Shown here one piece after another: positions 1 through 64,000 of a stretch of DNA of 64,000 nt; positions within the stretch are counted from its first letter, which is position 1; each line of letters begins with the position of its first letter. The DNA lies in the NCBI RefSeq assembly GCF_044324785.1, contig NZ_CP172127.1; one strand, 5' to 3'. The position numbers and the translations under genes are program-made. The DNA comes from Escherichia coli (GTDB lineage: Bacteria; Pseudomonadota; Gammaproteobacteria; Enterobacterales; Enterobacteriaceae). The notes below the pieces were generated by a model. The model worked only from the letters and a program-made list of their open reading frames with translations, had not been told where the DNA came from and searched no databases.

Positions 1-297
1 CAAGGTATCGCGCATGTCGTTATTTCACTGGGTGCCGAAGGCGCGCTTTGGGTTAATGCCTCCGGCGAATGGATCGCCAAACCACCGTCAGTCGATGTCG
101 TAAGCACCGTTGGCGCAGGGGATTCTATGGTTGGTGGCCTGATTTATGGCTTGCTGATGCGTGAATCCAGTGAACACACACTGCGTCTGGCGACAGCTGT
201 TGCAGCCCTGGCGGTAAGTCAAAGCAATGTGGGTATTACCGATCGTCCGCAGTTGGCCGCAATGATGGCGCGCGTCGACTTACAACCTTTTAACTGA
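1..297 (+). CDS. fruK: 1-phosphofructokinase, C-terminal fragment (5' end outside window)
   Basis: Frame-1 translation ends ...GAGDSMVGG...DLQPFN-stop; PfkB GAGD signature; sits immediately upstream of fruA as in the fruBKA operon. Confidence 0.85.
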   Translation, partial: QGIAHVVISLGAEGALWVNASGEWIAKPPSVDVVSTVGAGDSMVGGLIYGLLMRESSEHTLRLATAVAALAVSQSNVGITDRPQLAAMMARVDLQPFN

Positions 298-313
298 CAG
301 CAGGAGAGGCATA

Positions 314-2005
314 ATGAAAACGCTGCTGATTATTGACGCTAATCTCGGTCAGGCACGCGCCTATATGGCGAAGACCCTGCTGGGCGCGGCGGCGCGAAAA
401 GCAAAACTGGAAATCATCGACAATCCGAACGACGCTGAAATGGCGATTGTTCTCGGTGATTCCATCCCGAACGACAGCGCGCTGAACGGTAAAAATGTCT
501 GGCTGGGCGATATTTCCCGGGCAGTTGCGCACCCTGAGCTGTTCCTGAGTGAAGCCAAAGGCCATGCGAAACCTTACACTGCGCCGGTCGCTGCGGCAGC
601 ACCGGTTGCCGCCAGCGGTCCGAAACGCGTAGTTGCGGTGACTGCTTGCCCGACTGGCGTAGCACACACCTTTATGGCGGCTGAAGCCATTGAAACCGAA
701 GCGAAAAAACGTGGCTGGTGGGTGAAAGTTGAAACCCGTGGTTCGGTTGGCGCGGGTAATGCAATCACCCCTGAAGAAGTAGCCGCAGCGGATCTGGTGA
801 TTGTGGCGGCAGATATTGAAGTGGATCTGGCGAAATTTGCTGGTAAACCGATGTATCGCACCTCTACCGGTCTGGCGCTGAAGAAAACCGCGCAGGAGCT
901 GGATAAAGCGGTTGCTGAAGCAACGCCGTATGAACCGGCGGGCAAAGCTCAAACGGCGACCACTGAAGGTAAGAAAGAGAGTGCAGGCGCTTATCGTCAC
1001 TTGCTGACGGGCGTTTCTTACATGCTGCCGATGGTCGTTGCAGGTGGTCTGTGTATCGCGCTTTCCTTTGCTTTTGGTATCGAAGCGTTTAAAGAGCCGG
1101 GTACGTTGGCAGCGGCGCTGATGCAGATTGGTGGTGGTTCAGCCTTTGCGCTGATGGTGCCGGTACTGGCAGGTTATATTGCCTTCTCCATTGCCGATCG
1201 TCCGGGTCTCACGCCGGGTCTGATTGGCGGTATGCTGGCGGTCAGCACTGGTTCTGGCTTCATTGGCGGTATTATTGCGGGCTTCCTGGCTGGTTACATT
1301 GCGAAGTTAATCAGTACGCAATTGAAACTGCCACAGAGTATGGAGGCGCTGAAACCGATTCTGATCATTCCGCTAATTTCCAGTCTGGTGGTCGGTCTGG
1401 CGATGATCTACCTGATCGGTAAACCGGTTGCTGGCATTCTCGAAGGGTTGACTCACTGGCTGCAGACCATGGGGACTGCGAATGCGGTTCTGCTGGGGGC
1501 GATCCTCGGTGGCATGATGTGTACTGACATGGGCGGTCCGGTAAACAAAGCAGCGTACGCGTTCGGTGTGGGTCTGCTGAGTACTCAAACCTATGGCCCG
1601 ATGGCGGCGATTATGGCGGCAGGTATGGTGCCACCGCTGGCAATGGGCCTGGCAACAATGGTGGCGCGTCGCAAATTCGACAAAGCGCAGCAGGAAGGGG
1701 GCAAAGCCGCTCTGGTATTGGGACTGTGCTTCATTTCGGAAGGTGCAATTCCGTTTGCTGCTCGTGATCCGATGCGTGTGCTGCCGTGCTGTATCGTGGG
1801 TGGGGCGCTGACTGGCGCAATCTCAATGGCGATTGGTGCGAAACTGATGGCACCGCACGGTGGTCTGTTTGTTCTGCTGATCCCTGGCGCGATTACGCCG
1901 GTATTGGGTTACCTGGTAGCCATTATTGCCGGTACGCTGGTGGCGGGTCTGGCCTATGCCTTCCTGAAACGTCCGGAAGTGGACGCAGTAGCGAAAGTAG
2001 CTTAA
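314..2005 (+). CDS. fruA: PTS fructose-specific EIIB'BC component
   Basis: 563-aa ORF with ATG start and SD caggagagg; N-terminal IIB-like domains followed by polytopic hydrophobic IIC domain; length matches K-12 FruA. Confidence 0.93.
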   Translation: MKTLLIIDANLGQARAYMAKTLLGAAARKAKLEIIDNPNDAEMAIVLGDSIPNDSALNGKNVWLGDISRAVAHPELFLSEAKGHAKPYTAPVAAAAPVAASGPKRVVAVTACPTGVAHTFMAAEAIETEAKKRGWWVKVETRGSVGAGNAITPEEVAAADLVIVAADIEVDLAKFAGKPMYRTSTGLALKKTAQELDKAVAEATPYEPAGKAQTATTEGKKESAGAYRHLLTGVSYMLPMVVAGGLCIALSFAFGIEAFKEPGTLAAALMQIGGGSAFALMVPVLAGYIAFSIADRPGLTPGLIGGMLAVSTGSGFIGGIIAGFLAGYIAKLISTQLKLPQSMEALKPILIIPLISSLVVGLAMIYLIGKPVAGILEGLTHWLQTMGTANAVLLGAILGGMMCTDMGGPVNKAAYAFGVGLLSTQTYGPMAAIMAAGMVPPLAMGLATMVARRKFDKAQQEGGKAALVLGLCFISEGAIPFAARDPMRVLPCCIVGGALTGAISMAIGAKLMAPHGGLFVLLIPGAITPVLGYLVAIIAGTLVAGLAYAFLKRPEVDAVAKVA

Positions 2006-2019
2006 TAAAACGTGAACGA

Positions 2020-2042
2020 CAGGGCAGAAATTTCCTGCCCTG
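2020..2042 (+). terminator. Hairpin 15 nt after fruA stop (8-bp stem cagggcag/ctgccctg, 7-nt loop), weak U-tract
   Basis: Inverted repeat read directly; followed by tatcattt. Confidence 0.4.
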
Positions 2043-2159
2043 TATCATTTGAAGATCGCAAGGTGACTGACTAGTTCTTGAGGGTAACTATATGAATTTT
2101 ATGTTTTTATCTTTAAGTTGAAACCAGAAATCTCATCAAACGTTAATGTTATTTCCTCA

Positions 2160-2187
2160 AGGGCAGATTATTTTCTGCCCTTTTTTA
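2160..2187 (+). terminator. Rho-independent terminator (stem agggcaga/tctgccct followed by TTTTTT)
   Basis: GC-rich 8-bp stem plus 6-T run read directly; stem sequence nearly identical to the hairpin at 2020-2042. Confidence 0.6.
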
Positions 2188-2323
2188 TTGTTCCTGTTCT
2201 GTGCATCCCGTCACAAATTCCCCGTTTTTATAATTCAGGCATTTAATCGCGTTTTGTGAGCCTGCTCAAATCTGCCCATTTTGCCTCTCTGGCGGTAATT
2301 TACTTTACGTAAAACATGCATAC

Positions 2324-2359
2324 TATGAGCACATGTTTAAATATGAACACATGTTTAAA
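2324..2359. repeat. Tandem 18-bp direct repeat (tatgaGcacatgtttaaa / tatgaAcacatgtttaaa) about 70 bp upstream of psuK
   Basis: 17/18 identical adjacent copies, each containing the palindrome ACATGT; candidate regulator binding sites in the psuK promoter. Confidence 0.7.
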
Positions 2360-2426
2360 CCGTCTTTGCAGTATCAATATTCTTGTGGATTGACAGGGTT
2401 GGTAATTTTTTACCAGAGGACGTGCT

Positions 2427-3368
2427 ATGCGCGAAAAGGATTATGTCGTAATTATAGGTTCGGCGAATATTGATGTCGCCGGATATTCACATGAATCATT
2501 AAATTATGCGGATTCAAATCCAGGTAAAATAAAATTTACGCCTGGTGGAGTCGGGCGCAATATTGCACAAAACCTGGCGTTGCTGGGGAACAAAGCCTGG
2601 CTACTGAGCGCCGTAGGCAGTGATTTTTATGGTCAATCGCTGCTAACGCAAACCAATCAATCTGGCGTTTATGTCGATAAATGCCTGATAGTGCCGGGAG
2701 AAAATACGTCAAGCTATTTATCATTACTCGATAATACCGGTGAAATGCTGGTTGCTATAAATGACATGAATATTAGCAACGCTATTACAGCTGAATATCT
2801 CGCACAGCACCGTGAATTTATTCAGAGGGCAAAGGTCATTGTCGCAGACTGTAATATCAGTGAAGAGGCACTGGCATGGATTCTGGATAATGCCGCCAAC
2901 GTACCTGTATTTGTCGATCCTGTTTCCGCGTGGAAATGTGTCAAAGTGCGCGACCGTCTAAATCAAATCCACACTCTCAAGCCAAACCGCCTTGAAGCGG
3001 AAACCCTGAGTGGGATTGCGCTGTCAGGGCGTGAAGATGTGGCAAAAGTTGCTGCCTGGTTCCATCAACATGGCCTGAACCGACTGGTATTGAGCATGGG
3101 CGGCGACGGCGTTTATTACAGCGATATCAGCGGTGAAAGTGGCTGGTCTGCGCCGATCAAAACCAATGTTATTAATGTTACCGGAGCGGGCGATGCCATG
3201 ATGGCGGGGCTTGCTTCGTGTTGGGTAGACGGAATGCCGTTTGCCGAATCTGTTCGTTTCGCACAGGGATGTTCGTCAATGGCGCTCTCCTGTGAATACA
3301 CCAATAACCCCGATTTATCGATTGCCAACGTTATATCGTTAGTGGAGAACGCAGAATGTCTGAATTAA
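2427..3368 (+). CDS. psuK: Pseudouridine kinase (PfkB family)
   Basis: 313 aa; GAGDAMMAG PfkB signature; SD agagga; position and length as K-12 PsuK (YeiC). Confidence 0.9.
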   Translation: MREKDYVVIIGSANIDVAGYSHESLNYADSNPGKIKFTPGGVGRNIAQNLALLGNKAWLLSAVGSDFYGQSLLTQTNQSGVYVDKCLIVPGENTSSYLSLLDNTGEMLVAINDMNISNAITAEYLAQHREFIQRAKVIVADCNISEEALAWILDNAANVPVFVDPVSAWKCVKVRDRLNQIHTLKPNRLEAETLSGIALSGREDVAKVAAWFHQHGLNRLVLSMGGDGVYYSDISGESGWSAPIKTNVINVTGAGDAMMAGLASCWVDGMPFAESVRFAQGCSSMALSCEYTNNPDLSIANVISLVENAECLN

Positions 3369-4294
3369 AAATTTCCCCTGAATTATTACAAATTTCCCCA
3401 GAAGTGCAGGACGCTTTAAAAAACAAAAAACCGATCGTGGCGCTGGAATCGACCATTATTTCTCACGGGATGCCGTTCCCACAAAATGCCCAGACCGCAA
3501 TTGAAGTTGAAGAAACTATTCGTAAACAGGGCGCGGTACCTGCCACTATCGCCATTATTGGCGGCGTGATGAAAGTGGGTTTAAGCAAAGAAGAAATTGA
3601 ATTGCTGGGTCGTGAAGGGCATAACGTGACCAAAGTTAGTCGTCGCGATTTACCTTTTGTTGTTGCCGCAGGGAAAAATGGCGCAACCACCGTTGCTTCA
3701 ACGATGATTATTGCGGCGCTTGCCGGAATTAGAGTATTTGCCACCGGGGGAATTGGTGGTGTGCATCGCGGGGCGGAACATACCTTCGATATTTCTGCCG
3801 ATTTGCAAGAGCTGGCAAATACTAATGTCACCGTTGTTTGTGCCGGGGCGAAATCTATTCTCGATTTAGGATTAACCACTGAGTATTTAGAAACTTTCGG
3901 TGTACCGCTAATTGGCTATCAGACCAAAGCGCTGCCTGCGTTTTTCTGCCGTACCAGCCCGTTTGACGTCAGCATTCGTCTCGACAGCGCCAGTGAAATT
4001 GCCCGTGCAATGGCGGTGAAATGGCAAAGCGGGCTGAACGGTGGCCTCGTGGTAGCGAACCCGATCCCGGAACAGTTTGCGATGCCGGAGGAATCTATCA
4101 ATGCAGCCATAGATCAAGCCGTCGCCGAAGCCGAAGAGCAGGGCGTTATTGGTAAAGAAAGCACACCGTTCCTGCTGGCTCGTGTTGCTGAACTGACTGG
4201 CGGTGACAGCCTGAAATCCAACATCCAGCTGGTGTTCAACAACGCCATTCTGGCGAGCGAAATTGCCAAAGAATATCAGCGTCTCGCGGGTTAA
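3356..4294 (+). CDS. psuG: Pseudouridine-5'-phosphate glycosidase
   Basis: 312 aa, overlaps psuK stop by 13 nt (translational coupling); length and position as K-12 PsuG (YeiN). Confidence 0.9.
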   Translation: MSELKISPELLQISPEVQDALKNKKPIVALESTIISHGMPFPQNAQTAIEVEETIRKQGAVPATIAIIGGVMKVGLSKEEIELLGREGHNVTKVSRRDLPFVVAAGKNGATTVASTMIIAALAGIRVFATGGIGGVHRGAEHTFDISADLQELANTNVTVVCAGAKSILDLGLTTEYLETFGVPLIGYQTKALPAFFCRTSPFDVSIRLDSASEIARAMAVKWQSGLNGGLVVANPIPEQFAMPEESINAAIDQAVAEAEEQGVIGKESTPFLLARVAELTGGDSLKSNIQLVFNNAILASEIAKEYQRLAG

Positions 4295-4321
4295 TTTCTG
4301 ACGGGCAGAAAGCCGTCGCCC
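4294..4321 (+). promoter_or_regulatory. Conserved 28-nt leader element (atttctgaCgggcagaaagccgtcgccc) with 5-bp stem hairpin, upstream of psuT
   Basis: 27/28 identical to the element at 7522-7549 upstream of the paralog nupX. Confidence 0.5.
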
Positions 4322-4387
4322 GTACTCATCAAGCATACCAAAACCTGGCGCTGACGCCGGGTTTACTGGCATGAAGGGAAAATCATT

Positions 4388-5638
4388 ATGGATATAATGA
4401 GAAGTGTTGTGGGGATGGTGGTGTTACTGGCAATAGCATTTCTGTTGTCAGTGAATAAAAAGAGCATCAGTTTGCGCACGGTTGGAGCCGCACTGCTGCT
4501 GCAAATTGCCATTGGTGGCATCATGCTCTATTTTCCGCCGGGAAAATGGGCAGTAGAACAGGCGGCATTAGGCGTTCATAAAGTGATGTCTTACAGTGAT
4601 GCCGGTAGCGCCTTCATTTTTGGTTCGCTGGTCGGGCCGAAAATGGATGTCCTCTTTGACGGTGCGGGTTTTATCTTTGCCTTTCGCGTACTCCCGGCGA
4701 TTATCTTCGTCACTGCGCTCATCAGCCTGCTGTACTACATTGGCGTGATGGGGCTGCTAATCCGCATTCTTGGCAGTATTTTTCAGAAAGCCCTCAACAT
4801 CAGCAAAATCGAATCTTTTGTTGCGGTTACTACTATTTTCCTCGGGCAAAATGAGATCCCGGCGATCGTAAAACCGTTTATCGATCGCATGAATCGCAAC
4901 GAGCTATTTACGGCAATTTGTAGCGGGATGGCGTCCATTGCCGGTTCGATGATGATTGGTTATGCCGGAATGGGCGTACCAATTGACTACCTGTTAGCGG
5001 CATCGCTGATGGCGATCCCTGGTGGTATTTTGTTTGCACGTATTCTTAGCCCAGCCACCGAGCCTTCGCAGGTGACATTTGAAAATCTGTCGTTCAGCGA
5101 AACGCCGCCAAAAAGCTTTATCGAAGCAGCGGCGAGCGGTGCGATGACCGGGTTGAAAATCGCCGCTGGTGTGGCGACGGTGGTAATGGCGTTTGTCGCA
5201 ATTATTGCGCTGATCAACGGTATTATCGGCGGAATTGGCGGCTGGTTTGGTTTTGCCAATGCCTCTCTGGAAAGTATTTTTGGCTATGTGCTGGCACCGC
5301 TGGCGTGGATCATGGGTGTGGACTGGAGTGATGCCAACCTGGCGGGTAGCCTGATTGGGCAGAAACTGGCGATTAACGAATTCGTCGCTTACCTGAGTTT
5401 CTCCCCATACCTGCAAACGGGCGGCACGCTGGAAGTGAAAACCATTGCGATTATCTCCTTTGCGCTTTGTGGTTTTGCTAACTTTGGTTCTATCGGTGTT
5501 GTCGTTGGCGCATTTTCGGCTATTTCGCCAAAACGCGCACCGGAAATCGCCCAGCTTGGTTTACGGGCGCTGGCAGCTGCCACGCTTTCCAACCTGATGA
5601 GCGCGACTATTGCCGGGTTCTTTATTGGTTTAGCTTGA
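4388..5638 (+). CDS. psuT: NupC-family nucleoside (pseudouridine) transporter
   Basis: 416 aa polytopic membrane protein, about 85 percent identical by eye to the nupX product in this window; length as K-12 PsuT (YeiM). Confidence 0.9.
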   Translation: MDIMRSVVGMVVLLAIAFLLSVNKKSISLRTVGAALLLQIAIGGIMLYFPPGKWAVEQAALGVHKVMSYSDAGSAFIFGSLVGPKMDVLFDGAGFIFAFRVLPAIIFVTALISLLYYIGVMGLLIRILGSIFQKALNISKIESFVAVTTIFLGQNEIPAIVKPFIDRMNRNELFTAICSGMASIAGSMMIGYAGMGVPIDYLLAASLMAIPGGILFARILSPATEPSQVTFENLSFSETPPKSFIEAAASGAMTGLKIAAGVATVVMAFVAIIALINGIIGGIGGWFGFANASLESIFGYVLAPLAWIMGVDWSDANLAGSLIGQKLAINEFVAYLSFSPYLQTGGTLEVKTIAIISFALCGFANFGSIGVVVGAFSAISPKRAPEIAQLGLRALAAATLSNLMSATIAGFFIGLA

Positions 5639-5705
5639 GTTTCATTGCCGGAGGTACGCGCTTATTAAATGTTGCATCCGGCAATCGCGCTATTGCAAAT
5701 AATTT

Positions 5706-6365
5706 TTACTGCATCATCCCGGAGAATTTATTCTCCGGGTCCATCTCCAGTGCCAGTCCTGACAACTGCTTTCTGTTTTTAATTAGATACCCTTTCTTGC
5801 TTTTAATTAATAAACCGTCGTGAATGAATTGCGCGAGAACATATAAAAGATGTCGATAAGAAACGCCTAAATACTCTGCCGCTTGCGTATGCTTTTCGTG
5901 ATAAAGATCACCTTCCTGCGAGAGTAATATAAAAGCTGCCAGGCGATTCACTAATGGAAATGATTGATTCTGAGTTAAAGAAACAATATTACGATAATTT
6001 TTATGACTTAAGGTGACGCAGAGTTTTCGTAAAAATAGCGTGTCGTTTAATAACAGCGGGCGGTAATGTTTCATAGGGAGCGCAAGGCACCAACACTCTT
6101 CAATAGCCTGCACCGCACGCGGTTCATGGTCTTTGTCGATTAACTCAATCTCGCCAATAAAACAGGGGGCGGCAAAGAAATCGATCAGCGACACGCGACC
6201 ATTAGCTAGCGTGGCGTAAAGCCTGGCGCGGCCTCGCGTCAGGTAAAACAGCCAGGACGGCTGTTGCCCTTCCTGCACAATGTAGTCACGCGCTAAAAAA
6301 TGAAACAGCCGCGTATCGGCTGAAACATCCGTTGAAAAGCAATCCTTAAACGCGGATTCACTCAT
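5706..6365 (-). CDS. yeiL: CRP/FNR-family transcriptional regulator
   Basis: ORF-track 232-aa frame begins at GTG; internal ATG at 6365 gives 219 aa (MSESAFKD...) matching the K-12 YeiL length; cNMP-binding-like fold plus C-terminal HTH. Confidence 0.85.
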
Positions 6366-6418
6366 CAATTGCTGCTTAAGATCATTATTGTGGATTTCTT
6401 TCACGATGTTTATCCGCT

Positions 6419-6432
6419 ATGAGATTTCTCAT
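6419..6432. promoter_or_regulatory. Perfect palindrome ATGAGA-TT-TCTCAT in the yeiL/rihB divergent promoter region
   Basis: Read directly; 54 bp upstream of the yeiL start, 102 bp upstream of the rihB start. Confidence 0.3.
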
Positions 6433-6533
6433 ATTTAGCATACGTACGCTGTTGTTAAGATTCAATCATCGGCCCGGTCGAATTTTCTTTGCTGTAGAAA
6501 AAATAACGCAACTGGAAACAGAGGAAATAAACA

Positions 6534-7475
6534 ATGGAAAAGAGAAAAATTATTCTGGATTGTGATCCGGGTCATGATGATGCTATTGCAATGATGATGG
6601 CAGCGAAACATCCGGCGATTGATTTATTAGGTATCACCATTGTAGCGGGTAATCAGACGCTTGATAAAACATTAATTAATGGCCTGAATGTTTGCCAGAA
6701 ACTGGAGATTAATGTTCCGGTTTATGCGGGGATGCCACAGCCCATTATGCGGCAACAAATTGTTGCCGATAATATTCACGGTGAAACCGGACTGGATGGC
6801 CCGGTATTCGAGCCGCTGACCCGCCAGGCAGAAAGCACTCATGCGGTGAAATATATCATCGATACCCTGATGGCAAGCGATGGCGATATCACTCTGGTGC
6901 CGGTTGGTCCGCTTTCAAATATCGCGGTGGCAATGCGTATGCAACCCGCGATCCTGCCCAAAATCCGTGAAATTGTGCTAATGGGCGGCGCTTACGGTAC
7001 AGGCAACTTCACCCCATCTGCCGAGTTCAACATCTTTGCCGACCCGGAAGCCGCACGCGTGGTGTTCACCTCCGGCGTTCCGTTGGTGATGATGGGCCTC
7101 GATCTCACCAACCAGACTGTTTGCACCCCGGACGTGATTGCCCGGATGGAAAGGGTAGGCGGCCCCGCCGGAGAGCTGTTCAGCGACATCATGAATTTCA
7201 CTCTAAAAACGCAGTTCGAAAACTACGGCCTGGCTGGCGGCCCGGTGCATGACGCCACCTGCATCGGTTATCTGATTAACCCTGATGGCATTAAAACCCA
7301 GGAGATGTACGTCGAAGTGGACGTTAACAGCGGCCCTTGCTACGGGCGTACGGTCTGCGACGAGCTGGGCGTTCTTGGCAAGCCCGCCAATACCAAAGTC
7401 GGCATCACTATTGATACCGACTGGTTCTGGGGATTAGTCGAAGAGTGCGTGCGCGGCTACATCAAAACCCATTAA
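6534..7475 (+). CDS. rihB: Pyrimidine-specific ribonucleoside hydrolase
   Basis: 313 aa; N-terminal DCDPGHDD nucleoside-hydrolase motif. Confidence 0.9.
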
Positions 7476-7521
7476 GTGTTGATAACAAGCCGGATCAGTG
7501 TCGCAAGATGCAGGCCCGGCT

Positions 7522-7549
7522 ATTTCTGATGGGCAGAAAGCCGTCGCCC
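7522..7549 (+). promoter_or_regulatory. Conserved 28-nt leader element (atttctgaTgggcagaaagccgtcgccc) upstream of nupX
   Basis: Near-identical copy of 4294-4321; the C-to-T change keeps the stem as a G-U pair. Confidence 0.5.
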
Positions 7550-7574
7550 AAAATGACATGAAGAGATAATAACT

Positions 7575-8825
7575 ATGGATGTCATGAGAAGTGTTCTGGG
7601 AATGGTGGTATTGCTGGCAATTGCGTTTTTGCTGTCAGTAAACAAGAAGAAGATCAGCCTGCGTACCGTTGGCGCGGCGTTAGTGTTACAGGTCGTGATT
7701 GGCGGCATTATGCTTTGGTTACCGCCAGGGCGTTGGGTCGCAGAAAAAGTCGCTTTTGGCGTGCATAAAGTGATGGCGTACAGCGACGCGGGTAGCGCAT
7801 TTATCTTTGGTTCTCTGGTCGGACCGAAAATGGACACCTTATTTGATGGCGCAGGATTTATCTTTGGCTTCAGGGTATTACCGGCAATTATCTTCGTTAC
7901 AGCACTGGTGAGTATTCTCTACTACATCGGTGTGATGGGGATCTTAATTCGAATTCTCGGCGGTATATTCCAGAAAGCATTGAATATCAGCAAGATCGAG
8001 TCATTCGTCGCGGTTACTACCATTTTCCTCGGGCAAAACGAAATTCCGGCAATCGTCAAACCCTTTATCGATCGTCTGAATCGCAATGAATTATTTACAG
8101 CGATTTGTAGTGGCATGGCCTCGATTGCTGGTTCGACAATGATTGGTTATGCCGCTCTGGGCGTGCCTGTGGAATATCTGCTGGCGGCATCGTTAATGGC
8201 GATCCCCGGCGGGATCTTGTTTGCCCGCCTGTTAAGCCCGGCTACCGAATCTTCGCAGGTTTCCTTTAATAACCTCTCTTTCACCGAAACACCGCCAAAA
8301 AGCATTATTGAAGCCGCCGCTACAGGGGCAATGACCGGGCTGAAAATCGCAGCAGGTGTGGCGACAGTGGTGATGGCATTTGTTGCCATCATTGCGTTGA
8401 TTAACGGAATTATCGGCGGCGTTGGCGGCTGGTTTGGTTTTGAACATGCCTCGCTGGAGTCAATTTTAGGTTATCTGTTGGCTCCACTGGCGTGGGTGAT
8501 GGGGGTTGACTGGAGTGATGCGAATCTTGCCGGGAGTTTGATTGGACAGAAACTGGCGATTAATGAATTTGTCGCTTACCTCAATTTCTCACCTTATCTG
8601 CAAACAGCTGGCACTCTGGATGCTAAAACCGTGGCGATTATTTCTTTCGCGTTGTGCGGTTTCGCTAACTTTGGTTCTATCGGGGTGGTGGTTGGCGCAT
8701 TTTCTGCGGTTGCGCCACACCGTGCACCGGAAATCGCCCAGCTTGGTTTACGCGCGCTGGCGGCGGCGACACTTTCTAACCTGATGAGTGCCACCATTGC
8801 AGGATTCTTTATTGGCTTAGCGTAG
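7575..8825 (+). CDS. nupX: NupC-family nucleoside transporter
   Basis: 416 aa, paralog of psuT. Confidence 0.9.
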   Translation: MDVMRSVLGMVVLLAIAFLLSVNKKKISLRTVGAALVLQVVIGGIMLWLPPGRWVAEKVAFGVHKVMAYSDAGSAFIFGSLVGPKMDTLFDGAGFIFGFRVLPAIIFVTALVSILYYIGVMGILIRILGGIFQKALNISKIESFVAVTTIFLGQNEIPAIVKPFIDRLNRNELFTAICSGMASIAGSTMIGYAALGVPVEYLLAASLMAIPGGILFARLLSPATESSQVSFNNLSFTETPPKSIIEAAATGAMTGLKIAAGVATVVMAFVAIIALINGIIGGVGGWFGFEHASLESILGYLLAPLAWVMGVDWSDANLAGSLIGQKLAINEFVAYLNFSPYLQTAGTLDAKTVAIISFALCGFANFGSIGVVVGAFSAVAPHRAPEIAQLGLRALAAATLSNLMSATIAGFFIGLA

Positions 8826-8838
8826 TGCGCGAGTTATG

Positions 8839-8872
8839 AGCCGGATAAGACGCGGTCAAGCGTCGAATCCGG
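8839..8872. repeat. Degenerate REP-like palindromic element between convergent nupX and yeiI
   Basis: gccggataagacgcg...gcgtcgaatccggc, resembles the E. coli REP consensus. Confidence 0.4.
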
Positions 8873-8880
8873 CAACATTG

Positions 8881-9969
8881 TTACACCATCGGCACTAATG
8901 AAAGCGCGTTTTCGGCAGACAGGGTAGGGTTGTTTAAGCTGCCGCTGGCGCGTGAAATTGCCGCGCAGGCCATCGCAAAACGGGCGCTGTCACGGAAATT
9001 GTTTCCCTCCAGAAAGCTATATACCAGGCCCGCCATAAAACCATCGTCAGCACCAAAACTGTCTACTGTCGTATGCGCTGGCGCTGTCAGCAAAAATTGT
9101 TCTCCATCCTTTTCGCTGCAATAAACTGACTCATCGGGCAAATAAACAAACAGTTGCTGAACACCTTGCTGATGCAACGTATTCACTGCGGCATTACGGT
9201 CAGCATCGCTGGTGATCGCCTGTCCCCATAAAATTTCCAGCTCCGGTAAAGTGGGTTTCAGGGTGTGAATATGCGCCAGCCAGTGTTTGATTTTGCCCGC
9301 TTTGAATTCTGAAACGGTATCGACAAACACCGGGATTTCATCAGCGAGGGTAAAGACCCACTCCAGCGCCTCGGCTGTCAGGTTGCAATCAGCAAGTACC
9401 ACGCCCGCATGACGAAGTAAATCGCGCGACCCGTTCAGTAGTTGCGGTGTCAACTGATCCAGCAGATGGGTATCGTTAATCGCCAGCACGGTTTGATCGT
9501 CTCGATTGGCAATTGCCAGATACGTCGATGTGCTTTGACCATGTAAACGAACGCAGCCGGAGACATTCACGCCGGCGCGGCGCGTTTCTTCCAGGAGCAT
9601 TTCGCCATAAAAGTCATCGCCAATCACTGAAAGCAAATGGACGTCGCGGCCTAACAGCGCCAAATTGTGGGCGATATTGCGCCCCACGCCGCCCGCCGAG
9701 CAATGAATTGTACCGGGATGAGAAGCCGCTTGCGGGTAACGGATATCCGCCATCCCGCGAATATCCATATTGATTGTCCCCACCACTACGCAGTATTCCT
9801 GCTCGGTGAGAATGTAACCTTTGCCTTTAATTCGACCTTTGCGCATTAAATCCATAATATGCGCCGCAACGCGCGAACGGCTGATTTGCAGCATATCAGC
9901 AATTTCGTTCTGCTGAATCAGCGGGTTACGCCGTAAAATTGCAAGGATCTCCTTCTCCCGGTTGTTCAT
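8881..9969 (-). CDS. yeiI: HTH-domain fused to PfkB-family (PsuK-like) sugar/nucleoside kinase
   Basis: 362 aa; N-terminal winged-helix segment (EILAILRRNPLIQQNEIADMLQISRSRVAAHI) then kinase domain with GGVGRNIAHNLA motif. Confidence 0.85.
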   Translation of the reverse strand: MNNREKEILAILRRNPLIQQNEIADMLQISRSRVAAHIMDLMRKGRIKGKGYILTEQEYCVVVGTINMDIRGMADIRYPQAASHPGTIHCSAGGVGRNIAHNLALLGRDVHLLSVIGDDFYGEMLLEETRRAGVNVSGCVRLHGQSTSTYLAIANRDDQTVLAINDTHLLDQLTPQLLNGSRDLLRHAGVVLADCNLTAEALEWVFTLADEIPVFVDTVSEFKAGKIKHWLAHIHTLKPTLPELEILWGQAITSDADRNAAVNTLHQQGVQQLFVYLPDESVYCSEKDGEQFLLTAPAHTTVDSFGADDGFMAGLVYSFLEGNNFRDSARFAMACAAISRASGSLNNPTLSAENALSLVPMV

Positions 9970-9971
9970 CT

Positions 9972-10829
9972 TCAGGCTACCGCTTTTTCAGTTTGTTGCG
10001 CTTTCAGCCAGGCGATCTCTTCTGCCCAGATATCCGGGTTGATGGTTTCAAGGATCAGCGGAATGCCGTCGAAACGGTCGTCCTGCATGATCCAGCGGAA
10101 CGCATCATGACCGATATTGCCTTCACCGAGGCTATGATGGCGGTCAACGCGGCTGCCAAAGGTGCTTTTCGCATCGTTAAGGTGCATCCCGCGCAGATAC
10201 TTAAAGCCGACAATACGGGCAAAATCAGCGAACGTTTTCTCGCATTCGGCTGGAGTACGCAAATCATACCCGGCAGCAAAAGCATGGCAGGTATCAATGC
10301 AGACGCCGACGCGGGATTTATCTTCCACGCCGTCGATAATCGCCGCGAGATGTTCGAATTTAAACCCTAAGTTACTGCCCTGACCGGCGGTGTTTTCAAT
10401 CACCGCTGTTACACCTTGAGTTTTATCCAGCGCAATGTTGATGGATTCAGCAATACGCGCAAGGCAATCCTCTTCTGAAATCTGCATCAGATGGCTGCCA
10501 GGGTGGAAGTTGAGCAAAGAAAGCCCCAGCTGTTCGCAACGCTGCATTTCATCTATAAACGCATCGCGCGATTTTTCCAGAGCTTCAGCGACCGGATGTC
10601 CGAGGTTAATCAGATAACTGTCGTGGGGAAGAATTTGCGCCGATGTGTAGTGATATTTTTCACAGGCGGCTTTGAATTCATCGATGGTTTGCGTCGTGAG
10701 CGGTGCGGCACGCCACTGACGTTGGTTTTTGGTGAACAAGGCAAACGCGGTTGCGTCGATTTCGGCGGCGCGAATTGCGGCATTTGCCAGACCGCCAGCA
10801 GCACTAACGTGCGCTCCAATGTATTTCAT
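9972..10829 (-). CDS. nfo: Endonuclease IV (AP endonuclease)
   Basis: 285 aa, length and neighbourhood as K-12 Nfo; TIM-barrel AP endonuclease family. Confidence 0.92.
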
Positions 10830-10902
10830 GCGAGGACTCCTGTTAAACCCGCTGGAGGAAAACGGTAATGATAGCGGGTTAACAGGAGCAAGATGTAGTG
10901 GT

Positions 10903-11952
10903 TTATGCGATGACGCTTTGAATCACATAGTTAATCGCACCACCACCAACAATCAGCCAGGCAAACAGTACCAGTGCCATCAGCAGAGGTTTCGCCCCGG
11001 CTTTTTTCAGCGCGCTGACGTGAGTGGTCAGACCCAGCGCCGCCATCGCCATTGCCAGCAGGAAGGTATCCAGCGTTACCAGCATGTTCACCACGCTCTG
11101 CGGTAACAGGTGGAACGAGTTAAAGATGGCAACTACGATGAACAAGATGGCAAACCACGGAATAGTGATTTTGCTTTTCTCGCCGCTGTTCGCCCCAGAC
11201 AGCTGTTTAACACGCGCCGCCAGCAGGATGAGGAACGGAGCCAGCATCATCACGCGCAGCATTTTGGAAATAACTGCTGCGTTTTCCGCATCCGGGCTGA
11301 TGGCATGACCTGCCGCCACCACCTGCGCCACTTCGTGCACAGTAGAACCAATGTAGATACCGAAAGTTTCCGGACTAAACCATTGAGACATCAGCGGATA
11401 TATCGCCGGGTAGAGGAAAATCGCCACGGTCCCGAAGATAACAACGGTTGCAACAGCCACGGTTACTTTACTGGCTTCCGCTTTCACTACCGGCTCAGTC
11501 GCCAGTACCGCGGCAGCACCACAGATACTGCTACCGGCACCGATCAACCAGCTGGTGTGCTTATCCAGACCAAACACTTTCTGCCCCAGGAAGCAAGCCA
11601 GCAGGAAGGTACTGGACAGCGTCAACACGTCAATAATGATCCCACTGATACCGACATCGGCAATTTGCGAGAACGTCAGACGGAAGCCATAAAGAATGAT
11701 ACCCAGACGTAATAAATATTGCTTGGCAAACAGCACACCACCGTCACAGCTTTTCCAGATGTGCGGATAGATGGTGTTGCCTAAAACCATCCCCAACAAA
11801 ATTGCGAGGGTGAGGGCACTAAACCCGGCACCCGCAACCGCGGGAATGGAACCACCCCACAGGGCGACCCCGGTGATAACTGCACTCAGGGCTAACCCCG
11901 GAATAAAATGCCACAGTGTACGATGTTGTTTCTGTAAGGTGATATTCGTCAT
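10903..11952 (-). CDS. yeiH: UPF0324-family inner membrane protein
   Basis: 349 aa polytopic hydrophobic protein divergent from LysR regulator yeiE. Confidence 0.85.
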
Positions 11953-12018
11953 AACCCTCTCCTTTAACCGGGCATAAGGTTACGACTAACTGGTTTAAAA
12001 ATAAAATTGATTATATAT

Positions 12019-12037
12019 TTATAATTAATCTTTATAA
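12019..12037. promoter_or_regulatory. LysR-type box TTATAA-N7-TTATAA in the yeiH/yeiE divergent region
   Basis: Inverted repeat fitting the T-N11-A LysR pattern, 14 bp upstream of the yeiE start. Confidence 0.4.
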
Positions 12038-12050
12038 GTGGTAAGCGACT

Positions 12051-12932
12051 ATGCACATCACCCTCCGGCAGTTGGAAGTTTTTGCAGAAGTATTGAAAAG
12101 TGGATCAACCACCCAGGCGTCGGTGATGCTGGCGTTGTCGCAATCAGCAGTGAGCGCAGCCTTGACCGACCTGGAAGGGCAGCTTGGCGTGCAACTGTTT
12201 GATCGCGTGGGGAAAAGACTGGTTGTTAATGAACACGGGCGGCTGCTCTATCCGCGCGCGTTGGCACTGCTTGAACAGGCGGTTGAAATCGAACAACTGT
12301 TTCGCGAAGACAACGGCGCGATTCGTATCTATGCCAGTAGTACTATCGGTAACTACATTCTGCCTGCAGTCATTGCCCGTTATCGCCATGATTATCCGCA
12401 GTTGCCGATTGAACTTAGCGTTGGGAACAGCCAGGACGTGATGCAAGCGGTGCTGGATTTCCGCGTTGATATTGGCTTTATTGAAGGACCGTGCCACAGC
12501 ACTGAAATCATTTCTGAACCGTGGCTGGAAGACGAGCTGGTGGTTTTCGCCGCGCCGACTTCGCCATTGGCTCGTGGTCCGGTCACCTTAGAACAGCTGG
12601 CCGCTGCGCCGTGGATCCTTCGTGAACGCGGCTCCGGCACGCGGGAGATTGTCGATTATCTGTTGCTGTCACATTTACCGAAGTTTGAGATGGCGATGGA
12701 ATTAGGTAACTCCGAGGCAATCAAACATGCGGTGCGTCATGGGTTGGGAATTAGTTGCCTGTCGCGACGGGTGATTGAAGATCAATTGCAGGCAGGCACA
12801 TTAAGTGAAGTTGCGGTCCCTCTGCCGCGCCTGATGCGTACGTTGTGGCGTATACATCATCGGCAAAAACACCTTTCCAACGCGCTACGGCGCTTTCTGG
12901 ACTATTGCGATCCCGCGAATGTACCGCGTTAA
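12051..12932 (+). CDS. yeiE: LysR-family transcriptional regulator
   Basis: 293 aa; N-terminal HTH ([24 protein letters not shown]) plus LysR substrate-binding domain. Confidence 0.9.
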
Positions 12933-13136
12933 GTTGCTGTACAAGAACATGCTGGTGCTGTGTCGATTTCGTGACGCAGCGCCCTCAGCATGCATTCGCC
13001 AGAAAAGAGATTGGCTGCTTTACTTATAATCCCTGGGCGATCATGAAGGTGTCTTATAACCGTGTATTTCTGCCGGAAGGATTGCCAATCGTCTGCTACA
13101 ATCGCGCCTCATTTTTAAGATGGATAGCATTTTTGT

Positions 13137-14606
13137 ATGGTTTCCGAAACTAAAACCACAGAAGCGCCGGGCTTACGCCGTGAATTAAAGGCGCGTCACC
13201 TGACGATGATTGCCATTGGCGGTTCCATCGGTACAGGTCTTTTTGTTGCCTCTGGCGCAACGATTTCTCAGGCAGGTCCGGGCGGGGCATTGCTCTCGTA
13301 TATGTTGATTGGCCTGATGGTTTACTTCCTGATGACCAGTCTCGGTGAACTGGCTGCATATATGCCGGTTTCCGGTTCGTTTGCCACTTATGGTCAGAAC
13401 TATGTTGAAGAAGGCTTTGGCTTCGCGCTGGGCTGGAACTACTGGTACAACTGGGCGGTGACTATCGCCGTTGACCTGGTTGCAGCTCAGCTGGTCATGA
13501 GCTGGTGGTTCCCGGATACACCGGGCTGGATCTGGAGTGCGCTGTTCCTCGGCGTTATCTTCCTGCTGAACTACATCTCAGTTCGTGGCTTTGGTGAAGC
13601 GGAATACTGGTTCTCACTGATCAAAGTCACGACAGTTATTGTCTTTATCATCGTTGGCGTGCTGATGATTATCGGTATCTTCAAAGGCGCGCAGCCTGCG
13701 GGCTGGAGCAACTGGACAATCGGCGAAGCGCCGTTTGCTGGTGGTTTTGCGGCGATGATCGGCGTAGCTATGATTGTCGGCTTCTCTTTCCAGGGAACCG
13801 AGCTGATCGGTATTGCTGCAGGCGAGTCCGAAGATCCGGCGAAAAACATTCCACGCGCGGTACGTCAGGTGTTCTGGCGAATCCTGTTGTTCTATGTGTT
13901 CGCGATCCTGATTATCAGCCTGATTATTCCGTACACCGATCCGAGCCTGCTGCGTAACGATGTTAAAGACATCAGCGTCAGTCCGTTCACCCTGGTGTTC
14001 CAGCACGCGGGTCTGCTCTCTGCGGCGGCGGTGATGAACGCAGTTATTCTGACGGCGGTGCTGTCAGCGGGTAACTCCGGGATGTATGCGTCTACTCGTA
14101 TGCTGTACACCCTGGCGTGTGACGGTAAAGCGCCGCGCATTTTTGCTAAACTGTCGCGTGGTGGCGTGCCGCGTAATGCGCTGTATGCGACGACGGTGAT
14201 TGCCGGTCTGTGCTTCCTGACCTCCATGTTTGGCAACCAGACGGTATATCTGTGGCTGCTGAACACCTCCGGGATGACGGGTTTTATCGCCTGGCTGGGG
14301 ATTGCCATTAGCCACTATCGCTTCCGTCGCGGTTACGTATTGCAGGGACACGACATTAACGATCTGCCGTACCGTTCAGGTTTCTTCCCATTGGGGCCGA
14401 TCTTCGCATTCATTCTGTGTCTGATTATCACTTTGGGCCAGAACTACGAAGCGTTCCTGAAAGATACCATTGACTGGGGCGGCGTAGCGGCAACGTATAT
14501 TGGTATCCCGCTGTTCCTGATTATTTGGTTCGGCTACAAGCTGATTAAAGGAACCCACTTCGTACGCTACAGCGAAATGAAGTTCCCGCAGAACGATAAG
14601 AAATAA
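13137..14606 (+). CDS. lysP: Lysine-specific permease (APC family)
   Basis: 489 aa, 12-TM amino acid permease, length as K-12 LysP. Confidence 0.93.
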   Translation: MVSETKTTEAPGLRRELKARHLTMIAIGGSIGTGLFVASGATISQAGPGGALLSYMLIGLMVYFLMTSLGELAAYMPVSGSFATYGQNYVEEGFGFALGWNYWYNWAVTIAVDLVAAQLVMSWWFPDTPGWIWSALFLGVIFLLNYISVRGFGEAEYWFSLIKVTTVIVFIIVGVLMIIGIFKGAQPAGWSNWTIGEAPFAGGFAAMIGVAMIVGFSFQGTELIGIAAGESEDPAKNIPRAVRQVFWRILLFYVFAILIISLIIPYTDPSLLRNDVKDISVSPFTLVFQHAGLLSAAAVMNAVILTAVLSAGNSGMYASTRMLYTLACDGKAPRIFAKLSRGGVPRNALYATTVIAGLCFLTSMFGNQTVYLWLLNTSGMTGFIAWLGIAISHYRFRRGYVLQGHDINDLPYRSGFFPLGPIFAFILCLIITLGQNYEAFLKDTIDWGGVAATYIGIPLFLIIWFGYKLIKGTHFVRYSEMKFPQNDKK

Positions 14607-14625
14607 GTTTCTCCCTTCCTTGCTA

Positions 14626-14652
14626 AGCCCTCTCAACCGAGAGGGCTTTTTC
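14626..14652 (+). terminator. Rho-independent terminator of lysP (agccctctc-aacc-gagagggct then TTTTTC)
   Basis: 9-bp GC-rich stem plus U-tract 20 nt after the lysP stop. Confidence 0.75.
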
Positions 14653-14703
14653 AATTCCATTTCCCTGACAAATCATGCGGATATAAAATTTAACATTTGG
14701 ATT

Positions 14704-14728
14704 GATAATTGTTATCGTTTGCATTATC
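14704..14728. promoter_or_regulatory. Fur box(es) in the cirA promoter (gataattgttatc...gcattatc)
   Basis: Matches the GATAAT-N-ATTATC Fur consensus; cirA is a classical Fur-repressed gene. Confidence 0.6.
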
Positions 14729-14897
14729 GTTACGCCGCAATCAAAAAAGGCTGACAAATCAGAGGCTGTTCCGGCTTTCTGGGATGATCACCTGCATACA
14801 AATAAGTCCACCGCGATGCTGCCGTACGCAAGGGGACATGAAGAAGATGTGAGCGATAACCCATTTTATTTTCGTAGTTACCTCATGGAGATATGGA

Positions 14898-16889
14898 ATG
14901 TTTAGGTTGAACCCTTTCGTACGGGTCGGGCTGTGTTTGTCCGCTATTTCTTGTGCATGGCCTGTGTTAGCGGTCGATGATGATGGCGAAACGATGGTTG
15001 TCACTGCATCTTCCGTTGAGCAAAACCTTAAAGATGCACCCGCTAGTATCAGCGTCATTACCCAGGAAGACCTGCAGCGAAAACCGGTACAGAATCTGAA
15101 GGATGTCCTCAAAGAAGTGCCTGGCGTACAACTGACGAACGAAGGGGATAACCGTAAGGGCGTTAGTATTCGTGGTCTGGACAGCAGCTACACCCTGATT
15201 CTCGTCGACGGTAAACGCGTTAACTCCCGCAATGCCGTCTTCCGCCACAATGATTTCGATCTGAACTGGATCCCGGTCGATTCCATCGAACGTATTGAAG
15301 TGGTCCGTGGCCCGATGTCGTCGCTGTACGGTTCCGATGCGCTCGGCGGTGTAGTGAATATCATCACCAAAAAAATCGGTCAGAAATGGTCGGGTACCGT
15401 TACTGTCGATACCACCATTCAGGAACATCGCGATCGCGGTGATACCTATAACGGTCAGTTCTTTACCAGCGGACCATTAATTGACGGTGTGCTGGGAATG
15501 AAAGCTTACGGCAGCCTGGCAAAACGTGAAAAGGATGACCCGCAAAACTCAACGACCACCGATACCGGAGAAACGCCGCGTATTGAAGGATTCTCCAGCC
15601 GCGACGGCAATGTGGAATTTGCCTGGACACCGAATCAAAATCACGATTTTACTGCCGGATACGGTTTCGACCGTCAGGATCGTGATTCCGACTCGCTGGA
15701 CAAAAACCGCCTGGAACGCCAGAACTACTCCGTCAGCCATAATGGGCGTTGGGATTACGGCACCAGCGAACTGAAATACTACGGTGAGAAAGTCGAGAAC
15801 AAAAACCCTGGCAACAGCAGCCCGATAACTTCCGAAAGCAATACGGTCGACGGAAAATACACGTTGCCGCTGACGGCGATTAATCAGTTTCTCACGGTTG
15901 GCGGTGAATGGCGTCACGACAAACTTAGCGATGCGGTGAACCTGACCGGGGGAACCAGCTCCAAAACGTCTGCCAGCCAGTACGCGCTGTTTGTGGAAGA
16001 TGAATGGCGGATCTTCGAGCCGCTGGCGCTGACGACCGGCGTACGTATGGACGATCATGAAACCTACGGTGAACACTGGAGTCCGCGTGCCTACCTGGTT
16101 TATAACGCCACCGACACCGTAACGGTGAAAGGGGGCTGGGCGACGGCATTTAAAGCACCTTCTCTGTTGCAACTTAGCCCTGACTGGACGAGCAATTCCT
16201 GCCGTGGCGCATGTAAGATTGTGGGTAGCCCGGATCTGAAACCAGAAACCAGCGAAAGTTGGGAGCTGGGGCTTTACTACATGGGTGAAGAAGGCTGGCT
16301 GGAAGGGGTTGAATCCAGCGTGACAGTTTTCCGTAACGATGTGAAAGATCGTATCAGCATCAGCCGTACGTCTGACGTCAACGCTGCACCGGGCTACCAA
16401 AACTTTGTCGGTTTTGAGACGGGCGCTAACGGACGGCGCATACCGGTATTTAGCTACTACAACGTTAACAAAGCACGTATTCAGGGCGTGGAAACCGAAC
16501 TGAAAATTCCGTTCAACGATGAATGGAAACTGTCGATCAACTACACCTACAACGATGGTCGTGATGTCAGCAACGGCGAAAATAAACCGCTATCCGATCT
16601 GCCGTTCCATACCGCTAACGGTACGCTGGACTGGAAACCGCTGGCGCTGGAAGACTGGTCATTCTATGTTTCCGGACACTATACCGGGCAGAAACGCGCC
16701 GACAGCGCGACGGCTAAAACACCGGGCGGTTATACCATCTGGAATACCGGCGCGGCCTGGCAGGTGACTAAAGACGTCAAACTGCGCGCAGGCGTGCTGA
16801 ACCTTGGCGACAAGGATCTCAGTCGTGACGACTACAGCTATAACGAAGACGGACGTCGTTACTTTATGGCAGTGGATTATCGCTTCTGA
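14898..16889 (+). CDS. cirA: TonB-dependent catecholate siderophore / colicin I receptor
   Basis: 663 aa; signal peptide, TonB box ETMVVTAS, C-terminal ...YRF; length as K-12 CirA. Confidence 0.93.
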
Positions 16890-16920
16890 TGAGAAGATGC
16901 CCGGCGAACCGGGCGGACTT

Positions 16921-17790
<870 letters not shown>

Positions 17791-18014
17791 TCATCATACC
17801 GTTTATTCAATGTGCTGTGAGTAACTTTCACTTCCGTATTTGCATAACGATGTTTTAACATCTGCTGATGAAAGGCAGCGGCAATTACAATAATTATCGC
17901 TGTGAATACTGGATTATGTGCGCCGCCTCACGCACAATAATCAGGCTGTAAATCAGCTTAATAACTTTGCCCCCACGCAGGGCGGAGGCGTCACACCTGC
18001 AGGAGAAATCATAA

Positions 18015-18683
18015 ATGCCATCACTCAGTAAAGAAGCGGCCCTGGTTCATGAAGCGTTAGTTGCGCGAGGACTGGAAACACCGCTGCGCCCGCCCGTGCA
18101 TGAAATGGATAACGAAACGCGCAAAAGCCTTATTGCTGGTCATATGACCGAAATCATGCAGCTGCTGAATCTCGACCTGGCTGATGACAGTTTGATGGAA
18201 ACGCCGCATCGCATCGCTAAAATGTATGTCGATGAAATTTTCTCCGGTCTGGATTACGCCAACTTCCCGAAAATCACCCTCATTGAAAACAAAATGAAGG
18301 TCGATGAAATGGTCACCGTGCGCGATATCACCCTGACCAGCACCTGTGAACACCATTTTGTTACCATCGATGGCAAAGCGACGGTGGCTTATATCCCGAA
18401 AGATTCGGTGATCGGTCTGTCAAAAATTAACCGTATCGTGCAGTTCTTTGCCCAGCGTCCGCAGGTACAGGAACGTCTGACGCAGCAAATTCTCATTGCG
18501 CTACAAACGCTGCTGGGCACCAATAATGTGGCTGTCTCTATCGACGCGGTGCATTACTGCGTGAAGGCGCGTGGCATCCGCGATGCAACCAGTGCCACGA
18601 CAACGACCTCTCTTGGTGGGTTGTTCAAATCCAGTCAAAATACGCGCCATGAGTTTCTGCGCGCTGTGCGTCATCACAACTGA
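18015..18683 (+). CDS. folE: GTP cyclohydrolase I
   Basis: 222 aa, length and position as K-12 FolE. Confidence 0.92.
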
Positions 18684-18699
18684 TTAAAAGGCAGGAGCC

Positions 18700-19857
18700 A
18701 TGGAGCGCAACGTCACGCTCGATTTTGTTCGCGGCGTCGCCATTCTGGGGATCCTGCTATTAAACATCAGCGCCTTTGGGCTACCAAAGGCGGCTTATCT
18801 CAATCCCGCCTGGTACGGCGCTATTACGCCGCAGGATGCATGGACTTGGGCATTTCTCGATCTCATCGGCCAGGTGAAATTCCTCACGCTTTTTGCGCTG
18901 CTGTTTGGTGCGGGCCTGCAAATGTTGCTGCCCCGTGGCAGACGCTGGATCCAGTCGCGGTTAACGCTGTTAGTCTTGCTGGGCTTTATTCACGGTTTAT
19001 TATTCTGGGACGGCGATATTCTGCTGGCTTACGGGCTGGTGGGCTTAATCTGCTGGCGGCTGGTGCGCGATGCGCCATCGGTAAAAAGCCTGTTTAATAC
19101 CGGCGTCATGCTTTATCTGGTGGGGCTTGGCGTTTTGCTGTTATTGGGGTTGATTTCCGACAGCCAGACCAGCCGCGCCTGGACGCCGGATGCATCGGCT
19201 ATTTTGTATGAAAAATACTGGAAGCTTCACGGCGGCGTTGAAGCGATCGGTAATCGTGCCGATGGTGTTGGAAACAGTTTACTGGCACTGGGCGCACAGT
19301 ATGGCTGGCAACTGGCAGGGATGATGCTCATTGGTGCGGCGCTGATGCGCAGCGGCTGGCTGAAAGGGCAGTTCAGCTTACGTCACTATCGTCGTACTGG
19401 TTTTGTGCTGGTGGCGATTGGGGTGACCATTAACCTTCCTGCCATCGCCCTGCAATGGCGACTGGACTGGGCGTATCGTTGGTGCGCCTTCTTACTTCAG
19501 ATGCCGCGGGAACTGAGTGCGCCGTTTCAGGCGATTGGCTATGCGTCGCTGTTTTATGGCTTCTGGCCGCAATTGAGCCGCTTTAAGCTGGTGCTGGCAA
19601 TCGCCTGCGTCGGACGGATGGCACTGACCAACTATCTATTGCAAACGCTGATTTGTACCACGCTTTTTTACCACCTCGGTTTGTTTATGCTGTTTGACCG
19701 CCTGGAGCTGCTGGCGTTTGTTATTCCGGTATGGCTGGCGAATATCCTCTTCTCTGTTATCTGGCTGCGTTACTTCCGCCAGGGGCCGGTGGAATGGCTC
19801 TGGCGTCAGTTAACTTTGCGTGCTGCCGGACCGGCAATATCTAAAACATCAAGATAA
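18700..19857 (+). CDS. yeiB: DUF418-family inner membrane protein
   Basis: 385 aa polytopic membrane protein 16 nt downstream of folE. Confidence 0.85.
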   Translation: MERNVTLDFVRGVAILGILLLNISAFGLPKAAYLNPAWYGAITPQDAWTWAFLDLIGQVKFLTLFALLFGAGLQMLLPRGRRWIQSRLTLLVLLGFIHGLLFWDGDILLAYGLVGLICWRLVRDAPSVKSLFNTGVMLYLVGLGVLLLLGLISDSQTSRAWTPDASAILYEKYWKLHGGVEAIGNRADGVGNSLLALGAQYGWQLAGMMLIGAALMRSGWLKGQFSLRHYRRTGFVLVAIGVTINLPAIALQWRLDWAYRWCAFLLQMPRELSAPFQAIGYASLFYGFWPQLSRFKLVLAIACVGRMALTNYLLQTLICTTLFYHLGLFMLFDRLELLAFVIPVWLANILFSVIWLRYFRQGPVEWLWRQLTLRAAGPAISKTSR

Positions 19858-19887
19858 CGATCTGGATCACATTCGTTAACAAAACGG

Positions 19888-19903
19888 CTGTAACCGTTTC
19901 CAT
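19888..19903. promoter_or_regulatory. GalR/GalS-type operator upstream of galS (cTGTAAcCGtTTcCAt)
   Basis: 12 of 14 constrained positions of the gal operator pattern GTGnAAnCGnTTnCAC. Confidence 0.45.
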
Positions 19904-19998
19904 TGCTGTGACTCGATTCACGAAGTCCTGTATTCAGTGCTGACAAAATAGCCGCCAGCAAGCAGTCATTTACTGCAATCTCATAACAGGTAGTGAAT

Positions 19999-21039
19999 AT
20001 GATCACCATTCGTGATGTAGCGCGTCAGGCTGGCGTCTCTGTGGCAACGGTTTCCCGGGTGCTCAATAACAGCACGCTGGTCAGTGCCGACACGCGTGAA
20101 GCAGTAATGAAAGCCGTGAGTGAGCTGGATTATCGGCCAAACGCCAATGCCCAGGCGCTGGCAACTCAGGTTAGCGATACCATTGGCGTGGTGGTGATGG
20201 ACGTTTCTGATGCGTTTTTTGGTGCGCTGGTAAAAGCGGTGGATTTGGTCGCCCAGCAGCATCAGAAATACGTGCTAATAGGCAATAGCTATCATGAAGC
20301 GGAAAAAGAGCGTCACGCCATTGAGGTGTTAATTCGCCAGCGTTGTAATGCGTTGATTGTTCACTCAAAAGCATTGAGTGATGATGAACTGGCACAATTT
20401 ATGGATAACATTCCCGGTATGGTGTTAATCAACCGCGTTGTACCGGGGTACGCCCATCGTTGCGTTTGCCTGGATAATCTCAGCGGTGCCCGAATGGCAA
20501 CGCGCATGTTGCTGAATAACGGTCATCAACGTATTGGTTATCTTTCTTCCAGTCACGGCATTGAAGATGACGCCATGCGTAAAGCAGGCTGGATGAGTGC
20601 GTTGAAAGAGCAGGATATTATTCCGCCGGAAAGCTGGATTGGCACTGGTACGCCGGACATGCCGGGCGGTGAGGCGGCGATGGTTGAACTGCTGGGGCGC
20701 AATCTTCAACTTACCGCTGTATTTGCTTATAACGACAATATGGCCGCTGGCGCACTGACAGCATTAAAAGATAATGGCATTGCGATTCCGTTACATCTCT
20801 CCATCATCGGTTTCGATGATATTCCCATCGCCCGTTACACCGACCCGCAATTAACGACCGTGCGTTATCCCATTGCTTCAATGGCGAAATTAGCCACCGA
20901 ACTGGCCTTGCAGGGGGCAGCTGGCAATATTGATCCTCGTGCCAGCCACTGTTTTATGCCGACGTTAGTGCGTCGCCATTCTGTCGCAACACGCCAGAAT
21001 GCGGCGGCGATCACTAACTCAACAAATCAGGTGATGTAA
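19999..21039 (+). CDS. galS: LacI-family galactose isorepressor
   Basis: ATG at 19999 gives 346 aa ([27 protein letters not shown]); the ORF-track frame starts 2 codons upstream at GTG. Confidence 0.9.
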
Positions 21040-21049
21040 CCGCTTTCAA
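21034..21049. promoter_or_regulatory. GalR/GalS operator of the mgl promoter (aTGTAAcCGcTTtCAa), overlapping the galS stop
   Basis: Operator-like 16-mer directly upstream of the CRP site. Confidence 0.45.
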
Positions 21050-21051
21050 TC

Positions 21052-21067
21052 TGTGAGTGATTTCACA
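21052..21067. promoter_or_regulatory. CRP binding site (TGTGA-gtgatt-TCACA) upstream of mglB
   Basis: Perfect match to both CRP consensus half-sites. Confidence 0.6.
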
Positions 21068-21318
21068 GTATCTTAACAATGTGATAGCTATGATTGCACC
21101 GTTTTAACGTTGTAACCCGTATGTAACAGTGAATAATCACTTTCACCGAGGTAATAGCGTCATAACAACAATTAAAGCCGTTTTCTGGAGCGTTACCGGG
21201 CATGGAAGAACGAATTTTAAAAAGTGAGCTTCGGCGTTCAGTAACACTTCATTAACTCTACTGCCCCGCCGAGCATTTATCTCAAGCACTACCCTGCATA
21301 AGAAAAACCGGAGATACC

Positions 21319-22317
21319 ATGAATAAGAAGGTGTTAACCCTATCTGCTGTGATGGCCAGCATGTTATTCGGTGCCGCTGCACACGCTGCTGATACTCGCA
21401 TTGGTGTAACAATCTATAAGTACGACGATAACTTTATGTCTGTAGTGCGCAAGGCTATTGAGCAAGATGCGAAAGCCGCGCCAGATGTTCAGCTGCTGAT
21501 GAATGATTCTCAGAATGACCAGTCCAAGCAGAACGATCAGATCGACGTATTGCTGGCGAAAGGGGTGAAGGCACTGGCAATCAACCTGGTTGACCCGGCA
21601 GCTGCGGGTACGGTGATTGAGAAAGCGCGTGGGCAAAACGTGCCGGTGGTTTTCTTCAACAAAGAACCGTCTCGTAAGGCGCTGGATAGCTACGACAAAG
21701 CCTACTACGTTGGCACTGACTCCAAAGAGTCCGGCATTATTCAGGGCGATTTGATTGCTAAACACTGGGCGGCGAATCAGGGTTGGGATCTGAACAAAGA
21801 CGGTCAGATTCAATTCGTACTGCTGAAAGGTGAGCCGGGGCATCCGGATGCAGAAGCACGTACCACTTACGTGATTAAAGAATTGAACGACAAAGGCATT
21901 AAAACTGAACAGTTACAGTTAGATACCGCTATGTGGGATACCGCTCAGGCGAAAGATAAGATGGACGCCTGGCTGTCTGGCCCGAACGCCAACAAAATCG
22001 AAGTGGTTATCGCCAACAACGATGCGATGGCAATGGGCGCGGTAGAAGCACTGAAAGCACACAACAAGTCCAGCATTCCGGTGTTTGGCGTCGATGCGCT
22101 GCCAGAAGCGCTGGCGCTGGTGAAATCCGGTGCACTGGCGGGCACCGTACTGAACGATGCCAACAACCAGGCGAAAGCGACCTTTGATTTGGCGAAAAAC
22201 CTGGCCGATGGCAAAGGTGCGGCTGATGGCACCAACTGGAAAATCGACAACAAAGTGGTCCGCGTACCTTATGTTGGCGTAGATAAAGACAACCTGGCTG
22301 AATTCAGCAAGAAATAA
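21319..22317 (+). CDS. mglB: Periplasmic D-galactose/D-glucose-binding protein
   Basis: 332 aa with N-terminal signal peptide ([23 protein letters not shown]). Confidence 0.93.
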
Positions 22318-22325
22318 GACTGATT

Positions 22326-22352
22326 GGGCGCAGTCGTTTACTGCGCCCTTAT
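22326..22352 (+). terminator. Intercistronic hairpin/attenuator between mglB and mglA (gggcgcag...ctgcgccc then ttattgt)
   Basis: 8-bp GC stem 9 nt after the mglB stop, short U-rich tail. Confidence 0.5.
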
Positions 22353-22377
22353 TGTATGGCCAACAAGGTAAAATTAT

Positions 22378-23898
22378 ATGGTCAGCTCAACGACTCCGTC
22401 TTCCGGGGAATACTTGTTGGAAATGAGCGGTATCAACAAGTCTTTTCCTGGTGTTAAGGCACTTGATAACGTTAATTTAAAAGTCCGGCCACATTCTATC
22501 CATGCATTAATGGGGGAAAACGGCGCAGGAAAATCAACATTATTAAAATGCCTGTTTGGTATTTATCAAAAAGACTCCGGCACCATTTTATTCCAGGGTA
22601 AAGAGATCGATTTCCATTCTGCCAAAGAAGCGCTGGAAAATGGTATTTCGATGGTACACCAGGAGTTAAACCTGGTATTACAACGTTCGGTGATGGATAA
22701 CATGTGGCTGGGGCGATATCCCACCAAAGGCATGTTTGTCGATCAGGACAAAATGTACCGCGAAACCAAAGCGATTTTTGATGAACTGGATATTGATATC
22801 GATCCGCGTGCGCGCGTCGGCACATTATCCGTTTCGCAAATGCAGATGATCGAAATCGCCAAAGCGTTTTCCTATAACGCGAAAATTGTGATTATGGATG
22901 AACCGACTTCTTCGTTAACCGAAAAAGAGGTCAATCATCTGTTCACTATTATTCGTAAATTAAAAGAGCGCGGCTGCGGTATTGTTTATATCTCACATAA
23001 AATGGAAGAAATCTTCCAGTTATGTGATGAAGTTACCGTATTGCGCGACGGTCAGTGGATCGCCACTGAACCGCTGGCAGGACTGACGATGGACAAGATC
23101 ATCGCCATGATGGTTGGGCGTTCTCTTAACCAGCGTTTCCCTGACAAAGAAAACAAGCCGGGCGAAGTGATTCTTGAAGTGCGTAACCTGACGTCGCTGC
23201 GCCAGCCGTCGATTCGCGATGTCTCGTTTGATCTGCATAAAGGGGAGATCCTCGGTATTGCCGGTCTGGTGGGGGCGAAACGTACCGATATTGTTGAGAC
23301 GTTATTTGGTATTCGCGAGAAATCGGCTGGCACCATTACGTTGCACGGCAAAAAGATCAATAACCATAATGCCAACGAAGCCATAAACCACGGATTTGCA
23401 CTGGTAACTGAAGAGCGCCGCTCAACGGGAATTTATGCCTATCTGGATATCGGTTTTAACTCGTTAATTTCCAATATTCGCAACTACAAAAATAAAGTTG
23501 GTTTACTGGATAACTCGCGGATGAAAAGCGATACCCAGTGGGTGATTGATTCGATGCGGGTAAAAACACCGGGGCATCGGACGCAAATTGGTTCGCTCTC
23601 CGGTGGTAATCAGCAAAAGGTGATTATTGGTCGCTGGCTACTAACGCAACCAGAAATATTAATGCTCGATGAACCGACGCGCGGTATTGATGTCGGGGCG
23701 AAGTTTGAGATCTATCAGTTAATTGCCGAACTGGCGAAGAAAGGCAAGGGGATTATTATTATCTCCTCTGAAATGCCTGAGTTGTTAGGGATAACAGACC
23801 GTATTCTGGTCATGAGCAATGGTCTTGTTTCCGGAATTGTCGATACAAAAACAACAACGCAAAACGAAATTCTGCGTCTTGCGTCTTTGCACCTTTAA
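22378..23898 (+). CDS. mglA: Galactose/methyl-galactoside ABC transporter ATPase
   Basis: 506 aa, duplicated ABC cassette, Walker [10 protein letters not shown]. Confidence 0.93.
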
Positions 23899-23913
23899 GA
23901 TTAGGGGCTTCCC

Positions 23914-24924
23914 ATGAGTGCGTTAAATAAGAAAAGTTTTCTTACTTACCTGAAAGAGGGCGGTATTTACGTCGTTCTTTTAGTTTTGCTGGCAATTATT
24001 ATTTTCCAGGACCCAACATTTTTAAGTCTGTTGAACTTAAGTAATATTCTCACCCAGTCATCGGTGCGTATTATTATCGCGCTCGGTGTGGCAGGGTTAA
24101 TTGTCACCCAGGGGACCGACCTTTCTGCAGGTCGCCAGGTGGGGCTGGCGGCAGTGGTGGCAGCGACGTTATTGCAGTCCATGGATAACGCCAACAAAGT
24201 GTTCCCGGAAATGGCGACGATGCCGATTGCGCTGGTTATTCTGATTGTCTGTGCCATTGGTGCGGTGATCGGTTTGATCAACGGTCTGATTATCGCCTAT
24301 CTCAACGTGACGCCGTTCATTACCACGCTCGGCACGATGATCATCGTCTATGGCATCAACTCGCTCTATTACGACTTTGTCGGGGCGTCGCCAATTTCTG
24401 GTTTTGACAGTGGCTTCTCTACCTTTGCTCAGGGCTTTGTCGCGCTGGGGAGTTTCCGTCTCTCTTACATCACCTTCTACGCGTTGATTGCGGTGGCGTT
24501 CGTCTGGGTGTTGTGGAACAAAACCCGCTTCGGTAAGAACATTTTTGCCATTGGCGGTAACCCGGAAGCGGCAAAAGTATCTGGTGTCAACGTCGGCCTG
24601 AACCTGCTGATGATCTACGCGTTGTCTGGCGTGTTCTATGCCTTTGGTGGGATGTTAGAAGCCGGACGTATCGGCTCTGCCACCAACAACCTTGGCTTTA
24701 TGTATGAGCTGGATGCTATCGCGGCGTGTGTGGTGGGCGGTGTATCGTTCAGCGGTGGTGTAGGGACGGTGATTGGCGTGGTGACCGGGGTGATTATTTT
24801 TACCGTCATCAACTATGGCCTGACGTACATCGGCGTAAACCCATACTGGCAGTACATCATCAAAGGGGCGATTATTATCTTCGCCGTAGCGCTGGATTCA
24901 CTGAAATACGCGCGTAAGAAATGA
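23914..24924 (+). CDS. mglC: Galactose ABC transporter permease
   Basis: 336 aa polytopic permease. Confidence 0.92.
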   Translation: MSALNKKSFLTYLKEGGIYVVLLVLLAIIIFQDPTFLSLLNLSNILTQSSVRIIIALGVAGLIVTQGTDLSAGRQVGLAAVVAATLLQSMDNANKVFPEMATMPIALVILIVCAIGAVIGLINGLIIAYLNVTPFITTLGTMIIVYGINSLYYDFVGASPISGFDSGFSTFAQGFVALGSFRLSYITFYALIAVAFVWVLWNKTRFGKNIFAIGGNPEAAKVSGVNVGLNLLMIYALSGVFYAFGGMLEAGRIGSATNNLGFMYELDAIAACVVGGVSFSGGVGTVIGVVTGVIIFTVINYGLTYIGVNPYWQYIIKGAIIIFAVALDSLKYARKK

Positions 24925-24940
24925 TGTGAATGTGGGTATT

Positions 24941-24990
24941 GCCGGATGCGCTGCATCCGGCAATCGGTGCCAAATGCCGGATGCGTCTCT
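24941..24990. repeat. REP/BIME palindromic elements between convergent mglC and preA
   Basis: gccggatgcgctgcatccggc and a second gccggatgcg copy. Confidence 0.6.
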
Positions 24991-24994
24991 GATT

Positions 24995-26230
24995 TTACAA
25001 CGTTACCGGGTGTTCTTTCTCTCCCTTCTTAAACTTCACTTCTCCGAGATCAATACAACCCACCGGGCAGACGTGACCACAAAGCAGGCAACCAACACAT
25101 TTCTCGGTATTACAATGCGGTGTACGGGTTTTCTCGCTCCATTCCATCGCCTGGTGACCGCCGTCGTAACAGGAAATATAACAGCGTCCACAGCCAACAC
25201 ATTTATCAAGATTGATACGGGGATAGACAATGTAACTGCGGTCTAAATCTTCCGCCGGGACAATATTGTTATTCGCCAGACCCACCATCTCCTGCAACGA
25301 ATCAAATCCCTGATCGGCGAGATAATGCGACAACCCGCTCGCCATATCTTCTACGATGCGATAGCCGTACTGCATAATGCCGGTGGTGACCTGTAACGTT
25401 GCTGCGCCGAGCAATAAAAACTCCGCCGCATCTTCCCAGGTTTCAATACCGCCGATACCGCTGATCGGGAAATCGCGCAGCTCTGGATGGGTACGCATTT
25501 GCTGAATGAAGCGCAGGGCGATCGGTTTTACCGCTTTACCGGAATATCCGGAAATACTCGATTTACCGTTAACGATCGGCATACCGATTTTCTGATTAAG
25601 ATCGATATTGGTGATGGATTTAACGGTGTTAATCGCCGCAATGCCATCTGCGCCGCCGCGCTTCGCCGCCAGCGCCACTTCGCACATATCACCGATATTC
25701 GGCGTCATCTTCGCCAGCATTGGCAGCGTGGAACCCCGTTTCACTGCCCGACAATATTTTTCTACCAGCTCCGGGCTTTGCCCGACATCGCTCCCCATCG
25801 CATGAGAAGTCATTTGCGGACAGGAGAAGTTACACTCGATCATATCGGCGCCTGCTTTTTGCACCAGATGCGCCAGATCTTCCCATTGCTGCTCATTTTC
25901 GCCCATGATCGAAGCGATAAGCACTTTGTCCGGGTAATCTTCTTTCAACCGACGCAGGGCGGCCAGATTCTCCTCCAGCGGATGCTCGGCAATCTGCTCC
26001 ATATTTTTGAAGCCGATAAAACCGGTATCTTCTTTCACCAGATGATCAAAACGCGGAGAGACTTCGTTGGCGATAAAAAAGCCGATCGTTTTAAACACCA
26101 CACCGCCCCAACCAGTGTCGTAGGCTTTGGCACACATCTCATAGCAGTTGCCTACCGGCGAAGAAGAAAGGCAGAACGGGTTGGGAAACTTCACGCCGCA
26201 AAAGGTAATCGAAAGATCTTTCGTTAACAT
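24995..26230 (-). CDS. preA: NAD-dependent dihydropyrimidine dehydrogenase, PreA subunit
   Basis: 411 aa from ATG at 26230; C-terminal 4Fe-4S ferredoxin motifs CVGCGRC and CVGCLLC. Confidence 0.9.
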
Positions 26231-27462
26231 GAGCAAGCTCCCTCTAAATAGTGATGAATCGCCCCGGCGGCTTCTTTCCCGGTTTTCACGGCATAGACCA
26301 CGGTTTTGTCACCCTCAACAATATCGCCAGCAGCAAAGACTTGCGGATCGCGGGTCTGATAATTTTGTGTTTTGATGGTGTTACGCTGCGGCTCTAACTC
26401 CGCAAAGGCATCCAGTCTGGCATGCTGACCGACGGCGAGAATAATTTTATCTGCCGCCATCGTCAGTTCGCCCGGTAACCGTACATGCTTAAACGTGACT
26501 TTATTGCCTTCCACGGCTACTGGCGTGAATCCATCGATGATCGAAACGCCCAGCTCCCGGGCGCTGGCAAACTCTTTTTCGCTTGCCGGAAACTCATCTA
26601 ACTCTTCACGCGCTACGCAAGTTACTGCCTGACAGCCGAGAACTTTCAGCGTGCTGGCTACGTCCATCGCGACATCACCGCCGCCGATAATTAATGCGTT
26701 TTGTGGAATGCTGATATCGCCTTGCGCCTGTCGTGCACGTTGCAAGAAGTCGACGGCAATCTCAACGTCGCTATGCTCAAACAGTGGTAGCCCGGAACCG
26801 CTAGATAACCCCACGGTGACCAGTACCGCGCGGTTTTCCGCTTTCAGCTGCTCCAGGGTGAGTGTTTTACCGATTTCATTATTGCACTTAATGGTCACGC
26901 CCATTTTTTCAATACGGACGATTTCTGCATCCAGTACTGATTGCGGTAACCGGAATTGCGGAATGCCGTTACGCAACCAGCCACCGGGTTGTGCTTCTTT
27001 CTCATAGATCGTGACGTCATAACCCTGGTTTGTCAGCGTCACACTGGCCTGCAATCCCGCAGGACCTGCGCCAATAATCGCGACTTTGCCGAGCGTTTTA
27101 GTACCGGGCTGATAAATTTCCATCCCGGTTTGTTGTTCAAAATCAGTAACAAAACGCTGTAAGCGGCCGATATCAATGGGAGCATCAACACCGGCACGGG
27201 TACAACCGCTTTGGCATAATTTCTCCGTCGGGCACACTCTGGCACAAACGGCACCGAGGGCATTATTTTCGCGAATTGTCTCGGCAGCGCCTTTAAAATT
27301 ACGAAAGTAGATTGAGCGAATAAATTTACCCGGATCGGTCTGTGCCGGGCAAGCCTGACTACAGGGAGCGTCATGACATAATAAACAGCGAGAGGCTTCT
27401 TTAATCGCCAGTAAAGGCGTAAAAGCCGGAGTGAGTTCATCCAGATAATTTTGTTGCGGCAT
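26224..27462 (-). CDS. preT: NAD-dependent dihydropyrimidine dehydrogenase, PreT subunit
   Basis: 412 aa; nucleotide-binding IIGAGPAG motif; 7-nt overlap with the preA start. Confidence 0.9.
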
Positions 27463-27554
27463 GTGATCTTCCTTAATGCTATGAGTAATTAAGGCGAACG
27501 CTAAATAAATATTGCGTGCTGATATTAAGGCTATGCGCGTGGGGAAATTTAAAC

Positions 27555-27570
27555 TGTGAAAGGATTCACA
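27555..27570. promoter_or_regulatory. CRP binding site (TGTGA-aaggat-TCACA) upstream of preTA
   Basis: Perfect consensus half-sites 93 bp upstream of the preT start. Confidence 0.55.
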
Positions 27571-27655
27571 AATAGCTGCGGTTCAGAATGTTATATCCGC
27601 AGCTTATTGAGTGAAGTAATAATTATTCTCAATAATTAACAGAAAAGAGAAAATA

Positions 27656-29651
<1,996 letters not shown>

Positions 29652-29710
29652 GGCGTTGCCTCATAATCATGTAATGGGATAACAGTTTACGAACCCGTTA
29701 TGGCTTTATA

Positions 29711-29726
29711 TGTGATCTGAATCTCA
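29711..29726. promoter_or_regulatory. CRP site (TGTGA-tctgaa-TCTCA) in the cdd promoter, with CytR-like TGCAA motifs nearby
   Basis: CRP-like half-sites about 67 bp upstream of the cdd start; cdd is a known CRP/CytR-regulated promoter. Confidence 0.5.
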
Positions 29727-29780
29727 TTAATTATGCAACGCGTGAAACTTACATCAAAAATGCGCGACGCATCGCAAATT

Positions 29781-30907
<1,127 letters not shown>

Positions 30908-31001
30908 TTAATTCGTAAAACGTGCTACCGATCACATTAAGAATTCTCAGCATAGTTGAATTTTAGGGACGTAACCTCGGGCGAGCGCCCAGTTCAGCAC
31001 A

Positions 31002-31910
31002 CTAATTCTGCTGTAAAAAGTGCAGAAACTGACTTAAAGCATAAGAAGGCGTTTCGTTATTGCGCCAGAACACACCGACGCTGCCTTTCTGTTCTATCTT
31101 TGGCAGGTTGAGGATCACCAGTTGTCCCTGGCTGGCATAACGTTGCGCCAGGCGTAATGACAAAATAGAGATCATATCGCTGCTTTGTAACAGGTTGGTA
31201 CTGACGTTCATCGACGCCGACTCAATCGTGTTTTCTGGCAGCATCACGCCGTGGTCTACCAGCGCATTATCAATACTGATGCGAATGGGGGTACCTGTCG
31301 GCCAGACTATCCACCGCCAGTTAGCAAGATCATTCCAGCTGAGGGTGGCGTATTTCGCCAGTGGATGCTCAGCACGGGCGACAAAACACACCGGCTCGGT
31401 GTAGAGCACCTTATAATTCAGTGGCAGCTGCAAGGCGCGACCGCCAATTCGCCCAACGACCACGTCGACAGAACCTGCCAATAGATCTTGCAGCAATGGG
31501 GTCATAACCTTCTCTTCAATATTCAGGTGTAGAGTTGGCATCTCCTTGAGCAAATGCAAAATCGCCTGGGATACGCAGTCAGTGGCGACGGGAGAACAGC
31601 CAATTTTCAGACTGCCGACCAGCCCACCTTGTTTAAAACGGGCCAGTTCATGTTGCGAGCGCTCCATGTCATTGATTAACCGCTGGGCATGTTGCAATAA
31701 CAATCTACCGCCTTCGGTAGGGCGTAACCCTTTGCTGTGCCGCTCAAAGAGTGTGAGGCCGATCTCATCTTCGAGTTGTGACAACCATTTCGACAGCGCA
31801 GGCTGGGTGATATTCATCATCCGCGCGACATGGGTCAGATTGCCCTGTTCACCCAGCGCCACCAGCATTTGCAGGTGATGAAGCTTTAGTTTCTGCGCCC
31901 AGTTTGCCAT
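31002..31910 (-). CDS. mhbR: LysR-family regulator of the gentisate cluster
   Basis: ATG at 31910 with SD tggagg gives 303 aa; HTH near the N-terminus; divergent from the catabolic operon. Confidence 0.75.
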   Translation of the reverse strand: MANWAQKLKLHHLQMLVALGEQGNLTHVARMMNITQPALSKWLSQLEDEIGLTLFERHSKGLRPTEGGRLLLQHAQRLINDMERSQHELARFKQGGLVGSLKIGCSPVATDCVSQAILHLLKEMPTLHLNIEEKVMTPLLQDLLAGSVDVVVGRIGGRALQLPLNYKVLYTEPVCFVARAEHPLAKYATLSWNDLANWRWIVWPTGTPIRISIDNALVDHGVMLPENTIESASMNVSTNLLQSSDMISILSLRLAQRYASQGQLVILNLPKIEQKGSVGVFWRNNETPSYALSQFLHFLQQN

Positions 31911-31915
31911 TTGCC

Positions 31916-31931
31916 ATAACCTCCAGGTTAT
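31916..31931. promoter_or_regulatory. Palindrome ATAACC-N4-GGTTAT (LysR-type box) overlapping the mhbR RBS
   Basis: Perfect 6+4+6 inverted repeat in the mhbR/mhbT divergent region. Confidence 0.4.
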
Positions 31932-32036
31932 CTCTCTGCCCGAAATGCCATTGTACATTTCATCTCTTTAATCACAATATCGCAACATACATAAAACAAA
32001 AGAAACATCTACCTTACCTGCACTGAGGCATTTACT

Positions 32037-33395
32037 ATGACTCAACGACGTGATTTACAAGCACTGATCGATGCTGCTCCGGTCGGCAAGATGCAGTGGC
32101 GCGTTATCATCTGCTGTTTTCTGGTGGTAATGCTCGATGGTTTTGACACCGCGGCTATCGGCTTTATCGCCCCTGATATTCGCACTCACTGGCAACTCAC
32201 CGCAGGCGATCTCGCCCCGCTTTTTGGCGCGGGTCTGCTGGGGTTAACCGCAGGCGCACTGCTTTGTGGTCCGTTGTCCGATCGCTTTGGCCGCAAACGT
32301 GTGATTGAGCTGTGCGTCTTTTTGTTTGGCGCGTTAAGCCTCGCCTCGGCTTTCTCACCGGATCTGCAAACGCTGGTATTCCTGCGTTTCCTCACCGGCC
32401 TTGGGCTGGGTGGCGCGATGCCAAACACAATTACCATGACCTCGGAATATCTGCCTGCCCGCCGCCGCGGCGCGCTGGTGACGCTGATGTTTTGCGGCTT
32501 TACCCTGGGTTCGGCGTTTGGCGGGATTGTCAGCGCGCAGCTGGTGCCGGTGATTGGCTGGCACGGGATCCTGGTGTTGGGTGGCGTATTACCGCTGATG
32601 CTGTTTGTTGCACTGCTGGTGGTTCTGCCGGAATCGCCACGCTGGCAGGTGCGCCGCCAGCTACCCCAGGCGGTGATTGCGAAAACCGTCAGCGCCATCA
32701 CCCGCGAGCGTTATGTCGATACCCACTTTTATCTCATTGAATCAGCCTCCGTTACAAAAGGCAGCATTCGTCAACTGTTTATGGGGCGTCAGTTACCCAT
32801 CACGTTGATGCTGTGGGTGGTGTTCTTTATGAGCTTGCTGATTATTTACCTGCTCTCAAGCTGGATGCCAACGCTGCTCAACCATCGCGGCATCGACCTG
32901 CAACATGCCTCCTGGGTTACCGCCGCGTTCCAGATTGGCGGTACGTTGGGCGCGCTGGCGCTGGGCGTGCTGATGGATAAGTTCAATCCTTTCCGCGTAC
33001 TGGCGCTGAGCTATGCCATAGGCGCTGTATGCATCGTGATGATTGGCTTAAGCCAGGACGGATTATGGCTAATGGCGCTGGCGATTTTCGGCACCGGCAT
33101 TGGCATCAGCGGATCGCAGGTGGGGCTGAATGCGCTGACCGCAACACTTTATCCAACACAAAGTCGCGCCACGGGCGTGAGCTGGTCAAACGCCGTGGGC
33201 CGCTGCGGCGCGATTGTTGGCTCGCTGTCTGGCGGCGTGATGATGGCGATGAATTTCTCTTTCGACACCCTGTTTTTCATTATCGCTGTGCCCGCGGCGA
33301 TCAGTGCGGTGATGTTAACCCTGCTGATCACCGTGGTTCGCCAGTCGACCTCTGTCCCTGACTCACTGCCTCACGCAGGTGTTGTGAACGAATAA
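32037..33395 (+). CDS. mhbT: MFS aromatic acid:H+ symporter (3-hydroxybenzoate transporter-like)
   Basis: 452 aa 12-TM MFS protein, first gene of the catabolic operon. Confidence 0.75.
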
Positions 33396-33406
33396 GGAGC
33401 ATCCCA

Positions 33407-34435
33407 ATGACTGATAACAATCAAAATAGCCGCGAGCAATTTTATCAGCATATTTCCGGGCAAAACCTGACCCCGCTGTGGGAGTCACTGCACCATCTGG
33501 TGCCAAAAACGCCCAACGCTAACTGTGCGCCAGCGTACTGGAATTATCAGGAGATCCGCCCGCTGCTGCTGGAGAGCGGCAGCCTGATTGGCGCGAAAGA
33601 AGCCGTGCGCCGCGTGCTGGTGCTGGAAAACCCGGCGCTGCGCGGGCAGTCTTCCATCACCGCGACTTTATATGCCGGTTTGCAACTGATCATGCCGGGC
33701 GAAGTGGCACCGAGTCATCGCCATAACCAGTCGGCGCTGCGTTTTATTGTTGAAGGTAAAGGGGCATTCACCGCCGTTGATGGCGAACGCACGCCAATGA
33801 ATGAGGGCGATTTTATCCTGACCCCGCAGTGGCGCTGGCACGATCACGGTAACCCTGGCGACGAACCGGTTATCTGGCTCGATGGGCTGGATCTGCCATT
33901 AGTGAACACTCTGGGCTGCGGTTTTGCCGAAGATTACCCGGAGGAGCAACAACCAGTAACGCGTAAAGAGGGCGATTACCTGCCGCGTTACGCTGCCAAT
34001 ATGTTGCCGCTGTGCCATCAGACCGGGAACTCCTCGCCCATCTTTAACTACCGTTATGACCGTAGCCGCGAAGTGCTACACGATTTAACCCGCCTGGGCG
34101 ATGCCGATGAGTGGGATGGCTACAAAATGCGCTACGTCAACCCGGTCACCGGTGGCTATCCGATGCCGTCGATGGGCGCTTTCCTGCAACTGCTGCCGAA
34201 AGGGTTTGCCTCACGCGTGGCGCGTACCACTGACAGCACCATCTACCATGTGGTGGAAGGTAGCGGGCAGGTCACTATCGGCAATGAAACCTTCAGCTTT
34301 AGTGCAAAAGATATCTTCGTGGTGCCGACCTGGCACGGCGTGTCGTTCCAGACCACGCAAGATACCGTTTTATTTAGTTTTTCGGACAGACCGGTACAAG
34401 AAGCCCTGGGGCTGTTCCGCGAAGCGCGTTATTAA
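33407..34435 (+). CDS. mhbD: Gentisate 1,2-dioxygenase (bicupin)
   Basis: 342 aa; cupin His motifs ([19 protein letters not shown]). Confidence 0.8.
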
Positions 34436-34450
34436 TTTGGGAGAGAGAAA

Positions 34451-35152
34451 ATGACTCAATACGTATTCGAACCACAAGCGCCCGTTACCGTACCGGTTGT
34501 TGGCAGTGATGAACAATTCCCCGTACGCCGCGTTTACTGCGTCGGACGTAACTATGCCGCCCACGCCCGCGAAATGGGCTTTGATCCGGATCGTGAACCG
34601 CCATTCTTCTTCTGCAAACCGGCGGATGCCGTTGTTCCGGTTGCCGCTGGCGAAACGCTGGCGCTGCCGTATCCGGCGCAGACCGATAACTACCATTATG
34701 AAATTGAACTGGTGGTGGCGATTGGTAAAAAAGGCAGTGATATCCCGCTGGAAAACGCCCATGAATATGTCTGGGGTTATGCCACGGGTCTTGATATGAC
34801 TCGCCGTGACCGTCAAATGGAAATGCGCCAGATGGGCCGCCCGTGGGAAATCGGCAAAGCGTTCGATCTCTCGGCCCCCATCGCGCCGCTGCACAAAGCC
34901 AGCGAAACTGGCGGTATTGATAACGCACCTATCTGGTTACAGGTTAACGGCGAAGATCATCAGCGCAGCGATATTCGTCATCTCATCTGGTCAGTGAATG
35001 AAACCATCAGCTACCTGTCAGGCTTCTTTGAGCTGCAACCGGGCGATCTAATCTTTACCGGTACGCCGGAAGGGGTTGGCCCAGTAGTCAAAGGTGATGT
35101 GATCACGGGCAACGTCGAGGGCTTAACGCCTATCGCGGTGAAGATTGTCTGA
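34451..35152 (+). CDS. mhbH: Fumarylpyruvate hydrolase (FAH family)
   Basis: 233 aa FAH-fold protein. Confidence 0.7.
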
Positions 35153-35804
35153 GGTGATGATGAAGCTGTACAGTTTTTTTAATAGTTCAGCGTCTTACCG
35201 GGTGCGCATTGCGCTGGCGCTGAAGGGTATCGATTACCAGACCGAAGGGGTGAATATCCGCATTGGTCAGCAAAACGAACTGGCCTACCGGCGGATGAAT
35301 CCGGTCGGGCTGGTGCCGACGCTGCTGACCGACGAGGGCGAATCACTCGGACAATCGCTGGCGATTATTGACTGGCTGGAGAGTCACTACCCGCAAGTTC
35401 CGCTGATGCCGCAGGAAGAACCGGCCCGCAACAAGGTGCTGGAAATTGTCTATGCCATCGCCTGCGATATTCATCCATTGAATAACCTACGCGTGCTGCG
35501 CTACCTGACCGAAGAGCTGAACGTCAGTGAAGAAGATAAAAAACGCTGGTATGCGCACTGGATCCAGCAAGGGTTAAGCGCGGTGGAACAGCTACTGCGC
35601 CAGAGCCAGTCGGGGCAATTTTGTGTGGGCGAGACGCCGACGCTGGCAGATTGCTGCCTTGTTCCACAGTGGGCGAACGCGCTACGTATGAACTGCGATC
35701 TGAGCGGGTATCCGCGCTGCAAAGCGGTGTACGACGCCTGCACGCAGCTGCCAGCGTTCATTGCCGCAGCGCCAGAAAATCAACAAGATAAAATTTCAGC
35801 CTGA
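35145..35804 (+). CDS. mhbI: Maleylpyruvate isomerase (GST zeta-like); start codon uncertain (TTG 35145, ATG 35157 or 35160)
   Basis: GST N-terminal thioredoxin fold ([23 protein letters not shown]). Confidence 0.7.
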
Positions 35805-35818
35805 CCAGGAGAACCATA

Positions 35819-37012
35819 ATGACTAAAGTGACACGCGCAGTAATTGTGGGAGGCGGGATCGGCGGTGCGGCAACTGCGTTGTCACTGGCCCGCCAGGGGA
35901 TCAAAGTGGTGCTGCTGGAAAAGGCGCATGAGATCGGTGAGATTGGCGCAGGTATCCAGTTGGGGCCAAATGCGTTTTCGGCGTTGGATAGCCTCGGCGT
36001 CGGCGAAATCGCCCGCCAGCGCGCGGTATTCACCGATCACATCACCATGATGGATGCGGTAAACGCCGAAGAAGTGGTGCGCATTGAAACCGGTCAGGCC
36101 TTTCGCGATCATTTCGGCGGCCCTTACGCGGTGATCCACCGGGTTGATATTCACGCCTCGGTGTGGGAAGCGGTACTGACGCATCCGGACGTGGAATATC
36201 ACACCTCCACCAACGTCGTGGATATTCGCGAGACAGAAGACGATGTCACCGTTTTCGACGATCGCGGCAATAGTTGGATCGGCGATATTCTGATTGGCTG
36301 TGACGGCGTGAAGTCAGTGGTGCGCCAGAGCTTATTGGGCGATGCGCCGCGTGTCACCGGGCATGTGGTCTACCGTGCGGTTATCGATTGTGCCGATATG
36401 CCGGAAGATTTGCGCATTAACGCACCAGTACTGTGGGCGGGGCCGTGCTGTCACTTGGTGCATTACCCTTTACGCGGCGGCAAGCAGTATAACCTGGTGG
36501 TGACATTCCACAGCCGCCAGCAGGAAGAGTGGGGCGTGAAGGATGGCAGTAAAGAGGAAGTGCTCTCTTACTTTGAAGGGATTCACCCCCGTCCGCGCCA
36601 GATGCTGGATAAACCGACCTCCTGGCGACGCTGGTCAACCGCCGACCGTGAACCGGTAGCGAAGTGGGGAACGAAGCGCATTACGCTGGTGGGCGATGCG
36701 GCCCATCCGGTGGCGCAGTATATGGCGCAGGGTGCCTGTATGGCGCTGGAAGACGCGGTAACACTGGGTAAGGCGCTGGCGCAGTGTGAGGGTGATGCGG
36801 CACAAGCCTTTGCGCTGTATGAGTCGGTACGTATTCCGCGCACCGCGCGCATCGTCTGGTCGACCCGTGAAATGGGGCGGGTTTATCATGCCGCAGGAGT
36901 AGAGCGCCAGGTACGTAACCTGTTGTGGAAAGGGAAATCGCAGGCAGAGTTTTACCGCGGCATGGAGTGGCTGTACGGCTGGAAAGAAGATAACTGTTTG
37001 CAACCACGCTGA
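35819..37012 (+). CDS. mhbM: 3-hydroxybenzoate 6-monooxygenase (FAD-dependent aromatic hydroxylase)
   Basis: 397 aa; Rossmann [19 protein letters not shown] and DG..S.VR flavoprotein hydroxylase motifs. Confidence 0.8.
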
Positions 37013-37073
37013 GTACTTTAATCCGTTGACCATAGGCGCTAACATAGCGCCTCATTTTTTTGCGGGTGATGAT

Positions 37074-38021
37074 ATGCGTGTGTTACTGGCTCCGATGGAG
37101 GGTGTGCTTGACTCTCTGGTGCGTGAATTGCTGACCGAAGTTAACGACTACGATCTGTGCATCACCGAGTTTGTCCGCGTGGTGGATCAACTGCTGCCGG
37201 TAAAAGTCTTTCATCGCATTTGCCCTGAGCTACAAAACGCCAGCCGGACACCATCCGGTACGCTGGTGCGCGTGCAGTTGTTAGGTCAGTTCCCACAATG
37301 GCTGGCAGAGAATGCCGCCCGTGCGGTCGAGTTAGGTTCCTGGGGCGTGGATCTCAATTGCGGCTGCCCGTCGAAAACGGTTAACGGTAGCGGCGGTGGG
37401 GCGACGTTACTCAAAGATCCTGAACTCATCTATCAGGGTGCAAAAGCGATGCGCGAAGCTGTACCGGCGCATTTGCCCGTAAGCGTAAAAGTGCGTCTGG
37501 GCTGGGACAGCGGTGAGAAGAAATTTGAAATCGCCGATGCGGTGCAACAGGCTGGCGCTACGGAGCTGGTGGTGCATGGGCGGACAAAAGAGCAGGGTTA
37601 CCGCGCGGAGCATATTGACTGGCAGGCGATTGGCGAGATTCGCCAGCGGCTGAATATTCCGGTGATTGCCAACGGTGAAATCTGGGACTGGCAGAGTGCG
37701 CAACAATGCATGGCGATCAGCGGCTGTGACGCAGTGATGATTGGTCGCGGGGCGCTCAATATTCCCAACCTGAGCCGGGTGGTAAAATATAACGAACCGC
37801 GAATGCCGTGGCCGGAGGTGGTTGCTTTGCTGCAAAAATATACCCGTCTGGAAAAGCAGGGCGATACCGGGTTATATCACGTTGCGCGGATTAAACAGTG
37901 GTTGAGTTATTTGCGTAAAGAATACGATGAAGCAACGGAATTATTTCAGCATGTTCGGGTGTTGAATAATTCCCCTGATATTGCAAGGGCTATTCAGGCA
38001 ATTGATATCGAGAAACTCTAA
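37074..38021 (+). CDS. dusC: tRNA-dihydrouridine synthase C
   Basis: ATG at 37074 gives 315 aa ([10 protein letters not shown]...); LNCGCPSK active-site motif; the ORF-track frame begins at an upstream TTG. Confidence 0.9.
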
Positions 38022-38040
38022 AAAACCATAGTGATGTTTT

Positions 38041-38067
38041 TTGACAATGTGTTAGCTCTTTATCAAT
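38041..38067 (+). promoter_or_regulatory. sigma70-like promoter in the IS left end (TTGACA -35, TATCAAT -10 region)
   Basis: Perfect -35 hexamer 20 bp after the dusC stop; the spacer is only 14-15 bp (shorter than the 17-bp optimum). Confidence 0.3.
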
Positions 38068-38069
38068 AG

Positions 38070-38250
38070 GCCGCACGGTTGTTTGGTGGCGTCAAAATCG
38101 CCGAGGCGTTCCCTGAAGGCCGGGGCAGCCCACATGGATGTGGGCTGAGGGCGCGTTTTACAGGGATAATGAGATGGACGCTCCAGATTTTACGGTATCA
38201 AAGTACCAGACTGGATCGTTGCAATACGTCCTGAAAAATTAGGAGCGTCC
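38070..38250 (+). ncRNA. Candidate structured ncRNA (bridge/guide-RNA-like) in the IS110 left end; speculative
   Basis: Downstream of the promoter-like motif; contains a 9-bp stem hairpin cagcccaca-tgga-tgtgggctg (38126-38147) and an inverted 10-mer. Confidence 0.25.
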
Positions 38251-38252
38251 AC

Positions 38253-39278
38253 ATGAAAGTATCAACTCTTGGTATCGACCTGGCAAAGAACGTTTTTCAG
38301 CTTCATGGTGTCGATCATGAAGGCCATACTATTTTGCGTAAAAAACTCACCCGGGCTAAGTTTGTTCAGTTTGTGATTCAACTGGAACCTTGTCTGATTG
38401 GCATGGAAGCCTGCTCATCCAGTCATTATTTTGCGCGATTATTCACCCGCTATGGTCATGAGGTAAAACTCATACCTCCGCAGTATGTGAAGCCTTATGT
38501 GAAAACGAACAAGACGGATGCAGCAGATGCTGAAGCAATCTGCGAAGCGGTAACCCGTCCGAATATGCGTTTTGTTCAGATAAAAACCGAAGAGCAGCAG
38601 GCCGTTTTAGCGTTACACACTGAACGGGGAATACTTATCCGTGAGCGGATTGCCTGTGCCAATAGTTTAAGAGCCACACTTGCTGAGTTTGGTATTACGA
38701 TTGCGGCCGGACAAAGCCATTTAACCCGTGAGCTGCCAGCCATTCTGGAGGATGGCGAAAATGGTTTATCTCCCTTTGTCAGAACCAGCATCTACAGACA
38801 GTCTAAACATATCCGGGAACTTGAAGAACAAGTTAAACAGGTAGAAGAAGCTCTGGCCTCCTGGTATAGAACGCAGGAAGCCTGCCAGAGAATGGCCAAA
38901 ATCCCGGGGGTTGGCATGCTAACGGCCACTTATGTGGTAGCAGCAGTGGGTAATGCCCGACAATTCAGTACCGCAAAGCAGTTCGCTTCATGGCTGGGGC
39001 TGACACCAAAGGAACATTCCAGCGGCGGGAAACAGCAACTGGGAGGGATCAGCAAACGTGGAGATGGATATTTCCGATACCTGCTGGTTCACGGCGCACG
39101 CGCACTTACCGCCTGGGTCAACCGAAACGGCGCGGTTGAGGAGAATTCCTGGCTTCAGGGACTCCTTGAGCGGAAGCACTACAATGTAGCTGTTGTCGCC
39201 ATGGCGGCAAAAACAGCGAGGATCATGTGGTCAATGTTGTCACACAATACTGAATATCAACCTCGGCAGCTCGCCTGA
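38253..39278 (+). CDS. IS110-family transposase/recombinase (DEDD RuvC-like N-domain plus C-terminal Tnp domain)
   Basis: 341 aa; N-terminal LGIDLAKN, GMEACSS, TDAADAEA motifs; C-terminal GLTPKEHSSGGK...GISKRGDGYFR; SD aggag. Confidence 0.85.
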   Translation: MKVSTLGIDLAKNVFQLHGVDHEGHTILRKKLTRAKFVQFVIQLEPCLIGMEACSSSHYFARLFTRYGHEVKLIPPQYVKPYVKTNKTDAADAEAICEAVTRPNMRFVQIKTEEQQAVLALHTERGILIRERIACANSLRATLAEFGITIAAGQSHLTRELPAILEDGENGLSPFVRTSIYRQSKHIRELEEQVKQVEEALASWYRTQEACQRMAKIPGVGMLTATYVVAAVGNARQFSTAKQFASWLGLTPKEHSSGGKQQLGGISKRGDGYFRYLLVHGARALTAWVNRNGAVEENSWLQGLLERKHYNVAVVAMAAKTARIMWSMLSHNTEYQPRQLA

Positions 39279-39638
39279 CACAAGGTCAGTCAATCTGACG
39301 AGGTGCTGAAAAAAAGTTAACGTCCTGGTAGGTGCAGGTGACTTCAGAAGATGGCAAAACAGGTAAGACCGCAGGCAGGATACACCGAGAGGTAACAAGG
39401 GCAAGTTAGCCCGTAGAGGATGATTGGTACCTGCCTGGCGGATTTCATCATGGTTCGGGATAAAAATCCCATCAGAAACCGGATATATGGCTGCACCTAC
39501 CCGTTTTATTACATAACTGAAGAAAGCATTGCATTCCGGGAGCGTCCATATATGTTACCTCGCGCCCGACCCGGTAGCCGTAAGGGATAAGCCGAGGGCA
39601 CCGCGCAGCGGCGATTTTGTTCGCCAGAGCCCGGGGGT

Positions 39639-39670
39639 GCAGGGGGCGGCGGCGATTGGCCGCCCCCTGC
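39639..39670. repeat. GC-rich perfect 12-bp-stem palindrome (gcagggggcggc-N8-gccgccccctgc)
   Basis: Read directly; no flanking U-tract; possibly a REP/BoxC-like host element or IS-associated structure. Confidence 0.5.
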
Positions 39671-39779
39671 GCGCTCCTTGCGCCAGTGATTATATGAAGC
39701 AATGCACATGACAGGAGCGCAACAGGATGAGAGACTGAAATATTCTCGTTATTTTCGGATCTGATGACATTAATTAATT

Positions 39780-39863
39780 TTAAAATATCATCTTAAATAC
39801 GCCAGTCACCACCAGTAGCCCAATCAGGAAAATAATCAATACAGCCCAGAGTATAATTTTCAT
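39780..39863 (-). CDS. yohP: Small (27 aa) single-TM membrane protein
   Basis: Hand translation of the minus strand: MKIILWAVLIIFLIGLLVVTGVFKMIF-stop; below the 60-aa ORF-track cutoff; matches my recollection of K-12 YohP. Confidence 0.75.
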   Translation of the reverse strand: MKIILWAVLIIFLIGLLVVTGVFKMIF

Positions 39864-40086
39864 TGGCGTTCCTTTATTTGTGAGTGCTGAATAAGTATAG
39901 GAAAAAACGAAGTCCTTTGCCGTTATCCATAAACGATTAAGATAAATCGGAAGATATCATTCACTTAGTGTATATTTTTCTGGATATGTCATATTATTGC
40001 CACTGATGTTTTGCCACGCGAAACTAAAAAATATATCGCAACACACGGTAATCTCCGCGCACCTTTTCTTACCTGATTATTCCCCC

Positions 40087-41523
40087 ATGAATCGTGATTC
40101 CTTTTATCCCGCCATCGCCTGTTTTCCGCTGTTACTGATGCTGGCCGGGTGTGCGCCTATGCATGAAACCCGCCAGGCGTTAAGCCAGCAAACGCCTGCT
40201 GCACAAGTTGACACCGCATTACCCACGGCGCTGAAAAATGGTTGGCCAGACAGCCAATGGTGGCTGGAGTATCACGATAATCAGCTCACTTCCTTAATTA
40301 ACAATGCACTACAGAACGCACCGGATATGCAGGTGGCTGAACAGCGCATTCAGCTAGCTGAAGCCCAGGCGAAGGCAGTTGCTACTCAGGATGGTCCGCA
40401 GATCGACTTTTCTGCGGATATGGAGCGGCAAAAAATGTCGGCAGAAGGGTTAATGGGGCCGTTTGCTCTGAACGATCCTGCCGCAGGTACGACCGGTCCG
40501 TGGTACACCAACGGTACTTTTGGCTTAACGGCGGGCTGGCATCTCGATATCTGGGGAAAGAATCGGGCGGAGGTAACTGCTCGCCTGGGTACGGTTAAAG
40601 CACGAGCGGCGGAACGCGAGCAAACCCGCCAATTGCTGGCTGGCAGCGTAGCCCGCCTGTACTGGGAGTGGCAAACCCAGGCGGCGTTAAACACTGTCTT
40701 ACAGCAAATCGAAAAAGAGCAGAACACCATTATCGCCACCGATCGCCAGCTATATCAGAACGGGATTACTTCTTCAGTTGAAGGTGTGGAAACCGATATT
40801 AATGCCAGCAAAACCCGGCAGCAGCTCAACGATGTCGCGGGGAAAATGAAAATTATTGAGGCACGGTTAAGCGCACTTACAAATCACCAGACAAAGTCAC
40901 TGAAGCTTAAACCGGTCGCGTTGCCGAAAGTGGCAAGCCAGCTTCCTGATGAACTGGGGTACTCCTTACTGGCGCGGCGGGCAGATTTGCAGGCGGCGCA
41001 CTGGTACGTTGAGTCATCGTTAAGCACCATTGATGCGGCAAAAGCGGCATTTTATCCTGACATCAACCTGATGGCCTTCCTGCAACAGGATGCGTTGCAC
41101 TTAAGCGATCTGTTCCGTCATTCCGCGCAGCAAATGGGCGTTACGGCAGGCCTGACGCTACCCATTTTCGATAGTGGTCGTCTTAACGCCAATCTCGATA
41201 TCGCAAAAGCCGAAAGCAACTTGTCTATCGCCAGCTACAACAAAGCGGTGGTTGAAGCGGTGAATGACGTGGCGCGGGCAGCCAGTCAGGTTCAGACACT
41301 GGCGGAGAAAAACCAGCATCAGGCGCAAATTGAGCGCGATGCCTTGCGTGTAGTTGGTCTTGCGCAGGCGCGCTTTAACGCGGGCATCATTGCCGGTTCC
41401 CGCGTCAGCGAAGCCAGAATCCCGGCGCTTCGCGAGCGGGCCAATGGCCTGTTATTGCAAGGGCAGTGGCTGGATGCCTCCATTCAACTCACTGGTGCGT
41501 TGGGCGGGGGTTACAAACGCTGA
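40087..41523 (+). CDS. mdtQ: Outer-membrane efflux lipoprotein (OMF/NodT family), apparently intact
   Basis: ATG at 40087 gives 478 aa with lipobox LLMLAGC; uninterrupted frame. Confidence 0.8.
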   Translation: MNRDSFYPAIACFPLLLMLAGCAPMHETRQALSQQTPAAQVDTALPTALKNGWPDSQWWLEYHDNQLTSLINNALQNAPDMQVAEQRIQLAEAQAKAVATQDGPQIDFSADMERQKMSAEGLMGPFALNDPAAGTTGPWYTNGTFGLTAGWHLDIWGKNRAEVTARLGTVKARAAEREQTRQLLAGSVARLYWEWQTQAALNTVLQQIEKEQNTIIATDRQLYQNGITSSVEGVETDINASKTRQQLNDVAGKMKIIEARLSALTNHQTKSLKLKPVALPKVASQLPDELGYSLLARRADLQAAHWYVESSLSTIDAAKAAFYPDINLMAFLQQDALHLSDLFRHSAQQMGVTAGLTLPIFDSGRLNANLDIAKAESNLSIASYNKAVVEAVNDVARAASQVQTLAEKNQHQAQIERDALRVVGLAQARFNAGIIAGSRVSEARIPALRERANGLLLQGQWLDASIQLTGALGGGYKR

Positions 41524-41575
41524 TGATATGCGCCTTCTATACTTAACGTTTATTCAGCGTTAAGTGGAGAACTCG

Positions 41576-42337
41576 ATGGCACAGGTTGCGATTATTACCG
41601 CCTCCGATTCGGGGATCGGCAAAGAGTGCGCGTTATTACTGGCGCAGCAGGGGTTTGATATTGGTATTACCTGGCACTCAGATGAAGAAGGGGCAAAAGA
41701 TACCGCGCGTGAGGTAGTTAGCCACGGCGTACGTGCGGAGATCGTGCAACTGGATCTCGGCAATCTACCAGAAGGTGCGCAGGCGCTGGAGAAACTGATT
41801 CAACGGCTGGGGCGTATTGATGTGCTGGTGAATAATGCGGGTGCAATGACCAAAGCGCCGTTTCTTGATATGGCTTTTGATGAGTGGCGCAAGATTTTTA
41901 CCGTTGATGTCGACGGTGCATTCTTATGCTCGCAAATTGCGGCCCGCCAGATGGTGAAACAAGGGCAGGGCGGTCGCATCATCAACATTACGTCGGTACA
42001 TGAACATACGCCGCTGCCGGATGCCAGCGCCTACACAGCCGCTAAACATGCGCTCGGCGGGTTAACCAAAGCGATGGCGCTGGAGCTGGTCAGGCATAAG
42101 ATTTTGGTGAATGCGGTTGCACCTGGGGCGATCGCCACGCCAATGAACGGCATGGATGATGGCGACGTGAAGCCCGGCGCGGAGCCTTCGATTCCTCTGA
42201 GGCGTTTTGGCGCAACGCATGAGATTGCCAGCCTGGTAGCGTGGCTGTGCTCAGAGGGCGCAAATTACACCACCGGGCAGTCGTTGATAGTGGATGGCGG
42301 CTTTATGTTGGCGAATCCGCAGTTCAACCCAGAATAG
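41576..42337 (+). CDS. yohF: Short-chain dehydrogenase/reductase
   Basis: 253 aa from ATG at 41576 (SD gtggaga); TASDSGIGK cofactor motif and YTAAK catalytic motif. Confidence 0.88.
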   Translation: MAQVAIITASDSGIGKECALLLAQQGFDIGITWHSDEEGAKDTAREVVSHGVRAEIVQLDLGNLPEGAQALEKLIQRLGRIDVLVNNAGAMTKAPFLDMAFDEWRKIFTVDVDGAFLCSQIAARQMVKQGQGGRIINITSVHEHTPLPDASAYTAAKHALGGLTKAMALELVRHKILVNAVAPGAIATPMNGMDDGDVKPGAEPSIPLRRFGATHEIASLVAWLCSEGANYTTGQSLIVDGGFMLANPQFNPE

Positions 42338-42369
42338 CGCAGTGAGGTGCGTGGTTATTTCAATGGGTT

Positions 42370-42450
42370 AGGCCAGATAAGACACGCCAGCGTCGCATCA
42401 GGCATGGAACACTCGGTGCCGGATGTGGCGTGAATGCTTATCTGTGGCAA
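42370..42450. repeat. BIME: two REP elements in opposite orientation between convergent yohF and yohD
   Basis: ggccagataagacacgccagcgtcgcatcaggc and gccggatgtggcgtgaatgcttatctgtggc. Confidence 0.6.
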
Positions 42451-42455
42451 CTGCT

Positions 42456-43034
42456 TTACGCTTGATTATCCGGCTTTTTCTTCCCGCGCCGTTTCAGCCA
42501 CCAGCGCACGCCTACCACCAGAACCACGACCAGAATCAACCAGACCCAGTGCTTCAAATGCTGGTCGAGATTGTGCAACCATGGCGCAATCACCTGACCA
42601 CCAGCGTAACCGATAGTGGTAAAAATCAACGCCCAGGCAAATGCGCCGAGGATATTCAGTGGCAGAAAGATTTTCGGCGGCAGCTGGCTGGCACCAATCA
42701 GCGTCGGGCCAATCACCCGAAAGCCATACATAAAACGCGTACCAATGACAAACAGATACGGATGGCGCTGGATAAGTTTCTGCGCCCGCTCAATTTTATC
42801 CTGATGTTTCGAGAAACGGCGTAACAGCTTGCCGCCAAACCGCCGCCCGCACAGATAGAGCACCTGGTCGCCAATCATGCCGCCAAGCGCCACAGAAAGT
42901 ACCACCAGCGGGAACTTTAATAGCCCCTGATGTGCCGCAACGCCTCCCAGCAAAGTCACGGTTTCACCTTCCGCCAGGCTACCGATCACCAGCGCGGCAT
43001 AACCATATTGTGAGATGAGTGTATTGAGATCCAT
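42456..43034 (-). CDS. yohD: DedA-family inner membrane protein
   Basis: ATG at 43034 gives 192 aa. Confidence 0.85.
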   Translation of the reverse strand: MDLNTLISQYGYAALVIGSLAEGETVTLLGGVAAHQGLLKFPLVVLSVALGGMIGDQVLYLCGRRFGGKLLRRFSKHQDKIERAQKLIQRHPYLFVIGTRFMYGFRVIGPTLIGASQLPPKIFLPLNILGAFAWALIFTTIGYAGGQVIAPWLHNLDQHLKHWVWLILVVVLVVGVRWWLKRRGKKKPDNQA

Positions 43035-43203
43035 AGGCCAGTCTGTCTCCCTTTGGTTGCCTGTAAGCATACACCCTGTGAATCATTCACGCTGAAAAAG
43101 GACGTACATCAGACGGTGCAAATTACATGGGCGAACAAAAAATAATCACAAGCTGGCTTATACTTGAACTGTCAGGTTCATGAACTCACAACAAGGGGGC
43201 GGT

Positions 43204-43791
43204 ATGAGCCATGTCTGGGGACTGTTTTCCCATCCCGATCGTGAAATGCAGGTGATTAATCGCGAAAACGAAACGATTTCTCACCATTACACCCACCACG
43301 TTTTGCTGATGGCGGCGATTCCGGTGATTTGCGCCTTCATTGGCACCACACAAATTGGCTGGAATTTTGGCGATGGCACTATCCTGAAGTTATCCTGGTT
43401 TACCGGACTGGCGCTGGCTGTCTTGTTTTATGGCGTTATGCTGGCTGGGGTCGCGGTGATGGGGCGGGTCATCTGGTGGATGGCGCGCAATTATCCGCAA
43501 CGTCCATCACTTGCGCACTGCATGGTCTTCGCGGGCTACGTTGCAACTCCGCTGTTTTTAAGCGGTCTGGTGGCGCTTTATCCGCTGGTCTGGTTGTGTG
43601 CGCTGGTCGGCACGGTGGCGCTGTTTTACACCGGCTACCTGCTTTACCTCGGTATTCCGAGCTTCCTGAATATCAACAAAGAGGAAGGCCTTAGCTTCTC
43701 CAGTTCGACGTTGGCGATAGGCGTGCTGGTGCTGGAAGTGCTGCTCGCCCTTACCGTTATACTATGGGGTTACGGTTATCGTTTGTTCTAG
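43204..43791 (+). CDS. yohC: Yip1-family inner membrane protein
   Basis: ATG at 43204 gives 195 aa (MSHVWGLFSHP...). Confidence 0.85.
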   Translation: MSHVWGLFSHPDREMQVINRENETISHHYTHHVLLMAAIPVICAFIGTTQIGWNFGDGTILKLSWFTGLALAVLFYGVMLAGVAVMGRVIWWMARNYPQRPSLAHCMVFAGYVATPLFLSGLVALYPLVWLCALVGTVALFYTGYLLYLGIPSFLNINKEEGLSFSSSTLAIGVLVLEVLLALTVILWGYGYRLF

Positions 43792-43806
43792 AAAGTTCTT
43801 TTGTGT

Positions 43807-43836
43807 TGCATTGCTGGCGTAAATGTCAGCAATGCA
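43807..43836 (+). terminator. Hairpin (10-bp stem tgcattgctg/cagcaatgca) 16 nt after the yohC stop; weak U-tract
   Basis: Inverted repeat read directly. Confidence 0.35.
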
Positions 43837-43964
43837 GCATTTCCTCACGATTCTCCTTTGACGATCGCACTTTTTGCTCGTTATGATGGCGTCGCTAGCC
43901 TCAGTAAATCCTTACTCCGGCGGTGCGCAACCTGTGCGCGTGAACCACTATCTGAATGCTCATC

Positions 43965-44897
43965 ATGCCGAAATTTCGAGTTTCTTTATTTAGCCTGGCC
44001 CTGATGCTGGCTGTGCCTTTTGCACCGCAGGCCGTTGCGAAAACGGCAGCCGCTACCACCGCTTCACAGCCGGAAATTGCCTCCGGTAGCGCGATGATTG
44101 TTGATCTGAATACCAACAAAGTGATCTATTCGAACCACCCGGATCTGGTGCGTCCGATTGCGTCTATCAGCAAATTAATGACCGCGATGGTCGTGCTGGA
44201 TGCGCGACTGCCGCTGGATGAAAAACTAAAAGTGGATATCAGCCAGACGCCGGAGATGAAAGGGGTCTATTCGCGCGTACGACTGAATAGCGAAATCAGC
44301 CGTAAAGATATGCTGTTGCTGGCGCTGATGTCTTCAGAAAACCGCGCGGCGGCAAGCCTTGCGCACCATTATCCCGGTGGTTACAAAGCCTTTATTAAGG
44401 CGATGAATGCGAAAGCGAAATCGCTCGGAATGAACAACACGCGCTTTGTTGAACCGACCGGATTGTCGGTGCATAACGTTTCAACCGCCCGTGACTTAAC
44501 CAAACTGCTCATTGCCAGCAAACAATATCCGTTGATCGGGCAGTTAAGTACTACCCGGGAAGATATGGCAACCTTCTCTAACCCGACGTATACGCTGCCG
44601 TTCCGCAATACTAATCATCTGGTGTATCGCGATAACTGGAATATCCAGCTAACCAAAACCGGCTTTACCAATGCGGCGGGCCATTGTCTGGTGATGCGTA
44701 CGGTTATCAATAATAAACCGGTGGCGCTGGTAGTGATGGATGCGTTTGGCAAATATACCCATTTTGCCGATGCCAGCCGCCTGCGTACCTGGATTGAGAC
44801 CGGTAAAGTGATGCCTGTTCCGGCAGCAGCGTTGAGCTATAAAAAACAAAAAGCCGCCCAGATGGCGGCGGCGGGGCAGACGGCGCAGAACGATTAA
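43965..44897 (+). CDS. pbpG: D-alanyl-D-alanine endopeptidase (PBP7)
   Basis: 310 aa from ATG at 43965 (alternative ATG at 43956); signal peptide; SxxK active site in ASISKLMTA. Confidence 0.88.
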
Positions 44898-44904
44898 GTG
44901 AAGT

Positions 44905-44937
44905 ACGGATGGCGATACTCTGCCATCCGTAATTTTT
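44905..44937 (+). terminator. Rho-independent terminator (acggatggc-N8-gccatccgt then aattttt), shared by convergent pbpG and dld
   Basis: 9-bp stem plus T-run; the dld stop overlaps the T-run. Confidence 0.7.
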
Positions 44938-46651
44938 ACTCCACTTCCTGCCAGTTTTTCCGCTTACTGGTTTTACCGATCCCCGGATTCATACTGTTGG
45001 TCGGATCGTTCTCGCGATAAAACTTCTGCAACGTCTCCGGTGCTTTATACAAATGACCGACGTTATGCTCGGCAGGGTATTGCGCGCCGCGCTGCTGTAG
45101 CAGTTCCAGCATCTGTTCTTTCAACGCATGCACATCCACGCCTTTTTTAACGATGTAATCCTGATGGAAGACATAGCACATAAAATGGCCGTAATAGAGC
45201 TTGTGCACCAGTTGGCTGTCGATCTCCGGCGGTAAATGCTCATACCACTCGGTGTCGTTACGCCGCAGAGCGATATCCAGTGCCAGAATGTCTTCGACTT
45301 CATCGGAATGCACCGCCTGATAACGAATTGCTGCGCCCGCAGCGGCGAAACGGTGTAAAAACGCTTTGCTACCTTCCTCCGGCGTACAGACAAAGAAATC
45401 GCCTTCGGCCTGTTTGAAATAATCCACCAGCCACGATTTGGCTTCACCGACGCCATCGCCCGCCATTTTTAACAGCAGATGATGTTCGTATTTATCGCGC
45501 CAGTTTTTCATGCGCGGCGGTAAATGGCTGGGGAACAGGTGACCGAATTTTTGCATCGCACGGTCGGTAAAATGCGGACGGAAGAATTTCACTTTCTCCA
45601 GCATCGCATCGGTGCGCCCCTTGAGATTAAAGAAGAACGGCATCTTGTCGGTGCCTAACTTATCAATCATCAGGAAGGTGTCTTTGCCGTATTTTTCCGC
45701 AATATCGTAGATATCCCGGTGCATATATTCCCCGGCAACCGGCAGATTTTCGAAATTAGCCAGAATATGACGGCGGATTTCTGTCAGTACTTCCGGCTGG
45801 TTGGTGCCGATATAAAACACCTGCTGATTTTTTTCCGCTTCGAAGGTATCAAGACGTACCGCAAAGACGGCCAGCTTCCCGGCGCAACCAGAAGATTCAA
45901 ATAACCGATCCGGATCGGCGTTATAACGTGCGGGCGTGTCGGCTTCAATATCACGAACGCGGTGGACATAGTCATAATCGTGGGCGTGACGACCATCGTG
46001 GCGCACATCGTCATCTTTGATGCGATCGTCATCCAGCTTGCTAAGGATCTGCTCCGGCGTTTCGCCCAGATCAATCCCCAGATGGTTCACCAGCGTCAGT
46101 TTGCCGTCTTCATTTATACGCGCGAATAACGACATTTCGGTATACGCCGGGCCACGCTGCACCAGCGAGCCGCCGGAGTTGTTACAAATACCGCCGATGA
46201 CCGATGCGCCTATACACGATGATCCAATCACCGAGTGCGGTTCGCGTCCCAGCGGTTTGAGGGCTTTTTCCAGCGAATAAAGCGTGGTGCCCGGGTAGGC
46301 CAGCACCTGTTCGCCCTTGCCGAGAACGTGCAGCTTGTCGAGACGCAGGGTGCTGATGATCACGATATCGCGATCATAGTCGTTACCGTTTGGCGTCGAT
46401 CCTTCGGTCAGGCCTGTATTGGCAGCCTGCATCAGAATAATTTTGTCGGCGGTGACGCAGGCTTTCAGCACCCGCCACAATTCCAGTAGTGAGCCAGGGA
46501 AAACGACAGCCAGCGCGTCGCCCTGACCAGAACGGAAGCCCTTGCGATAGCGGGCCGTTTTTGCGGGATCGGTGAGCAGGTGTGAATGACCGACCAGACG
46601 GGCAAGTTCATTCAAAAAGGCTTTATTATCAGTTGTTGTCATGGAAGACAT
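44936..46651 (-). CDS. dld: FAD-dependent respiratory D-lactate dehydrogenase
   Basis: 571 aa from ATG at 46651 (MSSMTTTDNK...). Confidence 0.9.
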   Translation of the reverse strand: MSSMTTTDNKAFLNELARLVGHSHLLTDPAKTARYRKGFRSGQGDALAVVFPGSLLELWRVLKACVTADKIILMQAANTGLTEGSTPNGNDYDRDIVIISTLRLDKLHVLGKGEQVLAYPGTTLYSLEKALKPLGREPHSVIGSSCIGASVIGGICNNSGGSLVQRGPAYTEMSLFARINEDGKLTLVNHLGIDLGETPEQILSKLDDDRIKDDDVRHDGRHAHDYDYVHRVRDIEADTPARYNADPDRLFESSGCAGKLAVFAVRLDTFEAEKNQQVFYIGTNQPEVLTEIRRHILANFENLPVAGEYMHRDIYDIAEKYGKDTFLMIDKLGTDKMPFFFNLKGRTDAMLEKVKFFRPHFTDRAMQKFGHLFPSHLPPRMKNWRDKYEHHLLLKMAGDGVGEAKSWLVDYFKQAEGDFFVCTPEEGSKAFLHRFAAAGAAIRYQAVHSDEVEDILALDIALRRNDTEWYEHLPPEIDSQLVHKLYYGHFMCYVFHQDYIVKKGVDVHALKEQMLELLQQRGAQYPAEHNVGHLYKAPETLQKFYRENDPTNSMNPGIGKTSKRKNWQEVE

Positions 46652-46846
46652 TTTCCACTCCTTGTGGTGGCGAAAAAATATCACAAACTAGAATAGCGCC
46701 TTGTATGACAATTCAGCGAGTGAATATTTTGAAAATTCAGACAATAAACTGAGCATTCTTTTTCTCTCTCCACCATGCTTATGGCAAACTACGGTTTTTG
46801 CACCATTTTCGCTGCCACGTCGGGCAACAAAGGAAGAAAAATCCAT

Positions 46847-49144
46847 ATGAAATGGCTATGTTCAGTAGGAATCGCGGTGAGTCTGGCCCTGCAGCCAGCA
46901 CTGGCGGATGATTTATTCGGTAACCATCCATTAACGCCTGAAGCGCGGGATGCGTTCGTCACCGAACTGCTTAAGAAAATGACAGTTGATGAGAAAATTG
47001 GTCAGCTGCGCTTAATCAGCGTCGGCCCGGATAACCCGAAAGAGGCGATCCGCGAGATGATCAAAGACGGTCAGGTTGGGGCGATTTTCAACACCGTAAC
47101 CCGTCAGGATATCCGCGCCATGCAGGATCAGGTGATGGAATTAAGCCGCCTGAAAATTCCTCTTTTCTTTGCTTACGACGTGCTGCACGGTCAGCGCACG
47201 GTGTTCCCGATTAGCCTCGGTCTGGCCTCGTCTTTTAACCTCGATGCGGTGAAAACGGTCGGACGTGTCTCTGCTTATGAAGCGGCAGATGATGGCCTGA
47301 ATATGACCTGGGCACCAATGGTCGATGTTTCGCGCGATCCGCGCTGGGGACGTGCTTCCGAAGGTTTTGGCGAAGATACGTATCTCACCTCAATAATGGG
47401 TAAAACCATGGTGGAAGCGATGCAGGGTAAAAGCCCGGCAGATCGCTACTCAGTGATGACCAGCGTCAAACACTTTGCCGCTTACGGCGCGGTAGAAGGC
47501 GGTAAAGAGTACAACACCGTCGATATGAGTCCGCAGCGCCTGTTTAATGATTATATGCCGCCGTACAAAGCGGGGCTGGACGCAGGCAGCGGCGCGGTGA
47601 TGGTGGCGCTGAACTCGCTGAACGGCACGCCAGCCACCTCCGACTCCTGGCTGCTGAAAGATGTTCTGCGCGACCAGTGGGGCTTTAAAGGCATCACCGT
47701 TTCCGATCACGGCGCAATCAAAGAGCTGATTAAACATGGCACGGCGGCAGACCCGGAAGATGCGGTGCGCGTGGCGCTGAAATCCGGCATCAACATGAGT
47801 ATGAGCGACGAGTATTACTCGAAGTATCTGCCTGGGTTGATCAAATCCGGCAAAGTGACGATGGCAGAGCTGGACGACGCTGCCCGCCATGTACTGAACG
47901 TTAAATATGATATGGGGTTGTTTAACGACCCATACAGCCATTTGGGGCCGAAAGAGTCTGACCCGGTTGACACCAATGCCGAAAGCCGCTTGCACCGCAA
48001 AGAAGCACGTGAAGTGGCGCGTGAAAGCCTGGTGTTGCTGAAAAACCGTCTCGAAACGCTGCCGCTGAAAAAATCTGCAACCATTGCGGTGGTTGGCCCG
48101 CTGGCAGACAGCAAGCGTGACGTGATGGGTAGCTGGTCCGCAGCCGGTGTCGCCGATCAATCTGTTACTGTGCTAACAGGGATTAAAAATGCCGTCGGTG
48201 AAAACGGTAAAGTGCTGTATGCCAAAGGGGCGAACGTTACCAGTGACAAAGGCATTATCGATTTCCTGAATCAGTATGAAGAAGCGGTCAAAGTCGATCC
48301 GCGTTCGCCGCAAGAGATGATTGATGAAGCGGTGCAGACCGCGAAACAATCTGATGTGGTGGTGGCTGTGGTCGGTGAAGCTCAGGGGATGGCGCACGAG
48401 GCTTCCAGCCGTACCGATATTACTATTCCGCAAAGCCAACGTGACTTGATTGCGGCGCTGAAAGCCACTGGTAAACCGCTGGTTCTGGTGCTGATGAATG
48501 GGCGTCCGCTGGCGCTGGTGAAAGAAGATCAGCAGGCTGATGCGATTCTGGAAACCTGGTTTGCGGGTACGGAAGGGGGTAATGCGATTGCCGATGTATT
48601 GTTTGGCGATTACAACCCGTCCGGCAAGCTGCCGATGTCCTTCCCGCGTTCTGTCGGGCAGATCCCGGTGTACTACAGTCATCTGAATACCGGTCGCCCG
48701 TATAATGCCGACAAGCCGAACAAATACACTTCGCGTTATTTTGATGAAGCTAACGGGGCGCTTTATCCGTTCGGCTATGGTCTGAGCTATACCACTTTCA
48801 CCGTCTCTGATGTGAAACTTTCTGCGCCGACCATGAAGCGTGACGGCAAAGTGACCGCCAGCGTGCAGGTGACGAACACCGGTAAGCGCGAAGGGGCGAC
48901 GGTAGTGCAGATGTACCTGCAGGATGTGACGGCTTCTATGAGTCGCCCGGTGAAACAACTGAAAGGTTTTGAGAAAATCACCCTGAAACCGGGCGAAACT
49001 CAGACCGTCAGCTTCCCGATTGATATCGAGGCGCTGAAGTTCTGGAATCAACAGATGAAATATGACGCCGAGCCTGGCAAGTTCAATGTCTTTATCGGCA
49101 CTGATTCCGCACGCGTTAAGAAAGGCGAGTTTGAGTTGCTGTAA
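46847..49144 (+). CDS. bglX: Periplasmic beta-glucosidase (GH3)
   Basis: 765 aa from ATG at 46847 (SD aggaag); signal peptide MKWLCSVGIAVSLALQPALA. Confidence 0.92.
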   Translation: MKWLCSVGIAVSLALQPALADDLFGNHPLTPEARDAFVTELLKKMTVDEKIGQLRLISVGPDNPKEAIREMIKDGQVGAIFNTVTRQDIRAMQDQVMELSRLKIPLFFAYDVLHGQRTVFPISLGLASSFNLDAVKTVGRVSAYEAADDGLNMTWAPMVDVSRDPRWGRASEGFGEDTYLTSIMGKTMVEAMQGKSPADRYSVMTSVKHFAAYGAVEGGKEYNTVDMSPQRLFNDYMPPYKAGLDAGSGAVMVALNSLNGTPATSDSWLLKDVLRDQWGFKGITVSDHGAIKELIKHGTAADPEDAVRVALKSGINMSMSDEYYSKYLPGLIKSGKVTMAELDDAARHVLNVKYDMGLFNDPYSHLGPKESDPVDTNAESRLHRKEAREVARESLVLLKNRLETLPLKKSATIAVVGPLADSKRDVMGSWSAAGVADQSVTVLTGIKNAVGENGKVLYAKGANVTSDKGIIDFLNQYEEAVKVDPRSPQEMIDEAVQTAKQSDVVVAVVGEAQGMAHEASSRTDITIPQSQRDLIAALKATGKPLVLVLMNGRPLALVKEDQQADAILETWFAGTEGGNAIADVLFGDYNPSGKLPMSFPRSVGQIPVYYSHLNTGRPYNADKPNKYTSRYFDEANGALYPFGYGLSYTTFTVSDVKLSAPTMKRDGKVTASVQVTNTGKREGATVVQMYLQDVTASMSRPVKQLKGFEKITLKPGETQTVSFPIDIEALKFWNQQMKYDAEPGKFNVFIGTDSARVKKGEFELL

Positions 49145-49154
49145 TGCTTTAGTA

Positions 49155-49177
49155 AGGGCGCGACGTCTGCGCCCTTT
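49155..49177 (+). terminator. Terminator hairpin after bglX (gggcgc-gacgtct-gcgccc then ttt)
   Basis: GC stem 11 nt after the bglX stop. Confidence 0.5.
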
Positions 49178-49292
49178 AAGTATTTATCTGATTCTGCAAC
49201 TGAATCCGCCCAGACAGGCTAACCCTGTCATTATCAACTATGCTTTTCTCTTAATTCGCTGAAAACAACAGTAAAAGAATGAGGAAAGCATC

Positions 49293-50210
49293 ATGCCACT
49301 CTCAAAGCTCTGGGCAGGTTCATTGGTTTTGTTGGCAGCCGTGAGCCTGCCGCTACAGGCGGCTTCCCCCGTTAAGGTCGGTTCAAAAATCGATACCGAA
49401 GGCGCGCTGCTCGGCAACATTATTTTGCAAGTGCTGGAAAGCCACGGCGTACCAACGGTCAATAAAGTGCAACTTGGAACGACTCCTGTGGTGCGCGGGG
49501 CGATCACTTCCGGTGAACTGGATATCTATCCGGAATATACCGGCAATGGGGCGTTCTTCTTTAAAGATGAAAACGATGCTGCGTGGAAAAATGCCGGGCA
49601 AGGCTACGAGAAAGTCAAAAAGCTCGATGCAGAGCAAAACAAGTTAATCTGGCTGACGCCTGCGCCTGCAAATAACACCTGGACCATCGCCGTGCGTCAG
49701 GATGTGGCAGAGAAAAACAAACTCACTTCGCTTGCTGACCTGAGTCGTTATCTGAAAGACGGTGGCACCTTCAAACTGGCTGCCTCAGCAGAATTTATTG
49801 AACGCGCCGATGCGTTACCCGCGTTTGAAAAAGCCTATGGCTTTAAGCTCGGTCAGGATCAGTTGCTGTCACTGGCTGGTGGCGATACGGCAGTGACGAT
49901 CAAAGCCGCTGCTCAGCAAACCTCTGGCGTTAATGCCGCAATGGCTTACGGTACCGACGGTCCGGTCGCGGCGCTGGGGCTGCAAACTTTAAGCGATCCG
50001 CAAGGCGTGCAACCTATCTACGCGCCTGCACCAGTGGTGCGTGAGTCGGTGTTGAAGGAGTATCCGCAAATGGCACAGTGGCTACAGCCAGTCTTCGCCA
50101 GCCTCGATGAAAAAACATTGCAGCAACTGAATGCCAGCATTGCTGTGGAAGGACTGTATGCCAAAAAAGTGGCTGCCGACTACCTGAAACAAAAAGGGTG
50201 GACGAAGTAA
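49293..50210 (+). CDS. osmF: Periplasmic glycine betaine-binding protein of an osmoprotectant ABC transporter
   Basis: 305 aa with signal peptide; first gene of a 4-gene ABC operon. Confidence 0.9.
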   Translation: MPLSKLWAGSLVLLAAVSLPLQAASPVKVGSKIDTEGALLGNIILQVLESHGVPTVNKVQLGTTPVVRGAITSGELDIYPEYTGNGAFFFKDENDAAWKNAGQGYEKVKKLDAEQNKLIWLTPAPANNTWTIAVRQDVAEKNKLTSLADLSRYLKDGGTFKLAASAEFIERADALPAFEKAYGFKLGQDQLLSLAGGDTAVTIKAAAQQTSGVNAAMAYGTDGPVAALGLQTLSDPQGVQPIYAPAPVVRESVLKEYPQMAQWLQPVFASLDEKTLQQLNASIAVEGLYAKKVAADYLKQKGWTK

Positions 50211-50216
50211 TTTCCC

Positions 50217-51374
50217 GTGACTTATTTCCGTATTAATCCTGTTCTGGCGCTGCTGCTGTTGCTGACGGCAATCGCAGCGGCGCTGCCGTTTATCAGTTAC
50301 GCGCCTAATCGTTTAGTTTCGGGTGAGGGGCGTCATCTCTGGCAGCTGTGGCCGCAAACGATCTGGATGCTGGTGGGCGTTGGTTGCGCCTGGATGACAG
50401 CCTGTTTTATTCCCGCTAAAAAAGGCAGCATTTTTGCACTCATTCTGGCGCAATTCGTCTTCGTATTGCTGGTGTGGGGAGCAGGAAAGGCGGCGACACA
50501 ACTGGCACAAAATGGCAGTGCGCTGGCGCGTACCAGCCTCGGCAGTGGTTTCTGGCTGGCTGCGGCGCTGGCATTGCTGGCCTGTAGCGATGCCATCCGC
50601 CGAATCTCCACGCATCCGCTGTGGCGCTGGTTGTTGCATATGCAGATTGCCATCATTCCGCTGTGGTTGCTGTACTCCGGCACGCTTAACGATCTCTCGC
50701 TAATGAAAGAATACGCCAACCGTCAGGATGTGTTTGACGACGCGCTGGCACAACATCTGACGTTGCTGTTTGGTGCGGTGCTGCCTGCGTTAGTGATTGG
50801 TGTGCCGTTGGGCATCTGGTGCTACTTTTCCACCGCGCGGCAGGGGGCGATTTTTTCTCTGCTCAATGTCATTCAGACCGTGCCTTCGGTGGCGCTCTTT
50901 GGCCTGTTGATTGCGCCGCTTGCCTCGCTGGTTACGGCCTTTCCGTGGCTGGGTAAGCTCGGCATAGCAGGAACCGGAATGACACCCGCACTGATTGCGC
51001 TGGTGCTCTATGCCTTGCTGCCGCTGGTGCGCGGCGTGGTAGTCGGCTTGAACCAGATCCCGCGCGATGTGCTGGAGAGCGCCAGAGCGATGGGCATGAG
51101 CGGGGCGCAGCGATTCCTGCATGTTCAGTTACCGCTGGCGTTACCGGTATTTCTGCGTAGCCTGCGGGTAGTGATGGTGCAAACCGTCGGCATGGCGGTG
51201 ATTGCGGCGTTAATCGGTGCAGGCGGTTTTGGGGCGCTGGTTTTCCAGGGGCTGCTAAGCAGCGCCATTGATTTAGTATTGCTGGGGGTGATCCCGGTAA
51301 TTGTTCTGGCGGTGCTGATCGATGCGCTGTTCGATTTGCTTATCGCACTGCTGAAGGTGAAACGTAATGATTGA
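50217..51374 (+). CDS. yehY: ABC transporter permease
   Basis: 385 aa polytopic permease. Confidence 0.88.
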
Positions 51375-52293
51375 ATTTAGCCATGTCAGCAAACTGTTCG
51401 GCGCACAAAAAGCCGTTAACGATCTCAATCTCAATTTTCAGGAAGGGAGTTTTTCGGTGCTGATTGGTACATCAGGCTCCGGTAAATCCACCACTCTGAA
51501 AATGATTAACCGCCTGGTGGAGCATGACAGTGGCGTGATCCGCTTTGCCGGAGAAGAAATTCGCTCGCTGCCAGTGCTGGAGTTGCGCCGCCGGATGGGC
51601 TATGCCATTCAATCTATTGGCCTGTTTCCCCACTGGAGCGTGGCGCAAAATATTGCCACCGTGCCGCAATTACAAAAATGGTCACGGGCGCGGATCGACG
51701 ATCGTATCGACGAATTAATGGCGCTACTGGGGTTGGAGCCAAATTTGCGTGAGCGTTATCCGCATCAGCTTTCCGGTGGTCAGCAGCAACGTGTGGGAGT
51801 GGCGCGCGCACTGGCTGCCGATCCGCAAGTCTTACTGATGGATGAACCTTTTGGCGCACTGGACCCGGTAACGCGCGGCGCGTTGCAACAAGAGATGACG
51901 CGCATTCACCGTTTGCTGGGGCGCACTATTGTGCTGGTCACTCATGATATTGATGAGGCGCTACGGCTGGCAGAACATCTGGTATTGATGGATCACGGTG
52001 AAGTGGTGCAGCAGGGCAATCCGCTGACGATGCTGACTCGTCCGGCGAATGATTTTGTCCGCCAGTTTTTTGGGCATAGTGAACTGGGTGTCCGCCTGCT
52101 TTCGTTACGTAGTGTGGCGGATTACGTGCGTCGCGAAGAACGGGCAGAAGGTGAGGCACTGGCAGAAGAGATGACGCTACGCGATGCGCTCTCCCTGTTT
52201 GTCGCGCGGGGATGCGAGGTGCTGCCGGTGGTGAACACGCAGGGCCAGCCTTGCGGCACGCTGCATTTTCAGGATCTACTGGTGGAGGCGTAA
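51367..52293 (+). CDS. yehX: ABC transporter ATP-binding protein with C-terminal CBS-like domain
   Basis: 308 aa; Walker [13 protein letters not shown] signature LSGGQQQR. Confidence 0.9.
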
Positions 52294-52297
52294 GCGT

Positions 52298-53029
52298 ATG
52301 AAGATGTTGCGCGATCCGCTGTTCTGGCTCATTGCTTTGTTTGTGGCACTGATTTTCTGGCTGCCTTACAGCCAGCCGCTGTTTGCTGCCTTGTTCCCAC
52401 AACTGCCACGACCCGTTTATCAGCAGGAAAGCTTTGCAGCTCTGGCACTGGCTCATTTCTGGCTGGTGGGAATTTCGAGTTTGTTTGCGGTGATCATTGG
52501 CACTGGTGCAGGAATTATTGTTACTCGCCCGTGGGGCGCGGAATTTCGCCCACTGGTGGAAACTATTGCCGCCGTTGGGCAGACTTTTCCGCCCGTCGCG
52601 GTGCTGGCGATTGCCGTTCCGGTGATTGGGTTTGGTCTGCAACCCGCGATTATCGCCTTGATCCTTTACGGTGTGCTGCCCGTCCTACAGGCGACACTTG
52701 CCGGGCTGGGAGCGATTGATGCCAGCGTGACAGAAGTTGCGAAAGGTATGGGAATGAGTCGAGGTCAGCGACTGCGTAAGGTCGAGCTACCGCTGGCGGC
52801 TCCGGTGATTCTGGCGGGCGTGCGAACTTCGGTGATTATCAACATTGGTACGGCGACGATCGCCTCAACGGTAGGGGCCAGCACGCTGGGTATGCCCATC
52901 ATCATCGGGCTTAGCGGATTTAATACCGCGTATGTGATCCAGGGGGCGTTACTGGTGGCACTGGCGGCGATCATTGCAGACCGCCTGTTTGAAAGGCTGG
53001 TGCAGGCGCTTAGCCAGCACGCAAAATAA
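52298..53029 (+). CDS. yehW: ABC transporter permease
   Basis: 243 aa polytopic permease. Confidence 0.88.
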
Positions 53030-53117
53030 AGGTATAACCTGCGAGCATGACGCCACCAATTCCGCCTAACGCCATAAACAGGAACAGGGCGATGACCCCA
53101 ATTTTAGCTATGCGCAT
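53010..53117 (-). CDS. yohO: Small (35 aa) single-TM membrane protein, convergently overlapping the yehW 3' end by 20 nt
   Basis: Hand translation: [35 protein letters not shown]-stop; below the ORF-track cutoff; symbol from memory of K-12 small proteins. Confidence 0.6.
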
Positions 53118-53176
53118 AATGCACTCCTTATGTTAACGAAAGGATTGTACAGTAAAGCGCATTTGTTAACGAATCA

Positions 53177-53908
53177 TTAAATGCCGAGTGGGAAAATATC
53201 ATGGCCTTGTTCCTGCCAACTGGTAAGTTGCTGCTGTTGGGCAGAGGTTCGATTTTCACCGCACCACACCAGCAATGTACGGCCTTCGAACAGTTCAGGG
53301 CGTAGTTGATTGAGCGAGTGGGCGAGGACATCAATGCGCCATCCTTGTTGACTGGCAATCCAGCCCTCCAGCCACAGACGGGTGGTATCCTGAATATTCC
53401 AGCCAACTACCAGCGCATCTTTACCCTGTTTTTTACGCGCCGAAGCCAGACAAATGGCGATGTAGTTGATCAGTACGCCGTCGAGGATCGCCAGCAGCGC
53501 CTGGAGAGTCGGTTGTTGGCACTGAAGTCGTCGGCGCAGAGGAATAAACAGATGTGTGGTGAGCGTCTGGGCGGGGTAATCCTGACCGCGCTCTTTGATC
53601 CACGTTCGCAGGCTATGCAGATTGCCGCTTTGCAGGTAAGTCAGTAATGTTTCTTGCTGATCGCGCCAGCCGTTCTGCACATCAACATTTTCATTACTGA
53701 GCAGCATTTTAACTTTGCTAACCTGCACGCCGTTGTCGATCCAGCGTTTGATCTCGCGGATCCGGTCAATATCGGCATCATTGAACAGCCGATGACCGCC
53801 GTCTGTCCGTTGCGGTTTCAGCAATCCGTAACGCCTCTGCCACGCGCGTAACGTGACAGGGTTAATATCACAAAGCAACGCCACTTCACCAATTGTGTAA
53901 AGCGCCAT
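53177..53908 (-). CDS. mlrA: MerR-family transcriptional regulator (curli/csgD activator)
   Basis: 243 aa; N-terminal MerR HTH YTIGEVALLCDINPVTLRAWQRRYGL. Confidence 0.9.
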   Translation of the reverse strand: MALYTIGEVALLCDINPVTLRAWQRRYGLLKPQRTDGGHRLFNDADIDRIREIKRWIDNGVQVSKVKMLLSNENVDVQNGWRDQQETLLTYLQSGNLHSLRTWIKERGQDYPAQTLTTHLFIPLRRRLQCQQPTLQALLAILDGVLINYIAICLASARKKQGKDALVVGWNIQDTTRLWLEGWIASQQGWRIDVLAHSLNQLRPELFEGRTLLVWCGENRTSAQQQQLTSWQEQGHDIFPLGI

Positions 53909-54129
53909 CGTCTCACCCTTGCTCGCGAGGTCCCGGTTTAACTTTAGACGCAGTTTTGCGAACCAGGTAGTTTTGCCCGTTTTTTGTGCATCTATAGGGT
54001 GATTTTATTTTTGCCAGGCGATTTTGAGTGATCGTACTCACGAATTCTCATTTTTCTGCAAGAGTTCAAAGAAAGTTAAACGCAGGCAATGTATGTTACG
54101 CGTTTTAAAGGGAAGTGTGGTTTGCGGGT

Positions 54130-55815
54130 ATGTACGATTTTAATCTGGTGTTGCTGCTGCTTCAGCAGATGTGCGTTTTTTTAGTCATTGCGTGGTTAAT
54201 GAGTAAAACGCCATTATTCATACCGTTAATGCAGGTCACGGTTCGTCTGCCGCATAAATTTCTCTGCTACATCGTCTTTTCCATCTTCTGCATCATGGGC
54301 ACCTGGTTTGGGTTGCACATTGACGATTCTATTGCCAATACCCGTGCGATAGGCGCGGTAATGGGCGGCTTGCTCGGCGGTCCGGTCGTCGGTGGGCTGG
54401 TTGGTCTGACCGGCGGGTTACATCGATATTCGATGGGGGGCATGACCGCGCTAAGTTGCATGATCTCGACCATCGTTGAAGGATTGCTCGGCGGCCTGGT
54501 ACACAGCATCCTGATTCGTCGCGGGCGCACTGATAAAGTCTTTAACCCCATTACCGCCGGTGCCGTCACGTTCGTCGCTGAAATGGTGCAAATGTTGATC
54601 ATCCTGGCGATCGCCCGACCTTATGAAGATGCGGTGCGTCTGGTGAGTAATATTGCTGCGCCAATGATGGTCACCAATACCGTCGGCGCGGCGCTGTTTA
54701 TGCGTATATTGCTCGATAAACGCGCGATGTTTGAAAAATACACTTCGGCTTTTTCTGCTACTGCGCTGAAAGTGGCTGCCTCGACGGAAGGCATTTTGCG
54801 CCAGGGGTTTAACGAAGTGAACAGCATGAAAGTGGCACAGGTGCTGTATCAGGAGCTGGATATTGGTGCAGTCGCGATTACCGATCGAGAGAAATTGCTG
54901 GCCTTTACCGGAATTGGTGACGACCACCATTTACCCGGCAAACCGATTTCTTCGACTTATACCTTAAAAGCAATTGAAACCGGTGAAGTGGTCTACGCTG
55001 ATGGCAACGAAGTACCTTATCGTTGCTCTTTGCATCCGCAATGCAAACTGGGGTCGACGCTGGTAATTCCGTTGCGTGGCGAAAATCAGCGGGTGATGGG
55101 CACCATCAAATTGTATGAAGCCAAAAACCGTTTATTCAGTTCAATCAACCGCACGTTGGGTGAGGGGATTGCGCAACTGCTTTCGGCGCAGATCCTCGCC
55201 GGGCAATATGAGCGGCAAAAAGCGATGCTCACCCAGTCAGAGATCAAACTGCTTCACGCTCAGGTGAACCCCCATTTTTTGTTTAATGCGCTTAACACCA
55301 TTAAAGCGGTGATCCGTCGCGACAGCGAACAGGCCAGCCAGCTGGTGCAGTATCTTTCCACTTTTTTCCGCAAAAACTTAAAGCGGCCTTCGGAGTTTGT
55401 TACTCTCGCCGACGAAATTGAACATGTGAACGCTTATCTGCAAATTGAAAAGGCGCGCTTCCAGTCGCGGTTGCAGGTCAACATTGCTATTCCGCAAGAA
55501 TTATCCCAGCAGCAATTGCCCGCGTTTACCCTGCAACCGATAGTGGAAAACGCTATTAAACATGGGACATCACAACTGCTCGATACAGGGCGAGTGGCAA
55601 TCAGCGCCCGACGTGAGGGGCAACATTTGATGCTGGAGATCGAAGACAATGCCGGTTTGTATCAACCGGTAACCAATGCCAGTGGGCTGGGGATGAATCT
55701 GGTGGATAAGCGTTTACGTGAACGGTTTGGCGATGACTATGGGATAAGCGTCGCCTGTGAGCCTGATAGTTACACCCGAATAACGTTACGACTACCATGG
55801 AGGGACGAGGCATGA
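54130..55815 (+). CDS. btsS: LytS-type sensor histidine kinase (pyruvate sensing)
   Basis: 561 aa from ATG at 54130 (GTG at 54115 is an alternative); N-terminal polytopic sensor domain plus His-kinase H-box [15 protein letters not shown]. Confidence 0.88.
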
Positions 55816-56531
55816 TTAAAGTCTTAATTGTCGATGATGAACCGTTAGCACGGGAGAACCTGCGCGTATTTTTGCAGGAGCAGAGCGATATTGAAATCGT
55901 TGGTGAGTGTTCAAACGCCGTGGAAGGGATCGGCGCGGTGCATAAACTGCGCCCGGATGTGCTGTTTCTTGATATCCAGATGCCGCGCATCAGTGGTCTG
56001 GAAATGGTGGGAATGCTCGACCCGGAACATCGTCCGTATATCGTTTTTCTCACCGCGTTTGATGAATACGCCATTAAAGCCTTTGAAGAACATGCCTTTG
56101 ATTATCTGCTGAAGCCAATTGATGAAGCGCGACTGGAGAAAACGCTGGCGCGATTGCGTCTGGAGCGCAGCAAGCAGGATGTTTCGCTGTTACCGGAAAA
56201 TCAACAGGCGCTGAAATTTATCCCTTGTACGGGGCATAGTCGGATTTATTTGCTGCAAATGAAAGATGTAGCATTTGTCAGCAGTCGGATGAGCGGTGTC
56301 TACGTTACCAGTCACGAAGGGAAAGAGGGCTTTACCGAACTGACATTACGTACCCTGGAGAGTCGTACACCACTACTACGCTGCCATCGTCAGTATCTGG
56401 TTAACCTCGCGCATTTACAGGAGATTCGTCTGGAAGATAACGGTCAGGCCGAGTTGATTTTGCGTAATGGCTTAACCGTGCCGGTCAGCCGTCGTTATCT
56501 GAAAAGCTTAAAAGAGGCGATTGGCCTGTAA
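55797..56531 (+). CDS. btsR: LytTR-family response regulator
   Basis: 244 aa; receiver domain [15 protein letters not shown] plus C-terminal LytTR DNA-binding domain; overlaps the btsS stop. Confidence 0.9.
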
Positions 56532-57048
56532 AAGACTGCTAAAATGGCTTTTTGCCTCATCAACACCTGAAGGCCTCATGCTAAGTAACGATATTCTGCG
56601 CAGCGTGCGCTACATTTTGAAAGCCAATAATAATGACCTGGTGCGTATTCTGGCGCTGGGTAATGTCGAAGCCACCGCGGAACAGATCGCCGTCTGGCTA
56701 CGTAAAGAAGACGAAGAGGGTTTTCAGCGTTGTCCGGACATTGTTTTGTCTTCCTTCCTCAATGGCCTAATTTATGAAAAACGCGGCAAGGATGAGTCTG
56801 CTCCGGCACTGGAGCCGGAACGTCGCATTAATAACAACATCGTGCTGAAAAAATTACGCATCGCGTTTTCGCTGAAAACCGATGACATTCTGGCGATCCT
56901 CACCGAACAGCAGTTCCGCGTTTCGATGCCGGAAATTACGGCGATGATGCGTGCACCGGATCATAAAAACTTCCGCGAATGCGGCGATCAATTTTTACGT
57001 TATTTTCTGCGTGGACTGGCAGCGCGCCAGCATGTGAAGAAAAGCTAA
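56521..57048 (+). CDS. yehS: DUF1456-family protein
   Basis: 175 aa. Confidence 0.8.
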
Positions 57049-57057
57049 GACGGGTAT

Positions 57058-57082
57058 GGCGGCCATGCGGAACATGGCCGCC
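57058..57082. terminator. Bidirectional terminator hairpin between convergent yehS and yehR (10-bp stem ggcggccatg/catggccgcc)
   Basis: GC-rich perfect stem with 5-nt loop. Confidence 0.55.
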
Positions 57083-57088
57083 GACAGA

Positions 57089-57562
57089 TTATTTCACTTC
57101 TTTAAAACCAGCGGCTTTCATCACCAGTTCCATTTGCGCCATAGTGATACCTTTTTTGGCATCTTCAGCAGAAACGTTGATTCCTGAAATACCCTGCAGG
57201 GCTTTAAAATCCACTTTTTCCATATCGATAGTCACGTTTTCCTGCGCGTAGGTATCGGTATAGGTTAATTTTTCTTCAACACCCGCGATGTTTTTGTATT
57301 TGGCGCTTAACGGCTCAAGTGTCTTGGCAGCGTCTTCTTTGGTGGTTGCACCAATGGAGGCAAATTGAATTTTGGTTTCAGAAGATTGCTTAAGCACCTT
57401 GTCACCTTTGTAGACATAGGTAATGGCAATTTCAGTACCGTTCAGATTGGCGCTGAATTTTTTCGATTCTTCTTTGTCACCGCAGCCAGCAAGAGAGAAA
57501 ACCAGAACAGATGCAACAACGAGGGAAAACAGCTTATTGAAAGCCTTCATGTAAAACTCCAT
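57089..57562 (-). CDS. yehR: DUF1307 lipoprotein
   Basis: 157 aa; lipobox SLAGC. Confidence 0.85.
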   Translation of the reverse strand: MEFYMKAFNKLFSLVVASVLVFSLAGCGDKEESKKFSANLNGTEIAITYVYKGDKVLKQSSETKIQFASIGATTKEDAAKTLEPLSAKYKNIAGVEEKLTYTDTYAQENVTIDMEKVDFKALQGISGINVSAEDAKKGITMAQMELVMKAAGFKEVK

Positions 57563-57674
57563 TTTATTTAATCAAGGAACTGGTGACTCTCACCAGGGGC
57601 TATATAGGATATGCCTAATACTGTGGCGTGAGCAGTCCGGAACTGGAGTAGAACTCTTAGTAAAAAGCACTATT

Positions 57675-59675
57675 TCATCCTTGTTGCTGAAGCATGGGGA
57701 ATAATTGTTCGCAAAGTAAAACACCGTTATTCATTGCTTCTACCCGTGCCTCGCTTTCTGTATTACGAAATTGTGCCAACACATGTGCCAGCCGATAAAA
57801 ACCCACCGCGGAGAGGTCATTCGCCAGCAACTCTGCCTGACCAATAGCACTCTGTTCCTGATAGCGCCAGCCGTTATGGAGCAGTTGAATAAGTAACGCC
57901 TGGCAGCGCATCAGCAACTGATGAGCGGTAGACGGCACAGGCAAAACGCTGGCAGAAGGTAGCGGTGCCACAGGCGCAGTTTCTGCGTCCAGCGCCCAGG
58001 CGCGAGTTTTTGTCATCATCACCCGTGGTTCCAGTGTCAATTGCCCCTCTACAAAGCTGACAAAGCCAGAAACCAGACTCACGGGGTCGTCTGTTTGTTG
58101 CAAAAGCGCCGCCATGCGTTCAACGGCAAAAGGAGAACAGGCAGATGCCGGAAGGGATAACGTCAGCACATTATCTTCCCCTTCGCCGCTAATGACCTGC
58201 GCATCCAGTGTCTGGCGGCTGCTATCCCAACCAAGCGAAATACACTCCGCTACCGGCAGAATAAATAAGTTATCGACCTGGTTGAGTGGTCGTATGCAGG
58301 CGGGGGGACGCTGGCGTAAATATTCCCGCAAAGCCACAATGCCCGGCTGGCGCAACGGCGCACTCAACATTTGCCAGGCGTCTGGCGACAGTGGAACAAC
58401 ACTACTCAAGCGGTTGCGGGTAGCTAACAGCAGCTCGCCATCGGCACTGCGTTTTGCTGCTTGTGAAACAATTTGCCCACCCGCCAGTGCGCCAGCCTGA
58501 AAACTAAACAGCCGACGCGTCGCTGCCGGTGAGTTTTCCTGTTCGCTTCTCGGCCAACTACGCGAAAGGTGCAAAATACTGCCGGTGTCGGGATCGGTAA
58601 ACCAGATGCGTAAACCATACTGCTCAATATCCTGCCAGCAACGCATACCTAAAGACACCAGCCGCAGATGATCAAGCTTTGCTTCTCCGGCAATGCCAGC
58701 GCCAACGACCGTGCGCCACGGCATGGGAGGAACTTCACCAACACTGTCGCGCCGGGCCATCTCTTGTGCACAATTTAATCGATTGTTTAATGCCGCAAGC
58801 TGACATAAGCATTCTCCGGCATGATAGTGGCTGGCGCGGGCGTGGAAGGCATCAACGCTGGCGCGCAGTTGCCGTAGCGATTCACTCACCCAGCGCCAGT
58901 TGCAGCGTTCCGCCGCTTGCTGCGCGCGGCTGAAAGCAGCCTCGTAATGAATAAGCGGCTGGCTGATGCCGCCAAGCCATAACGCCTGGCTTAATTGCTG
59001 AACATATTGACGACACGCGTCGCCCTCATCGTTGGCAAACGGATCGTCAGATGATGTGACGTGTTCGCTGCGCATCTGCCAGATTAAATGAGTAAATTCC
59101 GCTTGCTGCGCTTTGGCCTGGGCAAAGGCCTGTACTGCCAGTACGACATGTTCGCAAAGTGTGCCGTCAATACAATCACAGCGTGCGAAACGAATGCTGC
59201 TGCGGGAATAAAAACGTACATCGCTCATCGGTAAGCGGGCAGAGGGAATTTCGCCAGGCGTACAGAACAACTCAATGGTGATGCCTTTAGCGACCAGTGT
59301 CTGTGCGCGTTTGCGGGTGGCATCGGGCAGGGTAGCCAGTTCTTCCAGCCAGATTGCCGGATCCCACTCTTCTTCTTTTTCCGTAGGCTGGGTGGTGGCG
59401 CAAAGTCGCTGATAACTTAAAACCAGCATCACGCGATGGCGGCACATGCCGCTGGCCCCGCAGCTGCATTGAGCCTCTTTCAGTGCCTGACCGTTCGCCA
59501 GCTGGGTGCGGACACCGTCACTGAAGGTGGCGATTAAAGCGCCGTTCTCATGGCTGATTTCCGGGACGTTGCCATTTTCCAGTTCTTTAAGGCTGCGCTT
59601 AACAAAACCGGCATTGCTTAACGCCGTCAAAGCTTGTGGTGTCAGTTCTAATAATTCCGGCCGTAGTGAATTCAT
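57675..59675 (-). CDS. yehQ: SWIM zinc-finger protein of the yehLMPQ cluster
   Basis: 666 aa; two CxCx5CxH SWIM motifs (CSCGASGMCRHRV, CDCIDGTLCEHVV); start overlaps the yehP stop (ATGA). Confidence 0.8.
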   Translation of the reverse strand: MNSLRPELLELTPQALTALSNAGFVKRSLKELENGNVPEISHENGALIATFSDGVRTQLANGQALKEAQCSCGASGMCRHRVMLVLSYQRLCATTQPTEKEEEWDPAIWLEELATLPDATRKRAQTLVAKGITIELFCTPGEIPSARLPMSDVRFYSRSSIRFARCDCIDGTLCEHVVLAVQAFAQAKAQQAEFTHLIWQMRSEHVTSSDDPFANDEGDACRQYVQQLSQALWLGGISQPLIHYEAAFSRAQQAAERCNWRWVSESLRQLRASVDAFHARASHYHAGECLCQLAALNNRLNCAQEMARRDSVGEVPPMPWRTVVGAGIAGEAKLDHLRLVSLGMRCWQDIEQYGLRIWFTDPDTGSILHLSRSWPRSEQENSPAATRRLFSFQAGALAGGQIVSQAAKRSADGELLLATRNRLSSVVPLSPDAWQMLSAPLRQPGIVALREYLRQRPPACIRPLNQVDNLFILPVAECISLGWDSSRQTLDAQVISGEGEDNVLTLSLPASACSPFAVERMAALLQQTDDPVSLVSGFVSFVEGQLTLEPRVMMTKTRAWALDAETAPVAPLPSASVLPVPSTAHQLLMRCQALLIQLLHNGWRYQEQSAIGQAELLANDLSAVGFYRLAHVLAQFRNTESEARVEAMNNGVLLCEQLFPMLQQQG

Positions 59676-60808
59676 GACTGAAGATTCTCCGCAAGCCAGG
59701 TCGCCAGTTCGCCCGGCGTCATGGCGGCTATTTGTGCGCCGACATTAACCAGCGCCTGGGCCGTATCGTGGTCATAGCAAGGTGTTGCGGTGCTATCGAG
59801 CGCCGCCAGTCCCAGCACTTTGACGCCGCTCTGGACACACGTTTTCACCTGATGCGTCAGCAATGATGATGAACCCCCTTCATAGAAATCGCTCACGAGG
59901 ATAATGACGCTTTTCGCTGGTTGTTCAATAAGTTGCCGACCATACTCCACGGCACTGGCGATATTGGTCCCGCCGCCCAGTTGTACTTTCATTAATAACT
60001 CTACTGGATCAGCAACGTCTGCCGTGAGATCAACGACGCTGGTGTCAAACGCCACCAGATGGGTACGAATGCCGGGTAACTGCCATAAACAGGCCGCCAT
60101 CACCGCAGAGTGGATCACCGAATCGACCATCGATCCGCTTTGATCAACCAGTAAGACCAGTTGCCATTGTTCGCTTTGGCGTTTAATGCGGCTGTTAAAG
60201 CGGGGGGATTCGATATACAACTTGCCGTGTTGCGGGTGCCAGTGTTGCAGGTTGGCGCGCAGAGTACTTTTGAAATCAAAGTTTCGCGCCAGTGGAATAA
60301 ATGAGCGGCGACGGCGATCGCGGACACCAGAAAAAGCCTGGCGAACTTCCTTTGCCAGTCGCGCCATAATTTCTTCAACAACCTGGCGCACTATCCGGCG
60401 GGCGGCAGCCAGCACTTCGGGATTCATCAGATGTTTGGTGTGCAAAACGGCGCGTAGCAGGCTTTCAGAAGGCTGCATACGTTCCAGCACGTCGAGATTC
60501 GTCACCACATCTTCAATGCCGTAGCGCAGTACGGCATCGCTTTCCAGCCGCTCGATCACCTGTTGCGGAAACAGCGTGTGAATACTGTTGATCCACTCAG
60601 GGGTGGTGAGATTTGAGTCACCTAATCCACCGGAGCGTTCACCACGCTGGAGCCGTTCAGGATCGCGCCCATACAGCCACTCCAGCGCGTGGTCTATCTG
60701 CCGGGCATTGTCATCCAGCCCACAAAGGGTCGTTTCTGCCGCTTCGCCAAGAATTAATCGCCAGCGTTGTAGCTCACGGGTGGTCAGAAGATCGTTCAGT
60801 TCAGACAT
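59672..60808 (-). CDS. yehP: von Willebrand factor A (VWA) domain protein
   Basis: ATG at 60808 gives 378 aa (MSELNDLL...); MIDAS motif DQSGSM; overlaps the yehM stop by 8 nt; the ORF-track frame is an upstream extension. Confidence 0.85.
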   Translation of the reverse strand: MSELNDLLTTRELQRWRLILGEAAETTLCGLDDNARQIDHALEWLYGRDPERLQRGERSGGLGDSNLTTPEWINSIHTLFPQQVIERLESDAVLRYGIEDVVTNLDVLERMQPSESLLRAVLHTKHLMNPEVLAAARRIVRQVVEEIMARLAKEVRQAFSGVRDRRRRSFIPLARNFDFKSTLRANLQHWHPQHGKLYIESPRFNSRIKRQSEQWQLVLLVDQSGSMVDSVIHSAVMAACLWQLPGIRTHLVAFDTSVVDLTADVADPVELLMKVQLGGGTNIASAVEYGRQLIEQPAKSVIILVSDFYEGGSSSLLTHQVKTCVQSGVKVLGLAALDSTATPCYDHDTAQALVNVGAQIAAMTPGELATWLAENLQS

Positions 60809-63080
60809 GGAAAACTCCCCAGTGTTGCAGCGATGCCAGTGCCTGCTGTTCGAGTTGTTGATGATGTGCAATGGCTTGCGGTGGACAATGCAACGGCATT
60901 TGCAGCGCTGAAACGGGAAGCTGTGCGAGCTGGTAATGCTCAAGCACCTGATGCGCCAGCGTCCCGCGTTCCCGTGGTGGTAGCCAGGCCATCGCCGCAC
61001 GTAAATCGGGCAGGGCGTTAATAAAATCGTCGTCACTCAGTTGATTTAAATGACTACTGAAACCGGCGATAAATGCCGGCTGACAGGCCAGTTGATGGCG
61101 GGCCAGCGCCAGCAAACCGTGCAGTGCCTCGCCGGATTGTGCCGGGGATAATTGCGCCAGCATCGTCAGCGCCGCTTCGGCACTGGCGTTGGGATGTTCC
61201 AGACGCATCAGTGCGCCAAGAGCCGCGCCGCGATCCAGCGCCGGGGCATGAATCGCCTGACTGCGGCGCTCCAGTAAGGCTACCGCCGCAGAAAGAGAAA
61301 CGCCGGGTAAATTAACGCCGCTATGTAGATCGCGCAGGATATGGCAAAGCGCCTGCCAGCTATGCAGGTGAGCGTGAAACTCCTTTTCCTCCGGTCTGCC
61401 GTTGGATTCACACAGCCAGAGTGTGCGATCGATAGCCGCGCATAACGTCGTCTGTAATATCTGCGCGCCTTGCATACCGCTAATTTCATCCAGCCGCCAT
61501 AAGGCGTATAGCACTTCCAGCGCCTGGCCCATTTCGGCAAACTGATTTTCCTGGGCGATTAATAATGTAAGTTGCTCCAGTAATTGTTGACTGAAGGACG
61601 CCAGACCCGCTAACGCCGCCTGGCTAAGACATGTGGTGATACTGCCGATTCCACCCGCGTCCAGCATATCGGCTTCTAATTTATTGCGTGCGGCTTCCTG
61701 GAGTGTGGCACCAAAGCAGGCGGCCTCAATTAATGCCGCATGTTGGCTAAGCGGGCGGGTTAATTTCCAGCGTTCTTCACCGTTGCCTGCAAGTGTCAGT
61801 GTGCTTCCCTGCTGGCGTACAATCCCTGGGATCTCCAGTATTGCCAGCCGATGTAACACCTGACTTTGCGCTAGTCTATTGGGGTTAAAGCGATTTAAGG
61901 TAAGCTCCGCCGGAAGAGAGATTGCGGTACGTTCCAGTTCGCAGGTGACATCTTTTGGCAGAGGCGGTTGTGGCGTAGAAGGGGCAAGTTTACCGAATCC
62001 GTCACCCGCTAATGTGTCTATCAACGTTAGCAGAATCGGATCGGTATCGGGATGAATAACGCCGCGATAGCTCCACGGCAACGGCGCGTTCAAGGCTTCT
62101 TTAATCAGCGAGCCTGCTATGGCATCCAGCCAGTCAGTGCGTAACGGTAGTATATGACCGCGCAACTGTGCCAGCGCCATCGCATGCAGATGAGCGGCAG
62201 CCATATCCGCTGTTGAAGCAGGCAAGTGGTGCTGGCGCAAACGGGTAAGAACCGTTTTCAGCAGTTGTTCACCTGCCTGCTGCAAGCCCCACCGCCAGCA
62301 CCAGTTTTGCCAGACCGGGGCAGGCATTCCTGAAAGGTATCCTGCCAGCACATCAAGGCGCTTTTCACTGTATGGCGTGAGATAGCAACCTGTAACGGCA
62401 TCATCCAGTGAGAGCAATTCTGGCGTGTTAATTTCTTGCGGGCATTCGCGCCACATTTTTGCCAGTGCCGGAGCGTGCCAGCCTCCGCAGACGACTAATA
62501 CGTCGCCATTATTTTGCTGCATCGCCCATCCAATCCAGCGGGCCATAAAGGCTTCGCGCTGACGATTGAGTGCATCGCCGGAGGCGTCGCCCCGCAGTTG
62601 TACAAAATAGTGCGCCAGTGCAGAGGGTAATATAGTTTGCTGGCTTTCATCTTCGAACAAGTGATCCCACAGGGTGTCGCTGTTATCCATGCGGGTGGCA
62701 CGCAGCAGCAAGGTCTGGCTTTCCTCTTGCGTATCAGGCGAATTGTCCTCTTCTTCACTCTGTGCCCAGCAAGGCAAATCGATGAAGTAAGTTTGTGCCT
62801 GAATACGACGTGCGGCTTGTAGCGCCTGCCACTCCGGCGAAAATTCAGCAAATGGCGTCCAGGCACCACGCCCGGGGGCCGCACCGTCCTGATACTGGCA
62901 ATAACTGTAAATAGCTACCGGAAGCTGGTGGGCTAACAACAGTTCGTCTACCCGGTCATTAAAATCAGCCGGGCCTTCAATCAACACGTATCGTGGCCGC
63001 TGGCTTTCGATTAACGATTTCACCAGCCGGGCGCAGGCCGGACTATGATGCCGGATGCCGACAATTAACGGCTCGCTCAT
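60801..63080 (-). CDS. yehM: Large uncharacterised protein of the yehLMPQ cluster
   Basis: ATG at 63080 gives 759 aa (MSEPLIVGIRHHSPA...); the ORF-track 806-aa frame is an in-frame upstream extension. Confidence 0.8.
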   Translation of the reverse strand: MSEPLIVGIRHHSPACARLVKSLIESQRPRYVLIEGPADFNDRVDELLLAHQLPVAIYSYCQYQDGAAPGRGAWTPFAEFSPEWQALQAARRIQAQTYFIDLPCWAQSEEEDNSPDTQEESQTLLLRATRMDNSDTLWDHLFEDESQQTILPSALAHYFVQLRGDASGDALNRQREAFMARWIGWAMQQNNGDVLVVCGGWHAPALAKMWRECPQEINTPELLSLDDAVTGCYLTPYSEKRLDVLAGYLSGMPAPVWQNWCWRWGLQQAGEQLLKTVLTRLRQHHLPASTADMAAAHLHAMALAQLRGHILPLRTDWLDAIAGSLIKEALNAPLPWSYRGVIHPDTDPILLTLIDTLAGDGFGKLAPSTPQPPLPKDVTCELERTAISLPAELTLNRFNPNRLAQSQVLHRLAILEIPGIVRQQGSTLTLAGNGEERWKLTRPLSQHAALIEAACFGATLQEAARNKLEADMLDAGGIGSITTCLSQAALAGLASFSQQLLEQLTLLIAQENQFAEMGQALEVLYALWRLDEISGMQGAQILQTTLCAAIDRTLWLCESNGRPEEKEFHAHLHSWQALCHILRDLHSGVNLPGVSLSAAVALLERRSQAIHAPALDRGAALGALMRLEHPNASAEAALTMLAQLSPAQSGEALHGLLALARHQLACQPAFIAGFSSHLNQLSDDDFINALPDLRAAMAWLPPRERGTLAHQVLEHYQLAQLPVSALQMPLHCPPQAIAHHQQLEQQALASLQHWGVFHV

Positions 63081-63090
63081 GCATCTTTCC

Positions 63091-64000
63091 TCACGGCAGG
63101 CGGTGGCGAGCTTGATAATAAGCCTGCCAGTGAGCTTCTTTATGTGTAGCGACACGTTGTTCGAAGTAACGGCGCAGACGTGCGCGATCTTCTTCGTTAT
63201 CTTTGACGATGGTTCCGGCAATACAGTCCACCAGGTCGGCTGGCTCCCCCGCGCGATTCGCTAAAAACCAGGCGCGGACGCCCACAGCGTGGGCCACGTT
63301 CACGGCTTCAGCGGTGGACATAATCGCTGTCAGTGTATCCATTGACGTTTTCTTTTCGCCGTTGGCACGCAGATCGCGGAAGGTGCGTACCAGTAACTCC
63401 AGTACCGCGTCAGGCACTTTATGCGGAATACCGCTATGGGCCAACAAACGCGCCGAAGCACTGGCGACCAGTTCCAGCTCCTGGGCGAAATCCATAATCG
63501 GAAAGACAGTTTCAAAATCGAAGCGACGCTTTAGCGCAGCACTCATTTCATTGACGCCGCGATCGCGGGTATTGGCAGTGGCAATAATATTAAAGCCTTC
63601 CCGCGCATAGAGCTGACTGGCTTCACCAGTGAGTTCCGGCACCGTCATTACCCTGTCAGAAAGCATACCTAACAGACAGTCTTGTACTTCCAGCGGTGTA
63701 CGCGTTATCTCTTCAAAACGGACAATTTTGCCGTCGCGCATTCCCTGGTAAAGCGGGGCAGGGACCAGCGCTTCCGTTGACGGACCATGGTTGATAAGCA
63801 GGGCGTAGTTCCAGCCATACTTGATTTGATCTTCGGTGGTAGATGCGCCGCCCTGGATGGTTAACCCGGCATCGCCGCTAATAGCGGTTGCCAGTAATTC
63901 AGACAGGAGAGATTTTGCGGTGCCAGGTTCCCCCACCAACATCAAACCGCGCCCGGTAGCGAGAGTGACTAACATGCGTTCGACAGCGGAGGGACTGATC
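63091..64000 (-). CDS. yehL: MoxR-type AAA+ ATPase, N-terminus truncated by window end
   Basis: Walker A GEPGTAKS; frame stays open to the window edge; stop at 63091-63093. Confidence 0.85.
   Translation of the reverse strand, partial: ISPSAVERMLVTLATGRGLMLVGEPGTAKSLLSELLATAISGDAGLTIQGGASTTEDQIKYGWNYALLINHGPSTEALVPAPLYQGMRDGKIVRFEEITRTPLEVQDCLLGMLSDRVMTVPELTGEASQLYAREGFNIIATANTRDRGVNEMSAALKRRFDFETVFPIMDFAQELELVASASARLLAHSGIPHKVPDAVLELLVRTFRDLRANGEKKTSMDTLTAIMSTAEAVNVAHAVGVRAWFLANRAGEPADLVDCIAGTIVKDNEEDRARLRRYFEQRVATHKEAHWQAYYQARHRLP

Follow-up and report, generated by a model that had tools for sequence, protein, structure and literature searches.

Why does the spacer between fruA and psuK of Escherichia coli contain two hairpins with nearly identical stems, and is there a regulator hidden between them? 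The spacer lies near the start of a 64,000-nt stretch of E. coli DNA analysed here in full (the window). The first 10 kb of the window reads fruK′-fruA-psuK-psuG-psuT-(yeiL)-rihB-nupX-(yeiI) and is collinear with the 2.25–2.26 Mb region of K-12, in which these genes are on the opposite strand; overall identity with K-12 is 96.6%. Divergence from K-12 has local peaks in the 3′ part of psuG (4101–4200; 18 differences per 100 nt) and around the psuT–yeiL junction (5601–5700; 28 differences per 100 nt), over a surrounding background of 0–5 per 100 nt. A REP-like palindrome with weak naRNA4 matches on both strands (E about 1) is located between nupX and yeiI (8839–8887).

The stop codon of fruA (TAA, 2003–2005) is followed by a second in-frame TAA, and the spacer measures 421 nt from the end of fruA (2005) to the start of psuK (2427), with both hairpins in its first half. 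The features to which we refer below are the following.

314–2005, + strand: fruA (PTS fructose IIBC), with which fruBKA ends (open reading frame list, annotation of the corresponding K-12 region, RefSeq names of BLAST matches).
2019–2043, + strand: hp1, the proximal copy of the fruBKA terminator hairpin (fold, terminator scan, Escherichia-only distribution, stem conservation).
2044–2158, + strand: AT-rich filler between the two hairpin copies (divergence, folding, similarity searches).
2092–2121, + strand: nine-codon open reading frame MNFMFLSLS in the filler, judged non-functional (from the sequence; not conserved in other Escherichia).
2159–2188, + strand: hp2, the predicted, ancestral Rho-independent terminator of fruBKA (terminator scan, fold, alignment to the single fruA terminator elsewhere).
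2255–2362, + strand: psuK promoter region (motifs conserved in all genera with fruA next to psuK; element assignments read from the sequence).

Both hairpins are present at about the coordinates where a sequence-only reading had placed them (2020–2042 and 2160–2187). hp1 starts 13 nt past the fruA stop codon and consists of ACAGGGCAG-AAATTTC-CTGCCCTGT, that is, a 9-bp stem (core AGGGCAG/CTGCCCT) closed by a 7-nt loop. hp2 consists of AAGGGCAGA-TTATTT-TCTGCCCTT (2159–2182) followed by TTTTTTATTG; its 9-bp stem includes five GC pairs and carries a 6-nt loop, and its tail reads TTTTTTAT, with the T6 tract at 2183–2188. The folding energies, a check proposed along with the hairpins, are strong in both cases: −16.7 kcal/mol (z = −5.8) for hp1 and −15.5 kcal/mol (z = −5.1) for hp2, and no shuffled sequence folds as well as either of them. 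The resemblance of the stems exceeds chance expectation, as there are two matches to GGGCAG-N3-12-CTGCCC in the 64 kb where 0.02 are expected, and among the 44 perfect hairpins in the window (stem of at least 7 bp), hp1 and hp2 are the only pair within 600 nt to share a 7-mer of stem.

The two hairpins differ in what follows the stem. Like other enterobacterial Rho-independent terminators, hp2 has a GC-rich stem, a short loop and a run of six Us on the sense strand after the last gene of an operon; its stem (at least 5 bp), loop (3–8 nt) and U-tract are those of an intrinsic terminator, its orthologous position is conserved, and it is the sole strong terminator-like site that the terminator scan returned on the + strand between 1900 and 2500. 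hp1 has the same stem, but the U-tract is missing: its tail, GTATCATT, contains none, the terminator scan does not call it, and it fails the standard definition of an intrinsic terminator. Termination at hp2 and read-through at hp1 are predictions; the Term-seq supplements of Adams 2021 and TERMITe, searched for transcript 3′ ends, list no entry for fruA.

The origin of the shared stem becomes clear from the fruA loci of other Enterobacteriaceae, which we gathered from 80 species. In 40 of these 80, a single hairpin with a GGCAG stem is located 12–25 nt past the fruA stop codon, with stem arms GGGCAGAG and CTCTGCCC and a T-run (the typical form being AGGGCAGAGATTTCTCTGCCC plus the T-run); two hairpins after fruA occur in Escherichia only. 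Outside Escherichia, fruA is followed by psuK-psuG-psuT in 11 loci, including those of the Citrobacter amalonaticus group, C. sedlakii, Enterobacter soli, Enterobacter asburiae, Kosakonia, Klebsiella oxytoca and Klebsiella michiganensis. The spacer is some 140 nt shorter in these 11 loci, and their single hairpin aligns to hp2: the alignment of hp2 with the Citrobacter, Enterobacter, Klebsiella and Kosakonia terminator covers the 5′ flank (TTTCCTCA in C. sedlakii), the T-run and everything downstream. The additional 140 nt or so, found only in Escherichia, correspond to hp1 plus the 115-nt AT-rich filler, inserted just past the fruA stop codon. Given that the single hairpin elsewhere aligns to hp2 and that the extra sequence is restricted to Escherichia, the shared stem reflects homology: the terminator has been duplicated.

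The direct repeat formed by hp1 and hp2 continues beyond the stems into the tails (CTGCCCTGTATCATT versus CTGCCCTTTTTTATT), as would fit a copied terminator of which the T-run decayed later, and the loop of hp1 still resembles the ancestral one (GGGCAGAAATTTC-CTGCCC versus GGGCAGAGATTTCTCTGCCC). On this comparative evidence, hp1 and hp2 are copies of one ancestral fruBKA terminator, hp2 being the ancestral one. The suggestion of a tandem terminator thus comes closest to the evidence, in that there are two copies of the fruBKA terminator, but with a U-tract in the distal copy only they do not amount to two working terminators. The rrnB T1 and T2 terminators, which are distinct from one another, both functional and not duplicates, likewise close an operon with two consecutive terminator-type hairpins; hp1 and hp2, unlike them, are sequence copies, of which only the second is complete.

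A 9-mer of the stem, GGGCAGAAA, had also been noticed in the leaders of psuT (4303) and nupX (7531). It is indeed present there, and it occurs seven times in the window, where 0.64 occurrences are expected from dinucleotide shuffles and about one from Markov models of order 3–4. Two of the seven matches are in the homologous hairpins, two in the paralogous psuT and nupX leaders and three within coding regions. The leader motif of other genera consists of GGGCAG with the next three bases variable; this variability and the different structure of the leaders imply that the match between terminator and leader is coincidental, so that the recurrence results from coincidence and paralogy and does not mark an element common to hairpins and leaders.

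The structure in question, at 4301–4323 (psuT) and 7530–7550 (nupX), is a leader hairpin of the form (C/U)GGGC-AGnnnGYGGUC-GCCC(G/A), the 11-nt loop of which has an invariant G, GT and G. We found it in 16 sequences from many genera, with a C–G to U–A covariation between the paralogues; a search of Rfam returned no match to it. An H-type pseudoknot involving this leader was considered and rejected, as its loops would be too short by geometry and its upstream arm is not conserved. The psuG–psuT spacer contains another strong hairpin, AAACCTGGCG-CTGA-CGCCGGGTTT (4341–4364), conserved across genera with a variable loop and absent from the Escherichia nupX leader.

The two-hairpin layout is not always filled by the same sequence. 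In E. albertii and some E. coli, a REP/BIME filler of about 150 nt takes the place of the AT-rich one between a proximal hairpin without a T-run and a distal hairpin with T5 (e.g., L093, 2607–2830; L006, 4603–4821). This allele occurs in 1,194 of 5,426 complete E. coli genomes (about 22%) and the AT-rich type in 4,219, which together account for nearly all of them. It is accompanied by a different C-terminal coding end of fruA and by a more palindromic psuK operator. The REP filler matches up to 11 places per genome, and we detected no similarity between it and the AT-rich filler. The space between the hairpins is thus a cassette of hypervariable sequence that can be exchanged, with the two hairpins as its fixed ends.

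The window itself carries the AT-rich type. Its positions 2006–2200 are single-copy in E. coli genomes (median of one place per genome) and the K-12 annotation has no repeat feature here, so that this segment is not a member of the REP/BIME repeats. The filler folds weakly, through an imperfect hairpin closed by UUUGAUGA/UCAUCAAA; it was also considered as a strong palindrome, for which its folding is too weak (z from 0.17 to −3.4, with only −1.6 for the consensus). We tried two sources for it and rejected both. For a tandem duplication of the flanks, Smith–Waterman comparisons with the 3′ end of fruA and with the sequence after hp2 scored no better than shuffles; for a mobile element, there were no phage matches, and the plasmid matches proved to be mislabelled chromosomes. 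In some E. coli, a 48-aa “hypothetical protein” (WP_001300063.1) is annotated by RefSeq/PGAP on the minus strand over filler and hp2 (L082, 693–839, equivalent to about 2098–2244 of the window; PGAP annotation in strain EC12); the window does not contain its open reading frame, which seems spurious.

Compared with K-12, the window differs by about 25% (25–38%) in the filler and by 6% at the fourfold degenerate sites of fruA and psuK, versus 4% in hp1, 0% in hp2 with its T-run and 2.5% in the region upstream of psuK. In its filler, the window is nearer to the alleles of E. whittamii and Escherichia sp. E1V33 than it is in the flanks, and none of the E. coli genomes matches this filler above 85%. 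This pattern suggests an allele exchange, or an old polymorphism, that covers 2006–2158 and is bounded by the fruA stop codon and hp2. Amongst five Escherichia lineages, the divergence of the filler (0.11–0.38) compares with 0.12–0.29 at fourfold sites, and the filler evolves neutrally, at or above the synonymous rate.

The stems behave differently. In an alignment of seven sequences, the minimum number of changes per site is 0.65 for the filler and 0.5–0.57 for the loops, versus a single change each for the core stem of hp1 (14 columns) and the stem of hp2 (18 columns). Seven further E. coli add one more change in hp1, which makes 2 of the 14 core-stem columns variable over 14 Escherichia sequences. 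Conserved stems next to a varying filler imply purifying selection on both stems but none on the filler. In the comparative alignment of the spacer, which had been proposed as a check, both hairpin stems are conserved, but the filler and the reading frame within it are not. Four stem changes are transitions, of which three give a G·U pair on the sense strand and one (in O157) an A·C; an assignment of the strand from G·U-compatible substitutions was dropped, as 3 to 1 is not significant.

Two rearrangements of the spacer were encountered among the Escherichia loci. In E. coli strain 203740, an IS1 interrupts the filler (L083, 736–1433), and in Escherichia sp. MOD1-EC7003 (L002, about 4720), a deletion extends from within the filler into psuG, with the loss of hp2, the psuK promoter and psuK.

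Taken together, we consider it likely that 2006–2188 is the 3′UTR of fruBKA, in which hp2 terminates transcription and insulates psuK, hp1 is a U-less copy that probably protects a 3′ end, and the filler is unconstrained. The locus has an unusual history but is otherwise a normal end of a gene, and we do not regard it as a new regulator. The fruBKA transcript would end at hp2, which would keep the transcription of the fructose operon out of psuKGT, served by a promoter of its own some 110 nt further on. hp1 arose within the Escherichia lineage as a second copy of the terminator and then lost its U-tract; lacking it, hp1 should be read through by RNA polymerase. The AU-rich filler could then be cut, upon which hp1 would block 3′-to-5′ exonucleases and so protect the fruA mRNA. 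Since its stem is under purifying selection, hp1 probably retains a function as a hairpin in the RNA, and by analogy with known systems the likeliest role is that of a stabiliser of the mRNA 3′ end; hp1 may also serve as a pause or as a structure near the stop codon.

Upstream mRNA is stabilised by 3′ stem-loops such as REP/BIME, the REP between malE and malF being an example. hp1 resembles these in that it is a stable U-less hairpin which closely follows a stop codon and precedes the true terminator, and in the alternative Escherichia allele real REP sequences lie between the two hairpins. hp1 differs from them in being single-copy, in having no REP consensus and in not being annotated as a REP in K-12; its stabilising role is proposed by analogy.

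What lies downstream of hp2 bears on its insulating role. The region 2255–2362 is almost invariant between the window and K-12 and contains a putative CRP-like site, TGTGAGCCTGCTCAAA (TGTGA-N6-TCAAA; 2255–2270), a putative weak −35 box, TTTACT (2299–2304), a putative −10 box, TACTAT (2321–2326), and two 18-nt direct repeats with ACATGT cores (2324–2359) that could form a double operator; in other genera, the repeats correspond to a palindrome, CACATGTTT-N-AAACATGTG. An A-to-C mutation recurs in evolution experiments in the mouse gut and in long-term stationary phase (PMC7518454, PMC9509342, PMC7858067), and one of these studies places the adaptive SNP in the psuK promoter (PMC9509342). We find that this K-12 SNP, 2257444 in old coordinates, corresponds to position 2301 of the window and turns TTTACT into TTGACT. 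An adaptive mutation in the −35 box supports the notion that hp2 separates two independently regulated units.

The duplication may also be read at the level of DNA: the terminator palindrome would be a hot spot of insertion or recombination that duplicates when foreign DNA enters, and hp1 would have no function in RNA. Unrelated AT-rich and REP/BIME fillers between the same hairpin copies in different lineages agree with this, as do the IS1 insertion in one strain, the L002 deletion that starts in the filler, and the divergence of the filler from K-12 (25% versus 6% in the flanks), which suggests an allele exchange bounded by the hairpins. Nonetheless, the core stem of hp1 is far better conserved than the filler over a synonymous divergence of 0.2–0.3, unlike what is expected of a functionless scar; a single old duplication followed by turnover of the filler explains the data equally well; and we know of no insertion mechanism that yields duplications of about 25 bp. 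We therefore regard this DNA-level reading as unlikely.

Another alternative is that filler and hp2 are released from the fruBKA mRNA as a 3′UTR-derived small RNA or sponge, bound by Hfq via its U-tail and pairing with, e.g., RprA. Such Hfq-dependent RNAs include CpxQ, SdhX and MalH, with which the fruBKA 3′ end would have in common a terminator used together with the mRNA, a U-rich tail and an origin in a sugar-transport operon; it is unlike them in that the seed is not conserved, the sequence is neutral and its behaviour in E. coli RIL-seq is that of a target. The U6 tail of hp2 follows a U-rich stretch, so that hp2 qualifies as a long-U-tail terminator.

An Hfq-associated RNA from somewhere in this spacer does exist in K-12. 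In the Hfq RIL-seq data of Melamed 2016 as tabulated by Bar et al. 2021, “fruA.psuK.IGR” appears in 42 chimeric fragments in stationary phase with one partner (PMC8175672 Table S1). It takes the first position in every chimera (SIC −1), and the RIL-seq-based classifier scores it 0.001 as a small RNA (PMC8175672 Table S1). We identified the partner as RprA from the partner's own 60 interactions and SIC of 0.9697. K-12 offers two candidate sites for RprA, the psuK ribosome-binding site and an 8 + 6 bp match just 5′ of hp2, neither of which beats the shuffle null. The match beside hp2 speaks for a small RNA in K-12, but the window has lost it and most E. coli have only a weakened version of it (CACTAAGG), and its energy lies within the shuffle null (−20 ± 2.9); as a site of pairing with RprA it was rejected, being K-12-specific and within the null distribution. 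The candidate at the psuK ribosome-binding site (2402–2431), outside the hairpins, is the conserved one and the only K-12 site kept in the window. Most likely, the RIL-seq signal belongs to the 5′UTR of psuK. Directly 5′ of the psuK Shine–Dalgarno sequence, and overlapped by this candidate site, is a hairpin GGTAA-TTTT-TTACC (2401–2414), kept across genera by compensatory changes (GGCAA/TTGCC, AGCAT/ATGCT).

Besides the target-like position in the chimeras, the single partner and the classifier score, a small RNA released from the 3′UTR is disfavoured by the absence of a conserved seed in a filler that is neutral and replaced by REP sequence in 22% of E. coli. We found no promoter-like site in the filler; a search of Rfam matched no family, the sole hit being DapZ on the opposite strand (E = 5; 21 bits versus a gathering score of 56); and a literature search for a fruA 3′UTR small RNA yielded nothing. 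The short transcript that had been imagined between the hairpins is thus not supported, and its release from the fruBKA mRNA seems to us distinctly improbable. A bolder combination would make the fruBKA palindrome a recurrent, self-duplicating landing site that took up AT-rich and REP sequences in separate insertions, with the U-less copy and its filler acting as a lineage-specific switch of fruA stability or processing, or as a decoy of RprA in K-12; we give it very little credence.

The nine-codon reading frame proposed between the hairpins (MNFMFLSLS, 2092–2121) is there, as is the GAGGG upstream of it (2080–2084), although the spacing to the ATG is 7 nt and not 6. In K-12, a 1-nt indel shifts the frame to MNLNGFIFQ and GAATG replaces GAGGG; the frame is one codon shorter in some E. 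coli, and the Escherichia sequence L003 does not have its ATG. It is separated from hp1 by 49 nt and from hp2 by 38 nt, and overlaps neither. When the 3′ arm of hp1 is forced to pair with the 5′ arm of hp2, the fold has −47.5 kcal/mol versus −54.4 for the minimum free energy structure and encloses a 117-nt loop.

These data bear on the reading of the spacer as a leader-peptide or translation-coupled attenuator, in which translation of the short frame, or termination of the ribosome on fruA, would shift the pairing of the arms and control read-through into psuK. As in leader-peptide attenuators such as trpL, four segments complement one another, the last of them forming part of a terminator, and a small frame is nearby; the inverted repeats I2 and I3 would permit a 2:3 pairing, and the frame with its Shine–Dalgarno-like sequence sits between hp1 and hp2; unlike in trpL, the frame is unconserved and lies off segment 1, the antiterminator pairing is unfavourable and the element follows a gene instead of leading one. 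Attenuation is hardly credible, as neither the frame nor its Shine–Dalgarno sequence is conserved and no arm is overlapped, cross-pairing costs 6.9 kcal/mol relative to the local hairpins, a ribosome terminating on fruA 13 nt from hp1 would barely reach the base of hp1, the REP-filler allele has no such frame, and related genera with fruA next to psuK regulate the same promoter without the insert. The attenuator proposal is, in consequence, largely refuted.

With the duplicated fruBKA terminator as the preferred reading, the fruA–psuK spacer can be annotated as one working terminator (predicted), a degenerate duplicate of it and junk filler, followed by the psuK promoter. Adaptive mutations in the mouse gut are known to cluster at this promoter, and the insulation ascribed to hp2 helps to interpret them. 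The dimorphic filler between conserved hairpins offers a small, clean example of how a 3′UTR can be rebuilt while its structural ends are kept, and the spacer is a natural test case for whether a terminator copy that has lost its Us may protect the 3′ end of an mRNA.

Follow-up and report, generated by a model that had tools for sequence, protein, structure and literature searches.

Trigger enzymes with an N-terminal HTH are repressors derived from metabolic enzymes, and they include BirA, NadR, and the ROK-family proteins NagC and Mlc. By analogy, YeiI of Escherichia coli resembles these proteins in joining a metabolic-enzyme fold to an N-terminal (winged) HTH, so that the substrate pocket would act as the sensor, and the likeness would extend to operators that overlap the promoter of the pathway's own genes. 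YeiI differs from BirA, NadR, and the ROK proteins in its sensor, which is a PfkB (ribokinase-like) domain and not a biotin ligase, an NMN adenylyltransferase, or an ASKHA/ROK domain, and in its presumed ligand, a modified nucleoside. No study on regulation by HTH-PfkB proteins was found in the searchable literature. Pseudouridine is among the most abundant modified nucleosides from RNA turnover; the genes for its salvage in E. coli are known, and we know of no account of their control. Tandem dyad operators placed over the -10 region and the transcription start are found in the LexA, TrpR, and PurR boxes, and the promoters of the CytR/CRP regulon carry CRP sites at -40.5 and -93.5.

The present analysis concerns the region upstream of psuK in a window of E. 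coli DNA, i.e., the whole stretch of 64,000 nucleotides. Two short dyads in this region, O1 and O2, are probably twin repressor operators on the core promoter of psuKGT, with YeiI as the most likely repressor and pseudouridine as the proposed releasing ligand, as judged from sequence comparison. Over fruA-psuKGT-yeiL the window is 96.9% identical to K-12, and its orientation is opposite to the K-12 plus strand. The genes had been named correctly in an earlier sequence-only reading, as the NCBIfam models (pseudouridine kinase at 716 bits, YeiL at 420 bits, and YeiI at 811 bits) and the K-12 annotation agree. The genes of the locus are as follows:

314-2005: fruA
2427-5638, plus strand: psuKGT operon (psuK 2427-3368, psuG 3356-4294, psuT 4388-5638)
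5706-6404, minus strand: yeiL (CRP/FNR family), judged not to encode the binder; not found in other loci that keep the sites
6534-7475: rihB
7575-8825: nupX
8881-9969, minus strand: yeiI, with HTH_24 at residues 1-48 and PfkB at residues 58-348; proposed cognate regulator

The fruA-psuK intergenic region contains the following elements:

2159-2190, plus strand: intrinsic-terminator-like hairpin and T run, conserved in K-12
2200-2215, no strand: second CRP-like site TGTGC-N6-TCACA, partly conserved
2252-2273, no strand: CRP-like site TGTGA-N6-TCAAA, centre at 2262.5, a match to the consensus only
2299-2304, plus strand: -35 hexamer TTTACT
2312-2316, plus strand: AAACA half-site-like element in the promoter spacer
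2321-2326, plus strand: -10 hexamer TACTAT
2324-2341, plus strand: repeat unit 1, TATGAGCACATGTTTAAA, 18 bp, with the same bases in K-12
2342-2359, plus strand: repeat unit 2, TATGAACACATGTTTAAA, 18 bp
2327-2338, no strand: O1 core, GAGCACATGTTT, dyad RAACA-YR-TGTTY, PWM score 16.7 bits; abuts the -10 and spans the inferred start
2345-2356, no strand: O2 core, GAACACATGTTT, PWM score 18.2 bits
2400-2415, plus strand: small hairpin TGGTAA-tttt-TTACCA, the 3' arm ending at 2415, with the psuK Shine-Dalgarno sequence GAGGA from 2416

The sequence-only reading had drawn attention to a tandem 18-bp direct repeat just before psuK and had taken it for a pair of regulator-binding sites. The repeat is indeed present at that place: units 2324-2341 and 2342-2359 are adjacent, identical at 17/18 positions, and end 68 bp before the psuK ATG (2427). 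Tandem Repeats Finder reports it with a period of 18, 2.0 copies, and a score of 65. With up to 3 mismatches, the 18-mer matches only these two places in the 64-kb window, whereas shuffled sequence is expected to give 0.06 matches and gave two or more in 0/100 shuffles. The repeat of K-12 MG1655 equals that of the window base for base. The whole-unit identity of 17/18 occurs only in the K-12-type haplotype and in the Escherichia lineages nearest to it, and the 18-mers share 12/18 positions in a second E. coli haplotype and in C. braakii (lineages counted by eye). The direct repeat is thus real, but the functional core appears to be a pair of dyads. The palindrome ACATGT is likewise present in each unit (2331-2336 and 2349-2354), as had been proposed, but it is off-register with respect to the conserved dyad RAACA-YR-TGTTY.

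Phylogenetic footprinting of the psuK upstream regions, which had been suggested as a check, bears out the dyads. The set comprised 13 psuK regions, i.e., the window, 11 other genomes (Escherichia sp., E. whittamii, E. albertii, four Citrobacter, two Buttiauxella, a Raoultella MAG, and another E. coli), and the second E. coli haplotype, which is deeply divergent with 81% nucleotide identity in psuK. The promoter stretch of these regions aligns without gaps. Both dyads are kept in the two E. coli haplotypes, E. albertii, Citrobacter, Buttiauxella, and Raoultella, while the spacer between them and the downstream flank drift across genera. Conservation, taken as the mean majority-base fraction per column with one sequence for each of seven lineages from Escherichia, Citrobacter, Buttiauxella, and Raoultella, amounts to 0.87 in O1 and 0.93 in O2, compared with 0.64 for the 6-bp spacer and 0.76 for the 42 bp downstream; the dyads are therefore more conserved than the flanking non-coding DNA. 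The -35, the -10, and the CRP-like site at 2252-2273 reach 0.92-0.94. Among complete E. coli genomes, 4221-4225 carry the K-12-type haplotype and 1200 the second, and together they account for 5425/5426.

Each core is 12 bp long, and the centres of O1 and O2 are 18 bp apart. The central YR of the dyad flips among CA, TG, CG, and TA while the arms remain constant, which is the behaviour of a site for a two-fold symmetric protein, and O2 of E. albertii (GAACATATGTTC) is a perfect palindrome. These data support O1 and O2 as conserved protein-binding sites of the regulator type, and the cross-genus footprint to that extent argues for the regulator-binding role first proposed. A spacing of 18 bp is a non-integral number of helical turns, so two bound dimers would lie on different faces of the helix. 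The 64-kb window holds no further copies of the motif at or above 11 bits, the surroundings of yeiI, nfo, yeiL, and rihB included, and there is thus no sign of autoregulation or of a wider local regulon. To our knowledge, no E. coli regulator has a motif that matches RAACA-NN-TGTTY, and none of the boxes of KdgR, GlpR/DeoR, Cra, PurR, NrdR, or Gram-positive LexA that we know of fits in both register and taxonomy. The Gram-positive LexA 'Cheo box' is GAAC-N4-GTTC and the E. coli LexA site is CTGT-N8-ACAG; the resemblance of the dyad to the Cheo box is treated as coincidence.

The putative core promoter has its two hexamers directly upstream of O1. The ATTTAC core of the -35 hexamer is invariant in 12/13 of the Enterobacteriaceae regions, the remaining one being C. 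werkmanii with GTTTAC, and the TAnnAT of the -10 hexamer, which follows after a 16-bp spacer, is kept in 13/13. By eye, TTTACT also precedes the twin sites of Yersinia, Serratia, Photorhabdus, and Affinibrenneria. The pair is weak: the wild-type -35 matches the consensus at 4/6 positions and the -35/-10 pair at 8/12, under the threshold of the promoter scanner, and the scan called no promoter on the plus strand. The conserved hexamers, together with the position of an adaptive SNP described below, suggest a transcription start near 2333. With this start, the sites would extend from about -6 to +24, covering the -10 edge, the start, and the early transcribed region, and not the -35. O1 starts immediately behind the -10 hexamer, and O2 would occupy about +13 to +24, a placement that has the geometry expected for a repressor. 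By analogy, O1 and O2 resemble the LexA, TrpR, and PurR boxes as two short dyads on a core promoter, where binding would exclude RNA polymerase sterically. The expected coordinates and gene names for a measured psuK start were not found in the supplements of PMC4782308 and PMC3415461. In the promoter spacer, the AAACA element at 2312-2316 lies within the near-invariant columns AAAACAYGC and could be a third half-operator.

The -35 hexamer is also the place of a recurrent mutation. A psuK/fruA intergenic A->C change arises repeatedly in the evolution of K-12 in the mouse gut (PMC7518454, PMC9509342, PMC6731689, PMC10340439), always at NC_000913.2 position 2257444, and the psuK/fruA region is among the most reproducible mutation targets in this adaptation. 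The authors placed the SNP in the psuK promoter region, reported that it alters growth, and listed psuK among the genes whose expression intergenic changes can alter. The same A->C change occurs in 1,200-day stationary-phase cultures, where breseq gives it as 'intergenic (-126/+297)' (PMC7858067). The long-term stationary-phase parents in that work already differ from the reference at the SNP base, so part of the 'parallel' SNP counts may be standing variation. With the K-12 psuK start at 2259296, position -126 corresponds to 2259422. The difference from 2257444 is 1978, in agreement with what we take to be the offset between the two K-12 sequence versions. There is no indel between K-12 and the window over this stretch, and the SNP maps to T2301 of the window, the third base of TTTACT, where T->G in the psuK sense gives TTGACT. 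The -35 then matches the consensus at 5/6 positions and the -35/-10 pair at 9/12. The TTGACT allele is present in 5 complete genomes, i.e., four K-12 laboratory derivatives and a pigeon isolate.

Upstream of the promoter, the CRP-like site at 2252-2273 has 14/22 columns invariant across genera and a conservation of 0.92, and its centre would lie at about -70.5 from the inferred start, a class I position; CRP sites of that class are centred near -61.5, -71.5, or -82.5. The second CRP-like site, 55 bp further upstream, is conserved at 0.83. The psuK promoter thus resembles the CytR/CRP promoters in having two CRP-like sites about 55 bp apart on a weak promoter for nucleoside catabolism and transport. 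Unlike those promoters, its sites would lie at about -70.5 and -125.5, conserved CytR octamers are not evident, and the proposed regulator is not of the LacI family. Neither psuK nor yeiC is mentioned in the CRP genomic-SELEX paper PMC3105977. The terminator-like hairpin at 2159-2190 would shield the psuK promoter from fruBKA read-through. At the other end of the intergenic region, the hairpin at 2400-2415 shows a compensatory change from GGTAA/TTACC to GGCAA/TTGCC, and E. albertii has the intermediate state with a U.G pair.

The protein YeiI consists of an HTH_24 winged helix at residues 1-48 (Pfam, E = 2.3e-10) fused to a PfkB domain. Its kinase domain is 40% identical to PsuK, with YeiI residues 54-358 aligning to PsuK residues 2-306 (E = 2e-67). 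Among the genera that keep the sites, with both alleles of E. coli included, 91% of the columns are invariant in the HTH compared with 71% in the kinase part, and the predicted recognition helix ISRSRVAAHIMDLMRKG is invariant. Two forms of the recognition helix, SRSxVAxHIMxL and TRSSVAVHISNL, can be contrasted. The gene yeiI is present in 5422/5426 E. coli genomes, and YeiI can be aligned over its full length with more than 100 clusters (50% identity level). The PDB holds no HTH-PfkB structure, nor was a close HTH homologue with a known operator found; the best matches of the HTH, at E ~0.04-0.1, are GerE-type and Lrp-type domains. In the literature, YeiI is entered as no more than an uncharacterised kinase or a hypothetical transcription factor, and the searchable literature, with few subscription journals or curated regulon databases, contained no report of its DNA binding, knockout, or induction, or of a control of psuKGT by it.

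The structures of PsuK show how pseudouridine is recognised (PMC9061257, PMC9247573). Ser30, on the loop of the partner subunit, recognises the N1 that is specific to pseudouridine, while the base is read by Asn143 and Lys170 and the ribose is held by Asn14, Asp16, and Asn45; Asp256 is the catalytic base. It is pseudouridine, and neither uridine nor cytidine, that closes the PsuK dimer, from ~65 to ~51 Angstrom (PMC9061257, PMC9247573). Sequence comparison finds Ser30, Asn143, Lys170, Asn14, Asp16, Asn45, and Asp256 kept in both YeiI and the fused HTH-PsuK proteins, and YeiI is thus like PsuK/PUKI (PDB 7vkp and related entries) in all residues that contact pseudouridine and ribose. It is unlike PsuK in its extra HTH of 50 residues and in the change of NVTGAGD to DSFGADD, and its kinase activity is putative. 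The NVTGAGD motif is found in PsuK and in fused HTH-PsuK, whereas DSFGADD or DPVGADE is found in the YeiI clade, whose members stand beside a separate PsuK; this motif change fits a split into an enzyme and a sensor.

The same association recurs in distant genomes. An HTH-PfkB gene is the first gene of a psuG operon in Yersinia kristensenii, Serratia proteamaculans, Photorhabdus temperata, Pasteurella testudinis, Aquitalea magnusonii, and one GC-rich contig; the next gene is often that of a NupC-type transporter. Affinibrenneria salicis has a YeiI-type gene convergent to psuK-psuG-psuT in an unrelated neighbourhood. The linkage holds in 22/22 loci that show both genes, 14 with yeiI convergent to psuKGT and 8 with HTH-PfkB immediately upstream of psuG; one short contig (L022) ends before a downstream gene and is uninformative for linkage. 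The annotated starts of the Yersinia and Serratia HTH-PfkB genes are 9 codons too long, and twin sites of the same kind and spacing as O1 and O2 lie immediately 5' of the true start codon of the fused genes. These twin sites read as follows:

Yersinia: AGACACATGTTT-N6-AAACAAGTGTCC
Pasteurella: AAACAAAAGTTG-N6-AAACAGGTGTTG
Aquitalea: AAACAAATGTTT-N7-AAACATTTGTTT
Contig L024: AAACAAATGTTT-N7-AAACATAAGTTT

Aquitalea and Affinibrenneria show, by eye, a -10-like hexamer directly next to the first site. For an unbiased test, a PWM was built from the Enterobacteriaceae sites alone, its centre kept neutral, and run over the full length of six independent loci (86 kb). It found tandem pairs with a spacing of 17-20 bp in 4/6 loci, each being the sole pair in its locus and lying at about -33/-15 from the HTH-psuK start, compared with 0.083 pairs expected from shuffles over the six loci. 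Ranked by pair sum, the best pair of the whole locus is at the expected place in L024, L019, and L021 (p = 0.000, 0.015, and 0.000, respectively). The Enterobacterial PWM is marginal on three Firmicutes-like contigs, with p = 0.06 in one and a pair that is not top-ranked in the other two. Two of the Firmicutes-like contigs, L023 and L025, carry HTH-PfkB followed by psuG. In the Firmicutes-like contigs, the elements come directly after a consensus promoter TTGACA-N17-TATAAT, with an AAGCA half-site and, 19 bp further along, a second element; the PWM score is not significant there, and the twin-site motif is not claimed for them.

YeiI is the best candidate for the protein that would bind O1 and O2. 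It is favoured because it always flanks psuKGT, has a near-invariant HTH, keeps the PsuK ligand residues, and has counterparts in the HTH-PfkB/psuG operons that are preceded by twin sites. The suggestion that YeiI might be the regulator, made alongside YeiL in the sequence-only reading, is therefore well supported by comparative genomics through linkage, HTH conservation, and recurring twin sites. It is unlikely, on the other hand, that the dyads are operators of another repressor and that YeiI is merely a neighbouring kinase paralogue. Such a reading gains from the comparative nature of the evidence for YeiI, from the presence of yeiI in 5422 of 5426 E. coli genomes, which makes a presence/absence test powerless within the species, and from the lack of yeiI loss-of-function changes among the listed mutations of the evolution experiments that were covered here. 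It has to contend with the fact that, from Betaproteobacteria through Pasteurellaceae to Enterobacterales, no regulator-like gene except HTH-PfkB accompanies psuG and the twin sites, and that the HTH of YeiI is more conserved than its enzyme domain. For YeiL, the other candidate, the comparison turned out differently. In E. coli, yeiL is only 3.3 kb away, but the loci of E. albertii, Citrobacter, Buttiauxella, and Raoultella are without yeiL, rihB, and nupX, with a convergent yeiI directly after psuT, and they still keep both dyads and the CRP-like site; this absence refers to the psuKGT locus and not to copies elsewhere in those genomes. Moreover, each site is a dyad of 12 bp around a 2-bp centre, whereas CRP/FNR-type sites span 22 bp with 5-bp arms 4-6 bp apart, of the type TGTGA-N6-TCACA or TTGAT-N4-ATCAA. 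YeiL is hence an unlikely binder and was rejected. The promoter first proposed with the repeat fares no better. The heptamer TATCAAT is located at 2372-2378 as described, but it reads TATCTAT in K-12 and CCTATAT in other Escherichia, has no counterpart in the other genera, and was rejected as a -10; one E. coli carries a 14-bp deletion just 5' of its position. The -35 that it implies, ACATGT, matches TTGACA at 0/6 positions, and TATCAAT stands 71 bp downstream of the adaptive SNP, which improves another -35. The conserved hexamers at 2299-2304 and 2321-2326 thus replace the promoter geometry first proposed, and it is highly improbable that the repeats overlap the -35 of a TATCAAT promoter and are bound by an activator or repressor such as YeiL.

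A role in RNA has been weighed as well, with O1 and O2, or the arms 2335-2345 and 2350-2360, forming a 5'-UTR hairpin for mRNA stability or translation. The fold of 2322-2365 has -9 kcal/mol with z = -2.6, and an inverted repeat (I7) is 91% complementary, but the hairpin needs the K-12-type spacer and flank and is not formed in Citrobacter, Buttiauxella, or E. albertii. Moreover, each site is dyad-symmetric by itself, which a hairpin does not need, a start near 2333 would leave O1 incompletely transcribed, and the genomes of the fused type have the sites around the promoter and the ribosome-binding site with other flanks. Rfam gave no fitting family for the feature, its only match being DapZ at E = 0.28, far below the gathering score. 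An RNA element is accordingly given very little credence. Least credible is a neutral local duplication without function, which would account for the lineage-specific 17/18 identity of the whole units and is contradicted by the conservation of the dyads, since the cores are kept across genera, in both deep E. coli haplotypes (4225 and 1200 of 5426 genomes), and across proteobacterial classes.

For the preferred reading, i.e., twin operators bound by YeiI, the following mechanism is proposed, in which we infer the start, the repression, the binding of YeiI, the inducer, and the role of CRP. A dimeric repressor on O1 and O2 would block RNA polymerase. This repressor would be YeiI, a winged HTH fused to a PsuK-like PfkB domain and encoded convergently beside the operon. 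Pseudouridine, or its phosphate, would bind the kinase-like domain, re-orient the two HTH domains, and free the DNA; a ligand-driven closure of the YeiI dimer, as in PsuK, may be what moves the HTH pair. The basal promoter would be deliberately weak, with its -35 at 4/6, and probably needs cAMP-CRP at TGTGA-N6-TCAAA near -70.5. After duplication, PsuK would have become the enzyme and YeiI the sensor-repressor. The fused HTH-PsuK of Yersinia, Serratia, and Aquitalea would, by analogy with BirA, be both enzyme and autoregulator.

Against the preferred reading stand the lack of an operator-like site near yeiI, the non-integral spacing of the dyads, the marginal PWM result in the Firmicutes-like contigs, and the possible standing variation at the SNP. 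A further point concerns YeiI as a simple repressor, since inactivating changes in yeiI would then be expected to give selection far more target than a single base pair. Among the listed evolution mutations that were covered here, yeiI does not appear, and the same experiments do mutate the repressors frlR, srlR, dgoR, and glpR. The model therefore needs pseudouridine to be already relieving repression under those conditions, with promoter strength as the limiting factor, which is the most economical account.

The element itself would be ordinary, consisting of twin operators on a weak CRP-assisted promoter, and the attached type of regulator is uncharacterised and widespread. On a broader proposal our judgement is evenly balanced. 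HTH-PfkB proteins would be widespread pseudouridine-sensing 'trigger enzymes', and in most bacteria a single protein would phosphorylate pseudouridine and at the same time repress its own psuK-psuG operon via twin RAACA-NN-TGTTY sites. In Enterobacteriaceae, a duplication would have divided the two functions between PsuK, a pure enzyme without the HTH that it once had, and YeiI, a pure sensor-repressor in which the catalytic GAGD motif decayed to GADD, and the K-12 SNP would strengthen the weak -35 of a repressed, CRP-assisted promoter.

Strains for pseudouridine production are now engineered for the supply of mRNA vaccines, and if the reading of the psuK promoter is true, the locus would offer a natural pseudouridine-responsive switch that is usable as a biosensor in such strains. 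The mutation seen in K-12 in the gut and under starvation would be explained as an improvement of the -35 of a repressed promoter from TTTACT to TTGACT. Finally, the conserved y-gene yeiI would gain a function, and YeiI would be the missing switch of psuKGT, with its operators and its probable inducer named.

E. coli has two deep haplotypes, with ~80% nucleotide identity to each other, that cover psuK, the psuK promoter, and yeiI, the gene for the HTH-PfkB protein proposed as regulator of psuKGT (window about 2200-9969). A total of 1200 genomes, among them ATCC 11775, Nissle 1917, and NC101, carry haplotype 2, the divergent version, which resembles E. albertii. Its nupX is reduced to a remnant in both of the examples viewed (loci L013 and L014). 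In addition, ~850 genomes carry a K-12-type psuK together with a divergent yeiI allele, and this mixture of alleles indicates that recombination breakpoints lie between the two genes.

In the fruA-psuK spacer, the distal half (2006-2160) is hypervariable: its identity to K-12 is 77-86%, compared with 97-100% for the flanking genes. Two GC-rich hairpins of similar appearance, at 2019-2043 and 2159-2182, delimit this stretch, and their arms are complementary to each other. In haplotype 2, the distal spacer contains REP-like elements.

Further downstream, nupX (7575-8825) and psuT (4388-5638) are paralogues with 88% identity. From its absence in the E. albertii, Citrobacter, Buttiauxella, and Raoultella loci, the yeiL-rihB-nupX block appears to have been inserted or duplicated between psuT and yeiI specifically in Escherichia. 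The end of nfo and the start of yeiI are 2 bp apart (9969-9972), and the two genes stay linked in all Enterobacteriaceae loci but not in Affinibrenneria. In a published RpoD-holoenzyme SELEX study (PMC3946193), one of the listed peaks falls between nfo and yeiI, so yeiI may be served by a constitutive promoter of its own that lies within nfo.

The elements around the psuK promoter, with related elements of other genera, are as follows.

2200-2215: CRP-like site TGTGC-N6-TCACA, at about -125.5, partly conserved across genera
2252-2273: CRP-like site TGTGA-N6-TCAAA, at about -70.5, partly conserved across genera
2301: base of the adaptive -35-up allele TTGACT, equal to K-12 NC_000913.3 position 2259422
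2312-2316: conserved AAACA (within AAAACAYGC), in the -35/-10 spacer of the psuK promoter and 15 bp 5' of the left arm of O1, the first of the twin putative operators
2400-2415: small hairpin TGGTAA-tttt-TTACCA, directly 5' of the psuK Shine-Dalgarno sequence (2416-2420)
L015 (Yersinia) 7753-7764, L018 (Photorhabdus) 5725-5736, L016 (Serratia) near 7740: extra palindrome of the AACCAAACACTTGTTTGGTT type, ~275 bp upstream of the start of HTH-psuK, the HTH-PfkB gene leading the psuG operon

The two CRP-like sites are 55 bp apart and are reminiscent in layout of CRP/CytR nucleoside promoters, although their positions differ. CRP-like sites are also found upstream of the fused HTH-psuK operons of Pasteurella, Photorhabdus, Yersinia, and Serratia. 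The AAACA motif looks like a lone half-site. The extra palindrome of Yersinia, Photorhabdus, and Serratia is longer than the O1/O2 dyads and belongs to their family (AACCAAACACTTGTTTGGTT). A CRP-like site adjoins it, and it may be a distal looping operator or part of a second promoter.

The hairpin preceding the Shine-Dalgarno sequence shows a compensatory change, with GGTAA/TTACC in the K-12 type versus GGCAA/TTGCC in Citrobacter, Buttiauxella, and E. coli haplotype 2, and the E. albertii version is a U.G intermediate between both pairings. No family match for this hairpin was found in Rfam. Possible roles are 5'-UTR stabilisation, translational control, or, at the DNA level, a dyad recognised by another factor.

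Five complete genomes already carry the adaptive allele TTGACT in fixed form: four K-12 laboratory derivatives (ER1821R, ER2683, S17-1, ST18) and fEC.1, an isolate from a pigeon. In the long-term stationary-phase study, the parental strains also differ from their own reference at the same base (PMC7858067). The strength of the psuK promoter is therefore polymorphic among laboratory K-12 stocks.

Follow-up and report, generated by a model that had tools for sequence, protein, structure and literature searches.

The 28-nt block that precedes psuT and recurs before nupX in the 64,000-nt stretch of Escherichia coli DNA analyzed here (the window) is, on balance and with structure and mechanism taken together, the E. 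coli form of H1, a 5'-leader stem-loop of the psuT/nupX class of concentrative nucleoside transporter genes in the Enterobacteriaceae. H1 is very probably a genuine RNA structure kept by selection: it is under purifying selection, its stem covaries, and it travels with the transporter gene and not with the gene upstream. Our best guess is that it acts in cis, after transcription, where the enzyme gene gives way to the transporter gene. The element appears to be previously undescribed. H1 is not in the K-12 annotation, a cmscan of window positions 1–12000 against Rfam 15 (E up to 10) gave nothing over 4290–4390 or 7476–7577, and a search of the literature on these leaders, covering Term-seq, RIL-seq and a noncoding-RNA survey of 50 genomes, found nothing. 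Of the E. coli K-12 transporters, psuT and nupX rank with the least understood and have no known regulation; rihB is reportedly cryptic in that strain. H1 offers a concrete handle on how transporter levels are set apart from those of the catabolic enzymes of the same operon, and adds an unannotated structured RNA to K-12 at about 2257400–2257422 and 2254170–2254190 on the minus strand (our conversion). The features of the two leaders are collected in Table 1.

Table 1. Sequence features of the psuT and nupX leaders, in window coordinates.
Feature	Positions	Strand	Details
5' part of the block, ATTTCTG	4294–4300	+	AU-rich lead-in to H1; overlaps the psuG stop codon
H1, psuG-psuT spacer	4301–4323	+	Arms ACGGGC 4301–4306 and GCCCGT 4318–4323; loop AGAAAGCCGTC 4307–4317
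C/A-rich linker, single-stranded	4324–4340	+	Contains ATCA-NNN-ATACC (4328–4339)
H2, second hairpin	4341–4364	+	AAACCTGGCG, loop CTGA, CGCCGGGTTT; RNAfold; ends in 3 U
Shine-Dalgarno-like AAGGGA and psuT start	4374–4390	+	AAGGGA 4374–4379; start 4388–4390; kept in orthologues
Hairpin AGCCGG...CCGGCT	7488–7521	+	After rihB, just upstream of the nupX block; RNAfold
H1, rihB-nupX spacer	7530–7550	+	Arms TGGGC 7530–7534 and GCCCA 7546–7550; loop AGAAAGCCGTC 7535–7545
Shine-Dalgarno-like GAAGAGA and nupX start	7560–7577	+	GAAGAGA 7560–7566; start 7575–7577

The two copies of the block (4294–4321 and 7522–7549) agree at 27 of 28 positions, as originally predicted, the sole difference being C at 4302 versus T at 7530. 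Matches to the 28-mer with three or fewer mismatches were absent from 100 shuffled windows, and the copy number per E. coli genome has a median of two, one at each locus, and a maximum of three, on which membership of the REP/BIME family was rejected. PsuT and NupX share 88% protein and 79% DNA identity, with third codon positions 53% and four-fold synonymous sites 44% identical, and of 1224 coding 28-nt windows compared between the two genes, 27/28 is reached in only 16; a binomial estimate from the synonymous identities would put the chance of a neutral 28-mer doing so at about 1e-6 or less. The first nucleotide of the block is also the final one of the psuG stop codon in one leader and lies 47 nt past the rihB stop in the other, and the insertion in the psuT leader relative to that of nupX measures 41 nt, a little short of the 45 or so first put forward. 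The flanks were said to have otherwise diverged, yet the ~35 nt immediately ahead of each ATG are homologous too, and the block is not the sole stretch in common. Within the block, the ATTTCTG lead-in recurs at 7522–7528, and the first 7–8 nt (ATTTCTGA) are common only to Escherichia (the E. coli pair and E. albertii) and Citrobacter; other genera have unrelated sequence at this place, flank identity between lineages averaging 0.35. The palindrome TTTCTG-N5-CAGAAA was considered as a DNA site and rejected, with four occurrences in the window against 2.95 expected; it is broken in E. albertii and missing outside Escherichia and Citrobacter.

The stem first drawn for the block, GACGG/CCGTC, does not survive comparison across species. 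Over 30 distinct leaders it is paired in 66% of cells, the level of shuffled sequences, and its G7-C18 pair is disrupted in 24 of the 30. The C-to-T difference does yield a G-U pair in that stem within E. coli, as had been proposed, but the stem itself is unsupported in other species. RNAfold chooses GACGG/CCGTC in the long psuT leader of E. coli only when it is stacked on a pairing of the psuG codons GCGGGU with GCCCGU, a pairing peculiar to E. coli. H1, in a different register, has as its consensus a G+C-rich stem of 5–8 bp, (A)CGGGC/GCCCG(U), closing an 11-nt loop AG-NNN-GC-N-GU-Y, and this CGGGC/GCCCG stem is paired in 94.4% of cells (six pairs, 30 distinct leaders). The C-to-T change is here matched by a second one, G4322 versus A7550, one base beyond the 28-nt block, and the closing pair is C-G in psuT (C4302/G4322) and U-A in nupX (T7530/A7550). 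The covariance model scores the psuT copy at 37.2 bits and the nupX copy at 34.2 bits. In an isolated 31-mer RNAfold forms the psuT H1 stem at −11.1 kcal/mol; the stability of H1 is only moderate overall (−8 to −11 kcal/mol, z about −1.7 versus shuffles).

The inner five pairs of H1 are formed in 149 of 150 cells, pair 5-27 being the weak one (AU11/GC8/GU2), and exchange is seen at pair 6-26 (CG24/UA4/UG2) and pair 7-25 (GC27/AU3). Double changes occur in three of the six pairs, in 15 cells, and at least five independent compensatory events can be counted when the changes are placed by eye on the protein tree; the stem thus bears the compensatory substitutions across species by which a conserved cis-regulatory hairpin is generically recognized. 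None of 500 shuffles matched the observed pairing or covariation score, sliding the register of the stem lowers pairing to 32–54%, and RNAalifold, run on full leaders, independently found the H1 helix as its sole predicted helix. The loop has 11 nt in all 30 sequences, with G6, C7, G9 and U10 near-invariant and positions 3–5, 8 and 11 variable. As to the strand, the stem polymorphisms of E. coli and E. albertii are AC-to-GU changes that make G-U and U-G pairs and would be mismatches if read on the opposite strand. Over all six pairs the count is about six G-U against three A-C mismatches, a small number, and the argument that H1 acts as plus-strand RNA is suggestive rather than decisive.

Among 31 distinct psuT/nupX leaders, 30 contain the ~21-nt core, and at least 10 genera of enteric bacteria are represented among them. 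Pairwise identity reaches 0.79 for the H1 stem and 0.62 for the loop; the flanks (0.35) and four-fold sites (0.44) lie lower. Absence from other species, or drift at the rate of the surroundings, had been set beforehand as refuting, and neither is seen; the core of the block persists across genera and changes more slowly than its flanks, in line with the original prediction that its conservation reflects function. Matches to the covariance model are confined to loci of the psuT/nupX clade, with none in ~70 distant NupC loci nor elsewhere in the 64-kb window. The single leader examined in this class that lacks H1 is that of Entomohabitans psuT, where a different and longer hairpin takes its place; the nupX leaders of Leclercia and E. 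hormaechei keep and lengthen the H1 stem and have the loop replaced, and the psuG-psuT spacers of Serratia and Hafnia carry another long hairpin, unrelated to it. Position and orientation are constant relative to one gene family: H1 is always found on the gene strand, 26–70 nt ahead of the transporter start and behind psuG or rihB, beginning 6–10 nt past the psuG stop in the psuG-psuT leaders measured and 40–60 nt from the rihB stop in rihB-nupX spacers. The regulator genes follow another pattern. Since yeiL accompanies rihB-nupX alone and yeiI accompanies psuKGT alone, and H1 is found with either, no regulator of these loci shares its distribution. In eight E. coli strains chosen to span the identity range the nupX-locus H1 is invariant and the spacer upstream of it varies, the hairpin 30 nt upstream carrying many SNPs in the same strains.

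The two E. coli copies are more alike than orthologous copies are, and short gene conversion has probably acted as well: the E. coli psuT/nupX pair shows loop identity of 1.0 and flank identity of 0.75, where 0.62 and 0.35 are typical at the same synonymous divergence, and no inter-genus pair of equal synonymous divergence is as close in these parts. The 27/28 match would thus reflect constraint together with a probable short conversion of one paralogous leader by the other. Were there only one tract, it would have to skip the C/T difference lying within it. This excess likeness is also what speaks for H1 being without present function, its identity in E. coli owing only to recent conversion, a proposition that we regard as close to negligible in view of conservation and covariation in at least 10 genera, including genomes with just one of the genes, and of the invariance of H1 amid a polymorphic spacer within E. 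coli.

Downstream of H1 the two leaders differ. The C/A-rich linker is kept in the majority of psuT leaders and in several of those of nupX; it is missing from the nupX leader of the window and K-12 and from two further leaders (L127 and L143); most SNPs of the psuT leader within E. coli fall in it. H2 shows nine conserved pairs across 20 distinct leaders, with a loop that varies widely in sequence and length, and its changes are one-sided only; a central U-G pair, found in 16 of the 20, indicates that H2 too would be read on the plus strand. The metagenome scan used (CCGGGTTTB-N(8-30)-TCATTATGGA) was too unspecific, with ~20 true loci among at least 120, and its pattern biased the H2 3' arm, so that H2 conservation is overstated for those rows. 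H2 is missing from most nupX leaders, by deletions that differ between nupX lineages. The psuT leader as a whole is far better conserved than synonymous sites. Behind rihB each genus has a different, non-homologous hairpin, and the one at this position in E. coli is the SNP hotspot of the rihB-nupX spacer.

Several further candidates were tried and set aside. The attenuator role originally suggested for the hairpin is unlikely, H1 having no U tract; the processing or binding site suggested beside it may apply. As an intrinsic terminator H1 also fails on its 11-nt loop (criterion 3–8 nt) and does not appear in the terminator scan, the sequence just 3' of the stem being ACTCATC in psuT and AAATGAC in nupX. 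H2 has a stable stem and is not called by the scan either: its tail is TTTACTGG, or TTTC, TTTG or TTTT in orthologues, where at least five U are demanded in the eight nucleotides following a stable stem. Inspection of a 1:2/2:3/3:4 attenuator built from the H1 3' arm and the H2 arms gave only alternatives of 4–5 bp that are not conserved. Pairing of the loop GC-N-GU with Ile-Ala codons (AUH-GC, +46 to +50 of the coding region) drew attention in that the variable loop position faces the wobble base, but was dropped: this position pairs in only 16 of 26 cases against ~51% expected, and never where loop position 8 is C. Through the C-to-T change an AUG arises within the nupX H1 stem, and the leader peptide it could open, MGRKPSPKMT*, is unlikely and judged incidental, with no Shine-Dalgarno sequence and with length and frame differing between genera. 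Just upstream of H1 no conserved -10/-35 could be read and no sigma-70 promoter was called; measured against the sigma-54 pattern TGGCAC-N5-TTGC, the GG at 4304–4305 is followed 10 nt on by TC and not GC.

That H1 is an operator overlaps with the explanation we prefer, differing in that recognition, not structure alone, would be the point. A trans-acting RNA-binding protein or base-pairing sRNA would read the 11-nt loop and control translation or decay of the transporter message. The fixed loop length and the pattern of near-invariant and variable loop positions argue for this, as no complementary partner in the leader or early coding region explains the pattern, and the want of a co-occurring locus-encoded regulator is consistent with a housekeeping factor. 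Yet our search turned up no candidate factor, and the nupX leaders of Leclercia and E. hormaechei and the psuT leader of Entomohabitans have kept a hairpin without the loop sequence; psuT, nupX, psuG and rihB are also not in the RIL-seq supplementary tables searched, a weak point given their low expression. We hold the operator to be possible, though rather unlikely. That the dyad GGGC-N11-GCCC acts instead at the DNA level, as the operator of a dimeric transcription factor or as part of an internal promoter for the transporter gene, is most improbable. The sequence is an inverted repeat, the transporter might possess its own promoter, and a weak RpoS-holoenzyme SELEX peak has been reported within psuG (PMC5493296); against these stand compensatory changes that preserve complementarity and not half-site identity, tolerance of wobble variants on the plus strand, and a 15-bp centre-to-centre spacing with a conserved asymmetric centre that we judge atypical for a dimer. 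Neither leader has a called sigma-70 promoter, the sigma-54 spacing GG-N10-GC is not found, and neither locus regulator co-distributes with H1.

H1, linker and H2 could also make up a small riboswitch or attenuator that senses pseudouridine or a pyrimidine nucleoside, with the loop of H1 pairing with the ACC-containing tail in a preQ1-I-like pseudoknot and H2 serving as terminator. The high conservation of the psuT leader, its place directly upstream of a transporter gene, an ACC within the 5' arm of H2 in Leclercia psuT, and a stem length, 11-nt loop and A/C-rich tail superficially like those of preQ1-I are in its favor. Pairing of loop and tail (GGU with ACC) is nonetheless not in excess: with RNAduplex the loop against the downstream leader gives a mean z of +0.14 (31 leaders, 300 shuffled loops each), and no conserved loop-tail pairing of the kind that defines an H-type pseudoknot aptamer was found. 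The tail motif is missing from the nupX leader of the window and K-12 and from L127 and L143, H2 ends in only 3–4 U and is absent from most nupX leaders, inspection found no conserved alternative (antiterminator) pairing, and Rfam offers no match even at E = 10. As formulated the riboswitch is very unlikely. Taken more broadly, H1, alone or with the linker and H2, would be a new tiny riboregulator of pyrimidine/pseudouridine nucleoside uptake in enteric bacteria, either as a minimal ligand-binding hairpin or as the operator of an unrecognized RNA-binding regulator reading the invariant G-C-N-G-U in the 11-nt loop; in either form we think this improbable. The practical stakes are modest, one more conserved leader hairpin and no new principle, unless the loop binds a ligand or a new regulator.

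In the reading we prefer, H1 would be transcribed in the same direction as the genes, in the gap separating psuG or rihB from the transporter gene, and would act in cis as a post-transcriptional boundary element setting transporter expression apart from that of the enzyme gene. The most likely route would be cleavage in the AU-rich stretch ahead of H1: the transporter mRNA would then begin close to H1 and be protected by this stem-loop, whose conserved loop may in addition dock a housekeeping RNA-binding factor. This specific stability/processing mechanism is put forward tentatively. No fixed RNase E site is evident, because the AU-rich stretch is unconserved outside Escherichia and Citrobacter. 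The data sets searched, including Term-seq and RIL-seq, showed no transcription start, transcript end, cleavage or binding signal at these leaders. The psuT and nupX genes are poorly expressed under laboratory conditions. A generic structural role would be favored by the lineages with a swapped loop or another hairpin (Leclercia, E. hormaechei, Entomohabitans, Serratia/Hafnia), whereas a purely structural stabilizer would leave the fixed 11-nt loop and its near-invariant G6, C7, G9 and U10 unexplained.

Among known systems, the preQ1-I riboswitch (RF00522) resembles H1 in its 5–6 bp stem, ~11-nt loop, A/C-rich 3' tail and location upstream of a transporter gene, but H1 has no Rfam match, its loop-tail complementarity is at chance level and the tail is not universal. 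Intrinsic terminators share the G+C-rich stems of H1 and H2, and H2 ends in UUU(U) with an A tract ahead. The rph-pyrE intercistronic attenuator works as an intrinsic terminator and has a long U tract; it shares with H1 a link to pyrimidine metabolism and, in psuG-psuT leaders, a hairpin a few nucleotides past the upstream stop, but H1 has no U tract and in rihB-nupX lies 40–60 nt from the stop. A further comparison is with the intercistronic hairpins that confer segmental mRNA stability, the malE-malF REP and papB-papA processing. As there, a stem-loop lies between soluble-enzyme and membrane-protein cistrons, making differential expression plausible, and the rihB-nupX region likewise has two hairpins on either side of an AU-rich spacer. 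REPs, however, are multicopy where H1 has two copies per genome, and the malE-malF and papB-papA hairpins form the 3' end of the upstream gene, whereas H1 was duplicated with the downstream transporter gene. The stabilizing hairpin of the ompA 5' UTR reportedly lies at the 5' end of the primary transcript. H1 differs in its conserved loop and in its place inside an operon transcript, where processing would be needed to make it terminal. It resembles ompA in that the leader opens with a modest G+C-rich hairpin, after which come a single-stranded stretch and the ribosome-binding site, and an ompA-like role, being largely independent of sequence, fits the lineages that have exchanged H1 for other hairpins.

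Two 28-nt blocks, at 4294-4321 in the leader of psuT (the spacer upstream of this transporter gene) and at 7522-7549 in that of nupX, lie exactly where the original prediction had placed them, and the only difference between them is C4302 versus T7530. The two transporters are 88% identical as proteins and their genes 79% identical as DNA, with 53% identity at third codon positions and 44% at four-fold sites, and on this sequence comparison their divergence is old. By a binomial estimate, 27/28 identity has p ~1e-6 for a neutral 28-mer; among 28-nt windows of the psuT/nupX coding region, 1.3% reach it. The block is not a dispersed repeat, because the median number of copies per E. coli genome is two, one at each locus, and its opening, ATTTCTGA, is common to Escherichia and Citrobacter only.

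Leaders were gathered from a species-level genome scan, from contigs with 85-90% identical homologues and from a metagenome pattern scan, the last being mostly noise with about 20 true leaders among the matches listed. Together they comprise 30 distinct sequences from Escherichia, Citrobacter, Kluyvera, Klebsiella, Leclercia, Enterobacter, Buttiauxella, Entomohabitans, Superficieibacter, Dryocola/H11S18 and metagenome taxa. Across these leaders a covarying helix is present, but it is not the GACGG/CCGTC stem first proposed, for which 66% of cells are paired, the level of shuffled columns, with one pair broken in 24 of the 30 sequences. The helix that covaries is H1, a stem-loop of (A)CGGGC, an 11-nt loop and GCCCG(U); over its five inner pairs, 149 of 150 cells are paired. 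Numbered by alignment column, pair 6-26 is C-G in 24 sequences, U-A in 4 and U-G in 2, pair 7-25 is G-C in 27 and A-U in 3, and pair 5-27 switches between A-U (11) and G-C (8). None of 500 shuffles reached either the observed pairing or the covariation score, and slid registers of the alignment fall to 32-54% paired; H1 had been anchored in each leader by loosely matching three stem positions in each arm, a pattern that left columns 6 and 26 free and allowed at columns 7 and 25 non-pairing combinations that never occurred. RNAalifold, given whole leaders without anchoring, returns the H1 helix as its sole prediction, and at least five independent compensatory events in H1 are counted on the protein tree. 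H1 is, in our judgment, very probably a real, selected RNA structure. The C-to-T difference in the block, taken before as a lone change that preserves pairing, is not alone but half of one of these compensatory events: pairing is indeed kept, in H1, where the partner G4322 becomes A7550, one base past the block. The reasoning that a conserved block is a functional one proved right, as H1 is kept and covaries across genera.

Features of the psuT and nupX loci (gene names for the first 12 kb taken from the K-12 annotation of the same region)
Feature	Position	Strand	Remarks
fruA	314-2005		
psuK	2427-3368		
psuG	3356-4294		
H1, psuT leader	4301-4323	sense	covariation, RNAalifold
H2, psuT leader	4341-4364		AAACCTGGCG-CTGA-CGCCGGGTTT
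psuT	4388-5638		
yeiL	5706-6404	minus	
rihB	6534-7475		
H1, nupX leader	7530-7550	sense	covariation, RNAalifold
nupX	7575-8825		
yeiI, then nfo	downstream of nupX, within first 12 kb	minus	

Between lineages, mean pairwise identity is 0.79 in the stem, 0.62 in the loop, 0.35 at the 8 flanking positions and 0.44 at four-fold sites. The loop is 11 nt long in every sequence, with positions 6, 7, 9 and 10 (G, C, G, U) almost fixed and positions 3-5, 8 and 11 drifting. A 5' arm with GU in place of AC, seen in E. coli GN06667 and E. albertii, gives G-U and U-G pairs, and this variant favours a sense-strand RNA since these pairs would be mismatches on the other strand; the excess of G-U over A-C across all H1 sequences (about 6 versus 3) is suggestive, not decisive. 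These wobble variants, a U-G pair in H2 (a second hairpin of the psuT leader) and the constant orientation of H1 with respect to the transporter gene lead us to read H1 as a sense-strand RNA structure. The mechanism tests given below leave H1 as a cis-acting RNA hairpin with a stem that is important throughout and a loop that is important in most lineages.

H1 is an apparently undescribed, clade-specific leader hairpin of E. coli K-12. Its covariance model matches every locus of the psuT/nupX clade, none of some 70 more distant NupC-family loci and nothing else in the 64-kb window, and the leaders have no Rfam match at E up to 10. Just 3' of nupX, at 8839-8887, naRNA4 is matched weakly on each strand, below the Rfam threshold, which probably reflects a REP-type palindrome. 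H1 goes with the transporter gene whether psuG or rihB stands upstream, rearranged loci such as that of E. hormaechei included (yeiL, rihB, nupX, psuK, psuG, psuT on a single strand, L091 4168-10725). The rihB-nupX module also occurs at an unrelated chromosomal site in several genera (L086, L087), and in E. albertii (L002 3450-5460) the whole of yeiL-rihB-nupX is missing, with yeiI and nfo directly after psuT. H1 begins 6-10 nt past the stop codon in the psuG-psuT spacers measured; the distance is 40-60 nt in rihB-nupX spacers, where a genus-specific hairpin comes first.

After H1, psuT leaders and the K. spallanzanii nupX leader carry a C/A-rich linker (ATCA-NNN-ATACC) and then H2, which has a fixed stem of 9-10 bp, a widely varying loop and a tail of 3-4 U; 16 of 20 leaders retain its central U-G pair, and most nupX lineages have lost H2 by different deletions. 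Direct repeats CCTGGC and ACTGGC flank H2. Three lineages have a hairpin at the H1 position without the H1 loop. In nupX of Leclercia and E. hormaechei the stem is longer and the loop self-complementary, Entomohabitans psuT has an unrelated 15-bp hairpin, and the Serratia/Hafnia psuG-psuT spacers have another long one. The latter spacers and that of Klebsiella sp. BIGb0407 (L006-L009, ~2860-2960) lack H1; the long hairpin that they share, CCTGAAAGG...CCTTTCAGG, follows conserved TTAAGTTTTATCC and AAATAAAA motifs.

Within E. coli, most genomes are 93-96% identical to the window over a 105-nt query that spans the rihB-nupX spacer, and only 22 of 5048 reach 99%. In eight strains across the 93-96% range, SNPs concentrate in the hairpin directly 3' of rihB (7488-7521; L213-L216, L212), and H1 and the ribosome-binding region of the nupX leader show no variation. 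Strain SCPM-O-B-8794 (L001 6165-6180) has after H1 some 12 nt of ancestral linker, roughly ACGGGATCAGAC, similar to the Buttiauxella nupX linker and lost from the window (7550-7553) and K-12. In ETEC4071 (L217 1-120) an IS200C-family element, apparently inserted directly upstream of TTCTGATGGGC, takes the place of the rihB side of the spacer, with tnpA ~105 nt upstream and H1 intact. SNPs of the psuT leader are located in the linker and H2 loop, and H1 itself changes there only at loop position 8 and by the pair-preserving AC to GU.

The E. coli leader pair has loop and flank identities of 1.0 and 0.75, versus 0.62 and 0.35 for other pairs at equal synonymous divergence, and the E. coli and Buttiauxella nupX hairpins differ at exactly two loop positions, where E. 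coli nupX equals E. coli psuT. We therefore propose that part of the 27/28 identity comes from short gene conversion, or from parallel change, within the Escherichia lineage; this is a probable contributor only, because a single tract would need to skip the C/T site.

Short reading frames also occur here. The C-to-T change creates an AUG in the nupX stem, the start of a 10-codon ORF, MGRKPSPKMT* (7529-7561); AUGGG stands at the same place in several nupX lineages, where the ORFs lack a Shine-Dalgarno sequence and are not constant in length or frame. At 4371-4399, AUG AAG GGA AAA UCA UUA UGG AUA UAA runs out of frame over the psuT ribosome-binding site and start codon, across which UCAUUAU and AUAAUGA are able to pair.

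As to function, the reading preferred here is that H1 may act as a post-transcriptional boundary element, set between the cistron for the enzyme and that for the transporter. If the transcript were processed in the AU-rich stretch just upstream, the transporter mRNA would begin with H1 as a protective stem-loop, and the conserved loop possibly docks a housekeeping factor. Action through such stability or processing is a tentative reading. H1 as an operator for a trans-acting factor, which the nearly fixed loop positions would suit, is rather unlikely; yeiL is found only with rihB-nupX and yeiI only with psuKGT, and no locus-encoded regulator can be an obligate partner because H1 also occurs in genomes having just one of them. 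For a riboswitch, very improbable in our estimate, or a loop pseudoknot, complementarity between loop and leader is at the shuffled-loop level (mean z +0.14) and the tail motif is not universal; long-range pairing of the loop to Ile-Ala codons (+46 to +50) did not pass its covariation test. That H1 is an operator read as DNA, or that it has no function, we hold to be very unlikely in either case. Neither hairpin was called by a terminator scan: the U tract is missing from H1, whose loop is 11 nt, and H2 has too few U. The scan called no promoter at the leaders and none is conserved across them; from other work, the one hint that an internal promoter exists is a weak RpoS SELEX peak that falls within psuG (PMC5493296). 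The Term-seq set, RIL-seq supplementary tables, K-12 annotation and literature searched held no data on the psuT and nupX leaders.

Among known systems, H1, with two copies, is no REP, nor is it a terminator or a member of an Rfam family, and it resembles the rph-pyrE attenuator solely in its position just past a stop codon. It would act like the 5' stabilising hairpins, as in ompA, or the intercistronic stability hairpins of malEFG and papBA.

Follow-up and report, generated by a model that had tools for sequence, protein, structure and literature searches.

Within the 64-kb stretch of Escherichia coli DNA analyzed here (contig NZ_CP172127.1; hereafter the window), psuK (2427-3368, + strand) and psuG (3356-4294, +) lie directly upstream of psuT (4388-5638, +). 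PsuK is a pseudouridine kinase without a helix-turn-helix (HTH), with canonical GAGD and NxxE motifs, and was assigned by the NCBIfam equivalog model NF007355 (716 bits; cut-off, 540). psuG encodes a pseudouridine-5'-phosphate glycosidase (Pfam Indigoidine_A, 442 bits, and annotation) and psuT the CNT-family transporter of the psu operon (Pfam; NCBIfam TIGR00804, 518 bits). Beyond psuT, the CRP/FNR-type regulator gene yeiL (5706-6404, −; NF007707, 420 bits; cut-off, 180), whose product carries cNMP-binding and Crp-type HTH Pfam domains, is divergent from rihB (6534-7475, +), which encodes a pyrimidine nucleoside hydrolase (equivalog NF007417, 727 bits; cut-off, 459). These are followed by nupX (7575-8825, +), an old paralogue of psuT (TIGR00804, 500 bits), by yeiI (8881-9969, −), which encodes an HTH-PfkB fusion, and by the endonuclease IV gene nfo (9972-10829, −). 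Only 2 nt separate the nfo stop codon from the start of yeiI, making a joint transcription unit likely. The open reading frames of psuT, yeiL, rihB, nupX and yeiI coincided exactly with the coordinates in the original prediction for this DNA, and gene names agreed with those that RefSeq assigns in E. coli genomes of 98% identity.

PsuT and NupX had been described as NupC transporters of approximately 85% identity, and they are paralogues, but the identity is 88% (368/416 residues). Their genes shared 79% DNA identity (dS ∼1.35), and both proteins matched Pfam Nucleos_tra2_N, Gate and Nucleos_tra2_C in addition to TIGR00804 (cut-off, 442 bits). The proposed paralogy of PsuK and the C-terminal domain of YeiI within the PfkB family was confirmed by 40% identity over YeiI residues 54 to 359 (E value, 7e−78) and by PF00294 matches of 236 and 230 bits, respectively. 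A glycosidase or hydrolase gene does precede each transporter gene, but the idea of a duplicated module did not hold, since psuG (Indigoidine_A) and rihB (IU_nuc_hydro) encode unrelated folds and paralogy is limited to the transporter and the kinase-like gene.

The grouping of yeiI with rihB and nupX as one module was not supported. yeiI is convergent to nupX, sits 2 nt downstream of nfo, and in gene content follows psuKGT. In Escherichia albertii, Citrobacter, Enterobacter and Leclercia (UBA3338), yeiI abuts psuT and rihB-nupX is absent; the corresponding site in Leclercia adecarboxylata and Buttiauxella holds yeiL-rihB-nupX and has neither psuKGT nor yeiI. A Leclercia-like contig, L091, has the cassette order reversed, with psuKGT between rihB-nupX and yeiI, and there yeiI still abuts psuT. 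The nfo-yeiI adjacency was conserved in this contig and in loci L005 to L010. Among the loci compared, yeiI was found wherever psuKGT occurs and was absent where the site holds only yeiL-rihB-nupX; yeiL always adjoined rihB-nupX as a constant divergent partner. The region is best explained as two independent nucleoside cassettes, one comprising psuK-psuG-psuT and yeiI, the other rihB-nupX with the divergent yeiL.

The original prediction regarded the substrate of the rihB-nupX-yeiI module as undefined, which no longer applies to RihB and NupX. RihB hydrolyzes uridine and cytidine; its kinetics and crystal structures have been published (PMC10526354), and additional substrates were reported in 2026 (PMC13389410). 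NupX transports uridine and cytidine at low efficiency (PMC11241209). For YeiI (b2160) the description stands: it appears as a predicted transcription factor or 'sugar kinase', has been mislabelled as a pseudouridine kinase by machine-learning tools (PMC6055005, PMC12506659), and was still uncharacterized in lists from 2022 and 2025 (PMC9061257, PMC12506659). Literature searches for a psuK repressor or for b2160 returned nothing on regulation.

Codons 1 to 55 of yeiI (9805-9969, −) encode a winged HTH. Residues 1 to 48 matched the Lrp/AsnC/MarR-like profile HTH_24 (PF13412) with 41.2 bits, above the Pfam cut-off of 21.9, and the anticipated N-terminal DNA-binding segment was thus recovered by profile search. 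The AlphaFold (AF2) model (pLDDT 88) placed three helices (residues 3-14, 20-27 and 31-43) and a beta-hairpin (47-54) ahead of the PfkB fold, and YeiI has kept the HTH residues that are invariant in the family. A search of solved structures for a protein combining an HTH with a PfkB domain found none. The HTH-encoding part of yeiI had a dN of 0.05 against a dS of 0.99, and two E. coli yeiI alleles (dS ∼1.0) gave a dN/dS of 0.10 in both domains; both domains are under purifying selection.

The remaining codons, 56 to 362 plus the stop (8881-9804, −), encode a PsuK-like PfkB domain (PF00294 over residues 58-348; cut-off, 25.8 bits). It falls below the cut-off of the PsuK (EC 2.7.1.83) equivalog NF007355 (258 bits against 540) and superposed on the E. 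coli pseudouridine kinase EcPUKI/PsuK (PDB 7vtd; further structures, 7vkp and 7vva) with a Foldseek TM score of 0.94. The residues contacting pseudouridine have been named and assigned roles (PMC9061257); N14, D16, S30, Y97, N112, N143 and K170 are retained in YeiI, and Met114 is the sole named contact to have changed (M114T), a substitution that, together with D29A, sits near the base pocket. Throughout the YeiI clade, the nucleoside-specificity residues S30, N143 and K170 are conserved, along with N14, D16 and Y97. The ATP site has been remodelled. In the alignment, GADD replaces the GxGD anion-hole motif at codons 306 to 309 (9043-9054, −), and its third position is Gly in 83/83 other family members and Asp in 7/7 of the YeiI clade (G255D). 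The NxxE Mg/phosphate motif is absent from the clade, the sequence reading KPTLPE with Asn187 replaced by Thr in 7/7, and both glycines of the small ATP loop GxxG are lost; Asn187 is a proposed Mg ligand, and G225 and G228 belong to this loop (PMC9247573). Across the 72 columns conserved at ≥90% in 83 relatives, YeiI departs at 13, including N187T, G225, G228, N250D and G255D, and T252F alters a slightly less conserved position. Compared with EcPUKI/PsuK, then, YeiI has an extra winged helix, GADD for GAGD, TxxE for NxxE and no GxxG. These substitutions suggest that YeiI has lost kinase activity. The catalytic base (Asp256 in EcPUKI) is kept as D309 in 7/7 of the clade and Lys238 is retained, so residual or altered activity is possible; in P0059, a member of the wider clade, the motif reads GADE, with the catalytic Asp replaced by Glu.

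Proteins of the same two-domain architecture, with the HTH invariants and 41 to 52% identity to YeiI, are encoded elsewhere in bacteria. Excluding the YeiI clade, psuG lies directly after the HTH-PfkB fusion gene in 73/77 loci (contig ends account for two of the four exceptions), often with a CNT transporter gene next, which makes the fusion the pseudouridine kinase usually encountered. These HTH-PsuK fusions keep canonical kinase motifs, form the first gene of the psu operon and have a palindromic operator before their own gene; in contrast, YeiI has altered motifs, belongs to a separate nfo unit and has its predicted operator, of a related palindromic type, before the HTH-less psuK. No psuG follows yeiI; its convergent neighbour is nupX in E. 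coli and psuT in relatives. In a neighbour-joining tree built from distances with our own code, HTH-less PsuK clustered with the Enterobacterales/Pasteurella fusions (bootstrap, 0.94), and YeiI joined this group on a long branch (0.92). This basal position may be a long-branch artefact, which makes the timing of the duplication uncertain. tblastn and three-frame translation of positions 2006 to 2460 were used to look for an HTH remnant before psuK and recovered only the PsuK start.

Upstream of psuK, a promoter could be inferred from a −35 hexamer, TTTACT (2299-2304, +), conserved in Enterobacteriaceae and the Yersinia group, and a conserved −10 hexamer, TACTAT (2321-2326, +), 16 bp past it. 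A CRP-like site, TGTGAgcctgcTCAAA (2255-2270, +), assigned by its resemblance to the CRP consensus, is centred approximately 70 bp before the inferred transcription start and is conserved in six Enterobacteriaceae psuK upstream regions and in contig L091. The recurrent adaptive SNP 2257444 A→C, listed in Supplementary Data 8 of PMC9509342 and in PMC7518454, maps to window position 2301 (srlR, atoS and atoC served to calibrate the offset, 1978) and converts the −35 hexamer to TTGACT, giving independent support for its placement.

Two predicted operator sites follow. Site 1 (GAGC-ACAT-GTTT; 2327-2338, +) abuts the −10 hexamer and covers the inferred transcription start, and site 2 (GAAC-ACAT-GTTT; 2345-2356, +) lies 18 bp from it. 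They correspond to an arrangement seen at the fusion genes of beta- and gammaproteobacteria, where the interval from a sigma-70-like −10 hexamer to the start codon contains two tandem cAAAC-N4-GTTTg palindromes spaced 18 to 19 bp. A position weight matrix (PWM) was trained on 44 fusion-locus sites, none from Enterobacteriaceae. It scored site 2 (match at 2343-2358) at 16.8 bits, the best match within the window, and site 1 (2325-2340) at 10.9 bits, the fourth best, which alone is within the chance range (mean simulated single-site maximum, 13.8). As a tandem, the psuK promoter scored 27.7, whereas 300 simulated windows gave a mean of 7.7 and did not exceed 19.2, and the next best tandem in the window scored 8.4. 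The tandem upstream of psuK was also the top tandem in every Enterobacteriaceae locus with psuKGT and yeiI, and was absent from two loci lacking both. Across six genera the half-sites are conserved and the spacers and flanks vary. The E. coli half-sites GAGC and GAAC depart from the training consensus, and this shift from AAAC to GA(A/G)C is accompanied by a change in the recognition helix, which reads SRSRVAAHIMDL in YeiI versus SRSgVAGHIMNL in the fusions. Because the PsuK of enterobacteria lacks an HTH, the candidate binder of this tandem is YeiI.

The PWM found no operator-like site upstream of rihB, nupX or yeiL (5639-5705, 6405-6533 and 7476-7574) and, in front of yeiI, nfo and yeiH, nothing that scored more than 6 bits. 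Single matches at 63968, 22724 and 62932 (13.0, 11.2 and 9.8 bits) lack a tandem partner, are in the chance range and were set aside. Other models were discarded: a Yersinia-type pattern, AAACAAACNNNTGTTTAANAACAAAC, had no match in the window at three mismatches, and a broader palindrome model was needed; under an AAACA/TGTTT half-site model with alternating 2- and 6-bp spacers, the E. coli and Yersinia sites did not share a consistent geometry. That model gave way to the 4-N4-4 palindrome, which recurs in more distantly related taxa. An N-terminal 'MFKNKQVS' extension as the source of the conserved DNA before Yersinia-group genes was rejected because a 1-nt indel in Photorhabdus breaks the frame while the DNA stays conserved. 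Conservation beside the −10 hexamer could partly reflect constraint on the promoter or 5′ leader, or another transcription factor.

We propose, with a probability of roughly 0.62, that YeiI is a nucleoside-sensing repressor of psuKGT derived from an HTH-PsuK fusion, now a remodelled pseudokinase, within a region of two cassettes. The ancestor would have been an HTH-PsuK fusion, the pseudouridine kinase of most bacteria, which most likely acts as the repressor of its own operon at a tandem pair of cAAAC-N4-GTTTg operators just past the −10 hexamer. Enterobacteriaceae would then have split the two jobs: PsuK, encoded in the operon, lost its HTH but remained a kinase, and the second copy, YeiI, kept the HTH and nucleoside pocket while its ATP, Mg and phosphoryl-transfer site was remodelled. 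A YeiI dimer would bind the tandem GA(G/A)C-N4-G(T/C)T(T/C) sites at 2327 to 2356, overlapping the psuK transcription start, and block RNA polymerase; binding of pseudouridine, the putative ligand, would trigger the lid and dimer rearrangement known for PsuK and release the DNA. With its ATP site disabled, YeiI would sense the inducer and not consume it. Earlier, YeiI had been suggested to be either a nucleoside-responsive regulator or a regulated kinase; the sensor architecture is upheld, and the evidence favours a sensor over a regulated kinase.

YeiI could instead still be an active kinase that phosphorylates another nucleoside, perhaps a modified one, and also controls transcription; the ancestral HTH-PsuK presumably combined these two functions. 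Retention of the catalytic Asp, the Lys185 equivalent and the ribose contacts fits such a role, M114T and D29A could retune specificity, the PfkB domain is under strong purifying selection, and NCBI names YeiI 'sugar kinase' by its own equivalog model. Nevertheless we consider it unlikely, as G255D at an otherwise invariant anion-hole Gly, the N187T change to NxxE and the loss of both small-ATP-loop glycines (PMC9247573) all cluster at the phosphoryl-transfer site, P0059 has even exchanged the catalytic Asp, and no glycosidase or phosphatase partner is linked to yeiI. A psuK mutant is unable to use pseudouridine (PMC12506659, citing Preumont 2008), and YeiI is therefore no substitute for PsuK.

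A further possibility is that the psuK-promoter palindromes are bound by another factor, or are promoter or leader elements, and that the YeiI HTH has a different target or none. Single-site scores of this size do arise by chance in 64 kb, upstream sites in Aeromonas resemble LacI/PurR-type boxes and not the N4-spaced palindrome, and evolution experiments point the same way. The same single promoter SNP recurs where evolution repeatedly raises psuK expression, and the repressor genes frlR, srlR, dgoR and glpR were mutated repeatedly in those experiments (PMC9509342, PMC7518454, PMC7858067). No yeiI loss-of-function alleles were seen in their accessible text and supplements, which argues that YeiI loss alone likely gives no strong psuK expression. 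Against this, neither the window nor any of six other loci contains a second tandem with the 18-bp spacing specific to the family. The motif accompanies HTH-PsuK genes in both beta- and gammaproteobacteria and is missing where yeiI and psuKGT are missing, and YeiI keeps its HTH invariants at a low dN; this alternative is decidedly improbable. Membership of yeiI in a rihB-nupX-yeiI module, regulating or co-regulated with rihB-nupX, is very improbable indeed: yeiI adjoins nupX in E. coli, and NupX and YeiI are paralogues of PsuT and PsuK, respectively, but yeiI lies convergent within the nfo transcription unit, each of the two gene sets occurs without the other in the relatives named above, psuKGT separates them in L091, and the three intergenic intervals at rihB, nupX and yeiL hold no operator-like site.

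The proposed repressor has parallels. The ROK repressors Mlc and NagC combine a sugar-kinase fold with an N-terminal HTH, act as ligand sensors for catabolic operons and have catalytic paralogues, sugar kinases, in the same genome; they have the ROK/ASKHA fold whereas YeiI is of the PfkB/ribokinase type, and the likeness is one of analogy only. In BirA and NadR, the HTH is joined to an enzyme that works in the very pathway under their control, and both are catalytically active. Theirs is the likely state of the ancestral HTH-PsuK; YeiI appears to have ceded catalysis to its paralogue.

If YeiI represses psuKGT, it would gain a target, an operator of 30 bp and a candidate ligand, its residues would explain why it should not act as a kinase, and one of the transcription factors of E. 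coli K-12 that are still uncharacterized would have a function. The repeated selection of psuK promoter-up mutations in the gut would be explained, as would the position of the SNP that recurs in mouse-gut, stationary-phase and laboratory evolution: it would be an up-mutation in the −35 element of a promoter that depends on CRP and is normally kept repressed. Strains engineered to supply pseudouridine for mRNA vaccines, in which psuK, psuG and psuT are manipulated, are another setting where the finding would matter.

More broadly, HTH-PsuK may constitute a widespread, undescribed class of one-protein kinase and autorepressor with a two-copy cAAAC-N4-GTTTg operator, split in Enterobacteriaceae into the PsuK enzyme and the YeiI pseudokinase sensor-repressor; we hold this tentatively, at slightly less than even odds. 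It would be a clean example of a bifunctional enzyme-regulator divided into an enzyme and a pseudoenzyme sensor. Literature searches for a pseudouridine kinase with a helix-turn-helix, or for PfkB with a DNA-binding domain and pseudouridine, found nothing relevant. The fusions occur in Yersinia, Serratia, Pasteurella, Shewanella, Vibrio, Neisseriales-type betaproteobacteria and many Clostridia, and are labelled 'PfkB family carbohydrate kinase' or 'pseudouridine kinase' in the sources.

The first 16 kb of the window (1-16 kb) correspond to the E. coli fruBKA-to-cirA region. The genes psuK (2427-3368), psuG (3356-4294), and psuT (4388-5638) on the plus strand are followed by yeiL (5706-6404, minus), rihB (6534-7475, plus), nupX (7575-8825, plus), yeiI (8881-9969, minus), and nfo (9972-10829, minus), after which come yeiH, yeiE, lysP, and cirA. 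All factual statements of the original prediction held when checked on open reading frames, identities, and domains. PsuT and NupX were closely similar, as claimed (88% identity), and residues 54-359 of YeiI shared 40% identity with PsuK (E value, 7e-78), confirming that PsuK and the C-terminal domain of YeiI are PfkB paralogs. Describing the cassettes as duplicated modules was nevertheless an overstatement: the transporters are paralogous, but PsuG and RihB have unrelated folds, and the kinase-like gene, although also paralogous, lies outside the rihB cassette, so that there is no duplicated module. The psuT/nupX pair is old (dS, 1.35; dN, 0.076). Two similar GGGCAGA...TCTGCCC hairpins were identified in the fruA-psuK intergenic region (2021-2043 and 2162-2190); the latter, followed by a T-run, is probably the fruBKA terminator. 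Enterobacter and Leclercia also carry a similar hairpin.

Four versions of the fruA-nfo interval were found. E. albertii, Citrobacter, Enterobacter, and Leclercia UBA3338 carried psuKGT with yeiI, while Leclercia adecarboxylata and Buttiauxella had yeiL and the divergent rihB-nupX alone, without psuKGT or yeiI. The order was psuKGT, yeiL-rihB-nupX, yeiI in E. coli, where yeiL-rihB was present in 5,418 of 5,426 complete genomes, and yeiL-rihB-nupX, psuKGT, yeiI in a Leclercia-like contig. Across the versions compared, yeiI tracked psuKGT, both being present or both absent, and always adjoined nfo; yeiL was the divergent neighbor of rihB-nupX in every case. As yeiI follows psuKGT and yeiL follows rihB-nupX, the proposed rihB-nupX-yeiI module is refuted by gene content. 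The other part of that proposal fared better, YeiI very probably being a ligand-sensing regulator, with psuKGT as its target. The same distribution supports yeiL as the putative regulator of rihB-nupX, a role proposed by Anjum et al. in 2000, as cited in PMC3590769. More generally, the interval (window 2006-9969; comparison loci L089, L090, and L091) is a variable slot in Enterobacteriaceae, occupied by either the psu or the rihB cassette or by the two together, whose order can differ.

The predicted N-terminal helix-turn-helix (HTH) of YeiI was recovered by profile search, with residues 1-48 matching HTH_24 (41.2 bits; cutoff, 21.9) ahead of the PfkB domain. The AlphaFold model (pLDDT, 88) placed three helices and a hairpin before a PfkB fold, and this fold superposed on E. 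coli pseudouridine kinase with a TM score of 0.94. In the alignment, YeiI kept all family-wide HTH invariants. NCBIfam assigns YeiI to its own "sugar kinase" equivalog (811 bits), and its score against the PsuK equivalog (258 bits) was far below the cutoff of 540.

The HTH+PfkB architecture is widespread among homologues. One genome per species was scanned, yielding 80 loci, all of which were compared with the proteins of the window. Of the 77 loci outside the YeiI clade, 73 had psuG directly 3′ of the fusion gene, and two of the remaining four were contig ends; psuG was in turn followed by a CNT transporter gene in Yersinia, Hafnia, Serratia, and Pasteurella. This adjacency identifies the HTH-PfkB fusion (HTH-PsuK) as the standard pseudouridine kinase gene in most bacteria with the pathway; the HTH-less PsuK of E. 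coli is the exception. In neighbor-joining trees built from the PfkB domain only, the HTH-less PsuK of Enterobacteriaceae clustered with fusions from Enterobacterales and Pasteurella (bootstrap, 0.94), and YeiI attached to this combined group via a long branch (bootstrap, 0.92). YeiI and PsuK were never mutual nearest relatives. By this placement, PsuK is the operon copy, from which the HTH was lost, and YeiI is a fast-evolving paralogue in which it persists; YeiI almost certainly descends from HTH-PsuK. The date of the duplication is uncertain, as the long branch may draw YeiI toward a basal position.

Upstream regions of the fusion genes carried a strong footprint of two cAAAC-N4-GTTTg palindromes, spaced 18 to 19 bp center to center and located between a σ70-like −10 hexamer and the start codon, as in Paludibacterium (TTGACG-17-TAGTAT, then GCAAACAAAAGTTTG). 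A site over the transcription start is the typical position for a repressor, and autoregulation of the fusions via these palindromes is likely. In the Yersinia group, conservation was at the DNA level, and a 1-nt indel in Photorhabdus disrupts an upstream reading frame counted as coding in some annotations. Since this stretch is conserved operator DNA with a broken frame in Photorhabdus, the annotated start is probably wrong; the Yersinia/Serratia calls (L002, 8001-8027; proteins P0065 and P0073) begin nine codons too early (MFKNKQVS..). Aeromonas fusion genes (L028, L032, L037, L040, L048, and L052) showed a different pattern 20 to 60 nt upstream, GACAAACGTTTGC ... GATGTTTGTC plus GAAAACGTTTTTC, resembling LacI/PurR-type boxes, and their recognition helix also differed (SRSALASHISSL).

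A 16-nt weight matrix, generated from 44 sites in 22 beta- and gammaproteobacterial loci with no Enterobacteriaceae among them, was scanned over the 64-kb window. The top match was ATGAACACATGTTTAA (2343-2358; 16.8 bits), and the fourth-best, ATGAGCACATGTTTAA (2325-2340), lay exactly 18 bp upstream of it, both within the psuK promoter. The tandem score of 27.7 compares with a mean of 7.7 (standard deviation, 3.7; maximum, 19.2) in 300 simulated windows and with 8.4 for the second-ranked tandem of the real window. The sites are kept as GA(G/A)C-N4-G(T/C)T(T/C) in E. albertii, Citrobacter, Enterobacter, and Leclercia, with spacers free to vary. In all six Enterobacteriaceae loci carrying both psuKGT and yeiI, the top tandem of the whole locus was upstream of psuK; no tandem was found in the two loci lacking these genes. 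The half-site change from AAAC to GA(A/G)C accompanies a change in the recognition helix, which reads SRSRVAAHIMDL in YeiI versus SRSgVAGHIMNL in the fusions. Because PsuK lacks a DNA-binding domain and YeiI is the sole family protein at the locus, YeiI is the obvious candidate to act in trans, and we give a probability of about 0.65 to its binding the predicted psuK operator.

Promoter elements conserved across genera could be read upstream of the predicted operator, namely a CRP-like site (TGTGA-N6-TCAAA; 2255-2270), a −35 hexamer (TTTACT; 2299-2304), and a −10 hexamer (TACTAT; 2321-2326). The CRP-like site, ∼70 bp before the inferred psuK transcription start, suggests that pseudouridine use may be under catabolite control. 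A psuK/fruA intergenic A-to-C change at position 2257444 was repeatedly selected, in five of seven mouse-gut lines (PMC9509342, Supplementary Data 7 and 8), and also arose in old mice (PMC7518454). Among four long-term stationary-phase populations, three were reported to carry a psuK promoter A-to-C change (PMC7858067), and a transversion in this promoter was the sole mutation common to two laboratory-evolved lines (PMC10733421); these may be the same SNP. Calibrated on srlR, atoS, and atoC, each giving an offset of 1978, position 2257444 corresponds to window position 2301, 126 nt before the psuK start codon, and the change converts TTTACT to TTGACT on the sense strand. It is a textbook −35 up-mutation, exactly in the hexamer assigned here, which supports the promoter position and hence an operator over the transcription start.

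The recurrent psuK allele was always this same gain-of-function change. No yeiI loss-of-function alleles were seen in the text consulted from the evolution experiments, in which repressor genes of other pathways were mutated many times (PMC9509342, PMC7518454, and PMC7858067). Loss of YeiI may therefore not suffice for high psuK expression, for example, if the promoter is weak and CRP dependent; alternatively, the model of YeiI as a repressor may be incomplete.

Conserved residues were compared in an alignment of 7 YeiI-clade proteins, 6 HTH-less PsuK, and 77 fusions. YeiI deviated at 13 of the 72 columns conserved in at least 90% of the 83 non-YeiI sequences, and the changes were concentrated at the ATP and phosphoryl-transfer site. 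They included N187T within the KPNxxE motif (PsuK numbering), where Asn187 is among four residues that surround a putative Mg2+ density in the crystal structure of PsuK (PMC9247573); G225 and G228, of the "small ATP-binding loop GxxG" (PMC9247573); N250D; and G255D in the GxGD motif, where Gly is found in 83/83 relatives and Asp in 7/7 YeiI-clade proteins. T252F lies in a slightly less conserved column outside the 13. Catalytic Asp256 and Lys185 were retained, as were Asn14, Asp16, Ser30, Tyr97, Asn112, Asn143, and Lys170, which contact pseudouridine in crystal structures (PMC9061257). The sole altered contact was Met114, which lies at one face of the base and is Thr in YeiI. In P0059 from Affinibrenneria salicis, a YeiI-clade protein from outside Enterobacteriaceae, the motif reads GADE, with the catalytic Asp replaced by Glu. 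The simplest reading is that YeiI would sense a nucleoside by binding it but would have given up phosphate transfer; loss of kinase activity is marginally favored by these substitutions, and pseudouridine is a somewhat better-favored candidate for the ligand. Mlc/NagC among the ROK kinases, BirA, and NadR are enzyme-related regulators, and by analogy with them YeiI could be viewed as an enzyme-derived repressor.

The substrates of the rihB-nupX-yeiI genes had been considered undefined. This applies to YeiI, which was termed uncharacterized in 2022 and 2025 (PMC9061257 and PMC12506659) and is listed among predicted transcription factors (PMC6055005), but not to RihB or NupX. RihB is a characterized pyrimidine nucleosidase (uridine kcat, ∼5 per second; Km, ∼0.14 mM) that also hydrolyzes cytidine, with structures 1Q8F, 3B9X, and 3MKM (PMC10526354); a 2026 paper extended its substrates to thymidine, guanosine, and deoxyuridine (PMC13389410). 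NupX is a low-efficiency transporter of uridine and cytidine, and PsuT showed no transport of uridine, cytidine, or xanthosine in that study (PMC11241209). No description of HTH-PsuK fusions, their operator, or a YeiI-psuKGT link was found in the literature searched; the prediction made here is a specific one that could be tested at little cost.

The yeiI gene occurs in E. coli as two deeply diverged alleles (dS, ∼1.0), with a dN/dS of 0.10 in both domains, showing that the protein is not decaying. The gene (8881-9969; L087, 7001-8089) was sharply dimorphic, with 95 to 99% identity to the window in 3,359 genomes, ∼80% in 2,012, and 60 to 80% in 48. Divergence was limited to the yeiI coding sequence, the adjoining nfo being 98 to 100% identical. 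The second allele (e.g., HUSEC2011) was nearest to E. albertii (91% nucleotide identity), making the K-12/window-type allele the odd one, perhaps an import from another lineage or an old polymorphism that was kept. Synonymous divergence between E. coli strains was also raised in nupX (7575-8825 versus L087 5695-6945; pS, 0.18) relative to psuK and nfo (pS, 0.04 to 0.06), and the recombined segment around yeiI may reach into nupX.

Follow-up and report, generated by a model that had tools for sequence, protein, structure and literature searches.

The inverted repeat between the divergently transcribed genes yeiL and rihB of Escherichia coli is best read, at a probability of roughly 0.7 and judging from sequence comparison, as an operator of the adjacent regulator YeiL, at which a bound dimer would activate rihB, and with it probably nupX, in the manner of a class II activator while blocking the promoter of yeiL itself. 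The sequence analyzed, referred to as the window, is the whole 64,000-nt stretch of DNA, in which positions 6419–6432 read ATGAGATTTCTCAT (ATGAGA-TT-TCTCAT). The original prediction described these letters as a perfect 14-bp palindrome. The arms ATGAGA and TCTCAT are complementary without mismatch, and to that extent the inverted repeat is real, but the TT at the center is not complementary to itself, with ATGAGAAATCTCAT as the reverse complement, and breaks the palindrome. The element is a 6-2-6 inverted repeat, and one more complementary base on each side extends it to 7-bp arms, TATGAGA-TT-TCTCATA. Its placement between divergent genes, one of which encodes a CRP/FNR-family regulator, agrees with the annotation, which has yeiL on the minus and rihB on the plus strand, and with the Pfam domains of YeiL, cNMP_binding (PF00027) and HTH_Crp_2 (PF13545). 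The pair is flanked by psuK, psuG, and psuT on one side and by nupX and yeiI on the other.

Taken by itself, the palindrome proves nothing, as its frequency within the window is that of chance, and its significance comes solely from conservation. Repeats with 6-bp arms and a 2-bp spacer number 20 in the window compared with 18.1 ± 4.0 in shuffled sequences, those with 7-bp arms and the same spacer number 5 compared with 4.65 ± 2.2, and repeats with 7-bp arms and spacers of 0–10 bp amount to about 88 per 64 kb. A scan of the window for the motif revealed no further site within three mismatches, and hence no evidence that psuKGT or yeiI has a site of its own. The part of the spacer that holds the repeat (window 6340–6560) is identical to that of E. 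coli K-12 MG1655, and a 75-bp stretch around the repeat is identical in 3066 E. coli records. Among the aligned Escherichia sequences the repeat is invariant, and the polymorphisms inspected all lie outside the repeat and the promoter hexamers proposed below.

Conservation across yeiL–rihB spacers had been named as a check on the repeat, and the motif is indeed kept. Eighty loci with yeiL homologs were fetched from one-genome-per-species collections by means of an alignment of YeiL homologs; one of these (L032) is truncated by the end of its contig and was left out, giving 79 evaluable loci. In 76 of the 79, the yeiL homolog is directly preceded by a match of at least 12/14 to TATGAGANNTCTCATA (TATGAGA-NN-TCTCATA), one further locus has an 11/14 match in the same place, and the motif is absent from two (L070 and L078). 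Across 640 kb of related loci, 77 matches of at least 12/14 were counted compared with 2.2 expected from shuffled sequences, and 34 perfect matches compared with 0 expected. Pairwise identity is 92% over the 14 specified motif positions compared with 30–43% in the adjacent 16-nt blocks, a contrast that, as judged from the alignments, is one of selection and not of recent transfer. A functionless chance repeat, with which the frequency inside the window would agree, is ruled out by this comparison of loci across phyla, by the identity contrast, and by the match counts, and has practically no probability left.

The family consensus of the operator is T[A/G]TGAGA-WW-TCTCA[T/C]A. Among Enterobacterales, the motif is found in Escherichia, Citrobacter, Salmonella arizonae, Klebsiella, Hafnia, and Pantoea. 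Its range in Firmicutes includes Enterococcus, the Lactobacillaceae genera Secundilactobacillus, Levilactobacillus, and Furfurilactobacillus, Hungatella and other Lachnospiraceae, Bacillaceae (Lysinibacillus/Solibacillus), Clostridium, Erysipelotrichaceae, and Pelosinus, and it is also present in one genome of Sebaldella, outside both groups. YeiL identity among the motif-bearing loci goes down to about 39–40%. Every distinct locus with a YeiL identity of at least 49% and the upstream region present is linked to rihB, and in each of these 48 distinct rihB-linked loci yeiL and rihB are transcribed divergently. In 27 distinct loci the divergent neighbor is a different gene, encoding an MFS/nucleoside-symporter-like protein, a methyltransferase, an NT5C nucleotidase, a HAD hydrolase, or a DMT or U32 protein, and the motif is still found upstream of the yeiL homolog.

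The manner in which the motif varies is consistent with a site for a dimeric regulator, as had been proposed. Read in the yeiL direction, the central dinucleotide is AA, TT, AT, or TA depending on the locus, and double changes among loci preserve the symmetry, as in TGTGAGA..TCTCACA and TAGGAGA..TCTCCTA; changes in a single arm, such as TCTCACA opposite TATGAGA, are common. The claim that the repeat does not match CRP or FNR spacing does not hold for CRP. When read as TATGA-GATTTC-TCATA, the repeat has the 5-N6-5 geometry of the CRP site (TGTGA-N6-TCACA), and this layout, typical of CRP/FNR-family operators, carries symmetric variants across 75 distinct loci. A cognate regulator is adjacent as well, since YeiL combines a cNMP-binding-like domain with a Crp-type helix-turn-helix (HTH). 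The further step to a regulator other than the neighboring one is thus not borne out: the motif accompanies yeiL homologs regardless of which gene lies beside them, and for this reason we infer that YeiL is most likely the binder. The pairing of protein and site is seen both as co-occurrence at the loci and as co-conservation of the recognition helix and the motif. YeiI, which had also been put forward for binding assays, is a sugar kinase by annotation, which gives no grounds for expecting DNA binding.

That the repeat serves CRP, FNR, or an unlinked dimeric factor instead is very unlikely. TATGA differs from TGTGA, the half-site of CRP, by a single base, and TGTGAGA occurs in some relatives; both E. 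coli arms, however, are TATGA and lack the second-position G that marks a CRP site proper. The main text of a preprint on genome-wide CRP footprinting in vitro has no rihB entry and no coordinate near the repeat, and the yeiL site given there is an intragenic one, 'ttCGTGAtaaagaTCACCttc (yeiL)' (PMC12871828). This intragenic site corresponds to GTGATAAAGATCAC at window positions 5898–5911, inside yeiL. Neither half-site of the repeat matches the FNR half-site TTGAT. Aligned by eye to an FNR site proper (TTGAT-N4-ATCAA), ATGAG-ATTT-CTCAT agrees at three of five bases per arm, and the repeat is absent from the FNR-like matches in the window with at most two mismatches. FNR is nevertheless said to regulate, and indeed repress, yeiL, and an FNR-like sequence, TTGTTaagaTTCAA, lies close by at 6452–6465. 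It is a separate sequence of a kind that occurs at chance frequency (40 observed compared with 31 expected in the window). The tracking of yeiL homologs by the motif, across phyla and across differing neighbor genes, argues against any of these factors.

TTGTTaagaTTCAA agrees with TTGAT-N4-ATCAA at 8 of 10 positions (two mismatches) and overlaps the predicted −35 hexamer of yeiL and the predicted −10 hexamer of rihB. An equivalent is visible by eye in other Enterobacterales, and its position would fit the reported repression of yeiL by FNR.

The protein that would occupy the site has a CRP/FNR-type fold, as the top Foldseek matches in the PDB are all CRP/GlxR/FNR-family proteins at a probability of 1.00. 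The recognition helix, EY[LM]GV[ST]YRHLL, is invariant at the level of [ST]YRHLL across all 80 homologs, with one altered (SYRHLQEV). The altered helix occurs in the sole locus that has the symmetric TAGGAGA/TCTCCTA site. In alignment, the YeiL helix corresponds to SRETVSRV in a CRP-family protein of solved structure and shares none of the base-contacting residues of that helix, so a half-site unlike that of CRP is to be expected. Recognition residues in the two best-known members of the family are R180, E181, and R185 of CRP and E209, S212, and R213 of FNR; the YeiL helix, SYRHLLYV, has no equivalents of either set. The TATGAGA half-site and the SYRHLL helix would, on this comparison, constitute an added specificity class in the CRP/FNR recognition code, assigned to a known orphan regulator.

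The start of yeiL differs by annotation: PGAP gives a protein of 232 residues initiated at the GTG at 6404, while the K-12 annotation gives 219 residues initiated at an ATG at 6365. Across 22 homologs, which range from Citrobacter to Enterococcus, the 13 additional N-terminal residues (MKEIxNxxLKQQL) are conserved, whereas the internal methionine that serves as the K-12 start is not. The NCBIfam YeiL model NF007707 covers residues 1–226 of the 232-residue form, and AlphaFold assigns pLDDT values of 93–94 to residues 1–20. The conserved N-terminus, the span of the model, and the high pLDDT together favor GTG 6404, which is very probably the true start, with the K-12 form probably truncated at its N-terminus. 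With this start, only 14 nt separate the repeat from the initiation codon downstream.

The sensor domain of YeiL has an invariant C81 and an invariant C104-W105-C106 (CWC) motif across the 22 homologs, along with a nearly invariant C129. FeSO4 has been reported to induce yeiL (PMC9308461), and YeiL has been reported to be proteolytically unstable (PMC12974527). The effector of YeiL may be redox-related or an Fe-S cluster rather than a nucleoside. PGAP carries the note 'activator of nucleoside metabolism' for the protein.

The arrangement of the site relative to promoter elements was derived by aligning the loci on the motif, scoring hexamers against TATAAT by column, and predicting transcript starts from the hexamers; the resulting E. 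coli coordinates are collected below.

Coordinates, in the window, of the genes and proposed regulatory elements of the yeiL–rihB region.
Feature	Position	Strand	Basis or remark
yeiL, CRP/FNR-family regulator, 232 aa from GTG 6404	5706..6404	−	annotation, Pfam, NCBIfam
Operator TATGAGA-TT-TCTCATA, proposed YeiL dimer site	6418..6433	both	conservation upstream of yeiL homologs
Predicted yeiL transcript start	about 6430	−	operator then at about −3 to +13
Predicted yeiL −10, TATGCT	6437..6442	−	3 nt upstream of operator; positional conservation
Predicted yeiL −35, TTGAAT	6460..6465	−	17 bp from −10; overlaps rihB −10 on other strand
Predicted rihB −10, TAAGAT	6456..6461	+	starts 30 nt after operator center
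Predicted rihB transcript start	about 6468	+	operator center then at about −42.5
rihB, pyrimidine ribonucleoside hydrolase, proposed operator target	6534..7475	+	annotation, Pfam IU_nuc_hydro
nupX, nucleoside transporter	7575..8825	+	same strand as rihB, 99-bp gap

Hexamers resembling −10 elements are conserved at fixed offsets from the motif on both strands, which counts in favor of the YeiL operator reading. On the yeiL strand, the order is TTGAAT or TTGCAT, 17 bp, TATGCT, TATACT, or TACACT, 3 nt, and then the motif. The −10 variants fall at anchored column 61 with a mean TATAAT score of 3.73 compared with a background of 1.86, and TTGAAT or TTGCAT is found at anchored column 38 in 26 of the 75 distinct sequences, with one-base-shifted versions in addition. 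On the opposite strand, the TATAAT score of the rihB-linked loci peaks at column 42 (4.33/6 compared with a background of 1.87), 30 nt from the motif center, and that of the other loci at column 43 (5.15/6), 29 nt from the center, which would place the site at −41.5. The hexamer is TATAAT in Firmicutes, TATGAT in most other Enterobacterales, and TAAGAT in all Escherichia sequences, and no recognizable −35 element was found for the rihB promoter. At the Angelakisella locus (L066), a second, perfect copy of the motif precedes an Imm51 gene and two genes for RihB-like hydrolases that are part of an operon, at a distance of 3.4 kb from the yeiL homolog; this independent copy lies 29 nt before a TATGAT hexamer, the spacing of the loci that are not rihB-linked (−41.5), and supports an activating role of the site. 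The predicted −10 starts 30 nt from the motif center at rihB-linked loci and 29 nt from it elsewhere, the second Angelakisella copy included, spacings that would suit a class II position.

Some points weigh against the model, among them the two homolog loci that lack the motif. The positions depend on predicted hexamers, and those of yeiL in E. coli agree with consensus at 8 of 12 positions, which is below the threshold of the consensus promoter scan; the scan reported neither predicted promoter. The rihB-linked center at −42.5 is also one base off the canonical −41.5. The supplements of SMRT-Cappable-seq data have no entry for yeiL or rihB. The one match of the consensus scan is a weak sigma-70-like sequence, TAAACA-17-AATAAT (6412..6384, minus strand), which was rejected as the main yeiL promoter given its location within the conserved N-terminal coding sequence and its restriction to Escherichia; if active, it would yield a transcript encoding only the 219-residue YeiL. 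Right after the predicted rihB start, the rihB leader (6469–6490, plus strand) contains a terminator-like hairpin of five pairs followed by ATTTTCTTTG. Polymorphisms within Escherichia fall in this hairpin, and it is not visible by eye in other genera.

The inverted repeat could also act as RNA, forming a hairpin where the yeiL mRNA begins, with effects on stability or translation. When fully transcribed, the repeat folds into a 6-bp stem with a 4-nt loop (−5.2 kcal/mol, z = −5.4), and it lies beside the ribosome-binding region of the GTG start. A transcript that begins at the predicted yeiL start, however, can form only 3 bp (−2.1 kcal/mol), and the center of the motif changes orientation relative to the gene. 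The common single-arm changes (TATGAGA with TCTCACA) would introduce A-C mismatches in the yeiL transcript, the second Angelakisella copy lies upstream of a −10 hexamer and outside the transcript predicted from that promoter, and the spacing to −10 hexamers is fixed on both strands. No Rfam family covers 6418–6433 at E ≤ 1. An RNA element was accordingly rejected for want of an Rfam match, the weakness of the hairpin, and variation that is symmetric rather than directional, and this reading is extremely unlikely.

In the preferred reading, a YeiL dimer would bind TATGAGA-WW-TCTCATA through the invariant recognition helix [ST]YRHLL. The divergent promoters would be compact and overlapping, with the −35 of yeiL (TTGAAT) and the −10 of rihB (TAAGAT) sharing bases on opposite strands. 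Bound at about −42.5 of rihB, YeiL would occupy the position of a class II activator and recruit RNA polymerase to a promoter that lacks a −35, switching on rihB and probably nupX too. The same dimer would cover the predicted transcript start of yeiL and thereby shut off its own transcription, so that one site would function as a toggle.

A YeiL site with other signs of regulation is unlikely, in which YeiL either activates its own gene, for instance from a further promoter, or holds both promoters repressed pending release by an effector. Self-repression, as posited in the preferred model, conflicts with the K-12 product name, 'DNA-binding transcriptional activator YeiL', and with the positive autoregulation of yeiL that Anjum, Green and Guest (Microbiology 2000) are said to have reported, both of which favor the alternative signs. 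The site also overlaps the place of a would-be −35 of rihB, which makes occlusion conceivable, and TAAACA-17-AATAAT lies downstream of the site. That sequence, however, falls within the conserved N-terminal coding region and is not conserved outside Escherichia, and as a promoter it would put the site at about −48.5, a position unsuited to activation. Occlusion is likewise opposed by the divergent promoters with a near-perfect −10, no −35, and class II spacing (5.15/6 at the 29-nt offset), as −35-less promoters with such spacing are typical of activator-dependent rather than repressed promoters.

Extension of the YeiL operator model to nupX draws on the region downstream of rihB. No promoter-like or plus-strand terminator-like site was found in the region of the rihB–nupX gap (7380–7620), and nupX is therefore probably co-transcribed with rihB; the order rihB–nupX is conserved in Enterobacterales. 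In E. coli, rihB has been called physiologically silent and its role unclear (PMC2898832), so any activation would need a signal. The weaker TAAGAT hexamer may contribute to this silence.

Natural variants of the locus were also encountered. In E. coli HeN100 (L085, 1200–2600), an IS5-like element of the ISKpn26 family stands in place of the entire repeat and the 5′ portion of yeiL. The element ends at TTAG (junction at window positions of about 6434–6437), just upstream of the rihB promoter region, and rihB–nupX is intact; the insertion could be a natural deletion of operator and regulator or a case of IS-activated rihB. The closest complete genome (L001, strain UID2309220033) has a psuT pseudogene with an internal stop next to yeiL (2789–4039).

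The divergent rihB–yeiL pair is common to Enterobacterales and Firmicutes (L021 and L025–L049 compared with the window). RihB is far more conserved than YeiL, with identities of 86% for RihB and 65% for YeiL in Hungatella and 76% and 58% in Enterococcus. The shared pair and the identity gap suggest, on sequence grounds, horizontal transfer of the module and a strong constraint on the hydrolase.

The proposed arrangement resembles class II CRP/FNR promoters in its 5-N6-5 palindrome, in a dimer with a cNMP-binding-like domain and a C-terminal HTH, and in a center located 29–30 nt before a conserved predicted −10 with no recognizable −35. It differs in the half-site, which is TATGAGA for YeiL compared with TGTGA for CRP and TTGAT for FNR, and in the predicted rihB-linked center at −42.5 compared with one near −41.5. 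The PrfA box of Listeria, tTAACAnnTGTtAa, is a 14-bp palindrome at −41.5 for a CRP/FNR-family activator. It shares with the YeiL site the 6/7-2-6/7 palindrome layout, the family of the activator, and, by prediction, the class II position, and is distinguished by another half-site, another branch of the family, and a regulon of virulence genes as opposed to nucleoside catabolism. FNR autoregulates negatively through an FNR site that overlaps the fnr transcript start, and the YeiL site would likewise be a palindromic site of a family member over its own, here predicted, transcript start. In contrast with fnr, one site would act on two divergent promoters that overlap, and the reported genetics of yeiL point to positive rather than negative autoregulation.

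RegulonDB lists one YeiL binding site, one regulated gene, and one regulated operon (PMC9308461), and the site listed is possibly the same sequence as the repeat. A survey of CRP/FNR motifs (PMC3590769) has no YeiL motif. A literature search returned nothing with the motif string, nothing tying YeiL to 'nucleoside', and nothing connecting YeiL and CRP with the site; the cross-phylum conservation, the class II geometry at rihB, and the revised start codon were not found in the literature searched. The repeat is not a new principle of regulation, and its analysis corrects the gene start of yeiL.

YeiL is among the few E. coli transcription factors essentially without a defined regulon, and a precise, deeply conserved probable operator with a clear predicted geometry opens both YeiL and rihB to direct functional tests, with the protein to be studied in its 232-residue form. 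At slightly less than even odds, YeiL and its 16-bp operator may be seen as an ancient, horizontally mobile one-site toggle that is carried with rihB among Firmicutes, Fusobacteria, and Enterobacterales, and in which effector-bound YeiL would turn nucleoside breakdown and uptake on and itself off. If this is true, earlier work with the 219-residue YeiL used a protein that lacks 13 conserved N-terminal residues, and the orphan regulator YeiL would gain a motif, a target, and a physiological role.

Follow-up and report, generated by a model that had tools for sequence, protein, structure and literature searches.

CRP promoters of class II, such as galP1 or the one served by the proximal CRP site of cdd, have their CRP site centred at -41.5: the 16-bp core of the site covers positions -49 to -34 and is followed by 21 nt and then by the -10 hexamer, at -12 to -7. 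Both the AR1 and the AR2 surface of CRP take part in activation at promoters of this class. CytR/CRP promoters, of the cdd, deo and udp type, are built on two CRP sites separated by about 52-53 bp, with a CytR operator between them. The operon studied here, preT-preA (yeiT and yeiA), encodes PreTA, the dihydropyrimidine dehydrogenase of bacteria, by which gut E. coli inactivate 5-fluorouracil, an anticancer drug (bioRxiv 10.1101/820084, PMC11185696). CRP, cAMP and catabolite control are not mentioned in these PreTA drug-metabolism papers.

A link between CRP and this operon is nevertheless on record. RegulonDB held 195 CRP targets in 2011, yeiT (the former label of preT) included, and yeiT appears in Table 1A of Shimada et al. 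2011 (PMC3105977) among the known targets recovered by Genomic SELEX. Table S3 of the same study places a SELEX-chip peak, 'yeiS> >yeiTA', at 48.1 min (2.23195 Mb), with TGTGAAAAGATTCACA as the CRP box and yeiT as the known target. The study also cautions that some RegulonDB CRP entries are sequence predictions only; for the yeiT site, its in vitro selection provides binding evidence. The entry itself probably stems from run-off transcription and microarray work by Zheng, in NAR in 2004. The sequence-only reading of the present DNA had proposed that preTA is under direct catabolite control and had taken this to be undocumented. The latter view does not hold, yeiT being a RegulonDB CRP target by 2011; the former is supported by in vitro SELEX binding and by the conservation of site and spacing in three genera, described below. 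The motif upstream of preT is thus an already catalogued cAMP-CRP operator, which makes it an ordinary site for an activator rather than a discovery. As the known CRP operator of the preTA promoter, it probably acts through class II activation of preT-preA.

The window, i.e. the whole 64-kb stretch of DNA analysed, is an E. coli chromosome segment that covers the galS-mglBAC / preA-preT-yeiS-sanA-cdd region, as judged from its ORFs and from the annotations of K-12 and strain N3. On the minus strand, the order is cdd (28767-29651), sanA (27898-28617), yeiS (27656-27895), preT (26224-27462) and preA (24995-26236), each supported by an ORF and by annotation (for preT, that of K-12 and of the E. 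coli genomes that match, in RefSeq); galS and mglBAC lie further left, on the plus strand. The first gene of the operon, preT, encodes a subunit of NAD-dependent dihydropyrimidine dehydrogenase and starts at the K-12 annotated start, ATGCCGCAACAA; the second, preA, overlaps the preT stop. Between yeiS and preT, an intergenic region of 193 bp contains the CRP site. The two genes are in tandem, not divergent; with yeiS pointing in the same direction, no gene other than preT could plausibly be served by the site as a promoter element. A 501-bp stretch around the site was matched in 5,424 of 5,426 complete E. coli genomes, where the features it covers are annotated preT and yeiS. The allele carried at 27300-27800 is itself uncommon: a match of at least 99% was found in a single complete E. 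coli genome, that of strain N3, most others matching at 90-99%, and it has variants in common with Escherichia sp. MOD1-EC7003. An Rfam scan of the same segment returned nothing credible, its sole match being PrrF at 19 bits (gathering score 90, E = 0.76).

The 16-bp core of the cAMP-CRP site, TGTGAAAGGATTCACA, occupies positions 27555-27570 and reads TGTGAATCCTTTCACA on the preT sense strand. An exact pattern search confirmed these coordinates and the perfect match of both half-sites of TGTGA-N6-TCACA, around a 6-bp spacer. The distance of 93 bp between the proximal edge of the core and the A of the preT ATG, given in the sequence-only reading, was also correct, the preT start agreeing with the K-12 annotation. 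The description of the site as consensus-perfect is right for the 10 core bases; over the full 22-bp site (27552-27573), 13 positions agree with the consensus AAATGTGATCTAGATCACATTT by our own count. The K-12 allele, TGTGAAAAGATTCACA, which is the one bound in the SELEX-chip experiment, differs by a single spacer base (AAAGAT in K-12, AAGGAT in the window), and the spacer of the window is the predominant one in Citrobacter. Perfect matches to the motif are rare: two are present in the window, at 21052-21067 and 27555-27570, against 0.07 expected by chance, as estimated from 100 dinucleotide shuffles of the window, none of which contained two or more.

When one mismatch was allowed, 8 matches were found in the window, versus 1.68 expected. 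The perfect match at 21052-21067 belongs to mglB, whose motif had rightly been called as good as that of preT. The same had been said of the cdd motif (29711-29726, TGTGATCTGAATCTCA), which in fact carries one mismatch (TCTCA). The one-mismatch search also returned the galS site (19907-19922, TGTGACTCGATTCACG), so that four CRP-bound promoters (galS, mglB, preT and cdd) lie within 10 kb. Four more one-mismatch matches were found at 2200-2215, 2255-2270, 10649-10664 and 31752-31767, the first two 55 bp apart. The boxes listed in Table S3 of Shimada et al. (PMC3105977) for cdd (TGAGATTCAGATCACA), mglB (TGTGAAATCACTCACA) and galS (CGTGAATCGAGTCACA) are identical, once reverse-complemented, to the sites that start at 29711, 21052 and 19907 in the window. 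Together with the preT box of the same table, this means that every CRP motif of the sequence-only reading was already catalogued.

We examined whether the preT motif might be a chance palindrome, or the mere tail of the yeiS terminator, devoid of any regulatory role. The CRP site is directly adjoined, on its upstream side in the preT sense, by a stem-loop on the minus strand (27574-27604, AGCTGCGG-N15-CCGCAGCT) with an 8-bp stem and a 15-nt loop, which is probably the sanA-yeiS terminator; a simple terminator scan misses it because its loop exceeds 8 nt and its T tract is weak. The RNA fold of the surrounding 101 nt (27560-27660, minus strand) has a predicted energy of -22.5 kcal/mol (z = -4.06). 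The left half-site of the motif overlaps the T-rich tail of this hairpin, and the predicted fold allows GTGAA to pair with a TTCAC further upstream, both of which speak for this reading. Against this stand the 0.07 perfect matches expected per window, the in vitro binding of the preT site by CRP (Shimada 2011, PMC3105977), and the situation in Citrobacter, where the hairpin is a different one, in sequence and in position (further upstream), with the CRP site unchanged. The CRP site is therefore not simply part of the terminator. A chance or terminator-tail origin, to which we give next to no credit, is effectively refuted by the SELEX binding and by the cross-genus conservation.

This conservation was analysed on 21 loci: the window, K-12, 7 other Escherichia, 10 Citrobacter, one MAG labelled Raoultella and one Pseudocitrobacter vendiensis. 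All but the window and K-12 derive from a PreT scan of species-representative genomes, which returned 19 close loci and one distant Clostridia homologue, with no Salmonella or Klebsiella orthologue; its Escherichia loci include E. coli, E. albertii, E. whittamii and three further Escherichia lineages. Synteny of cdd-sanA-yeiS-preT-preA is kept in 18 of the 19 related loci. In P. vendiensis (L015, 1948-3001), a gap of ~1 kb with no detectable yeiS homologue separates sanA from preT, yet CRP site, TAGCCT and leader repeat (see below) are all still there. A perfect TGTGA-N6-TCACA is present upstream of preT in 21/21 loci; none was found upstream of the Clostridia homologue. Downstream of the CRP core, the hexamer TAGCCT is likewise present in all 21 loci, 21 nt away from the core in 20 of them and 20 nt away in the remaining one, whereas TAGCCT lies 64 to 236 nt from the ATG, depending on the locus.

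Comparison of Escherichia with Citrobacter gives an identity of 1.0 for the 10 CRP core bases and for TAGCCT, versus 0.46 for the 21-nt spacer that separates them and 0.42 for the rest of the yeiS-preT intergenic region. In the MAFFT alignment, the conserved blocks are CTATtTGTGAAtccTTTCACAg, TAGCCT and a leader block, GCCTTAAT...CATTAAGGAAGA. A fixed spacing between core and hexamer, next to a variable spacing between hexamer and ATG, is the pattern that a CRP site and a -10 element forming one unit should show. This phylogenetic footprint is the sole new element of the present analysis, and it likely fixes the architecture of the preTA promoter.

We infer this architecture as follows. The predicted -10 hexamer is TAGCCT itself (27528-27533, minus strand), invariant and at fixed spacing. 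The CRP core, the 21 nt and TAGCCT fit exactly a CRP centre (27562.5) at -41.5, which would place the preTA start near 27521 (27520-27522, minus strand; K-12 about 2,233,973) and give a 5' UTR of about 59 nt. TAGCCT has 3 of the 6 bases of TATAAT, namely T at -12, A at -11 and T at -7. These are the three most important -10 positions; the remainder of the hexamer is weak, as would suit a promoter that relies on an activator. At the -35 position stands ACAGTT, with no usable -35, and a simple sigma-70 scan returned no preT-sense promoter here. The lack of a -35 under the CRP site is as expected for a class II promoter, and CRP may thus be centred at -41.5 of a preTA promoter of this class.

Under this model, low glucose and high cAMP would bring a CRP dimer onto the sense-strand site TGTGAATCCTTTCACA. 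The site would replace the -35 element, its centre lying about 41.5 bp upstream of the start, and CRP would recruit and activate sigma-70 RNA polymerase at the weak -10 TAGCCT (class II activation). Transcription would then proceed from near 27521 through a leader of roughly 59 nt into preT and preA.

Other geometries can be drawn at this promoter. The hexamer TAATAT (27522-27527) was considered as the -10; in E. coli it is closer to TATAAT (4/6) than TAGCCT is, but it is not kept outside Escherichia, reading TAAGAA in Citrobacter and TGCTAA in Pseudocitrobacter, where TAGCCT is invariant. With TAATAT, CRP would sit near -47.5. A CRP centred at -47.5 lies on the non-activating face of the helix. 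Alternatively, transcription could start elsewhere, with CRP acting at a class I promoter, as a repressor or as a roadblock to yeiS transcripts. Such arrangements would agree with the position of the CRP site next to the yeiS terminator hairpin, and with Kim 2012, where no start is given at the predicted position and the sole start listed for yeiT, supported by 2 reads, falls within yeiS, 228 nt upstream. We regard them as improbable, in view of the invariance of TAGCCT and of the exact 21-nt spacing, which fits -41.5, and retain the class II geometry.

A different question is how much CRP matters to preTA in the cell, as Fur also acts on this promoter. A sequence resembling a Fur box, TATTGAGAATAATTATTACTTCACTC (27609-27634, minus strand), has the yeiS stop on one side and the hairpin on the other, and precedes the predicted start by about 100 bp. 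The supplement of Sastry 2019 (PMC6892915) reports a regulator motif match for preTA, TATTGAGAATAATTATTACTTCACCT, at position 2,233,859 of K-12, which corresponds to window positions 27609-27634, and the expression modules of that study group preT with iron-uptake and Fur genes, not with a Crp module. An anaerobic Fur ChIP-seq peak was found at the preT promoter, and a preT-lacZ fusion was activated in a Fur-dependent manner (both Beauchene 2015, PMC4676285). The core of the Fur box, TGAgAAt..TTAttAc, is conserved in Citrobacter. With a Fur peak, a Fur motif and Fur activation, CRP is one of at least two inputs to the preTA promoter. The preTA mRNA was found to be higher aerobically (Spanogiannopoulos et al.), and published variation in preTA expression was attributed to O2 and Fur.

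It could thus be that CRP binds the site and matters little in vivo, the expression of preTA being set by Fur, iron, oxygen and read-through from sanA-yeiS. This would account for the Fur-type module in which preT is found, and the effects of Fur and O2 on preTA have been shown experimentally. CRP ChIP-seq, which the sequence-only reading had named as a check, gives a negative answer for preT, of limited weight: the Haycocks 2015 table for enterotoxigenic E. coli (ETEC) H10407 has a peak at cdd and none at preT, but also none at mglB, and the absence of such a classical site indicates that the sensitivity of this table is limited. The supplement of the crp/rpoS transcriptome of Franchini 2015 has no preT entry. 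The supplement table of the Crp ChIP-exo study of Latif 2018 covers sigma-70 promoters, and its sanA-yeiS row is uninformative for preT. A full-text literature search with four spellings of the 16-mer core found no paper. In open-access main texts, no paper was found to link preT or preA with cAMP, which would suit a minor role of CRP. On the other hand, a strong hairpin stands between yeiS and the CRP site, and the site and its 21-nt spacing are kept in three genera amid flanks that are about 42% identical, which argues for selection on promoter function. On balance, a marginal role of CRP in vivo appears unlikely to us, and CRP activation of preTA remains the favoured reading. It is the sign of the CRP effect in vivo, activation, and its size that we infer here.

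Downstream of the predicted promoter, the preT leader contains an inverted repeat of 24 nt, CCTTAAT-N10-ATTAAGG (27471-27494, minus strand). Its 3' arm, 8 nt before the preT ATG, includes the Shine-Dalgarno sequence (AAGGAAG, 27468-27474). Across the three genera, 21/21 loci agree in the arms, in the 10 nt that separate them and in the 8 nt that lead to the ATG; the one departure, in Pseudocitrobacter, is a C-to-T change after which a G.U pair can still form. A stable RNA hairpin was considered and is not supported by the energy of the predicted fold, which is no better than that of shuffled sequence (z = 0.19). The motif GCCTTAA occurs again at the -10 (TAGCCTTAA). With considerable reserve, we mention that the repeat might constitute an undescribed second layer of preTA control, either as an anti-SD hairpin or as an operator for some regulator. 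Such control, if real, would set the translated share of the transcript driven by CRP and Fur, and hence the inactivation of 5-fluorouracil by gut E. coli.

The variable distance from the hexamer to the ATG includes insertions between the -10 and the leader repeat, found in three Escherichia loci (L004, which is that of Escherichia sp. MOD1-EC7003, at about 2795-2960; L005; L007) and in many E. coli genomes. They lengthen the leader by 68-171 bp in the three loci, and span about 125-275 bp in the E. coli genomes, as measured on the two-piece matches listed. The inserted DNA is a dispersed intergenic repeat, of which E. coli genomes have a median of 4 copies each; it contains AAGTGACTGGGGTGAGCG and presumably resembles ERIC/IRU elements. 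These insertions leave the module formed by the CRP site and the -10 intact.

The catalogued CRP link implies that the availability of sugars in the gut would tune the inactivation of 5-FU by bacteria. For the 5-FU field it is a useful reminder, and not a new regulatory discovery.

How, then, does preTA compare with the systems described at the outset? Like the cdd-type CytR/CRP promoters, it is CRP-controlled and belongs to the same neighbourhood of pyrimidine salvage and catabolism, cdd lying 2 kb from preT. A CytR/CRP architecture was considered for preT and set aside: there is a single CRP-like site, the sequence 52 bp upstream of it reading TTATTACTTCACTCAA, which is not CRP-like, and in 21/21 loci no second CRP site with up to 2 core mismatches was found in the 330 bp that precede preT. 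The promoter therefore lacks the tandem-CRP scaffold required by CytR. Fur activation of preTA (PMC4676285; PMC6892915) takes place in the same promoter region, where the Fur box precedes the CRP site by about 67 bp, as counted to the centre of the latter, but differs from the CRP operator in the regulator and in the signal (iron, anaerobiosis). With class II promoters of the galP1 type, preT would share a single CRP site in place of the -35 and a weak -10, the 21-nt spacing between core and hexamer being fixed at preT; the geometry proposed for preT is deduced from what is conserved rather than read off a mapped start. Closest of all is the CRP-yeiTA interaction of K-12 (RegulonDB/EcoCyc; PMC3105977), in which locus, intergenic region and site are those described here: all 10 core bases agree and, one base of the spacer excepted, nothing substantive differs.
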